Shown here in pieces: positions 1 to 32,000 of a stretch of 32,000 nucleotides of DNA. Each line of letters opens with the position of its first letter. Within the stretch, counting starts at the first letter, position 1. The stretch lies in assembly GCA_963843975.1 (NCBI GenBank), contig CAWJMG010000003.1:2010001-2042000 (forward strand), in the 5' to 3' direction. Position numbers and translations under genes: made by a program. Under the pieces are notes generated by a model. The model searched no databases and was not told the origin of the DNA. It saw nothing but the letters and a program-made list of their open reading frames with translations. This DNA is from an uncultured Actinomycetes bacterium. GTDB taxonomy: Bacteria > Actinomycetota > Actinomycetes > S36-B12 > CAIYMF01.

Positions 1-272
1 CCGGTGATGTAGACGACGTTGGTGACGAGCAGGACGCGACCCACCTTGAGGGCCTGGTCGAGCACGGCTCCCGAGCGGTGGGCGCGCCAGGCGAGGTACG
101 ACGTGAGCCCGGCGAGGGCCGCGCCGAAGCCCGTCCACGCCCAGGTCTGCACCAGGTCGACCGATGCGGCGGGCACGAACTGCAGCGTCAGGTACGCCGA
201 GACGAGGCCGAGGACGACGCACCCCCAGGTGGCGACGCCCGCGATGACCGCGATGCGCTTGCTGAACTCCAC
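1..272 (-). CDS. hypothetical membrane protein, 3' end outside the window (N-terminal ~90 aa present)
   Basis: The ORF track omits it because no stop lies in the window. The reverse strand from GTG at 272 reads VEFSKRIAVIAGVATWGCVVLGLVSAYLTLQFVPAAS...LKVGRVLLVTNVVYIT. Third codon positions are almost all G/C. A GGGAG sits 6 nt upstream. A K/R-then-hydrophobic N-terminus is followed by two hydrophobic spans. An in-frame upstream stop at 315-317 bounds the start; GTG at 308 is an alternative. Confidence 0.5.
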   Translation of the reverse strand, partial: MEFSKRIAVIAGVATWGCVVLGLVSAYLTLQFVPAASVDLVQTWAWTGFGAALAGLTSYLAWRAHRSGAVLDQALKVGRVLLVTNVVYIT

Positions 273-353
273 GACTGCTCCCGCACTACGCCGCGCGAGA
301 CCCCCCACGGGTCCCTACGTGGTTGTCGGCAGCCCTGGCGTCACCTGAAGGGG

Positions 354-872
354 TCAACGGGGTCGGGATGCGTGACCGCGGGCGAGGCCCAGCACGGCCT
401 GCGCGTCGAGCACGGCCACCGGCCCGGTGGCCGACCCGTCGTCCGCGAGGCCCACGACGAGGTCCGAGGCCTCCGACGCGAGCGTGAGCGGCGCCCGCTC
501 GTGGTCGTCGGGCACCTCGATCAGGCCCAGGACCTGGTCGGCCACGATGCCGACCTCGACGTCGTCCGAGCGCACCACGACGACGCGGGCGCTGGAGGCC
601 AGCGGGGTCGCCGCGATGCCGAGCAGCGGCCTCAGGTCGGCCACGGGGAGCACGTGGCCCCGCCAGTTGCCCACGCCGAGCAGCCAGGACGGTCCGGCAG
701 GGACGCGCGTGAGGCCCGGCACGGGTACGACCTCGACCACGTGCGCGGCACCCACGGCGTACCGGCCCGCACCCAGGCGCACGACGACGTGCTCGTGCCC
801 GACGACGGCGTCCACGTCGACGACGTCGTCGTCGAACCAGGTCGGCGCCGGGTCGGCGGGGTGAAGGCTCAC
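354..872 (-). CDS. CheW-like domain protein (stand-alone, 172 aa)
   Basis: The C-terminal part of track ORF 354..1142 aligns by eye with E. coli CheW. HVVVRLGAGRYAVGAAHVVEVVPVPGLTRVPAGPSWLLGVGNWRGHVLPVADLRPLLG matches [22 protein letters not shown]...IKGVTNLRGVIVPIVDLR. VVVVRSDDVEVGIVADQVLGLIEV matches [25 protein letters not shown]. I chose the in-frame GTG at 872, 7 nt after the upstream gene's stop. The N-terminal part of the track ORF is Ser/Pro/Ala junk that overlaps the neighbouring gene. Confidence 0.75.
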   Translation of the reverse strand: MSLHPADPAPTWFDDDVVDVDAVVGHEHVVVRLGAGRYAVGAAHVVEVVPVPGLTRVPAGPSWLLGVGNWRGHVLPVADLRPLLGIAATPLASSARVVVVRSDDVEVGIVADQVLGLIEVPDDHERAPLTLASEASDLVVGLADDGSATGPVAVLDAQAVLGLARGHASRPR

Positions 873-879
873 ACGTCCG

Positions 880-1347
880 TCATCGGACGTCGGCGGCGTC
901 CCCTGTAGGGGGAACGGGGTCGCCGAAGCCCTCGAAGGGGCCCGCGAGGCGGCCGCCGCGCTCCTCGGCCATGAGCTCGGCGTGGCCCTCGGGCAGCCGC
1001 CAGACCAGTGCGAGGAGGCCGAGGACGAAAGCCAGGCCGAGGTACCAGTAGCTGCGAGGGACGTCGGGCAGCAGGACGTCGCCGCCAGGGGCGACGAGCA
1101 GGACGACCGCCGAGGCCACGAACCAGCCAGCCAGCAGGACACCGGCGGTCGGACGCGAGCCCGTGCTCCAGAGGGTGGCCCGCACCGCGACGCCGAGCGA
1201 GACGGCCATGAGGACGAGACCCCAGGGCAGCATCACCGAGCCCACGGGCGTGCGGGCGGCCGACACGACCGAGCCGACGAGGCCCAGCAGGACGCCGAGG
1301 AACCCCATGAGCACGACCGTGGTGGGGTTCGCCCGGGACGTCGTCAC
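880..1347 (-). CDS. small integral membrane protein, about 4 TM helices (155 aa); possibly the DUF6113/Rv1171-type protein usually found next to mshB
   Basis: This is the last 155 codons of track ORF 880..2607: VTTSRANPTTVVLMGFLGVLLGLVGSVVSAA...YWYLGLAFVLGLLALVWRLPEG, with four clear hydrophobic spans. The GTG start at 1347 overlaps the FtsH-paralog stop (minus strand ATGTGA, 4-nt overlap). The DUF6113 name comes from memory of annotation context, not from an alignment. Confidence 0.7.
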   Translation of the reverse strand: MTTSRANPTTVVLMGFLGVLLGLVGSVVSAARTPVGSVMLPWGLVLMAVSLGVAVRATLWSTGSRPTAGVLLAGWFVASAVVLLVAPGGDVLLPDVPRSYWYLGLAFVLGLLALVWRLPEGHAELMAEERGGRLAGPFEGFGDPVPPTGDAADVR

Positions 1348-3344
1348 ATGTCGAGGGTAACCGCGGCCTCCGTGCGGACAGCAGCGGCACGGACGTCGAC
1401 GACGGTGTCGGCCTCGGCCTTGGCCGCCGACGCTGCCTCGAGGATGTCGGTGATCTCCCGGCCGATGAGCTCGTGGCGCTCGACGAGCGCGTCGCGCAGC
1501 GCCTCGACGAGGTGACGGTTCTCGTTCAGGAGGGCGAGCGTGTACGCCTTCTGCGCCTGCAGCAGCTTCTCGACCCGCGCGCGTCCCTCGGCGTCGCCGA
1601 GCACCTTGCCGACCAGGTTGGTGTCGCTGAGGGCCGAGCCCTGCACGGCGGCGTAGGAGATCAGCGTGTCGGTCATGCCGGCGGAGCCGATCATCTGCGC
1701 GGCCACGTTGGTCGCGTAGAGCAGGTCGCCCGCCGGTCCGGTGCTGATGTCGTCGAAGAAGAGCTCCTCGGCCGCCTGACCGCCCATGGCGATCTGCATG
1801 AGCGCGATCATCTCCGAGCGAGAGCGCGTGAAGACGTCCTCGGCGTCGCCATGAGCGAGCATGCCCAGGGCGTCCTTGCGCTTGATGATCGTGAGCACCT
1901 CGAGGCGGCGCTGCGGCGCGGTGAGCCAGGCGGCGACCGCGTGGCCGGCCTCGTGCGTCGCGATGAGGCGCTGCTCGTGCGGGGTGTAGGCGACGGGCTG
2001 CCCCATGCCCACCTCCTCGACGAGCCGTGCGCGCTCGACGTCGGCGCGGTTCATCTCCTGCACCCCGCGGCGCAGCGCGTTGACCAGGCCCTCGTCGAAG
2101 AGGTGCTCGATCATCACCGGCGTGTAGCCCTGGGTCACCGAGGCGAGACCGTCGCGGATCTCCTCCTCGTCGAGCTCGGCCGTGTGCGACTTGCGGGAGA
2201 GGAAGAAGTCGATGAGCTCGCGGCGGCCGGCCTTGCCCGGTGCCTCGAAGCTGAGGCGGCGGTCGAAGCGGCCGGGGCGCAGCAGGGCCGGGTCGAGGTT
2301 GTCGGCGCGGTTGGTTGCGGCGATGACGAGCACGTTCGTGGTCGGCGGCACCGGGCGCTTGAACTGACGGGTGGGCGGCAGGAACAGGTTGATCTTGTCG
2401 ACGAACCACGACTGCAGCTTCTGGAAGCCCGTCGGGTCGTCGAACGACTGCATCTGCACGAGGAGCTCGTTGACGACGCCGCCGACGCCCTCGCTCTGCA
2501 TCGAGGCGTTGCGCACGACGTTGCCGCCCCCGGCCGCGGACACGATCGACAGCGACTGGGCGGCGCCGGCGTACTGCCCGGGGAGCCCGTCGAGGCCGCC
2601 GCAGCACAGCGCGGCGTTGGAGCGGGTCATGGGCATGGGGGTCATGGAGAGGCCGCCGCGCGCCATCGCGATCGCGTCGATCTCCTCGATGAAGCCGATG
2701 GCGCCGCCCTCCTGGCGCGCGGCCTTGCGCAGCGCCTTGAAGTACGAGCGGATCTTGCGCGCGGTGGCGCCGTAGTACATCGACTGGAAGGACGTCGCCG
2801 ACACGAACAGGAACGGGACGCCGGCCTCGCGAGCCATGGCCTTGGCGAGGTAGGTCTTGCCGGTGCCGGGCTGGCCCTCGAAGAGGAGGCCGCGGCGCGG
2901 GGTGCCGCCCATCTCGCTCGCGAACGCCTTGTGCGCGAGGAAGAGGTTGAGCGAGCGGACCACGTCCTCCTTGACGCCGTCGATGCCGATGACGTCGTCG
3001 AGGCGGGTCTCGATCTGCTCGGGGCGGTAGGTCACGTGCGGCGAGCGGCCGGCGCCGACGGTCGAGCCGATCAGCACCAGGATGAGAGCGAAGAAGAACA
3101 GGCCGGGCAGCAGCAGCATCGGGTCGATGGTCGGCAGCGTGATCGACAGGATGTCGAACGGCTCGCCGGAGGCGATGCGCGCCATGAGGTACATCGCCGG
3201 GATGGCGAGCACCGCGAAGAGCCCCCAGAGCCGACGACGGCGCGAGCGCTCGCGCGACTGACCGACGTCGCCGTCGCGTGCCGCGAGGCTGCCGGTGCCT
3301 GCCTCGCTGAGCATGGCCGTCGAGCTGGTGCGCCGCTTCGCCAT
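1344..3344 (-). CDS. FtsH-family AAA+ zinc metalloprotease paralog (666 aa from ATG 3344)
   Basis: Walker A GQPGTGKT, Walker B IGFIEEID, pore-loop MYYG, SRH/Arg-finger ATNRADNLDPALLRPGRFDRR, and zinc site HEAGHAV followed by AAEELFF...STGPAGDL. There are two N-terminal TM spans. I chose ATG at 3344 (MAKRRTSS, AGGGG upstream); the track ORF runs up to 3458. Confidence 0.9.
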   Translation of the reverse strand: MAKRRTSSTAMLSEAGTGSLAARDGDVGQSRERSRRRRLWGLFAVLAIPAMYLMARIASGEPFDILSITLPTIDPMLLLPGLFFFALILVLIGSTVGAGRSPHVTYRPEQIETRLDDVIGIDGVKEDVVRSLNLFLAHKAFASEMGGTPRRGLLFEGQPGTGKTYLAKAMAREAGVPFLFVSATSFQSMYYGATARKIRSYFKALRKAARQEGGAIGFIEEIDAIAMARGGLSMTPMPMTRSNAALCCGGLDGLPGQYAGAAQSLSIVSAAGGGNVVRNASMQSEGVGGVVNELLVQMQSFDDPTGFQKLQSWFVDKINLFLPPTRQFKRPVPPTTNVLVIAATNRADNLDPALLRPGRFDRRLSFEAPGKAGRRELIDFFLSRKSHTAELDEEEIRDGLASVTQGYTPVMIEHLFDEGLVNALRRGVQEMNRADVERARLVEEVGMGQPVAYTPHEQRLIATHEAGHAVAAWLTAPQRRLEVLTIIKRKDALGMLAHGDAEDVFTRSRSEMIALMQIAMGGQAAEELFFDDISTGPAGDLLYATNVAAQMIGSAGMTDTLISYAAVQGSALSDTNLVGKVLGDAEGRARVEKLLQAQKAYTLALLNENRHLVEALRDALVERHELIGREITDILEAASAAKAEADTVVDVRAAAVRTEAAVTLDM

Positions 3345-3541
3345 GTGCACGACCCCTGTCTGGTCACCCGAGGAACGGGACGAGCCCCGATGCCGGGGCC
3401 GTGCACCCATCGTGAGCGACGCGGGGCTGATCTGCCGCACCCGCAGGCCCCGTCTCACCCGGGTGGAGTACCCCGGACGGCCGAAGCGCTACGCAGAGTG
3501 CGCGCGAGTTCTCGGATCGCGCAACGGGGTGACCCGGCGCC

Positions 3542-4432
3542 CTACAGGCCGGCGAAGAGGTCGGTCTCGTGGCCGGACTCGTCGAGCGGGCCGGGCGTGC
3601 CCTTCACGAGCCGGTAGTACTCACGTCCGAACGCTCGAGACCCGAGGTTGTTCGACAGCGCGAAGAAGCCGTCCTCGAGGCTGATCTGGGTGGCGTGAGC
3701 GGCCATCGCCGCGGTCTTGCGCTCGAGCCAGTCCTCGGCGTCGATCGTCGTCGTCACCAGGGCGTCGTCGCACGCGAACGGCATGTCGTCGGGGTCCATG
3801 GCCGCGAACCCTGTGGTCTCGCCCGCGGCGCGCAGCGCCTCGATGCCGGAGCGCACGATCGACTTCGGGAACGCCGTCCAGTAGACCTTCGCGATGTCCC
3901 ACGCCTCGCCCAGGTCGGGGCGGAACGACGGCGCAGCGGCGAGCATCGCGCCGTACATCGCGACGCGGTGCGCCTGGATGTGGTCGGGGTGGCCGTATCC
4001 GCCGAAGTCGTCGTACGTGACGAGCACCTGCGGGCGCACCTCGCGGATCACCGCGACGAGGTCCGAGGCAGCAGCGAGGAGATCGGCCTGCCAGAAGCAC
4101 GTGGGGTCGTCGTTGTCCGGCAGGCCCATCATCCCGGAGTCGCGGTACTTGCCGTCGCCGCCGAGCTGCCGGTGGTCGGTCACGCCGAGGGCCTTCATGG
4201 CGTCGGCGAGCTCGATCTTGCGGTGCTCCCCGAGGCTGTCCTCGCGGTCGGCCGCGCGGTGCGCGTGCTCCTCGAGGAGGATCTCGCCCTCCTCGCCCAG
4301 GGTGCAGGTGACGAGCGCGACGTGGGCGCCGGCATCGACGTACTTCGCCATGGTGGCGCCCGTGCCGATCGTCTCGTCGTCGGGGTGCGCGTGGACGAGC
4401 AGGAGGCGGTGGGCTGCTGCGGGAGAGGTCAC
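3542..4432 (-). CDS. mshB: N-acetyl-1-D-myo-inositol-2-amino-2-deoxy-alpha-D-glucopyranoside deacetylase (LmbE family, mycothiol biosynthesis)
   Basis: LmbE signature [20 protein letters not shown] plus [12 protein letters not shown], about 296 aa. It sits in the typA / family-5 SBP / mshB synteny known from mycobacteria. I preferred the GTG start at 4432 ([20 protein letters not shown]) over ATG 4495, which would overlap the divergent gene. From sequence alone the paralog Mca cannot be fully excluded. Confidence 0.82.
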
Positions 4433-4488
4433 GCGGGCGAGCCTAACCCGGGGCGTGCCGCCGCGGAGGCGGTGAAAGACTGCCCGGC

Positions 4489-6579
4489 ATGACAACGCCG
4501 TCGTTCCCCCGGCACAGCGCCCTCACCCACCGCTTCAGCGCCGGGGCACCGCGCCTGTTCACCATCTCCCCCGACGGGCGCCGTGTGGTGTTCGTGCGCT
4601 CCGCGTCCGGCACCGACGTCGTCGGCCGGCTCTGGGTCCTCGACGTCGAGAGCGGTGCCGAGCGCCTGGCCGCCGACCCGACCGCGCTGCACGCGGGGGC
4701 CGAGGAGCTGTCGGTGGAGGAGCGGGCCCGCCGCGAGCGGATGCGCGAGGGCAACGCCGGCATCGTGGGCTACTCCACCGACGACGCCGTGACGCGCGCG
4801 GTCTTCGCGCTGTCGGGCGGCCTGTACGGCGGCTCCCTCGACGACGGCCGCATCCACGCCCTCGACGTGCCCGGCCCGGTGATCGACCCGCGGCTCTCGC
4901 CCGACGGCGCTCACGTCGCCTACGTGTCCGGCCGGTCGCTGCGTCTCGTGCGCTCCGACGGCACCGACGACCGTGCGCTCGCCGAGCCCTCGCACCCGCT
5001 CGAGACCTGCGGCCTCGCCGACTTCGCCGCGGCCGAGGAGCTCGACCGCTCGCGCGGCTTCTGGTGGTCACCTGCGTCCGACGCCGTGCTGGTCGAGCGC
5101 GTCGACGAGACACCGGTGAACGAGTGGTGGATCGCCGACCCGCTGCACCCCGACCAGCGCCCGCGTCCGCACCGCTACCCGGCGGCGGGCACACCCAACG
5201 CCCTCGTCTCGCTGGCCGTCGTGCGGCTCGACGGGTCGTCGGTCGACGTCGGGTGGGACACCGCGGCGTACGAGTACCTCGTCGACGTCTCGTGGACGTC
5301 GTACGGCGACCCGCTCATCGTCGTCTCCACGCGCGACCAGCGGCGGTTCGCGGTGCTCGCGGTCGACGTGGCGACCGGCGGGACCCGCATGGTCACCGAG
5401 ATCACCGACGAGCAGTGGGTGGATGCCTCCCCCGGCGCGTTCCGATGGGCGCCGGACGGCCGGCTGCTGACGTTGCGCCCGGACCGCGCGAGCGACACCT
5501 ACCGGCTGCACCTCGGCGACGACTGGCTGACGCCGGCGGGCATGCAGGTGCGCGGCGTCGCGGACGTCGACGCCGAGGGCATGCTGGTGTCCACCGCTCC
5601 CGACCCGCTGTCGTCCTCGCTCGTGAAGGTGGCGTGGGACGGGACGTCGACGGTCGTGGCCGACGGCCTCGCCTGGTGGGCCGGCCGGTCGTCGGGCGGC
5701 ACCGACCTGCTGGTCGGTCGCACCCTCGAGAGCACGGCCACGACGTTCGAGATCCGCTCCGGCGGCAGGGTCCTCGCCGTCACGACGCACGCCGAGGTGC
5801 CGGGGGTGACGCCGAAGGTCGAGGTCATCGCCGCGGGCGACCTCGCGATCGTGACCGCGGTCCTGTGGCCGAGCGACCACGAGCCGGGTTCGCGGAAGCT
5901 GCCTGTCGTCCTCAGCCCGTACGGCGGCCCGCACCATGCCGAGGTGCTCGCGGCCGGGCTCGGGTTCGGCGAGGACCAGTGGCTCGCCGACCAGGGCTTC
6001 TGCGTCGTGGTCGCCGACGGTCGCGGAACCCCGGGCCGCGGCCCGGCCTGGGACCGGGCCGTGCACCACGACCTCACGGACGTCGTCCTCGCCGACCAGG
6101 TCACCGCGCTCGAGGCGGTGGCCGCGTGCTGGCCCGACGACGTCGACACCTCGCGCGTCGGCATCCGGGGGTGGTCGTTCGGCGGCTACCTGTCGGCCCT
6201 CGCCGTGCTCAAGCGCCCCGACGTCTTCCACGCCGCCGTGGCCGGCGCGCCGGTGACCGACATGCGCTTCTACGACACGGCGTACAGCGAGCGCTACCTC
6301 GGCAACCCCGCCGAGGATCCGGGCCCGTACGACGCGGGCAGCCTTCTGCCGCTCGCACCGCAGCTGACACGGCCGCTCATGATCATCCACGGCCTCACCG
6401 ACGACAACGTCGTCGTGGCGCACACGCTCGCACTGTCGGGCGCGCTCACCGTGGCGGGGCGCCCGCACCAGGTGCTGCCGCTCTCGGGCGTCACGCACAT
6501 GACGCCACAGGAGGAGGTCGCCGAGAACAAGCTGCTGCTCGAGCTCGACTTCCTCAAGCGCTCGCTCGGCGTCGACTGA
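4489..6579 (+). CDS. S9 family serine peptidase, dipeptidyl-peptidase IV-like (N-terminal beta-propeller plus alpha/beta hydrolase)
   Basis: 696 aa. Nucleophile elbow [12 protein letters not shown], acid [10 protein letters not shown] and His LSGVTHMT, in the S9 order Ser-Asp-His. The N-terminal half has a propeller-like pattern ([30 protein letters not shown]). Confidence 0.9.
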
Positions 6580-6587
6580 CCGTCGCA

Positions 6588-6632
6588 ACGTACGAGGGCC
6601 CCGGCAGCGATGCGGTCGGGGCCCTCGTACGT
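6588..6632. terminator. GC-rich stem-loop between convergent genes (16-bp perfect stem, 13-nt loop), no U-tract
   Basis: ACGTACGAGGGCCCCG (6588-6603) pairs perfectly with CGGGGCCCTCGTACGT (6617-6632). It lies between the S9 peptidase stop (6579) and the ABC ATPase stop (6638). Confidence 0.6.
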
Positions 6633-6637
6633 GGTGG

Positions 6638-7795
6638 CTAGCGGATGTTGGTGCGCGGCGTCTCGTGGGCGCGGTGGACGAGGTCCTCGTTGCCCTCGCC
6701 GGCCGGGCCGAGGTCCTGCTCGGGGGCCTGCGGGCCGCGGATGACCTCGTCGGTGTGCACGAAGACGGGCTTGGCCTCCGGGAAGTGGCAGGCAATGGCG
6801 TGCCCCGGCGCCACCTCGCGGAACGCCGGCACCTCGACCTTGCACTGCTCCTGCGCCTTGTAGCAGCGGGTGTGGAACACACAGCCGGACGGCGGGTTGA
6901 TCGGGCTGGGCAGGTCGCCGGTCAGCAGGATCCGCTCGCGACGCGTCTGGTTGTCCGGGTCGGGGATGGGCACGGCCGACAGCAGCGCGTGGGTGTACGG
7001 GTGCAGCGGCTTGGAGTAGAGGACGTCGCGGTCCGCGAGCTCCATGATCTTGCCGAGGTACATGACCGCCACGCGGTCGGCGATGTGCCGCACGACGGAG
7101 AGGTCGTGGGCCACGAAGATGTAGGCGATGCCGAACTCGCTCTGCAGGTCCTCGAGCAGGTTGACGACCTGGGCCTGGATCGAGACGTCGAGCGCGGACA
7201 CGGGCTCGTCGGCCACGATGAGCTTGGGGCGCAGCGCGATCGCGCGGGCCACGCCGATGCGCTGGCGCTGACCGCCGGAGAACTCGTGCGGGTAGCGGTT
7301 GTAGTGCTCGGGGTTGAGACCGACGCGCTCGAGGAGCTCCTGCACCTTGGGCTTGATGTCCCTGTCGGCCAGCGTGCCCTGCACCCGGAACGGGGCGCCG
7401 ACGATCGTGCCGATCGTGTGCCGCGGGTTCAGCGAGGAGTACGGGTCCTGGAAGATCATCTGGACTTCGCTGCGCATCGGGCGCATCTGGGACACCGAGT
7501 AGTTCGTGATGTCCTTGCCGTTGAAGATGATCTGGCCGGACGTCGGCTCGAGCAGCTTGGTGATCGTGCGCCCGGCGGTCGACTTGCCGCAGCCGGACTC
7601 GCCCACGACGCCGAGCGTCTCGCGCTCGCCGACGTCGAACGAGATGCCGTCGACGGCCTGCACCGCGCCCACCTGGCGCTGGAACACGATGCCCTGTGTG
7701 ATGGGGAAGTGCTTCTTGAGGTCCCTGACCTGGAGCAGGGCGTCGTCGCGCAGCGCGATGGGCGCGTACGACTCGGTGCTCGGGGCGACGGTCAC
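6638..7795 (-). CDS. oligopeptide/dipeptide ABC transporter ATP-binding protein (OppF/DppF type) with a ~47-aa C-terminal tail
   Basis: Walker A GESGCGKST, signature FSGGQRQRIGVARA, Walker B LIVADEPVSALD, and a C-terminal Opp-type region with 4 Cys. GTG start with GAAGGAGA upstream. Confidence 0.95.
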   Translation of the reverse strand: MTVAPSTESYAPIALRDDALLQVRDLKKHFPITQGIVFQRQVGAVQAVDGISFDVGERETLGVVGESGCGKSTAGRTITKLLEPTSGQIIFNGKDITNYSVSQMRPMRSEVQMIFQDPYSSLNPRHTIGTIVGAPFRVQGTLADRDIKPKVQELLERVGLNPEHYNRYPHEFSGGQRQRIGVARAIALRPKLIVADEPVSALDVSIQAQVVNLLEDLQSEFGIAYIFVAHDLSVVRHIADRVAVMYLGKIMELADRDVLYSKPLHPYTHALLSAVPIPDPDNQTRRERILLTGDLPSPINPPSGCVFHTRCYKAQEQCKVEVPAFREVAPGHAIACHFPEAKPVFVHTDEVIRGPQAPEQDLGPAGEGNEDLVHRAHETPRTNIR

Positions 7796-7830
7796 GGTGT
7801 CTCCTTCGGAGGCGGTGCAGGTACGAGGGC

Positions 7831-8898
7831 TTAGAGGGCCGGCTTGATCTCGTCGCGCCAGATCCTGTGACGCTCCTCGACCGGGATGTGGCAGCGCACG
7901 GAGTGGCCGGGGGTCGCCTCAAGGAGGTCGGGGCGGATGTCACGGCAGGCCGTGCCCTCGACGTGACCCTGGAATCGGCAGCGCGGGTTGAACACGCAGC
8001 CCTTGGGGAGGTTGATCAGCGACGGCGGGTTGCCGGGGATCGGGTCGAGGCGGCCCTTGCGGTCACGGTCGAGGCGCGGCATCGAGCCGAGGAGGCCCCA
8101 GGTGTAGGGCATCTCGGGCTGGTAGAACACGTCGCGCACCGCGGCCTGCTCGACGCAGCGTCCGCCGTACATCACGGTCACGTCGTCGGCGATCTCGGCG
8201 ATCACGCCGAGGTCGTGCGTGATCAGGATGATCGCGGAGTTGTACTCCTTCTGCAGGTCGCGCATCAGGTCGAGGATCTGAGCCTGGACCGTGACGTCGA
8301 GCGCCGTGGTGGGCTCGTCCGCGATGAGCAGCTGCGGGTCGTTCACCAGCGCCATCGCGATCATCGCGCGCTGGCGCATGCCGCCGGAGAACTGGTGCGG
8401 GTAGTCGTCGACGCGGCGGTCCGGGTTGGGGATGCCGACGCGGTCGAGCATCTCGATGGCGCGCTTGCGCGCGTCCTGCTTCGAGACGTCGTTGTGGATG
8501 CGGTACGCCTCCACGATCTGCTCGCCCACCTTGTAGAACGGGTGCATCGAGGAGAGCGGGTCCTGGAAGATCATCGCGACCTTGTTGCCGCGCAGCGAGC
8601 GCATCTCGTCCGCGGACTTCTGGACGAGCTCCTCGCCGTCGAGCCAGATCTCCCCGGACACCTGGGCACGCGTGCCCTTGTGGAGGCCGAGGATGGCTTG
8701 GCTCGTGACGGACTTGCCCGAGCCGGACTCGCCGACGATGCCCATCGTCTTGCCGCGCTCGACGGAGAACGAGAGGCCGTCGACCGAGCGGACGAGTCCG
8801 TCGTCGGTGGGGAACGCGACGCGGAGGTCGCGCACCTCGAGGAAGTGCTTCGGCGGCCCGGAGGGGGCCGTGGCCGCGGTGTCTGCGATGAGGGTCAC
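7831..8898 (-). CDS. oligopeptide/dipeptide ABC transporter ATP-binding protein (OppD/DppD type)
   Basis: Walker [10 protein letters not shown], signature [14 protein letters not shown], Walker [13 protein letters not shown], and a C-terminal Opp-type region with 4 Cys. Confidence 0.95.
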
Positions 8899-8911
8899 GG
8901 TGAGTCCTTGA

Positions 8912-9922
8912 TCAGCTCAGGCGGACGCGCGGATCGACCACGCCGTAGAGGACGTCGACGACGATGTTGGCCACGACGATGAACAGGGCTGCCACGATCG
9001 TGACACCCATGATCACCGGCAGGTCCTGCTTGGCGATGGCGTCGATCGCGAGATAGCCGAGGCCGGGGAGGCTGAAGACCTTCTCGGTCAGGATCGCGCC
9101 GCCGAGCAGGGCGCCGACGTCGAGGCCGAAGATGGTGATGATCGGCGTGAGCGCCGCGCGCAGCGCGTGCTTGCTGATCACCTTCCGGCGCGAGAGGCCC
9201 TTGGCCACCGCGGTGCGGATGTAGTCCTCGGACATCGTGTCGAGCATGTTGGCGCGCGTGAGACGCGCGTAGAGAGCGGCGTAGAGGAACGCCAGGGCGA
9301 CCCACGGGAGGATCAGCGCCTGGAACCAGAGGTACGGGTTCTCGGTGAACGGTGTCCACGACGGTGGTGGGAGGAACCGGACAGGCCCGTAGACGAAGAC
9401 GTAGAGCAGCACCAGACCCGTGAAGTAGACCGGTAGCGAGACGCCGGCGAGCGCCGTGATCATCGCTATTCGGTCGACCAGCGTCCCTCGTTTGAGCGCC
9501 GACAGGATGCCGACGGACAGGCCGAAGATCAGCCAGAGGATCGCGGCGCCTAGAGCCAGCGACAGCGTGACCGGGAAGCGGTCCTTGATGAGGTCCCAGA
9601 CCGGGGCCTGGTAGCGGAACGAGTAGCCGAAGCAGGGGGCGGGGCACGGGCGGGTGCCGTCAGCGGTGCCGTCGCTGAAGTCGCGGCCGACGACGATGCC
9701 CTTCATGTACTGGGCGTACTGCGTGACCAGCGGCTGGTCGAGGCCGAAGCTCTTCTCGATGGCAGCCACGAGCTCGGGCGTCGGGTTCTTGCCCACGTAG
9801 AGGTAGGCAGGACTCGAGCCGGTGATCTTCGGGCCGATCGAGAACAGGAAGAACGTCACGAGACTGACGATGAACAGCACGACCACAGCTCCGAGGAGCC
9901 GTCGGATGATGTACCGGAACAT
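8912..9922 (-). CDS. ABC transporter permease (DppB/OppB type)
   Basis: Typical N-terminus MFRYIIRRLLGAVVVLFIVSLVTFFLF, EAA-like loop YIRTAVAKGLSRRKVISKHALRAAL, six hydrophobic spans. GGAGGG lies 3 nt before the ATG. Confidence 0.92.
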   Translation of the reverse strand: MFRYIIRRLLGAVVVLFIVSLVTFFLFSIGPKITGSSPAYLYVGKNPTPELVAAIEKSFGLDQPLVTQYAQYMKGIVVGRDFSDGTADGTRPCPAPCFGYSFRYQAPVWDLIKDRFPVTLSLALGAAILWLIFGLSVGILSALKRGTLVDRIAMITALAGVSLPVYFTGLVLLYVFVYGPVRFLPPPSWTPFTENPYLWFQALILPWVALAFLYAALYARLTRANMLDTMSEDYIRTAVAKGLSRRKVISKHALRAALTPIITIFGLDVGALLGGAILTEKVFSLPGLGYLAIDAIAKQDLPVIMGVTIVAALFIVVANIVVDVLYGVVDPRVRLS

Positions 9923-9934
9923 GTGCCCTCCGCA

Positions 9935-9973
9935 GGGTGTGGCCGACAGGAGTATCTCCTGCCGGCCACACCC
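9935..9973 (-). promoter_or_regulatory. intercistronic stem-loop just downstream of the SBP gene (17 bp plus one A/C mismatch, 3-nt loop), next to an AT-rich CTAACTG/CTAACTAG stretch
   Basis: GGGTGTGGCCGACAGGAG (9935-9952) pairs with CTCCTGCCGGCCACACCC (9956-9973). It lies between the SBP stop (10012) and the permease start (9922), the usual place for a stabiliser or partial terminator that raises SBP over membrane components. Confidence 0.5.
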
Positions 9974-10011
9974 GCGTGTTGATGTGGAGCTAACTGCTAA
10001 CTAGGACGAGG

Positions 10012-11766
10012 TCACTTGCCGCCGGTACCGACGTTGACGTAGTCGTAGTAGTTGCCCACGCCACCGTTGAGGTAGATGTTCGTGAGGCGGGGGTTGCGGT
10101 AGTAGAAGGTCTTGTCGAACTGGACCGGCAGGTACACCGCGTTCGACATGACCTGCTGGTCGAGCTGAGTCGCGAGGTCCTTCGCCTTGGCGGCGTCGCC
10201 CTCCTTGGTCAGCTGGTCGAGCAGGTCGTTGACCTTCGGGTCGTTGAGCGACGGGTAGTTCGAGTTGCCCTCGGGGAGGATTGCGTTCCCGTTGGCGATC
10301 GACTGCCAGAAGCCGTAGGCGGTCGGGAAGTCAGCACCCCAACCGGCGACAGCAACACCGATCTTCTGGTCGATGATGTTCTTCGGCGAACCGATCCAGG
10401 TCGAGTAGTAGCTCGAACCGTCGTTCGGCGCGGAGCCGATCTTGATGCCGATGCGGCCGAGGTTCTGCTGCACCGAGGCGAACAGGTCCGGACCGACGCC
10501 GGAGTTCACGTACGCCATGTTGATGTTGAAGCCGTTCGGCTGGCCGCACTCGGCGAGCTTGGCCTTGGCACCCTCGATGTCGCCCGTGTTGTCAGCACCG
10601 CTGGGGTACGGGTTGAAGTTGGGGTCGTAGCCCGGAACGATCGGCGGGGTCATCGTGTTGGCGATGTCGCCACCGGTGTCGCCACCGCGGATCTTGCGGT
10701 AGTCCGCCTTGTTGAAGGCCAGGAAGATCGCCTCGCGGCAGGCCTTGTTCGTCAGCGGCTCGACGGTCTGCATCACCGCGATGTAGCGGGTGAAGCCCGT
10801 CACCGGGTTGTCGGCGTTGGCCTTCTTGGTGGCGTCCGCGAGGACAGTTGCACGGCTCTCGGGGAGCAGACCGCCGTCGGCGACGAGGTCGATGTCACCA
10901 GCGAGGACGCGCTTGTCGAGGTCGGCCGGCTCGCCCACGATCGTGAGGGTGACCTTGTCGACGAGCGGCGTACGGATGGTGTCCGTGGCCTGGTCCCAGT
11001 TGGTGTTGCGCGACCAGGTCGTGCCCTTGCTGGGCTCGAACGAGTCGATCTTGAAGGGGCCGGACGAGAACGGCTTCTTGCCGTAGTCGGCCTTCGTGTC
11101 CTTCGACGCCGGGACCGGAGCACCGGTCGGGAGCGCCATGAGGAAGTCGAAGTCCGCGAACGGCTTGTTCAGCTTGAACGTGATGGTCTTGTCGTCCGGC
11201 GTGGTGACCGAGGGAAGGTCGCCGTTCGGGTCCGCGTAGGGGCCCTTGTAGGTGCCGTCGTCAAGAAGGCTGGTGAAGTACGACGACGGGCCGCCGTTGA
11301 TGACGTCGGTCGCGAACAGACGCTGGATCGCGTACTTCACGTCCTTGGACGTGATCGCGCTGCCGTCCTCCCACTTCACGCCGTCCTTCAGCGTGTAGGT
11401 CCACTCCGTCTTGTCGGCGTTCGAGGCGCCGGCGGCGGTCGCGAGGTCGGGAACGACAGCGGTGCCCTTCGCGCCCGGCTCGGGGGCGAAGCCCATGAGC
11501 GAGCGCGTGAACATGCGCTGGATGTCCCAGCAGTACGCGTAGTAGGTACGGGCAGGGTCGTACGAGTCGCAGTCAGAGCTGGCGCCGAGCTTCAGCGTGC
11601 CGCCCTTGACGTCTGACGGGTTGACCTTCGCGCTGACCGCAGCGTTGAAGCCGCTGGACGGGGCAGCAGTGTCGCTGCTTCCCGAACCGCCGCCACAGGC
11701 AGCGAGAACAAGCGCGGCGGCAGCGCCGACAGCCGCGATCGCAGTCGCGCGTCGAGTGTTCGCCAT
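10012..11766 (-). CDS. ABC transporter substrate-binding lipoprotein, family 5 (peptide/nickel type)
   Basis: Lipoprotein signal MANTRRATAIAAVGAAAALVLAACGGGS (lipobox LAAC). Size (~584 aa) and sequence pattern fit family-5 SBPs. I chose ATG at 11766 because GAGGAGAAGG lies 8-10 nt upstream; the track start GTG 11778 abuts that SD. Confidence 0.9.
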   Translation of the reverse strand: MANTRRATAIAAVGAAAALVLAACGGGSGSSDTAAPSSGFNAAVSAKVNPSDVKGGTLKLGASSDCDSYDPARTYYAYCWDIQRMFTRSLMGFAPEPGAKGTAVVPDLATAAGASNADKTEWTYTLKDGVKWEDGSAITSKDVKYAIQRLFATDVINGGPSSYFTSLLDDGTYKGPYADPNGDLPSVTTPDDKTITFKLNKPFADFDFLMALPTGAPVPASKDTKADYGKKPFSSGPFKIDSFEPSKGTTWSRNTNWDQATDTIRTPLVDKVTLTIVGEPADLDKRVLAGDIDLVADGGLLPESRATVLADATKKANADNPVTGFTRYIAVMQTVEPLTNKACREAIFLAFNKADYRKIRGGDTGGDIANTMTPPIVPGYDPNFNPYPSGADNTGDIEGAKAKLAECGQPNGFNINMAYVNSGVGPDLFASVQQNLGRIGIKIGSAPNDGSSYYSTWIGSPKNIIDQKIGVAVAGWGADFPTAYGFWQSIANGNAILPEGNSNYPSLNDPKVNDLLDQLTKEGDAAKAKDLATQLDQQVMSNAVYLPVQFDKTFYYRNPRLTNIYLNGGVGNYYDYVNVGTGGK

Positions 11767-11855
11767 GAACGAATCCACCTTCTCCTCAGGGTGGTCACCG
11801 GGGCCGTCGGATGACGGTCTCGGGCTCCCCGGCCTCCCGCCGGGGAAGTTGTGGG

Positions 11856-11873
11856 GGGCGGTCTAGACCGCCC
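11856..11873 (-). promoter_or_regulatory. perfect 18-nt palindrome GGGCGGTCTAGACCGCCC 10 nt downstream of the first permease gene
   Basis: Read directly from the sequence. A second 7-bp hairpin lies at 11827-11845 (CCCCGGC/GCCGGGG). Both sit in the 116-nt gap between the DppC-type permease stop (11883) and the SBP start (11766). Confidence 0.4.
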
Positions 11874-11882
11874 GGACCAAGG

Positions 11883-12872
11883 TCACTGGGTGCCCTTGGG
11901 GTCGAACGCGTCGCGCAGTCCGTCTCCGAAGAGGTTGAACGCGAGGACGCACAGGAAGATCGCCATGCCCGGCACGGCCATGTAGAAGGGCACGAGCTGG
12001 AAGGAGCTGATCGAGCTGGACAGCATCTGGCCCCAGGTGGGGGTCGGAGGCTGGAGGCCGACGCCGAGGAACGACAGCGCTGCCTCGGCGAGGATGTTGC
12101 TCGGGATGATCAGCGTCGAGTAGACGAGGATGATCGGGAGCAGGTTCGGCAGGAGCTCCTTGAACAGGATGCGGTTGGTCGGCGCGCCGATGCTCCGGGC
12201 GGCGTCGACGAACTCCTTCTCGCGCAGCGAGAGGACCTGTCCTCGGATGATGCGGCCGATATAGGGCCACCCGAAGAAGCCGATGACGAACGTGATGAAC
12301 AGGACCTGGTAGATCACGTTCTCGCGGTACCAGTCGGTGAGGCCGACGATGACCAGCGCGGCGATCGAGAACAGCAGGACCGGGAACGCCAGCAGGATGT
12401 CCATGCTGCGGCTGATGAGCGTGTCGAGCCAGCCGCCGCGGAAGCCCGCGACGATGCCGGCGACGACGCCGAGGACGACCGTGAGGATCGTGGCGAGCAG
12501 CGCGATGATCAGCGAGTAGCGGGCGCCGTAGACGATGCGGGCGAAGATGTCGCGGCCGAGGCGGGGCTCCACGCCGAGCGGGTGCTCCCACGAGGCGCCG
12601 GCCCACGGACCCTTGGGGAAGCCCAGGTCGTCCAGCTGGTCGGTGTTCGTCGAGAACGGGTCGACGTTGAAGATCCGGCACAGGAGCGGCGCGAAGATCG
12701 CGATCAGGATGAAGATGATGATCATCGCGGCGCCGACGAGCGCGACCTTGTCCTGACGCAGCCGGCCCCAGGCGATCGCGCCGAGCGAGCGGCCCGCGAT
12801 CTCGGGGGTCGCGTCGGCAACAGCCGGGGCCTCCGCGCTGGCGCGGGGGTCGGTGTCGAGAGGCACGGTCAT
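11883..12872 (-). CDS. ABC transporter permease (DppC/OppC type)
   Basis: 329 aa. N-terminal cytoplasmic stretch then GAIAWGRLRQDKVALVGAAMIIIFILIAIF (OppC N-terminal pattern), EAA-like loop FVDAARSIGAPTNRILFKELLPN. It is the first gene of the minus-strand operon. Confidence 0.9.
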   Translation of the reverse strand: MTVPLDTDPRASAEAPAVADATPEIAGRSLGAIAWGRLRQDKVALVGAAMIIIFILIAIFAPLLCRIFNVDPFSTNTDQLDDLGFPKGPWAGASWEHPLGVEPRLGRDIFARIVYGARYSLIIALLATILTVVLGVVAGIVAGFRGGWLDTLISRSMDILLAFPVLLFSIAALVIVGLTDWYRENVIYQVLFITFVIGFFGWPYIGRIIRGQVLSLREKEFVDAARSIGAPTNRILFKELLPNLLPIILVYSTLIIPSNILAEAALSFLGVGLQPPTPTWGQMLSSSISSFQLVPFYMAVPGMAIFLCVLAFNLFGDGLRDAFDPKGTQ

Positions 12873-13173
12873 GGAGAACCTGTTGCCTTCCTGTCTGGTT
12901 CCGGGAAGACCTGTCGTTCCCGAGGGCAGAGTGCGGACGATTGCCGGGGTGACCGGTTCATCCCCAACCCCTGGGACCTCGGGAAACCTATGTCATCCCA
13001 ACGAACGGATGAAGCCACGCTCACCCCCGTGATCGGATCGTGACCGGACCGGTGCGGATCGGGACCATTCCGACATAACCGTGGCATCTGTCTGTGACGA
13101 ACCGGCCCGCGAACGGCCCGGATCGTGACGTGCGTCACCGTATCGCCGCAGGTCGGCACGTGCGTCGGAACGA
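12873..13173 (-). promoter_or_regulatory. about 300-nt non-coding leader/promoter region of the ABC importer operon, visibly lower GC, containing a 6-2-6 palindrome GTGACGTGCGTCAC (13125-13138)
   Basis: No ORF here has GC-biased third positions; the 96-aa track ORF 12869..13159 is full of A/T-ending codons. The region lies between the typA terminator hairpin and the permease ATG at 12872. I could not place the exact promoter. Confidence 0.4.
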
Positions 13174-13207
13174 AGAAGAGCCCGCGACCGGGGTCGCGGG
13201 CTCTTCT
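13174..13207 (-). terminator. typA terminator hairpin (about 15-bp stem)
   Basis: AAGAAGAGCCCGCGACC / GGTCGCGGGCTCTTCTT, 20 nt downstream of the typA stop (13227). On the minus strand it is followed by TCGTTCC, only a weak U-tract. Confidence 0.65.
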
Positions 13208-13226
13208 CGGGTGTTCCGGGGGCTGC

Positions 13227-15116
13227 TCAGCCCTTCTTGGCGCGGGCTGCGGAGCGGCCGCGCTCGGTCTGGTCGAGGACGACCTTGCGGATGCGCACCG
13301 TGGAGGGGGTGACCTCCATGCACTCGTCCTCGCGGCAGAACTCGAGCGCCTGCTCCATCGACATCTGCTTGTGCGGGATGAGCGGCACGAGGACGTCCGA
13401 GGAGGACTGACGCATGTTCGTCAGCTTCTTCTCCTTGGTCGGGTTGACGTCCATGTCGTCCTGGCGCGAGTTCTCGCCGACGATCATGCCCTCGTAGACC
13501 TCGGTGCCCGGGCCGATGAACAGCGTGCCGCGCTCCTGGAGGTTGGCCAGGGCGAAGCCGGTGGTCGGGCCGCGGCGGTCGGCAACCAGCGAGCCCGTCG
13601 GGCGGGTGCGGAGCTCGCCGTGCCACGGCTCGTACTTGTGGAACACGTGGTGCAGGAGGCCAGTGCCGCGGGTCTCGGTCAGGAACTCGGTGCGGAAGCC
13701 GATGAGGCCGCGCGCGGGCACGACGTACTCCATGCGGACCCAGCCGGTGCCGTGGTTGACCATCTGCTCCATGCGGCCCTTGCGCAGGGCCATGAGCTGG
13801 GTGACGACGCCGAGGTAGTCCTCGGGGATGTCGACGGTCAGGGCCTCCATCGGCTCGTGGACCTTGCCGTCGACGAGCCTGGTGACGACCTGGGGCTTGC
13901 CGACGGTGAGCTCGAAGCCCTCGCGGCGCATGATCTCGACGAGGATCGCGAGCTGGAGCTCGCCGCGGCCCTGCACCTCCCAGGTGTCGGGGCGCTCGGT
14001 CGGGACCATCCGGATCGACACGTTGCCGACGAGCTCGGCCTCGAGGCGGTTCTTCACCAGGCGGGCGGTGAGCTTGTTGCCGCTCTGGCCGGCGAGCGGC
14101 GAGGTGTTGATGCCGATCGTCATGGAGATCGACGGCTCGTCGACCGTGATGAGCGGCAGCGGACGGGGGTCGTCGATGTCGGTGAGGGTCTCGCCGATCG
14201 TGATCTCCTCGATGCCGGCGATGGCGACGATCTCGCCGGGGCCGGCGGAGTCGGCCGGCACCCGCTCGAGAGCCTGGGTGATGAGGAGCTCGGCGATCTT
14301 CGCGCGGGTGATGGTGCCGTCGTGGCGCGCCCAGGCGACCTGCTGACCCTTCTTGAGCGTGCCGTTGTGGATGCGGCAGAGCGCGAGACGGCCGAGGTAC
14401 GGCGAGGAGTCGAGGTTCGTGACGTGGGCCTGCAGCGGCATCTCGGGGTCGTAGTGCGGCGCGGGCACGGTGTCGAGGATCGTCCTGAAGAGCGGGATCA
14501 GGTTCTCGCTGTCCGGCATGCCGCCGTCCTCGGGACGGTTGAGCGAGGCGCGACCAGCCTTGGCGCTGGCGTACACGACCGGGAACTCGATCTGCTCGGC
14601 CGTGGCGTCGAGGTCGAAGAACAGCTCGTACGTCTCGTCGACGACCTCGGCGATGCGGGCGTCGGGACGGTCGACCTTGTTGACGACCAGGATGACGGGG
14701 AGGTTCTTCTGCAGCGCCTTGCGCAGCACGAAGCGGGTCTGCGGGAGCGGGCCCTCGCTGGCGTCGACGAGCAGGAGCACGGCGTCGACCATCTCGAGGC
14801 CGCGCTCGACCTCACCGCCGAAGTCGGCGTGACCGGGGGTGTCGATGATGTTGATGAGCACGCCGCCCTCGGGAGAACCGGGTCCGACGTACCGGACCGT
14901 CGTGTTCTTCGCGAGGATCGTGATGCCCTTCTCGCGCTCGAGGTCCATGGAGTCCATGACCCGCTCCTTCACGGAGCCCTCGTCGGCCTGGTGGGCGGTG
15001 AACGCACCCGACTGCCAGAGCATGGCGTCGACGAGCGTGGTCTTGCCGTGGTCGACGTGCGCGATGATCGCGACGTTGCGCAGATCGTGACGGACGGCAG
15101 GGCCGGGCGTGGACAT
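13227..15116 (-). CDS. typA: translational GTPase TypA/BipA
   Basis: 629 aa. G1 [14 protein letters not shown]3 [13 protein letters not shown]4 NKVDR, and an EF-G-like domain order with the TypA-specific C-terminal domain. Confidence 0.97.
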
Positions 15117-16516
15117 GGGTGACCTCGGGGTCGAAGACGGGGAATCGGGCCCAGTCTACCGGCGCGAAGACCCTCCCCCGACCGCCCAGATCTGCCCCTT
15201 AGGGTCGAAAAGCGCCCTTCAAGGGCACTTTTCGACCCTAAGGGGCAGAAAAACTGCAGGGTGGTGTGCTGGTCGAAGCCTTCGGCGGTGGGCGCGTAGG
15301 CCACGCGTACGGCGCCGAGCGCTGAGAGATCGGCCACGTGGGTGCCGCCGCAGGGGATCACCGCGGGGCCGCCGGGGACGTCGCAGACCCAGCGCCGCCG
15401 GGCCGAGAGGGTCGGGTCGCCGTCGGTCTCGAGCCGGCTCACCGCGCCGTCCGCCACCCATGCGTCGAGCAGGGCGTGCGCGTCGCCCGCCACGTCGTCG
15501 AGGGCCCCCAGGAACGACGCGGAGTCGAACCCGGCCTTGCGCAGCGACTTGCCGCAGCGGTAGGCGTCGTAGGCCGCATCGGGCTCGATGCGCGACACCT
15601 GGATCGCGATCTGGTCGAGGAACGGGAACCCGCGCGAGTCTCGCCGCGGCGGCTCCTTGGTCCAGAACCGCGCGCTCGCCTCGTTGAGGGCCAGCGCCGC
15701 CAGGTGGCAGGCCGAGTGCCCCCGCGAGTACGACGTCCGCCGCGTCAGGTCGACCGCGAGCGCCACCGTCTCCCCCGGGCCCGGGACGTCCGAGCCCGCC
15801 TCGAGCAGGTGGACGACGACCCACGTGCGGCTGGGGTCGCCTCGGCGCACGTCGACCGCCTCGCCGAGCAGCAGCGCCCCCTCGTCGTCGATCGCACCCA
15901 TGACGGAGTCGACGACGACCGTGCCGGCGAGAACGCCGGTGTCGCCCGGCTGGTCGGGCCAGCTGTGGTCGAGCGGGTGGAACGGCGTCCGGTCGACGAC
16001 GACCGCCACCCGTCCGTCGTCCTGGACGTCGGCGCGCACCACGACGCCCGACCCCTCGACCGCGCCGGCCGGGAAGTCGACCCACGAGTCGATCCGCGCG
16101 GCCGCAGCAGCAGCGGGGGCGACGTCGGGTGCGAGCCACGCGACCTCGCCGAGCTCGCGCGGCCCCAGCCAGCGGAGGTCGTCGTGGGCGATGCCGGCGG
16201 CGGGGTCGCCCCGCTCGATCCGGGCGCGCAGCACCCGCAGCACCGATCGGTCGTCGAGCGGCCAGTCGCCGCCGTCGGGCCCCGCGACCGAGCCGACGAC
16301 CTCGACGTCGACGGCGAGCTCCTCCCGGATCTCGCGCACGAGCGCATGAGCCGGGTCCTCCCCCGGCTCGACCTTGCCTCCGGGCAGCTCCCAGCCGCCT
16401 GCCAGCGCCTCGGGCCTCGACCGCCGCGCGGCGAGGATCCGGCCGCGGCTCTCGATCGCTGCGGCGACCACCACGCGGCGTCCGTCTGCGGTCACGTGAG
16501 TCGAGGCGTCGTCCAT
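14969..16516 (-). CDS. Nudix hydrolase (MutT-like) fused to an AlaX-like tRNA-editing (Thr/Ala-tRNA synthetase second additional) domain; the 3' end is anomalous
   Basis: Nudix box [24 protein letters not shown]. AlaX-type motifs TPFHPLDH (HxxxH), [13 protein letters not shown] and CGGTHV (CxxxH). I chose ATG at 16516 (MDDASTHV). The frame stays open through the palindrome to 14969, so the last ~94 codons are Arg/Ser/Pro-rich and overlap typA by 148 nt. The biological C-terminus is uncertain. Confidence 0.75.
15191..15249. repeat. 59-nt near-perfect inverted repeat (26 of 27 positions pair, 5-nt loop TTCAA)
   Basis: TCTGCCCCTTAGGGTCGAAAAGCGCCC ttcaa GGGCACTTTTCGACCCTAAGGGGCAGA with a single C/A mismatch (15213/15227). 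It is AT-richer than its flanks. It lies 74 nt upstream of the typA ATG and inside the 3' tail of the Nudix-AlaX ORF. Confidence 0.9.
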
Positions 16517-16658
16517 GCCGCGACTCTGCCAGAGGTGCCGGACGCAACCCGGGGAGGTGTCTCTCCCACCACGTCGTCCGCCGAGACTCCGCGTGCCGTT
16601 CAGCGGACGCTCGGGGCGTAGGTCACTCATCGTCGAGTGGCAGTAACCGGAGGTAACC

Positions 16659-18239
16659 ATGCGTACGTCGAGCACTCGACGTCACCCGATCCGCGCGCTC
16701 GTCAGCACCGCCGCGGGAGCCGCGCTCGCGGTGACGGGCCTGGGAATCGGAGCGGCGCCCGCGACCGCTGCGCCCGCGCCGACGGGGACGGATCAGAACG
16801 TGATGCTCGCGATCGCGAACTACGGAGGCCCCGTGGGCATGACCGCGACCTTCCTCGAGACCGACACCGGGCTCGTCGTCTGCGGCGACGGGATCCTCGG
16901 CGGCGCGTGCAACTTCCTGTTCACCTCGGAGATCGGCGGCGTGGCCGACACGACCGAGCCCGGGCCGGCCTTCACCGCCCTCCCTCTCGCTCAAGGGTTC
17001 GGCAACGGCGCCTTCGGCGAGGTCTTCACCCCGACCATCAGCGGCAGCCTCACCGGGTTCACCATGAACCTGTCCTGCCTCGACCAGACGGCGTCCGGCA
17101 TCTACGGCCTCGAGGCGGCCATCTTCGAGACCGACGAGGCCGGCCTGACCATCAACGTTCCTCCGCTGGCCGGCGGCCCCGTCGACCTCGCCGACTGCCC
17201 GACCGACACCACGTCGACCAACGACACGTGGACGCCTGCCAGCTTCGCGCCCATCACGCTCCCCGTGTCCGGCGCCGCGCTGATCGCCGGCCACCACTAC
17301 GTCGTCCTGTTCGGCGGGTCGTTCGTCGGTGGCATCCAGCCTCCTGGGCTCACGACCACGCCCAACGCCCCGACATCGCTCACCGCGACCCCGGGGAACG
17401 CGAGGCTGACCGTCGGCTTCACCGCCCCGAGCGAGGACGGCGGCTCCGCCATCACCGACTACGAGTGGACGACGGACGACGGCGCCACCTGGCACAGCTC
17501 AGGTCGCACGACGAGCCCGCTCACGATCACAGGGCTCACCAACGCCACCGAGTACTCCGTGAAGGTCCGCGCGGTCAACGCCAACGGGAACGGCGTCGCG
17601 AGCGAGGCTGCCACCGGGACTCCGCAGGCCCCGCCCGCGCCCCCGGAGCCGCCGGTCTCCTCGACGGTCCGACCGGTCATCGCGACGTGGAAGGTGACGG
17701 CCGGCCACCAGAGCACGCTGCGTCTGCTGCGCTACTCCGGATCGCCGAAGGCGACGCTGACGACGTCCACCCCGACTGCCTGCTCGGTCAAGGGCTCCCT
17801 GGTCCTGTTCCACGTCGCCGGCACCTGTCACATCTCTGTCGTCCAGGGCGGCACTACCTGGAAGACGTTCACGGCCGAGGTCAGCACGACGGCAGGAGCG
17901 ACCGGCATGGCGACCGCCGACCACGTCCGCTCGATCCCGTTCGCCCCCGAGTCGACGACGCTGTCGGACGCCGCCAAGGCCACGCTGCGCTCGATGGCCC
18001 CGGGGCTGAAGGCGGCGCACGCGGTGGTCGTCCACGGCTTCGCTGCCGGTGACCTGCGCAGCGGTCGCAACGCCTACACGTGGCGACTGACCGAGGACCG
18101 TGCCCAGGCGGTCGCGACGTACCTCCGGTCGCTGGGCGTCCGGGTCGTGCTCGCGCACGGCTTCAACACCTGGCTGCCGTTGGACGCGAAACGTCAGTTC
18201 GACGGCATCAACCGCCGCGCGGACGTCGCCTGGATCTGA
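16659..18239 (+). CDS. secreted multidomain protein: signal peptide, unknown N-terminal domain, fibronectin type III domain, Ig-like region, C-terminal OmpA/MotB-like peptidoglycan-binding domain
   Basis: Signal peptide MRTSSTRRHPIRALVSTAAGAALAVTGLGIGAAPATA. FN3 domain PTSLTATPGNARLTVGFTAPSEDGGSAITDYEW...TEYSVKVRAVNANGNG. OmpA_C-like domain LTEDRAQAVATYLRSLGV...GINRRADVAWI. GGAGG lies 6 nt before the ATG. Confidence 0.85.
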   Translation: MRTSSTRRHPIRALVSTAAGAALAVTGLGIGAAPATAAPAPTGTDQNVMLAIANYGGPVGMTATFLETDTGLVVCGDGILGGACNFLFTSEIGGVADTTEPGPAFTALPLAQGFGNGAFGEVFTPTISGSLTGFTMNLSCLDQTASGIYGLEAAIFETDEAGLTINVPPLAGGPVDLADCPTDTTSTNDTWTPASFAPITLPVSGAALIAGHHYVVLFGGSFVGGIQPPGLTTTPNAPTSLTATPGNARLTVGFTAPSEDGGSAITDYEWTTDDGATWHSSGRTTSPLTITGLTNATEYSVKVRAVNANGNGVASEAATGTPQAPPAPPEPPVSSTVRPVIATWKVTAGHQSTLRLLRYSGSPKATLTTSTPTACSVKGSLVLFHVAGTCHISVVQGGTTWKTFTAEVSTTAGATGMATADHVRSIPFAPESTTLSDAAKATLRSMAPGLKAAHAVVVHGFAAGDLRSGRNAYTWRLTEDRAQAVATYLRSLGVRVVLAHGFNTWLPLDAKRQFDGINRRADVAWI

Positions 18240-18246
18240 CGCACGT

Positions 18247-18283
18247 CGTCCACCCCGCGGCATTCGAGGCTGCGGGGTGGACG
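18247..18283 (+). terminator. stem-loop after the FN3/OmpA-like gene (12-bp perfect stem, 13-nt loop)
   Basis: CGTCCACCCCGC (18247-18258) pairs with GCGGGGTGGACG (18272-18283), starting 8 nt after the stop at 18239. No U-tract. Confidence 0.5.
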
Positions 18284-18312
18284 CCTGCCCGGACCGGTGC
18301 GACCGTGGAGGC

Positions 18313-18612
18313 ATGGCCCGACTGCTCGACGCCGAGGAGATCAGCCGCCAGCTCGAGACCCTGCCCGGCTGGTACGGCGACGGCACCGCCCTGGGCCGCA
18401 CCTACGAGCTCGCCGACTTCCCGACCGCGATCCGCGCGGTCGACGAGATCGCGCTGCTCGCCGAGGACATGGACCACCACCCCGACATCGACATCCGCTG
18501 GCGCACCCTGCACCTCACCCTCTCGACGCACAGCGCGGGCGGCACGACGCAGCTCGACATCGAGCTCGCGCACCAGATCCATGGCGTTCTCACCGGGCTC
18601 GGTGCGGCGTGA
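18313..18612 (+). CDS. phhB: pterin-4-alpha-carbinolamine dehydratase (PCD/DCoH family)
   Basis: 99 aa: MARLLDAEEISRQLETLPGWYGDG...DHHPDIDIRWRTLHLTLSTHSAGGTTQLDIELA, the classic PCD core (HHP..., W..v...l.TH). GTGGAGG upstream. I chose the internal ATG at 18313 of track ORF 18100..18612. Confidence 0.9.
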   Translation: MARLLDAEEISRQLETLPGWYGDGTALGRTYELADFPTAIRAVDEIALLAEDMDHHPDIDIRWRTLHLTLSTHSAGGTTQLDIELAHQIHGVLTGLGAA

Positions 18613-18914
18613 TGGGCAGCCTCTGGGCGATGACGTTCCCGGCCCTCGTCGTGCTGCTCGTCGTGGCCGCGGTGATCGACGTCGCCGTGACGCGGCGCCG
18701 GCGGCGCAGGGGCGAGACGACCGCCCGCCCCAAGGTCGCGGCCGCCGGCTTCGACGTCCTCGGCCTCGCGCTGGCGCCATCCAGCCGTCACAAGAAGGAG
18801 CACGACGAGTTCCTGGAGGTCAAGCGCGAGGAGGACGGCGACGCCGCCCCTCCGCGCAGCACCGTCGACCTCGACTCCGGCGTCGCGCGGATCGTCCTGC
18901 CCCCGCGTCCGTGA
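18612..18914 (+). CDS. small single-pass membrane protein (100 aa), possibly DUF6191-like
   Basis: The ATG overlaps the PCD stop (TGATG). Sequence is MGSLWAMTFPALVVLLVVAAVIDVAV then RRRRRRG, followed by an acidic tail HKKEHDEFLEVKREEDGDAAPPRSTVDLDSGVARIV. The family name is from memory only. Confidence 0.6.
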   Translation: MGSLWAMTFPALVVLLVVAAVIDVAVTRRRRRRGETTARPKVAAAGFDVLGLALAPSSRHKKEHDEFLEVKREEDGDAAPPRSTVDLDSGVARIVLPPRP

Positions 18915-19022
18915 ACGGCGTGCGACACCTCGAGAACCGCCGGGCGCACTCGCAGGACTCCCACTAGGTTCGCCTCACCGCGGGACGAGCGGCGTCCTGC
19001 ACGTACGGATGGGTGAGGTGCG

Positions 19023-20399
19023 ATGAGCGACGAGGTGCGCCGGCACAAGTACACGCTCGACGAGGACGAGATGCCGACCACCTGGTACAACCTCGTGGCC
19101 GATCTGCCCAGCCCGCCCCCGCCCGCGCTGCACCCCGGCACCCTGCAGCCGGCCGGGCCCGAGGACTTCGCGCCGCTCTTCCCGATGGACCTGATCCTGC
19201 AGGAGGTCACGCAGGACCGGTACGTCGAGATCCCCGGCGGCGTCCTCGACGTCTACCGCCAGTGGAGGCCGTCCCCGCTGTTCCGCGCCCACCGCCTCGA
19301 GGAGGCGCTCGGCACGCCGGCGCGCATCTACTACAAGTACGAGGGCGTGTCGCCCGCCGGTTCGCACAAGACCAACACCTCGGTGCCGCAGGCCTACTAC
19401 AACAAGAAGGCCGGCGTGAAGAAGCTCACGACGGAGACGGGCGCCGGCCAGTGGGGCACGGCCCTGGCGTTCGCGTGCGCCCTCTACGACATCGAGTGCG
19501 AGGTGTGGCAGGTCGGGTCGTCGTACGACAGCAAGCCTTATCGCCGCCTGATGATCGAGGCGTTCGGCGGCACGGTGCACCGCTCGCCGTCCGACCTCAC
19601 CGGTGCTGGCCGGAAGTTCCTCGAGGACCCGGCGAACTTCTCTGGCTCGCTCGGCATCGCGATCTCCGAGGCCGTCGAGGTGGCCGCCGGCGACCCCGAC
19701 ACCCGCTACGCGCTGGGCAGCGTGCTCAACCACGTGCTGCTGCACCAGACGATCATCGGCGAGGAGGCGCTCCTGCAGATGGCGAAGGCGGGCGACACCC
19801 CCACGCACATCGTCGGCTGCACCGGCGGCGGCTCGAACTTCGGCGGGCTCTCGTTCCCGTTCCTGCGCGAGAAGCTCGCGGGCAAGATCTCGCCGCGCAT
19901 CATCGCCGCCGAGCCGGCGTCCTGCCCGTCGCTCACGCACGGCGTGTACGCGTACGACTTCGGCGACACCGCCGGCATGACGCCACTCATGAAGATGCAC
20001 ACCCTCGGGCACGACTTCATCCCCGACCCGATCCACGCCGGCGGACTGCGCTACCACGGCATGTCGCCGCTCATCTCGCACGTGTACGAGCTCGGCCTCA
20101 TGGAGGCAGAGGCTGTCCCGCAGACGGAGTGCTTCTCCGCCGCGGTGCAGTTCGCGCGCACCGAAGGCATCGTCCCCGCGCCCGAGCCGACCCACGCGCT
20201 CGCGCTCGCCATCCGCGAGGCGATGAAGGCGAAGGAGACCGGCGAGGAGACCGTCATCCTCACCGCGCTGTGCGGCCACGGCCACTTCGACCTCGCGGCG
20301 TACGACGACTACCTCAACGGCCGCATGGTCGACGAGGAGGTCAGCGAGGCGCGCTTCGCCGCGGGCCTGGCGACCATCCCCCCGGTGCCCGTCGGCTGA
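19023..20399 (+). CDS. TrpB-like PLP-dependent enzyme (tryptophan synthase beta-chain paralog, TrpB2 family)
   Basis: 458 aa. TrpB2-type N-terminal extension (YTLDEDEMPTTWYN), PLP-lysine region YKYEGVSPAGSHKTNT, ETGAGQWGTALAFA, CTGGGSNFGG. No trpA or other trp genes are adjacent. Confidence 0.93.
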   Translation: MSDEVRRHKYTLDEDEMPTTWYNLVADLPSPPPPALHPGTLQPAGPEDFAPLFPMDLILQEVTQDRYVEIPGGVLDVYRQWRPSPLFRAHRLEEALGTPARIYYKYEGVSPAGSHKTNTSVPQAYYNKKAGVKKLTTETGAGQWGTALAFACALYDIECEVWQVGSSYDSKPYRRLMIEAFGGTVHRSPSDLTGAGRKFLEDPANFSGSLGIAISEAVEVAAGDPDTRYALGSVLNHVLLHQTIIGEEALLQMAKAGDTPTHIVGCTGGGSNFGGLSFPFLREKLAGKISPRIIAAEPASCPSLTHGVYAYDFGDTAGMTPLMKMHTLGHDFIPDPIHAGGLRYHGMSPLISHVYELGLMEAEAVPQTECFSAAVQFARTEGIVPAPEPTHALALAIREAMKAKETGEETVILTALCGHGHFDLAAYDDYLNGRMVDEEVSEARFAAGLATIPPVPVG

Positions 20400-20410
20400 C
20401 ACCACCCCGA

Positions 20411-20448
20411 CGAGAGGCCGTCCGGCGCACCCGCCGGGCGGCCTCTCG
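20411..20448 (+). terminator. strong GC-rich hairpin after TrpB2 (17-bp stem including one G-U, loop CACC), no U-tract
   Basis: CGAGAGGCCGTCCGGCG cacc CGCCGGGCGGCCTCTCG, starting 12 nt after the stop at 20399. Confidence 0.6.
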
Positions 20449-20608
20449 CGTCGCACTGCCACGCACCCGTCGCGGCCGGGTGACGAGGCACGGATTCACC
20501 CGGCGGCCAGGGGAACACCGGAGCTAGTGTGTGCGGACCGACATCGGGGGGACACCGACGGCGGTTGGACGGGGTGCGGCGACTGCCGCGAGCGAGGGGG
20601 AGCACACC

Positions 20609-21103
20609 GTGGACGCCGCGTTCTGGGTCCTGGCCATCGGAGGCCTGGCAGCCCTGCTGCTGGGCACGCTGTTCGACGGCGTCCTCGACCTCGGCAACCT
20701 CCTCCCCGACGCCGACTGGTTCTCCGTCCCGGCAATCGGCGGCTTCTGCGCCGTCCTCGGCTTCACGGGGATCCTCGCCACCTCGCTCGGCGTGCCCACC
20801 GCCGCGGCGCTGGGCATCGGGCTCGTCGCGGGGGCGCTCGCGTTCTACGCCGTGCTGCGCCTCACCCGCCTGCTCCGCCGGGACGACACCGAGGGCGCGA
20901 CGTCGCGCGAGCAGCTCGTCGGCCTCACCGCCACGGTCGTGTCCGACGTCCCGGCCGACGGGTACGGCGAGGTCTCCGTGGTGCTGGCGGGCACCAGCTC
21001 GAAGTTCAGCGCCCGGTCGGAGGGGACGCCGATCCCGCGCGGCACGGACGTGCTCGTCCTCGAGGCGCTGTCGGACAGCGCGGTCCTCATCCGGGTGGTC
21101 TGA
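20609..21103 (+). CDS. NfeD-family membrane protein (flotillin-associated, C-terminal OB-fold)
   Basis: Three hydrophobic spans are followed by GLTATVVSDVPADGYGEVSVVLAGTSSKFSARSEGTPIPRGTDVLVLEALSDSAVLIRV, the NfeD C-terminal pattern. I chose GTG at 20609 (GAGGGGGA 8 nt upstream). It lies directly upstream of a flotillin gene, as is usual. Confidence 0.8.
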   Translation: MDAAFWVLAIGGLAALLLGTLFDGVLDLGNLLPDADWFSVPAIGGFCAVLGFTGILATSLGVPTAAALGIGLVAGALAFYAVLRLTRLLRRDDTEGATSREQLVGLTATVVSDVPADGYGEVSVVLAGTSSKFSARSEGTPIPRGTDVLVLEALSDSAVLIRVV

Positions 21104-21196
21104 GCACACGCACGGCACGGCCACCGCGGCGCACGCCTCGGTGGGCACGACGGGGGTCCGCCGGACGGCGGCCACGCTCCACGAAGGGGAAGCACG

Positions 21197-22729
21197 ATGC
21201 TGGATCTGTTCAACTCGACCGTGTTCTGGTCGGTCCTCGGGCTGATCGTCACGGTCATCGCGCTCGTGGCCTTCGTGCTGTCGCGCTACAAGGTCGCCGG
21301 CCCGAGCCAGGCCCTCATCGTGACGGGCCGCAAGGGCAAGACCAGCTCGGACCTCACCTCGCAGCGGGTCGTGATCGGCGGCGGACTGTTCGTCATCCCG
21401 GTCGTGCAGCAGGCCTCGATCCTCGACCTGTCGAGCCGACGCATCGAGGTCACCGTCACCGACGCGCCTGCCAAGAACGGCATCAAGCTCTCGATCCAGG
21501 GCGTCGCCATCGTCAAGGTCGGCTCGACCGACGAGGCCATCCGAGCGGCTGCTCAGCGCTTCACCGCCCAGCAGGGCGAGATCGCCGCGCAGACGACCGA
21601 GGTGCTCTCGGGTGCGCTGCGGTCGATCGTCGGCAACCTCACGGTCGAGGACATCATCAAGGACCGCATGCTCTTCGCCTCGCAGGTAGCCGAGCTCACC
21701 GAGCAGGCCCTCACCGGCCAGGGCCTGGTGCTCGACACGTTCCAGATCCAGGACGTCACCGACAACGGCACCTACCTCACCGACCTTGGTCGCCCCGAGG
21801 CCGCGCGCGTGCAGCAGAACGCGGCGATCGCCGAGGCGCAGGCGCGCCAGGCGGCCGAGCAGGCGCGCCTCGCCACCGAGCAGCAGATCCTGAACTCCAC
21901 GCGCGAGTTCTCGCTGCAGCAGGCCGCGGTCAAGGCCGAGACCGACGCCGCCCAGGCGAACGCCGCTGCGGCCGGGCCCCTCGCCGAGGCCGACAAGCGC
22001 CAGCAGATCCTCAACGCGCAGGAGAAGGTCGCGGTGCAGCAGGCCGCGCTCACCGACCGCACGCTCGACACCGAGGTCCGCAAGCCCGCCGACGCCGCGC
22101 GCTACCGCGCCGAGCAGGAGGCCGAGGCCGAGCGGATCACCGCGATGAAGCGCGCGGAGGCGGCGAAGTTCAGCACCATCGCGCAGGCCGAGGCGAAGGC
22201 CGAGCAGGACCGACTCACCGGTGAGGGTGAGAAGCTGCGTCGTACCGCGCTCGCGGAGGCCGAGGCCATCGAGGGTGAGCGCCGCGGTGCGGCCGAGCGG
22301 GCCCAGCGCGAGGCGGTCGCCAAGGCCGTCCAGGCCGAGGGTGACGCCCAGGCGTCCGCGACGCTCGCGGTCGGCACGTCCGAGGCCGAGGCGATGACCA
22401 AGAAGGCCGACGCCTACGCCAAGTACAACCAGGCCGCCGTCCTCGAGATGGTCGTGGCCGCGCTGCCGCAGATCGCCAAGGAGATCGCGGCGCCGATGGC
22501 CGCGATCGACAACCTCACGGTGCTCTCGACCGAGGGTGCGGGCCACCTCAGCCGGCAGGTGACGAACACCTTCGCCCAGGTGCAGGAGATGCTGAAGGCG
22601 ACGACCGGCGTCGACCTCGCCGCGCTCCTCCCCCAGGCCACGACCGCGCCGGAGCCGACGCCGGCTCCGGCGGCGAAGGCTGCAGCCCCGGCGAAGGCCG
22701 CGGTCGAGAAGGGCTCAACGGGCTCCTGA
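21197..22729 (+). CDS. flotillin-like SPFH/band-7 domain protein
   Basis: 510 aa. N-terminal hairpin anchor VFWSVLGLIVTVIALVAFVL, an SPFH core (YKVAGPSQALIVTGRKG...IKLSIQGVAIVKV), then a long Ala/Glu/Gln-rich coiled-coil typical of flotillins. Confidence 0.92.
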   Translation: MLDLFNSTVFWSVLGLIVTVIALVAFVLSRYKVAGPSQALIVTGRKGKTSSDLTSQRVVIGGGLFVIPVVQQASILDLSSRRIEVTVTDAPAKNGIKLSIQGVAIVKVGSTDEAIRAAAQRFTAQQGEIAAQTTEVLSGALRSIVGNLTVEDIIKDRMLFASQVAELTEQALTGQGLVLDTFQIQDVTDNGTYLTDLGRPEAARVQQNAAIAEAQARQAAEQARLATEQQILNSTREFSLQQAAVKAETDAAQANAAAAGPLAEADKRQQILNAQEKVAVQQAALTDRTLDTEVRKPADAARYRAEQEAEAERITAMKRAEAAKFSTIAQAEAKAEQDRLTGEGEKLRRTALAEAEAIEGERRGAAERAQREAVAKAVQAEGDAQASATLAVGTSEAEAMTKKADAYAKYNQAAVLEMVVAALPQIAKEIAAPMAAIDNLTVLSTEGAGHLSRQVTNTFAQVQEMLKATTGVDLAALLPQATTAPEPTPAPAAKAAAPAKAAVEKGSTGS

Positions 22730-22736
22730 CGACCAC

Positions 22737-22784
22737 GCATGCGGGAGGGCGCCGAGCACCATTGATCGGCGCCCTCCCGCATGC
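22737..22784. terminator. bidirectional terminator-like hairpin between convergent genes (19-bp perfect stem, 10-nt loop)
   Basis: GCATGCGGGAGGGCGCCGA (22737-22755) pairs with TCGGCGCCCTCCCGCATGC (22766-22784). It lies between the flotillin stop (22729) and the ATPase stop (22791). Confidence 0.65.
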
Positions 22785-22790
22785 CCGGGA

Positions 22791-25097
22791 TCAGCGCGCG
22801 GCCTCGGGGATCAGGCTGAACGCACCCTCGTCCTCCTGCGCGTTGTGCAGCCGAAGGACGCCGTACAGGCCGTAGAGCGCACGCCTCAGCTCGACGACGT
22901 CGTCGGCCGTGACCGTGCCCTCGCCGATCTCCGACACGATGCGGTCGAGGCGGCTCACCTGGTGCTCGATCTCGGCGTGGGTGCGGCTGAGGCCGCCGGT
23001 GGGATCGAGCCCGCCGAGCGCCCGCGCGACGACGGGGAGCAGGAGCAGCTCCTCCTCCTGCTCGTGCGGCACGAGCTCTTGCTGGAGGCGGCGCACGAGG
23101 TCGCGCACCGCGCGGATGTCCTCGTCGTCGTCCGAGAGCGCGTCGGCGACGGCCGAGACGTCCTCGACCAGCGCGTGCAGCGCCTGGTGGTCGACGCGAA
23201 GCCTGGCCGCCACGGCCACGTCCTCAGCGCTCATCGAGACGGTGTGCACGGCCGTGGGCAGCAGGCCGGTCAGGGCGATGCCGATCGCGAGGACGTCGAT
23301 ACCCTCCTGCAGCAGAGCACCGCCTGTCGGCGCGAGCACGCCGAACGCTGCAGCCACCATCGCCACCGCCGACAGCGACATGCCGACCACGGCCGCGCGG
23401 TAGGCGATGCGGCGGGACCGCTGCGCGATCAGGATCGCGTCGGCGAGCGCGTCGATGCGGTCGACGGTGAGGACGACATCGGCTGCCTCGGACGACGCCG
23501 ACGACCCGCGTGAGGCGAGCGCCACGCCCACGCCTGCCGCTGCGAGCGCGGGGGCGTCGTTGACGCCGTCTCCGACCATGATCGTGGAGCCGTGGCGGCC
23601 CTCGTCGGCCACCACACGCACCTTCGAGCCCGGGTCCTGCTCGGCGTAGACGGTGTCGACACCGACGAGCCGGCCGACCGTGTCGGCGATGTCCGACCGG
23701 TCGCCGCTCACGAGCACGACCCGGGCGATGCCGACCGAGCGCAGCGCGCGGACCATGCGCGGGGCGTCGGGCCGGATCGGGTCCTCGAGCACCAGGGCAC
23801 CTGCCGGCACGCCGTCCGCGGAGACGAAGACCGTGAGCGAGCCGTCGAGCGACGCACGACGGCGTACCTGCCGCACCCACGTCGGGGCGGGCCCGTCGAC
23901 GACCCACGTCTCCTTGCCCACGCGCACGGCGACGTCGTCGACGACGCCCTCGATGCCGTAGCCCGCGACCTCGTGCACGTCGCTGGGCTCGCTCAGCACC
24001 CCGCCGCGCGAGCGCGCGGAGGACACGACGGCGCCGGCGAGGACGTGCGGCGAGTACTGGTCGAGCGACGCCGCCAGCGAGACGACCCGCTCGACCGGCA
24101 GCGCGTCGCCGCAGACGACGTCGACCACGGTCGGCCGGCCGCGTGTGAGCGTGCCCGTCTTGTCGAACAGGAGCACGGTGCCGTTGGCCAGCTGCTCGAG
24201 AGCGGAGCCGCCCTTGACCACGACCCCGGCCCGCGCAGCGCGCGACAGCCCTGCCATGAGCGCGATCGGCGTCGCGAGGATCAGCGGGCAGGGGGTCGCG
24301 ACGACCAGAACAGCGACGCCGCGGACGGCGTCGCCCGAGACCCACCACGCGGCACCCGCGACGACCAGCGCGATCGGCACGAAGTACGCCGCGAGCCGGT
24401 CGGCGAGGCGGACGAAGGGGGCTGTGTCCGCTGCGGCCTGCTCGACCATCCGCACGAGACCGGCGTACGTCGAGGTCGCAGAGGTCGCCGTCGCGACGAG
24501 CTCGACGGGCGACCCAGCGTTGACGACGCCGCTGCGCACGCCCTCGTCGACCGCACGTTCGACAGGGAGGGACTCACCCGACAGCGCGGACTCGTCGAAG
24601 ACGCCCGCCGTAACCAGCCTGCCGTCGACCGGGGCGAGCTCGCCCGGGCCCACGATCACGCGGTCGCCGATCACGACGTCGGCGACGTCGATCGTGAGCA
24701 CCTCGGCACCGCGCTTCACCCGCGCCGTGCGCGGGGCGCGGTCGACGAGGAGCGTCAGCTCGCGCGAGGCACGCGCCTGAGCGCTCGCCTCGAGGAGCTG
24801 CCCGGTCGCCAGCATCAGGGCGACGACGGCGGCCGCGAGGTACTCGCCCACGACGACCGCGCCGGCGAGCGCGAGCAGCGCGATGACGTCGACGCTCAGC
24901 TGGCGGTGCCGGACGGCGCGGACGGTCGCCACCAGCGAGAGCACGAAGCCCTGCGCGGTGGCGAGCAGGAAGAGGATGTCGGCCGGGGTCTCGCGGCCGA
25001 CGAGCAGGAGGACCACGCCCGCTGCGAGGAGCAGCGCGCAGACGGCCAGCTGGAGCTGTTCACGCCGGGGCCCGGCGGTCCGCGTCGTGTGGCTCAT
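22791..25097 (-). CDS. P1B-type heavy-metal-translocating ATPase, P1B-5-like, with a C-terminal hemerythrin-like (HHE) domain and no N-terminal metal-binding domain
   Basis: DKTGTLT phosphorylation site, GDGVNDAPALAAA hinge, TGES-equivalent SGESLP, TM4 motif TPCP. The C-terminal ~150 aa carry hemerythrin ligand spacing (VPHEQEEE = HxxxE, THAEIEH, LHNAQED = HxxxxD). I chose ATG at 25097 (GAGGTGG 6 nt upstream); the track start is GTG 25106. Confidence 0.92.
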   Translation of the reverse strand: MSHTTRTAGPRREQLQLAVCALLLAAGVVLLLVGRETPADILFLLATAQGFVLSLVATVRAVRHRQLSVDVIALLALAGAVVVGEYLAAAVVALMLATGQLLEASAQARASRELTLLVDRAPRTARVKRGAEVLTIDVADVVIGDRVIVGPGELAPVDGRLVTAGVFDESALSGESLPVERAVDEGVRSGVVNAGSPVELVATATSATSTYAGLVRMVEQAAADTAPFVRLADRLAAYFVPIALVVAGAAWWVSGDAVRGVAVLVVATPCPLILATPIALMAGLSRAARAGVVVKGGSALEQLANGTVLLFDKTGTLTRGRPTVVDVVCGDALPVERVVSLAASLDQYSPHVLAGAVVSSARSRGGVLSEPSDVHEVAGYGIEGVVDDVAVRVGKETWVVDGPAPTWVRQVRRRASLDGSLTVFVSADGVPAGALVLEDPIRPDAPRMVRALRSVGIARVVLVSGDRSDIADTVGRLVGVDTVYAEQDPGSKVRVVADEGRHGSTIMVGDGVNDAPALAAAGVGVALASRGSSASSEAADVVLTVDRIDALADAILIAQRSRRIAYRAAVVGMSLSAVAMVAAAFGVLAPTGGALLQEGIDVLAIGIALTGLLPTAVHTVSMSAEDVAVAARLRVDHQALHALVEDVSAVADALSDDDEDIRAVRDLVRRLQQELVPHEQEEELLLLPVVARALGGLDPTGGLSRTHAEIEHQVSRLDRIVSEIGEGTVTADDVVELRRALYGLYGVLRLHNAQEDEGAFSLIPEAAR

Positions 25098-25159
25098 GGC
25101 CACCACCTCGATCCGAGGACGCGCGAGCGACGCAGCAGCGCCCGTCTCCCTCCACCCTA

Positions 25160-25173
25160 GGCCGGTACCGGCC
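25160..25173. promoter_or_regulatory. perfect 14-nt palindrome GGCCGGTACCGGCC about 60 nt upstream of the ATPase start; candidate operator
   Basis: Read directly from the sequence, in the 165-nt gap between the phnA stop and the ATPase start. No regulator gene is adjacent, so its function is a guess. Confidence 0.25.
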
Positions 25174-25220
25174 GGGTGGCCCGCGAAGCCGGCATTCCCC
25201 CGGTCACGTGGCAGCGCGTG

Positions 25221-25246
25221 CCCTGGTCGCTCCGGGGAGCGACCAG
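25221..25246 (-). terminator. hairpin 17 nt downstream of phnA (10-12 bp stem)
   Basis: CCTGGTCGCTCC / GGAGCGACCAGG are perfect arms around a GG centre. Confidence 0.5.
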
Positions 25247-25262
25247 GCGTGCTCCGTGCCGG

Positions 25263-25616
25263 TCAGGCCTTCTTCACCACGCTGGACTTGAGCTGCATCT
25301 GGCCGAACCCGTCGACCCGGGCGTCGATGTCGTGGTCGCCGACGCCGTCGACGAGCCGGATGCCGCGCACCTTGGTGCCGACCTTGATCGTGCCTCCGCC
25401 GGCGCCCTTGACCTTGAGGTCCTTCACGACGACCACGTCATCGCCGTCCGAGAGCACGTTGCCGACCGCGTCGCGGATGACACGTGCGTCTCCGGTCGCC
25501 TCGCCGTCCGCCGAGGGGGACCACTCGTGGGCGCACTCGGGGCACACGAGGAGGGCGCCCATCTCGTAGGTGTGGACGCTGGAGCACTCGGGGCACGGGG
25601 GCAGCTGGTCGGGCAT
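25263..25616 (-). CDS. phnA: PhnA/YjdM family zinc-ribbon protein
   Basis: 117 aa. N-terminal zinc ribbon PPCPECSSVHTYEMGALLVCPECAHEW, then the conserved C-terminal domain DSNGN-like VIRDAVGNVLSDGDDVVVVKDLKVKG...IDARVDGFGQMQLKSSVVKKA. I chose ATG at 25616. Confidence 0.9.
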   Translation of the reverse strand: MPDQLPPCPECSSVHTYEMGALLVCPECAHEWSPSADGEATGDARVIRDAVGNVLSDGDDVVVVKDLKVKGAGGGTIKVGTKVRGIRLVDGVGDHDIDARVDGFGQMQLKSSVVKKA

Positions 25617-25877
25617 GCGCCCATCCAACCGCCTCGATGCCCGCGCACGGCGGCCGAGTGCCACGCGAGCAGGTCAGGGGACCCTCACCCTGCGTCCACG
25701 CGGGGGCCGGCGTCACCCGTACGGCGGTGCACACGGCGTACGCCGCAGCACGAAGACCTGGGAGAACGCGCCTCCTGAGCACGGATCGGGACCGGCTGAG
25801 CTTTCACCCCAATGGCGTATGAAAGTCGGCGATCCGCGGGCCGATACACGGTTGGGTTTCTCTGTCAGGAGGCCGAC

Positions 25878-27893
25878 ATGGCCAGCACGTCGCGGGTGAA
25901 GACCACCGGCACCGTCGGTGGCACCACCGCAGCTCGGCTCATGCGTGGCCGGGCCGGACACCGTTCCGGCCTCGCTCTCGGCGCCGTCGTCGCAGCAGGT
26001 GCGATGGCGTTCGCTCTCGGCGCTCCCGCCACCAGTGCGGTTGCCGCCACCAGCGCCCCGACCCTGCTCAGCGTGCAGGGTTCGGCGCTGTCCCCCGATG
26101 CCGCAGCGGCCTGGGTCACCTCACACGGTGGCGAGGTCCTCGCGGTCTACGACGTCGCCGACGCGCTGCTCGTGTCCCTGCCCGCGGGTCTCACCCCGCC
26201 TGCCGGGACCGTCTCCGTGCCCGACGTCGCGATGCACCTCACCGCCGCCCCCAGCGCCGCTGCTGCGACCGACGTGAAGGGTGCGACGTACCGCGCCTCG
26301 ATCGGCGCATCGAGCACGGCGACCGGTGCCGGCGTGACCGTCGCCGTCGTCGACACCGGCGTCACCGACGTCGCAGACCTCGCCGGCCGTGTCACCCACG
26401 TCAACGTCAGCGGTGGTCCCGCCGGCGACGGACTGGGCCACGGCACCTTCATGGCCGGTCTCGTCGCTGGTGACGGATCGTCCTCGGACGGCACCTACAC
26501 CGGTGTCGCCCCCGACGCCCGCATCCTCGACGTCCAGGTCGCGACGCCCGACGGCTCGACCTCGCTCTCCCGCGTCCTCGCGGGTCTGCAGGCCGTTCTC
26601 GACGCCAGCACGTCCGACCCCTCCGTCCGCGTCGTGAGCCTCGCGCTCTCGACCGGCAACCCGCTGCCCCCGTCGGCCGACCCGCTCTCGCGCGGCCTCG
26701 ACCGCCTCTGGGCCAAGGGCCTCACCGTCGTCGTCTCGGCCGGTAACGACGGCCCCGCCGACGGAACCGTCACCTCCCCCGGCGCCGACCCCACCCTCAT
26801 CACGGTGGGCGCTCTCGACGAGCACGGCACCTCGGCACGCGGTGACGACACCGTGGCCGCCTTCTCCGCCCGCGGCACCGAGTTCGGGGCCAGCAAGCCC
26901 GACCTCGTCGCTCCCGGCGTCTCGCTCGTGTCCACCCGCTCCGCGGGCAGCACGGCCGACGTCGAGAACCCCGCGTCGCGCGTCGGCGACGGCTACTTCA
27001 CCGGCAGCGGCACGTCGATGAGCGAGGCCGTCACGGCCGGCGCGGCGGCAGTGCTCATCGGGACGCGCTCCGCCCTCACCCCCGACACGGTGAAGAAGCT
27101 GCTCACGAAGACCGCGTACGACCAGAAGAACCTGAGGAAGGCCGACGGCGCCGGTGACGGCGGCCTCGACCTCGCTGCTGCAGTCGCTGCCGCGCCCACG
27201 GCCAAGATCGTCAAGGTCAAGGGCTCGATCGCGAAGCTGGCCGACGACGCGTACGGCCCCGACCCGGCCGACGCCGCCGCCTGGCAGCAGTTCTCCGCCG
27301 CCTGGGCGGCCGGGGACCTCGACGCCGTCGCAGCGATCTGGGTGACGCTCTCCGAGCAGACCCGCCGCTGGGCAGCCACCGCGTTCGCCCTGTCCCTGGT
27401 GTCGAGCAACGCCGGCGCCGGAGACGAGGAGTTCGCCGCCATCGAGGCGCTCGCGCACCGCTGGTCCACCGAGTCGTGGAAGTCCCGCGACTGGGCGACC
27501 GACGCGTTCGTGGCGCACCGCTGGTCCGACGCCGACTGGGCAGCGCACCGCTGGTCGCTGGCCGACTGGGCGGCGCACCGCTGGTCCGACGCCGACTGGA
27601 GCGCGCACCGCTGGTCCCTCGAGGCCTGGGATGCGCACCGCTGGTCGACCGACGCCTGGGACGCGCACCGCTGGTCGTCCGAGGACTGGCTGGCCTTCGC
27701 CTGGGTCGCCCACCGCTGGAGCTCCGACACGTGGGCTGCCGACGCGTGGGACGAGCAGGCATGGTCGGCGCACCGCTGGTCGGCGCACCGCTGGAGCGAC
27801 TACGCATGGGAGGCGCACCGCTGGTCCGCCCACCGCTGGTCCGTGGACGACTGGTCCGCGCACCGCTGGTCAGTGGACGCGTGGAGCGTCTGA
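25878..27893 (+). CDS. secreted subtilisin-like serine peptidase (S8 family) with a Trp-rich repeat tail
   Basis: Asp VAVVDTGV, His GHGTFMAGLVAG, oxyanion Asn SAGNDG, Ser GSGTSMSEAVTAGAAA. Signal-like GLALGAVVAAGAMAFALGAPATSAVAA. I chose ATG at 25878 because AGGAGG lies 6 nt upstream; the track start is 25812. Confidence 0.9.
   Translation: MASTSRVKTTGTVGGTTAARLMRGRAGHRSGLALGAVVAAGAMAFALGAPATSAVAATSAPTLLSVQGSALSPDAAAAWVTSHGGEVLAVYDVADALLVSLPAGLTPPAGTVSVPDVAMHLTAAPSAAAATDVKGATYRASIGASSTATGAGVTVAVVDTGVTDVADLAGRVTHVNVSGGPAGDGLGHGTFMAGLVAGDGSSSDGTYTGVAPDARILDVQVATPDGSTSLSRVLAGLQAVLDASTSDPSVRVVSLALSTGNPLPPSADPLSRGLDRLWAKGLTVVVSAGNDGPADGTVTSPGADPTLITVGALDEHGTSARGDDTVAAFSARGTEFGASKPDLVAPGVSLVSTRSAGSTADVENPASRVGDGYFTGSGTSMSEAVTAGAAAVLIGTRSALTPDTVKKLLTKTAYDQKNLRKADGAGDGGLDLAAAVAAAPTAKIVKVKGSIAKLADDAYGPDPADAAAWQQFSAAWAAGDLDAVAAIWVTLSEQTRRWAATAFALSLVSSNAGAGDEEFAAIEALAHRWSTESWKSRDWATDAFVAHRWSDADWAAHRWSLADWAAHRWSDADWSAHRWSLEAWDAHRWSTDAWDAHRWSSEDWLAFAWVAHRWSSDTWAADAWDEQAWSAHRWSAHRWSDYAWEAHRWSAHRWSVDDWSAHRWSVDAWSV
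27453..27890 (+). repeat. in-frame tandem repeat encoding 29 consecutive pentads with Trp (28) or Phe (1) at position 1; 13 copies of AHRWS; basic DNA unit 30 nt
   Basis: CACCGCTGG (His-Arg-Trp) occurs at 27456, 27516, 27546, 27576, 27606, 27636, 27666, 27711, 27771, 27786, 27816, 27831 and 27861. All spacings are multiples of 15 nt. The protein reads ...AHRWSDADWAAHRWSLADWAAHRWSDADWSAHRWSLEAWDAHRWSTDAWDAHRWS... Confidence 0.95.
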
Positions 27894-27894
27894 C

Positions 27895-30162
27895 ATGTCC
27901 GACACGACCGCCCTCGGCCGCAGGCTCACCGTGCCTGCGGTCGTGGGCGGCGTGTGCCTCCTCGGCGCCCTGAGCCTCGCGCTCGCGGCCGCCGTCATCC
28001 CGTCCCTCGCCGAGCCCGGTGGCTCGGCGGACGTGCACCTCCCCCTCGCGATCCTCGCCTTCGTCGTCGCAGCCGCGGTCTCCGAGATCGTCTCGGTGCC
28101 GCTCATGCACGGCGCCGACAAGGAGGACCTGACGTTCTTCGAGATCGTCACGGTCGCCGGCATCCTCGTGCTCGACCCGAGCTGGGCCGTCGTCGCGCCG
28201 CTGGTGGGCCTCGCGATCGTGCAGATCGTGCTGCGCATTCCGGCGAAGAAGATCGCCTTCAACCTCGGCTCGTACGCTGCGGCGACCGTCGCGGCCGTCA
28301 TCAGCTACCTCGCCATCAACGCCGGCGCCGAGCGGTTCTCGCTGCAGGGCGTCATCGCCCTCGTCGTGGCGATGTCGCTCTTCACCGTCGTCAACACGCT
28401 CCTCCTCGCCGCCGTCCTTCACGCGGCCGAGGGCATCAGCGTCCGCGCGTTCGTCGCGGACGTGTGGGGCCTGTCGCTGCTCATGACGATCGGCTCGATC
28501 GGCGTGGGCGCCGTCGCCGTCGCCATCGCCCCCGTGTCGGTGTGGCTGCTCCCCTTCACGCTGCTGCCGGCCATGGCCCTCTGGTACGCCTACCGCTCGA
28601 CCTCGCAGCGGGCGGAGGAGCGCGAGCGCAACCGCTGGCTCGTCACGCTCTCCGGCACGCTCACCGCCGAGCACCCCATGCCCGAGCTGCTCGCCGACGC
28701 CTCGACCGCCATCCGGTCCGCGTTCGGCGCCGGCTCCGTCCTCGTCGTCCTCCCGGCCGACGACGACCTCACCACCATGTTCCCGGCCTCCGAGGGCGTC
28801 GTCCCCGTCCCGACAACGCGCCTGCCCGAGGGCTGGGGCTCGGCCGTCTCGATCGGCCTCGAGCTCGGCGAGGGTCGCCGCGGCACGCTGCTGCTCGGCG
28901 ACGCCGCCGACGTCCGTCGCCCCTGGGCCATCAAGCAGACCGACGAGGCCGTGCTCACGACCGTCGCCGCGTCCCTCGGCAGCGCGATCCGTAGCGCAGA
29001 GCGCCACGCGGCTCTGGTCGAGGAGTCGAGCAAGCTCAAGGCCGTCGTCGAGAACGCCACCGACGGCATCGCCGTGCTCACCGGCACCGGCCGCGTGCGC
29101 CTGTGGAGCCCGGCGATGTCGCGCATCACCGGCATCCCCGAGGCGACCGCCACCTTCACCGTCCCCGGCGCGGACGTGCCCTCGGCGCTCTCCGCCATCG
29201 TCGCCAGCGCGATCGTCGGCGGCGTCGTCGCGGGCCAGGGCCCGGTCGAGGTCGAGCCGCGCTCGCTCACGATCACCCGGCCCGACGGCGAGACGCGCGA
29301 CGTGACCGTCGCCGTCGTCCGCGCCCGCACCAACGCCGACGGCGAGCCCGTCGCGATCCTGACCCTGCACGACGTCACGTCGCAGGCCCGAGCCGACCGG
29401 CTCAAGAGCGACTTCGTCGCGACGATCTCGCACGAGCTGCGGACGCCGATCACGCCCATCAAGGGCTACGCGCAGCTGCTGCTCGCGCGGGGCGACGCCA
29501 TGACGCCGGAGAAGCGCCGGTCGGCGTACGAGCTCATCGCCGACCGCGCCGACCACCTCGGCCGCCTGGTCGAGGACCTGCTCATGGCCTCGCGCGCGTC
29601 CGGCACCCTCGGCTCCAAGCTCGCGACCACCCCGCAGGGGCACGACCTGCGCACGATCGTCTCGGCCGCGGTCGAGTCCTTCCCGGCGCTCGCGGGACGC
29701 CTCGAGCTCGAGCAGCCCGAGACCGCCGTTCCCGTGTGGTGCGACTCGGTCCGCTCGGTGCAGATCCTGTCCAACCTCCTGTCGAACGCGATCAAGTACT
29801 CCCCCGAGGGCACACCGATAGCGGTGCGCGTCCCCGAGTCGGAGTTCGGCGACACCCACGCCGTCATCACCGTCACCGACAGCGGCTGCGGCCTCGCCGC
29901 CGGCGACACCGAGCGCGTGTTCGAGCGGTTCTACCGCGTCGAGGACTCGATGACGATGCGCACGAGCGGCAGCGGCCTCGGCCTCTACATCGCCCGCGAG
30001 CTCGCCATCGCCATGGGCGGCAGCCTCACCGTCGCCTCGCAGCCCGGCCAGGGCTCGACCTTCACCGTCCGCCTGCCCCGCACCGAAGCGGCCGCAGCGG
30101 CAGCAACACCGGCACCTGCACCAGCGCCCGCGCAGTCCGTCCCGTTCGCCCGCACCGCCTAG
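27895..30162 (+). CDS. sensor histidine kinase: about 8 TM helices, GAF-like region, PAS, HisKA, HATPase_c
   Basis: The ATG is 1 nt after the S8 stop (TGAcATG). H-box ATISHELRTPITPIKGY, N-box LLSNAIKYSPEG, G1 VTDSGCGL, G2 GSGLGLYIAREL, PAS-like LKAVVENATDGIAVLTGTGRVRLWSPAMSRITG. The track ORF start at 27631 is an alternate-frame reading of the repeat. Confidence 0.92.
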   Translation: MSDTTALGRRLTVPAVVGGVCLLGALSLALAAAVIPSLAEPGGSADVHLPLAILAFVVAAAVSEIVSVPLMHGADKEDLTFFEIVTVAGILVLDPSWAVVAPLVGLAIVQIVLRIPAKKIAFNLGSYAAATVAAVISYLAINAGAERFSLQGVIALVVAMSLFTVVNTLLLAAVLHAAEGISVRAFVADVWGLSLLMTIGSIGVGAVAVAIAPVSVWLLPFTLLPAMALWYAYRSTSQRAEERERNRWLVTLSGTLTAEHPMPELLADASTAIRSAFGAGSVLVVLPADDDLTTMFPASEGVVPVPTTRLPEGWGSAVSIGLELGEGRRGTLLLGDAADVRRPWAIKQTDEAVLTTVAASLGSAIRSAERHAALVEESSKLKAVVENATDGIAVLTGTGRVRLWSPAMSRITGIPEATATFTVPGADVPSALSAIVASAIVGGVVAGQGPVEVEPRSLTITRPDGETRDVTVAVVRARTNADGEPVAILTLHDVTSQARADRLKSDFVATISHELRTPITPIKGYAQLLLARGDAMTPEKRRSAYELIADRADHLGRLVEDLLMASRASGTLGSKLATTPQGHDLRTIVSAAVESFPALAGRLELEQPETAVPVWCDSVRSVQILSNLLSNAIKYSPEGTPIAVRVPESEFGDTHAVITVTDSGCGLAAGDTERVFERFYRVEDSMTMRTSGSGLGLYIARELAIAMGGSLTVASQPGQGSTFTVRLPRTEAAAAAATPAPAPAPAQSVPFARTA

Positions 30163-30170
30163 GAGTCATC

Positions 30171-30563
30171 ATGAGCAGGATCCTGATCGTCGACGACGAG
30201 TTCTCCGTCCGCGCCCTGCTGCGTGACGTCCTCGAGCTCGAGGACTACGAGGTCGTCGAGGCCGAGGACGGCCCGGCAGCCCTGGCGGCCATGGCGGAGC
30301 AGCGACCCGACCTGGTGCTGCTCGACATCATGATGCCGGGCATGAGCGGCATCGACGTGCTCGCGCAGGTGCGCGCCGACGTGCGCCTGCACGACGTCCC
30401 CGTCGTCCTGCTCACCGCAGCGGGCGACGACGACACCACGTGGGCCGGCTGGACGACGGGCGCGAGCCTGTACCTCAACAAGCCGTTCGACCACATGAAC
30501 CTGCTCGAGTGGATCGAGCGCCTGCTCGCCGAGAACAGCCCGGCACTGCAGAGCGCCTCGTAA
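30171..30563 (+). CDS. single-domain response regulator (receiver only, CheY-like)
   Basis: 130 aa. ILIVDDE acidic pocket, phospho-acceptor LVLLDIMMPGMSG, T in VVLLTAAG, K in YLNKPF, and no output domain. AGGAG lies 5 nt upstream; the gap to the kinase stop is 8 nt. Confidence 0.9.
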   Translation: MSRILIVDDEFSVRALLRDVLELEDYEVVEAEDGPAALAAMAEQRPDLVLLDIMMPGMSGIDVLAQVRADVRLHDVPVVLLTAAGDDDTTWAGWTTGASLYLNKPFDHMNLLEWIERLLAENSPALQSAS

Positions 30564-30584
30564 GACCGAACGGGACCACGGCGC

Positions 30585-30622
30585 CAGAGGGCGCGCAGCC
30601 GGTTGCGGCTGCGCGCCCTCTG
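30585..30622. terminator. bidirectional terminator-like hairpin between convergent genes (17-bp perfect stem, loop GTTG)
   Basis: CAGAGGGCGCGCAGCCG gttg CGGCTGCGCGCCCTCTG, between the response-regulator stop (30563) and the aldehyde dehydrogenase stop (30648). Confidence 0.65.
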
Positions 30623-30647
30623 CCGTGCCCGGAGCTGTGCTCGACGC

Positions 30648-32000
30648 CTATCCGCGGTCGGGCGAGATCTGCATGACCACGGCCTTGGGCTCGGTGAAGA
30701 ACTCCCGGCTGAAGGCGCCGCCCTCGCGGCCGACGCCGGAGTCGCCAACGCCGCCGAACGGGGCGCGAAGGTCGCGGATGAAGAAGCAGTTGACCCACAC
30801 CGTGCCAGCCTTGAGCGCCTCGGACACGCGGTGCGCGCGGCTGAGGTTCTCGGTGAAGAGCATGGCGTTGAGGCCGTATCGCGTGTCGTTCGCGAGCCGC
30901 ACGGCCTCGGCCTCGGTGTCGAACGGGTGCACCACGACTACCGGACCGAAGATCTCCTCGGTGCAGACGCGTGCGTCGGCGGGGGCGTCGACCACGATCG
31001 TCGGACGCACGAACCATCCCTCGCCATGGCCGCCGGTGAGCACCTTGCCGCCGTCCGCCTCGATGCCGTCGAGGTAGCCGCTGACCTTGGTCCAGTGCTC
31101 CTCGCTCGCGAGCGGTCCGAACTGCGTGTCCCCGTCCTTCGGGTCGCCGATCTGCATGGCCTCGGCCGCGGCCACGAACCGCTCCACGAAGACGTCGTAG
31201 ACCTCGCGCTGGACGTAGAGGCGGCTGCCCGCGAGGCACACCTGGCCGGCGTTGCGGAAGATCGCCTGGATCGACCAGTCGACCGCGTTGTCGAGGTCGG
31301 CGTCCGCGAAGACGATGTTGGCGCCCTTGCCGCCGAGCTCGAGGCTCACGGGGCACAGCCGCTTGGCCGCGACCCCGCCGATGATGCGGCCGGTGCCCGA
31401 CTCGCCGGTGAACGTGATGCGGTCGACGTCGACGTTCTCCGTCAGCTCGGCGCCTGCAGAGTCGGGGCCGTAGCCCTGCACGACGTTGAGCACGCCGGCC
31501 GGGAAGCCCGCCTCGATCGCGAGCCGACCGAGGATCACGGCCGACACCGGGGTGTCCTCGGCCGGCTTGAGGACGACGGTGTTGCCCCACGCGAGCGCGG
31601 GAGCGACCTTCCACGTCTCGAGCATCAGCGGGAAGTTCCACGGCGCGATGGCCGAGACGACGCCGGCCGGGCCGAAGCGGCTGTAGGCGTGGTGACCGCT
31701 GTCCATCGGGTAGTTCTCCCCCGCGGTCAGGCGCGCGTGGTCCGCGAAGAACCGGAAGTTCCACGCCGACCGGGCGACGTCGTGGCGGGCCTGCGCGATG
31801 GGCTTTCCCATGTCGCGGGTGTCGGCCATGGCGAGCTCGTCCACGTGCTCGAGCATGAGGTCGGCGAGGCGGTGCATGAGCGTCTGGCGCTTCTCGTAGC
31901 CCATGCGCGGCCACGGGCCCTCGTCGAAGGCCTTCCTCGCTGCCGCGACGGCACGCGCGGCGTCGGCGCGGCCGCCGAGCGCGACGGCCGCCCACGGCTC
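30648..32000 (-). CDS. NAD(P)-dependent aldehyde dehydrogenase, hydroxymuconic/aminomuconic-semialdehyde-dehydrogenase-like; 5' end outside the window
   Basis: ALDH motifs WNFPL, FTGESGTG, ELGGKG, catalytic Cys GQVCLAGSR, EEIFGPV, and C-terminal RDLRAPFGGVGDSGVGREGG. The frame stays open upstream of the track's Met (31904) to the window edge (EPWAAVALGGRADAARAVAAARKAFDEGPWPRM). Confidence 0.92.
   Translation of the reverse strand, partial: EPWAAVALGGRADAARAVAAARKAFDEGPWPRMGYEKRQTLMHRLADLMLEHVDELAMADTRDMGKPIAQARHDVARSAWNFRFFADHARLTAGENYPMDSGHHAYSRFGPAGVVSAIAPWNFPLMLETWKVAPALAWGNTVVLKPAEDTPVSAVILGRLAIEAGFPAGVLNVVQGYGPDSAGAELTENVDVDRITFTGESGTGRIIGGVAAKRLCPVSLELGGKGANIVFADADLDNAVDWSIQAIFRNAGQVCLAGSRLYVQREVYDVFVERFVAAAEAMQIGDPKDGDTQFGPLASEEHWTKVSGYLDGIEADGGKVLTGGHGEGWFVRPTIVVDAPADARVCTEEIFGPVVVVHPFDTEAEAVRLANDTRYGLNAMLFTENLSRAHRVSEALKAGTVWVNCFFIRDLRAPFGGVGDSGVGREGGAFSREFFTEPKAVVMQISPDRG

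What the first reader, a model, noticed from the sequence alone, without database searches (positions are those of the whole stretch)
27453..27890. The S8 peptidase ends in an unbroken Trp-every-fifth-residue array (13 x AHRWS) that I cannot assign to a known module
Seen directly:
- From the TGG at 27462 to the last TGG at 27882 there are 29 consecutive 15-nt steps. 28 encode Trp and one encodes Phe (27507).
- His-Arg-Trp (CACCGCTGG) recurs 13 times, always at multiples of 15 nt. This gives a 10-aa unit AHRWS-x-x-x-W-x (for example AHRWSDADWA) that runs to the stop codon.
- There is no LPXTG, SLH, LysM, GW, LGFP or choline-binding signature.

Structural guesses only:
- The period equals that of pentapeptide-repeat beta-helices (A[D/N]LXX); pentads such as ADWAA and DAWDA fit, with Trp in the Leu/Phe slot.
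- The alternating Arg and Trp recall the cation-pi Trp-Arg ladders of WSXWS and thrombospondin type-1 motifs.

A C-terminal aromatic array on a secreted protease suggests a new envelope- or polymer-binding module. The near-identical 30-nt DNA units also predict strain-to-strain copy-number variation by slippage.
Basis: partly seen in the sequence, partly recalled or inferred. Interest (0 to 1): 0.7.

Follow-up and report, generated by a model that had tools for sequence, protein, structure and literature searches.

The report
Tryptophan-every-fifth-residue tail on a kinase-linked protease
A secreted subtilisin-type protease ends in a 146-residue tail with tryptophan at every fifth position. 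The tail matches no described domain, is conserved across many Actinomycetota, and is inherited together with a membrane-embedded sensor kinase, which suggests an undescribed protease-plus-kinase signalling cassette.

Summary
The S8 peptidase gene (25878-27893, + strand) ends in 29 in-register pentads, 28 with Trp and 1 with Phe, including 13 AHRWS. The reading frame is right: GC3 is 0.95 and synonymous changes outnumber non-synonymous ones against orthologues.

The tail is not a local oddity. 119 of the 120 best homologues carry the same kind of tail. The Trp register is conserved. Pentads are uniform within a protein but differ between lineages (AHRWS, ARRWS, ARSWA, ARAWS, GRRWA, GSNWS). Spacer pentads are conserved position by position, and indels come in multiples of five residues.

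Pfam, NCBIfam and PDB sequence searches find nothing in the tail. AlphaFold gives no confident fold (pLDDT 26-60 in context, 34 alone).

Tail-bearing S8 genes are followed by one orthologous histidine kinase with an eight-helix intramembrane (MASE9-type) sensor: 25 of 30 tail-bearing genes against 1 of 34 without a tail (p = 8e-12). A stand-alone receiver is often linked too.

Best reading: a new repeat module that holds the protease at the cell envelope as the external arm of a three-gene signalling cassette. This is inferred, not shown. The pentapeptide beta-helix, WSXWS-ladder and slippage ideas are not supported.

The parts
25878..27893 (+). S8 (subtilase) pre-pro-peptidase gene with the Trp-pentad tail. 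25878 is the probable start; the longest ORF starts at 25812.
   Evidence: ORF list. Pfam PF00082 E=2e-38. Orthologues start at MASTSRV. The identical protein is on record on a 2.76 Mb contig.
25935..26048 (+). Signal-peptide-like N-terminus: a basic n-region followed by the hydrophobic stretch GLALGAVVAAGAMAFALGAPATSAVAA.
   Evidence: Read directly from the translation. Similar hydrophobic N-termini are seen in orthologues. No signal-peptide predictor was available, so export is inferred.
26061..26219 (+). I9-like N-terminal propeptide.
   Evidence: The AlphaFold model has a beta-alpha-beta-beta unit at aa 84-136 with pLDDT 82-94. Foldseek best matches are unprocessed pro-subtilisins: ProN-Tk-SP 3afg and pro-Tk-subtilisin. 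The family relative P0135 has a weak Inhibitor_I9 hit.
26325..27155 (+). Subtilase catalytic domain.
   Evidence: Pfam Peptidase_S8 covers aa 172-448. H210, N312 and S402 are invariant and D181 is >=90% conserved in 76 family members. pLDDT is >90.
27249..27452 (+). Conserved helical pre-tail domain with irregularly spaced Trp and Phe (W491, F494, W498, W510, W520; motif ...LSxQTRRWAAxAF...).
   Evidence: Invariant or near-invariant columns in alignment A1. AlphaFold helices 485-552 have pLDDT 55-82. The domain is also present in Actinoplanes and Pseudosporangium homologues.
27453..27890 (+). Trp-pentad array. 29 pentads (28 W, 1 F): 13 basic pentads AHRWS interleaved with mostly acidic spacer pentads (x-D/E-D/A-W-x).
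   Evidence: Family-wide conservation. No family or structure match.
27684..27704 (+). DWLAFAW landmark inside the array, invariant across lineages. It marks the boundary between two sub-arrays, and some lineages carry a non-repeat insertion after it.
   Evidence: Invariant columns D98 W99 L100 F102 A103 W104 in tail alignment A3. Insertions after it are seen in the GRRWA lineages.
27895..30162 (+). Histidine kinase, 755 aa. It starts 1 nt after the S8 stop (TGAcATG), which suggests co-translation.
   Evidence: Pfam finds PAS (381-494), HisKA (504-568) and HATPase_c (617-730). It is homologous over nearly full length to the kinase downstream of tail-bearing S8 genes in 25 of 30 species-representative loci.
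27922..28584 (+). Kinase membrane sensor domain: about 8 hydrophobic segments with loops of <=9 residues and no extracytoplasmic domain (MASE9-type).
   Evidence: Hydropathy scan. The orthologue in L004 hits Pfam MASE9 at E=2.4e-9, while the window copy itself does not reach threshold. Conserved intramembrane E, R/K, N and P residues across lineages.
30171..30563 (+). Stand-alone receiver (single-domain response regulator, 130 aa).
   Evidence: Pfam Response_reg E=6e-30 and no output domain. Linked to tail-bearing S8 genes in 14 of 30 loci against 2 of 34.

Best explanation
The tail is a real, conserved and so far undescribed protein module. It is an ordered array of Trp-centred pentads, [A/G/S]-[R/H]-x-W-[S/A] alternating with acidic x-[D/E]-x-W-x, at the C-terminus of an exported, catalytically intact pro-subtilase.

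I propose that it acts as a multivalent aromatic binding surface. It would hold the protease on the outside of the cell envelope, at or near the membrane surface, next to the kinase encoded immediately downstream. That kinase has no external domain. On this reading the protease with its tail is the extracytoplasmic arm of a three-gene cassette (S8-tail, intramembrane-sensing kinase, stand-alone receiver).

Shown:
- the array and its reading frame;
- family-wide conservation of the register;
- concerted evolution of the pentads;
- positional conservation of the spacer pentads;
- absence of any known domain or confident predicted fold;
- co-inheritance with the kinase and, less consistently, the receiver.

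Inferred:
- export of the protein;
- binding to the envelope or membrane;
- functional coupling to the kinase.
For: 1. Family-wide module. 119 of the 120 best homologues end in 14-38 in-register aromatic pentads. The one exception is a single indel in a long-read assembly, and the intact Trp frame is still present in its DNA.
2. Selection acts on the protein. Against a 90%-identical orthologue there are 25 synonymous and 14 non-synonymous changes, all of the latter in spacer pentads. Ala and Ser codons flanking the core differ between units.
3. Defined architecture. Tails from lineages with different pentads align position by position (TDAFV, IDDW, QVDWLAFAW, D[FL]xW). Indels are multiples of 5 residues.
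4. Concerted evolution. The basic pentad is about 100% uniform within a protein, against 45% when pentads are shuffled between proteins, yet it differs between lineages. The His-to-Arg switch occurs at all 8 basic pentads that could be aligned codon by codon against the ARRWS orthologue (first 105 codons), using different Arg codons, CGC, CGT and CGG. This fits units that contact one another or a periodic ligand.
5. Composition. The tail is 18-19% Trp, has essentially no Pro, and has balanced charge. The 28 Trp alone contribute -52 kcal/mol on the Wimley-White interfacial scale.
6. Gene linkage in independent species-representative genomes. Tail with kinase 25, tail without kinase 5, no tail with kinase 1, neither 33; Fisher p=8e-12. 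The receiver is linked in 14/30 against 2/34.
7. The linkage survives change of context. Flanking genes are unrelated and gene order changes: S8-HK-REC here, REC-S8-HK in Actinoplanes, Pseudosporangium and Krasilnikovia.
8. The kinase lacks an external sensor. It has about 8 TM segments with loops <=9 aa and is MASE9-type. MASE9 is described as probably binding its ligand within the membrane (bioRxiv 10.1101/2021.11.05.467447). By established knowledge, kinases of this kind commonly depend on accessory proteins for input.
9. Translational coupling. The S8 stop and the kinase start are 1 nt apart.
Against: - There is no direct evidence of binding to anything.
- The hydrophobic moment peaks only at 72 and 144 degrees (z about 9-10) and is at background at 100 degrees. 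The tail therefore cannot lie on a membrane as a classical amphipathic helix.
- Total Wimley-White interfacial energy of the unfolded tail is about zero, because the acidic residues cancel the Trp.
- AlphaFold gives no usable model, so no binding surface can be inspected.
- Five of 30 tail-bearing S8 genes have no kinase immediately downstream.
- Operon linkage could simply mean that the two-component system regulates or responds to the protease, without any physical contact.
- A periodic wall polymer explains the uniform pentads at least as well as a membrane or kinase partner.
Confidence: 0.42

Rival explanations
1. This is a structural claim that is compatible with several functions. The tail folds into a beta-solenoid with one pentad per side, a divergent relative or analogue of the pentapeptide-repeat quadrilateral beta-helix. 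Trp would form internal or external ladders, and that would explain the concerted evolution of the pentads.
For: - The period is strictly 5, and indels come only in multiples of 5.
- Pentads are uniform within a protein, as in the residue ladders of solenoids.
- Small residues flank Trp (positions -3 and +1) throughout the wider class.
- Periodicity appears only at 72 and 144 degrees, which no simple secondary structure explains.
- If Trp is placed at the i-2 core position and the small residue at i, the variable polar positions fall where pentapeptide-repeat proteins are variable. This is my own inference.
Against: - No Pentapeptide HMM hit, even at E<=10.
- With Trp at the usual central position, i-2 is Arg or His.
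- AlphaFold predicts short helices at pLDDT 26-60 in context and 34 alone, although canonical pentapeptide-repeat proteins are normally modelled confidently.
- The window's subfamily is rich in Ala and Arg and poor in Gly and Asn, which favours helix.
- Krasilnikovia has a 5+7 spacing (ARARAWADADW) that breaks a pure pentad solenoid.
Confidence: 0.2
2. The tail binds a periodic cell-wall polymer (peptidoglycan glycan strands, teichoic- or teichuronic-type polymers, or capsule) through CH-pi stacking on Trp. This is how aromatic stripes work in carbohydrate-binding modules and in the plant ESV1/LESV Trp-rich domain. The kinase linkage would be regulatory only.
For: - Many identical, evenly spaced Trp units with acidic neighbours resemble the repeated aromatic-plus-acidic motifs of ESV1/LESV, which bind glucan helices (bioRxiv 10.1101/2023.06.09.544376).
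- Uniform pentads that change together between lineages fit a lineage-specific periodic ligand.
- The protease has no other anchor.
Against: - No sequence similarity to any carbohydrate- or wall-binding family.
- The ESV1/LESV domain is modelled with pLDDT>90, unlike this tail.
- This reading does not explain why the tail tracks one specific kinase family.
Confidence: 0.2
3. The tail is a multi-copy precursor of signalling peptides. The subtilase cuts its own tail after each Trp (subtilases favour large hydrophobic P1 residues). This would release Trp-terminated pentapeptides that the adjacent polytopic kinase senses, making a self-contained autoinducer circuit.
For: - The protease and a polytopic, loop-poor kinase are encoded side by side, as in agr- or ComP-type peptide sensing (my own knowledge).
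- The units are identical within a protein and lineage-specific between proteins.
- One MAG (BP_569) carries two S8-tail/kinase pairs with different pentads: GSNWS in L019 and GASWR in L030.
Against: - Spacer pentads and the DWLAFAW landmark are conserved position by position, which a mere peptide quarry would not need.
- No cleavage evidence exists.
- No dedicated exporter or modification gene is conserved nearby.
- The partner regulator has no DNA-binding output.
Confidence: 0.12
4. The tail is a self-association (sticker) domain that clusters the protease. NANOG's tryptophan-repeat domain works this way: it has Trp at every fifth residue and drives dimerisation and prion-like assembly.
For: - The Trp spacing is the same as in the NANOG WR domain, which mediates self-association (PMC9106587).
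- The exhaustive search with the tail retrieved a homeodomain protein among its hits.
- AlphaFold finds no fold, as expected for an assembly-prone low-complexity region.
Against: - Position-specific conservation of the spacers argues for a defined architecture.
- The tail is extracellular and charge-balanced, unlike the polar, uncharged WR domain.
- This reading gives no explanation for the kinase linkage.
Confidence: 0.08
5. The tail is a functionless low-complexity tract produced by replication slippage, or a mis-assembly or wrong-frame artefact.
For: The region is a tandem repeat at the DNA level. One database homologue (P0042) shows the region in another frame.
Against: - GC3 is 0.95 in the Trp frame.
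- Synonymous changes exceed non-synonymous ones.
- The same sequence is found in independent assemblies.
- The pentad count is constant in all relatives at >=90% identity.
- The register is conserved across many Actinomycetota lineages.
- P0042 is a single indel, and its DNA keeps the intact Trp frame.
Confidence: 0.01

Closest known systems
NANOG tryptophan-repeat (WR) domain (vertebrate homeodomain protein)
   Same: Trp at every fifth residue over tens of residues. A low-complexity tail attached to a folded domain. No stable predicted fold. In NANOG the Trp residues act as stickers (PMC9106587).
   Different: NANOG is eukaryotic and nuclear, its repeat is polar and uncharged (W-x-N/S-Q-T type, from my own knowledge), it is about 8-10 units long, and it is not homologous. 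The tail here is extracytoplasmic, has 29 units, alternates basic and acidic pentads, and has position-specific spacers.
Pentapeptide-repeat proteins (A[D/N]LXX; Pfam Pentapeptide, Pentapeptide_4; right-handed quadrilateral beta-helix)
   Same: A five-residue period over a long tandem array, small residues at fixed positions, and indels in whole pentads.
   Different: No HMM match. The central aromatic is Trp, not Leu or Phe. The i-2 position is Arg or His. AlphaFold predicts no beta-helix.
ESV1 / LESV Trp-rich C-terminal domain (plant starch-granule proteins)
   Same: A C-terminal domain made of repeated Trp/aromatic plus acidic motifs, proposed to bind a periodic polymer through aromatic stripes.
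   Different: In ESV1/LESV the motifs sit in 16 antiparallel strands that AlphaFold models at pLDDT>90. There is no strict 5-residue period and no sequence similarity, and the proteins are plant plastid proteins.
Cell-wall-binding repeat tails of secreted Gram-positive enzymes (choline-binding repeats, GW, LysM, SLH, LGFP)
   Same: A C-terminal tandem-repeat tail, rich in aromatics, on a secreted hydrolase that has no covalent anchor. This is the kind of job I propose for this tail.
   Different: None of these families matches. Their units are 20-80 residues with a defined fold, whereas the unit here is 5 residues.
Accessory-protein-dependent intramembrane-sensing histidine kinases ('three-component systems') and protease-linked two-component systems (e.g. 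MprAB-PepD, CssRS-HtrA, nisP-nisRK; from my own knowledge)
   Same: A kinase without an external sensor domain is encoded next to an extracytoplasmic protein. A protease gene is linked to a two-component system.
   Different: Here the protease is a subtilase with a Trp-pentad tail, the kinase sensor is MASE9-type, and the regulator is a bare receiver. None of the named systems has this composition.
Tk-SP / Tk-subtilisin-type pro-subtilases (PDB 3afg, 2z2z)
   Same: The propeptide plus catalytic domain of the window protein superimposes on them (Foldseek E=6e-23; phmmer E=4e-35).
   Different: Tk-SP carries a C-terminal beta-jelly-roll domain, not a Trp repeat.

Membership tests
Peptidase S8 (subtilase) | Match to the family profile above the curated threshold | tested here: met
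   PF00082 132.7 bits against a cut-off of 21.8, covering aa 172-448.
Peptidase S8 (subtilase) | Asp-His-Ser catalytic triad and oxyanion Asn present | tested here: met
   D181 (DTG), H210 (GHGT), N312 and S402 (GTSM) are invariant or >=90% conserved in the 76-sequence family alignment.
Type VII secretion mycosin (TIGR03921) | Score above the equivalog cut-off | tested here: not met
   126.4 bits against a cut-off of 278.75.
Type VII secretion mycosin (TIGR03921) | C-terminal transmembrane anchor and ESX gene neighbourhood | tested here: not met
   The C-terminus is the Trp array, not a hydrophobic helix. The neighbours are a kinase, a receiver, PhnA and a P-type ATPase.
Pentapeptide-repeat proteins (Pfam Pentapeptide families) | Match to a Pentapeptide profile (A[D/N]LXX consensus) | tested here: not met
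   No Pfam family is reported for the tail at E<=10.
Pentapeptide-repeat proteins (Pfam Pentapeptide families) | Small residue at i-2 and Leu/Phe at the central position i | tested here: not met
   With Trp as i, position i-2 is Arg (47%) or His, Asp or Glu. The central residue is Trp in 100% of pentads.
Pentapeptide-repeat proteins (Pfam Pentapeptide families) | Right-handed quadrilateral beta-helix fold | tested here: inconclusive
   AlphaFold gives low-confidence helices (pLDDT 26-60 in context, 33.8 alone). A low-confidence model cannot exclude a fold.
WSXWS / thrombospondin type-1 Trp-Arg ladder | Trp spaced by 2-3 residues (WSXWS, WxxWxxW), interdigitating with Arg from a neighbouring strand | tested here: not met
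   Trp spacing is 5 throughout. Related tails have no Arg or His at all (GSNWS, GNSWS, GTGWS, ATSWG).
Known wall/surface anchors (LPXTG, SLH, LysM, GW, LGFP, choline-binding repeats) | Match to the respective profile or motif | tested here: not met
   No Pfam or NCBIfam hit in aa 497-693 at E<=10. No LPXTG is present in the translation.
NANOG WR-type tryptophan repeat | Trp at every fifth residue in a tandem array | tested here: met
   28 of 29 positions. This is a resemblance of pattern only.
NANOG WR-type tryptophan repeat | Common descent or the same domain context (homeodomain transcription factor) | tested here: not met
   The context here is a bacterial S8 peptidase. Among the 130 Trp-pentad proteins scanned from the 221 hits of the exhaustive search, 65 have an S8 domain and only 1 a homeodomain.
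MASE9-type sensor kinase (neighbouring gene) | Match of the N-terminal membrane region to Pfam MASE9 | tested here: inconclusive
   The orthologue in L004 matches (E=2.4e-9, 37.9 bits against a cut-off of 24.3). The window's copy and the Pseudosporangium copy do not reach E<=10. All align as one family.
New family proposed here: S8 peptidase with C-terminal Trp-pentad array linked to this kinase | C-terminal array of >=6 W-x4-W steps on an S8 peptidase | tested here: met
   26 W-x4-W steps in the window protein.
New family proposed here: S8 peptidase with C-terminal Trp-pentad array linked to this kinase | An orthologous polytopic PAS-HisKA-HATPase kinase adjacent on the same strand | tested here: met
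   Window kinase 27895-30162. 25 of 30 tail-bearing loci against 1 of 34 others.

The most novel reading that the evidence does not exclude
The Trp-pentad tail is itself the signal input of the adjacent kinase, which has no external domain. Two versions are possible. In the first, the tail is a tethered ligand that docks on the MASE9-type membrane domain. In the second, the subtilase cuts its own tail after each Trp and releases lineage-specific pentapeptides that the kinase senses. Either version would be a new, self-contained kind of bacterial signalling circuit in which the protease, the ligand and the receptor are encoded together and the ligand is written as a tandem repeat. It would also give the first input mechanism for a MASE9-type sensor.
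Probability: 0.15. Interest if true: 0.85.

Novelty: new variant of a known kind. Interest (0 to 1): 0.66.

Why it matters
1. It defines a widespread but unannotated repeat module. Hundreds of Actinomycetota subtilases carry it, as do related arrays with other pentads. Current domain libraries, structure databases and AlphaFold all fail on it, so it is a concrete target for structure determination.

2. Its pattern of evolution is unusual. Units are kept identical within a protein, replaced together between lineages, and yet sit in a fixed positional framework. This makes it a clean case for studying selection on repeat uniformity.

3. Its tight co-inheritance with a kinase that has no external sensor offers a testable route to a long-standing question: how intramembrane-sensing (MASE-type) kinases receive their input.

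4. Cultured carriers exist (Actinoplanes, Pseudosporangium, Krasilnikovia, and probably Longivirga), so genetics is feasible.

Tried and rejected
- Word-indexed homologue search with the tail alone found only one fragment. This was a limit of the index, not true rarity. The full-length search and the exhaustive HMMER search found the family.
- Pfam, NCBIfam and PDB sequence searches on the tail gave no usable hit.
- AlphaFold in context with 76 sequences and alone with a register-consistent 20-sequence alignment gave no confident tail model either time. I therefore ran no fold search on the tail. The full-length model was searched only to place the catalytic domain.
- Literature searches for Trp-rich repeats in subtilases and actinobacteria found nothing on this module. 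Searching the motif strings was useless because ARAWA matched ordinary words.
- I tried to find which Trp-pentad proteins hit Pentapeptide_4 by scanning 20 candidates, without success. This is left open.
- A defence-system reading was checked with PADLOC. Only generic subtilase, ATPase and receiver hits appeared, so it is rejected.
- Mycosin is rejected on score and context.
- An alternative reading frame (prompted by P0042) is rejected, because that entry is a single indel.
- An amphipathic alpha-helix lying on the membrane is rejected, because there is no hydrophobic moment at 100 degrees.
- I tried to equate the Actinoplanes receiver with the published AsfR. The residue spacing differs by one and the A. 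missouriensis genome could not be fetched, so this is unresolved.
- The promoter and terminator scan was uninformative in this 71% GC DNA.


Full report
**1. The observation**

The window is 71% G+C. ORF 25812..27893 (+) encodes a 693-aa protein. Orthologues begin at the internal MASTSRV, so ATG 25878 is the likely start.

- From 27453 the frame gives 29 consecutive pentads with an aromatic residue at position 4. 28 are Trp and one is Phe (TDAFV, codon 27507).
- AHRWS occurs 13 times.
- CACCGCTGG occurs 13 times in phase, always a multiple of 15 nt apart, and only once elsewhere in the 32 kb.
- The array ends two residues before the stop codon.

With 1.1% Trp in the rest of the protein, chance is excluded (about 1e-53). 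GC3 is 0.95 in this frame and 0.61 and 0.66 in the others.

Tandem Repeats Finder sees periods of 15, 30, 45, 60 and 90 nt with 78-93% matches for the 30-90-nt periods and 64-70% for the 15-nt period. The units are therefore similar, not near-identical. The Ala codon before the core and the Ser codon after it vary between units.

**2. The protein**

- Pfam finds only Peptidase_S8 (aa 172-448, E=2e-38).
- NCBIfam's best model is mycosin, at 126 bits against a cut-off of 279, so the protein is not a mycosin.
- The AlphaFold model built on a 76-sequence alignment is confident for the propeptide-like unit (aa 84-136) and the catalytic domain (pLDDT >90). It is moderate for a helical pre-tail domain (aa 485-552, pLDDT 55-82). 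It is poor for the tail (pLDDT 26-60, short helices).
- Foldseek places the confident part with unprocessed pro-subtilases: ProN-Tk-SP 3afg at E=6e-23, and pro-Tk-subtilisin. phmmer against PDB sequences agrees.
- The triad residues and the oxyanion Asn are conserved in the family.
- The N-terminus has a basic stretch followed by a long hydrophobic segment. I infer that the protein is an exported pre-pro-subtilase.

**3. The tail has no known match**

- Pfam and NCBIfam report nothing for aa 497-693 even at E<=10.
- PDB sequences give only a chance-level hit at E=0.5.
- A second AlphaFold run on the tail alone, with a register-consistent alignment of 20 tails, gave mean pLDDT 33.8.
- The hydrophobic moment on the Wimley-White interfacial scale peaks only at 72 and 144 degrees per residue (z = 9.2 and 9.9 against shuffles). 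It is at background at 100, 120, 160 and 180 degrees.

The pattern is therefore not that of an amphipathic alpha-helix, a 3-10 or PPII helix, or a beta-strand. It implies either a higher-order repeat with one pentad per structural side or a linear array of short motifs.

**4. It is a family-wide module**

The word-indexed search with the tail alone found one fragment. This was a limit of the index. The full-length search found 584 proteins at E<=1e-20.

Of the best 120, 119 end in 14-38 in-register aromatic pentads. The exception, P0042, is a single indel in a long-read assembly, and its DNA still encodes the intact Trp frame.

- The consensus basic pentad is [A/G/S]-[R/H]-x-W-[S/A/G]. It is interleaved with spacer pentads x-[D/E]-[D/A]-W-x.
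- Tails are about 18% Trp, have a median of zero Pro, and are roughly charge-balanced.
- Against a 90%-identical orthologue (L007) the tail shows 25 synonymous and 14 non-synonymous codon differences. 30 of 44 nucleotide differences are at third positions, and every amino-acid change is in a spacer pentad.
- Tails from lineages with different pentads align position by position. Conserved landmarks are TDAFV with its Phe, IDDW, the invariant DWLAFAW, and D[FL]xW near the end. Indels are multiples of five residues.

**5. Concerted evolution**

Within a protein the basic pentad is almost perfectly uniform. The median majority fraction is 1.0 at positions 1-3 and 0.95 at position 5, against 0.45 at position 3 when pentads are shuffled between proteins. 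Between lineages the pentad differs: AHRWS, ARRWS, AHSWS, ARSWA, ARAWS, GRRWA, GRRWG, ARGWA, GRKWS, GRNWA.

Between the window and an 81%-identical orthologue (L006), His becomes Arg at all 8 basic pentads compared codon by codon (first 105 codons). The Arg codons are CGC five times, CGT twice and CGG once. Together with the variable flanking codons, this argues against one recent DNA-level homogenisation. It argues for selection that keeps the units alike. That would be expected if the units pack on one another in ladders or each contact the same periodic partner.

Copy number is stable at short range. All nine relatives at >=90% identity have 29 pentads, relatives at 81-83% identity have 28, and relatives at 75-76% identity have 30. 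The slippage prediction is not borne out.

**6. A wider class of arrays**

An exhaustive HMMER search of 1.84 billion representative proteins with the tail alone gave 221 hits at E<=1e-3. Nearly all have Trp every fifth residue but with many other pentads: GNSWS, GNTWS, GSRWS, ASSWS, GTGWS, ATSWG, EVKWS, ANVWN, NGTWE and others.

Of 130 scanned, 65 carry Peptidase_S8. One has a homeodomain, consistent with NANOG-type proteins. Five hit Pentapeptide_4, and I could not identify which ones.

Some hits look like translated eukaryotic minisatellites (P0132, P0138, P0149). Others are large bacterial surface-type proteins (P0125 with InlB B-repeats, P0182 with PKD and Big domains).

Across the class, the Trp and its small neighbours are constant. 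The basic residue is not.

**7. Gene linkage**

In the window the S8 stop (TGA 27891-27893) is followed after one nucleotide by the ATG of a 755-aa histidine kinase with PAS, HisKA and HATPase_c domains. A 130-aa stand-alone receiver follows.

The same triad is present at every contig examined for orthologues at 48-91% identity, although the flanking genes are unrelated (L001-L008).

In species-representative genomes, scored blind by script, the counts were:

| | Kinase homologue just downstream | None |
|---|---|---|
| Tail-bearing S8 (>=6 W-x4-W steps) | 25 | 5 |
| S8 without tail | 1 | 33 |

Fisher p = 8e-12.

A full-length homologue of the receiver is linked in 14 of 30 tail-bearing loci against 2 of 34 others (p = 3e-4). 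It lies either after the kinase or directly upstream of the S8 gene. The upstream arrangement is found in Actinoplanes, Pseudosporangium ferrugineum, Krasilnikovia and several MAGs.

All tail-positive loci are Actinomycetota: Nanopelagicales, Frankiaceae, Kineosporiaceae, Acidothermaceae, Micromonosporaceae, Acidimicrobiia and Egibacteraceae.

One MAG (BP_569) has two S8-tail/kinase pairs with different pentads, L019 GSNWS and L030 GASWR.

**8. The kinase**

Its first 230 residues are almost continuously hydrophobic, about eight segments with loops of nine residues or fewer.

The orthologue in L004 matches Pfam MASE9 (E=2.4e-9). The window copy does not reach threshold. All copies align as one family with conserved intramembrane Glu, Arg/Lys, Asn and Pro residues.

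MASE9 was described as a membrane sensor with poorly conserved short periplasmic segments and charged residues in the membrane core, so ligand binding probably occurs within the membrane (bioRxiv 10.1101/2021.11.05.467447).

**9. Interpretation**

Shown:
- a real, selected, positionally ordered Trp-pentad module on an exported-looking, catalytically intact subtilase;
- co-inheritance with one family of kinases that lack an external domain, and often with a bare receiver.

Inferred: the tail is a multivalent aromatic binding surface that keeps the protease at the envelope or membrane surface beside the kinase, so that the protease and tail form the external arm of the cassette.

Points in favour:
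- the protease has no other anchor;
- Trp has a strong preference for the membrane interface (28 Trp contribute about -52 kcal/mol);
- a kinase without an external domain needs an input from somewhere;
- the linkage statistics are strong.

Points against:
- there is no amphipathic-helix signal;
- the net interfacial energy of the unfolded chain is near zero;
- there is no model to inspect;
- a periodic wall polymer explains uniform units at least as well.

I put this mechanism at about 0.4. I put the narrower claim, a real conserved module functionally tied to the kinase, at about 0.9.

**10. Rivals**

- A beta-solenoid fold would explain the period, the whole-pentad indels and the ladder-like uniformity. 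It fails the Pentapeptide profile, has Arg or His where that fold needs a small core residue, and gets no AlphaFold support. It remains possible in a non-canonical register.
- Polymer binding of the ESV1/LESV kind is plausible but does not explain the kinase specificity.
- A peptide-precursor circuit is attractive because of the uniform, lineage-specific units and the polytopic kinase. The positional conservation of the spacers argues against it.
- NANOG-like self-association is a pattern analogy only.
- Artefact or functionless slippage is excluded.

**11. Novelty**

No domain library, solved structure or paper in the searchable library describes this module. The general kinds are known: repeat tails on secreted hydrolases, and accessory proteins for intramembrane-sensing kinases. 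The module and the cassette are new variants of those kinds. If the tail proves to be the kinase's input, the system would be new in kind.

Noticed in passing
L017:4316-4699, L018:4322-4705, L021:4318-4701, L024:4312-4737, L036:4292-4717: In Pseudosporangium, Actinoplanes and Krasilnikovia the stand-alone receiver lies directly upstream of the Trp-tail S8 gene (order REC-S8-HK). A paper on Actinoplanes missouriensis reports that the receiver-only regulator AsfR (AMIS_76070), needed for sporangium dehiscence, sits next to a subtilase gene (AMIS_76080) and is conserved in these same genera (PMC11960193). The residue spacing of my receivers differs by one from the published AsfR numbering, and I could not fetch the A. 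missouriensis locus. Identity is therefore unproven.
   Followed up: partly
L005:9300-10200 (protein P0042): On a 2.03 Mb long-read contig the orthologue's tail is annotated in a shifted frame (RAPLGRR...). The intact Trp frame is present one frame over. This is either a single-indel assembly error or a recent pseudogene.
   Followed up: yes
L036 (Krasilnikovia sp.), C-terminus of the S8 gene ending near 6674: The repeat has become ARARAWADADW, with Trp spacings alternating 7 and 5 (a 12-residue unit). The strict pentad register can therefore be broken in some lineages.
   Followed up: no
L019 and L030 (both from MAG Actinomycetota bacterium BP_569): One genome carries two S8-tail/kinase pairs with different pentads (GSNWS and GASWR). 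This suggests paralogous, possibly insulated, cassettes.
   Followed up: partly
Proteins P0125, P0163, P0182, P0123 from the exhaustive search: Trp-every-fifth arrays also occur outside S8 peptidases:
- P0125 has an N-terminal ANVWN x39 array on a 1226-aa protein with InlB B-repeats.
- P0163 has NGTWE/NGTWK x68.
- P0182 has PDQWA x24 in a 2154-aa protein with PKD and Big domains.
- P0123 has GQVWN x93 in what looks, from its sequence (not checked against a domain library), like a eukaryotic multi-pass membrane (adhesion-GPCR-like) protein.
   Followed up: partly
window 22791-25106 (-): A P-type (E1-E2) ATPase has a C-terminal hemerythrin HHE domain fused to it, which is an unusual combination (Pfam).
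   Followed up: no
window 20528-25673 compared with L007: The window is syntenic with the 91%-identical orthologue's contig: Opp-type transporter, BipA, PALP enzyme, then S8. The window has an extra block between the PALP gene and the S8 gene. It contains two ORFs, the ATPase-hemerythrin gene and a PhnA/YjdM gene.
   Followed up: no
window 25812-25877: The longest ORF adds 22 residues (MAYESRRSAGRYTVGFLCQEAD) upstream of the start used by orthologues. The only terminator-like hairpin in the region (25839-25853) lies inside this extension. The true start is probably 25878.
   Followed up: partly
window 27453-27890: All 14 Arg codons in the tail are CGC, against 13 of 23 in the rest of the gene. 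Orthologue tails are also CGC-biased but less strictly. The cause (codon context before TGG, or partial homogenisation) is not resolved.
   Followed up: partly
window 30171-30560 (receiver), cluster members: The receiver's 90%-identity cluster includes a RefSeq protein from the cultured Longivirga aurantiaca (Sporichthyaceae), whereas the S8 relatives are labelled Candidatus Nanopelagicales. A cultured close relative of the source organism may therefore be available for experiments.
   Followed up: partly
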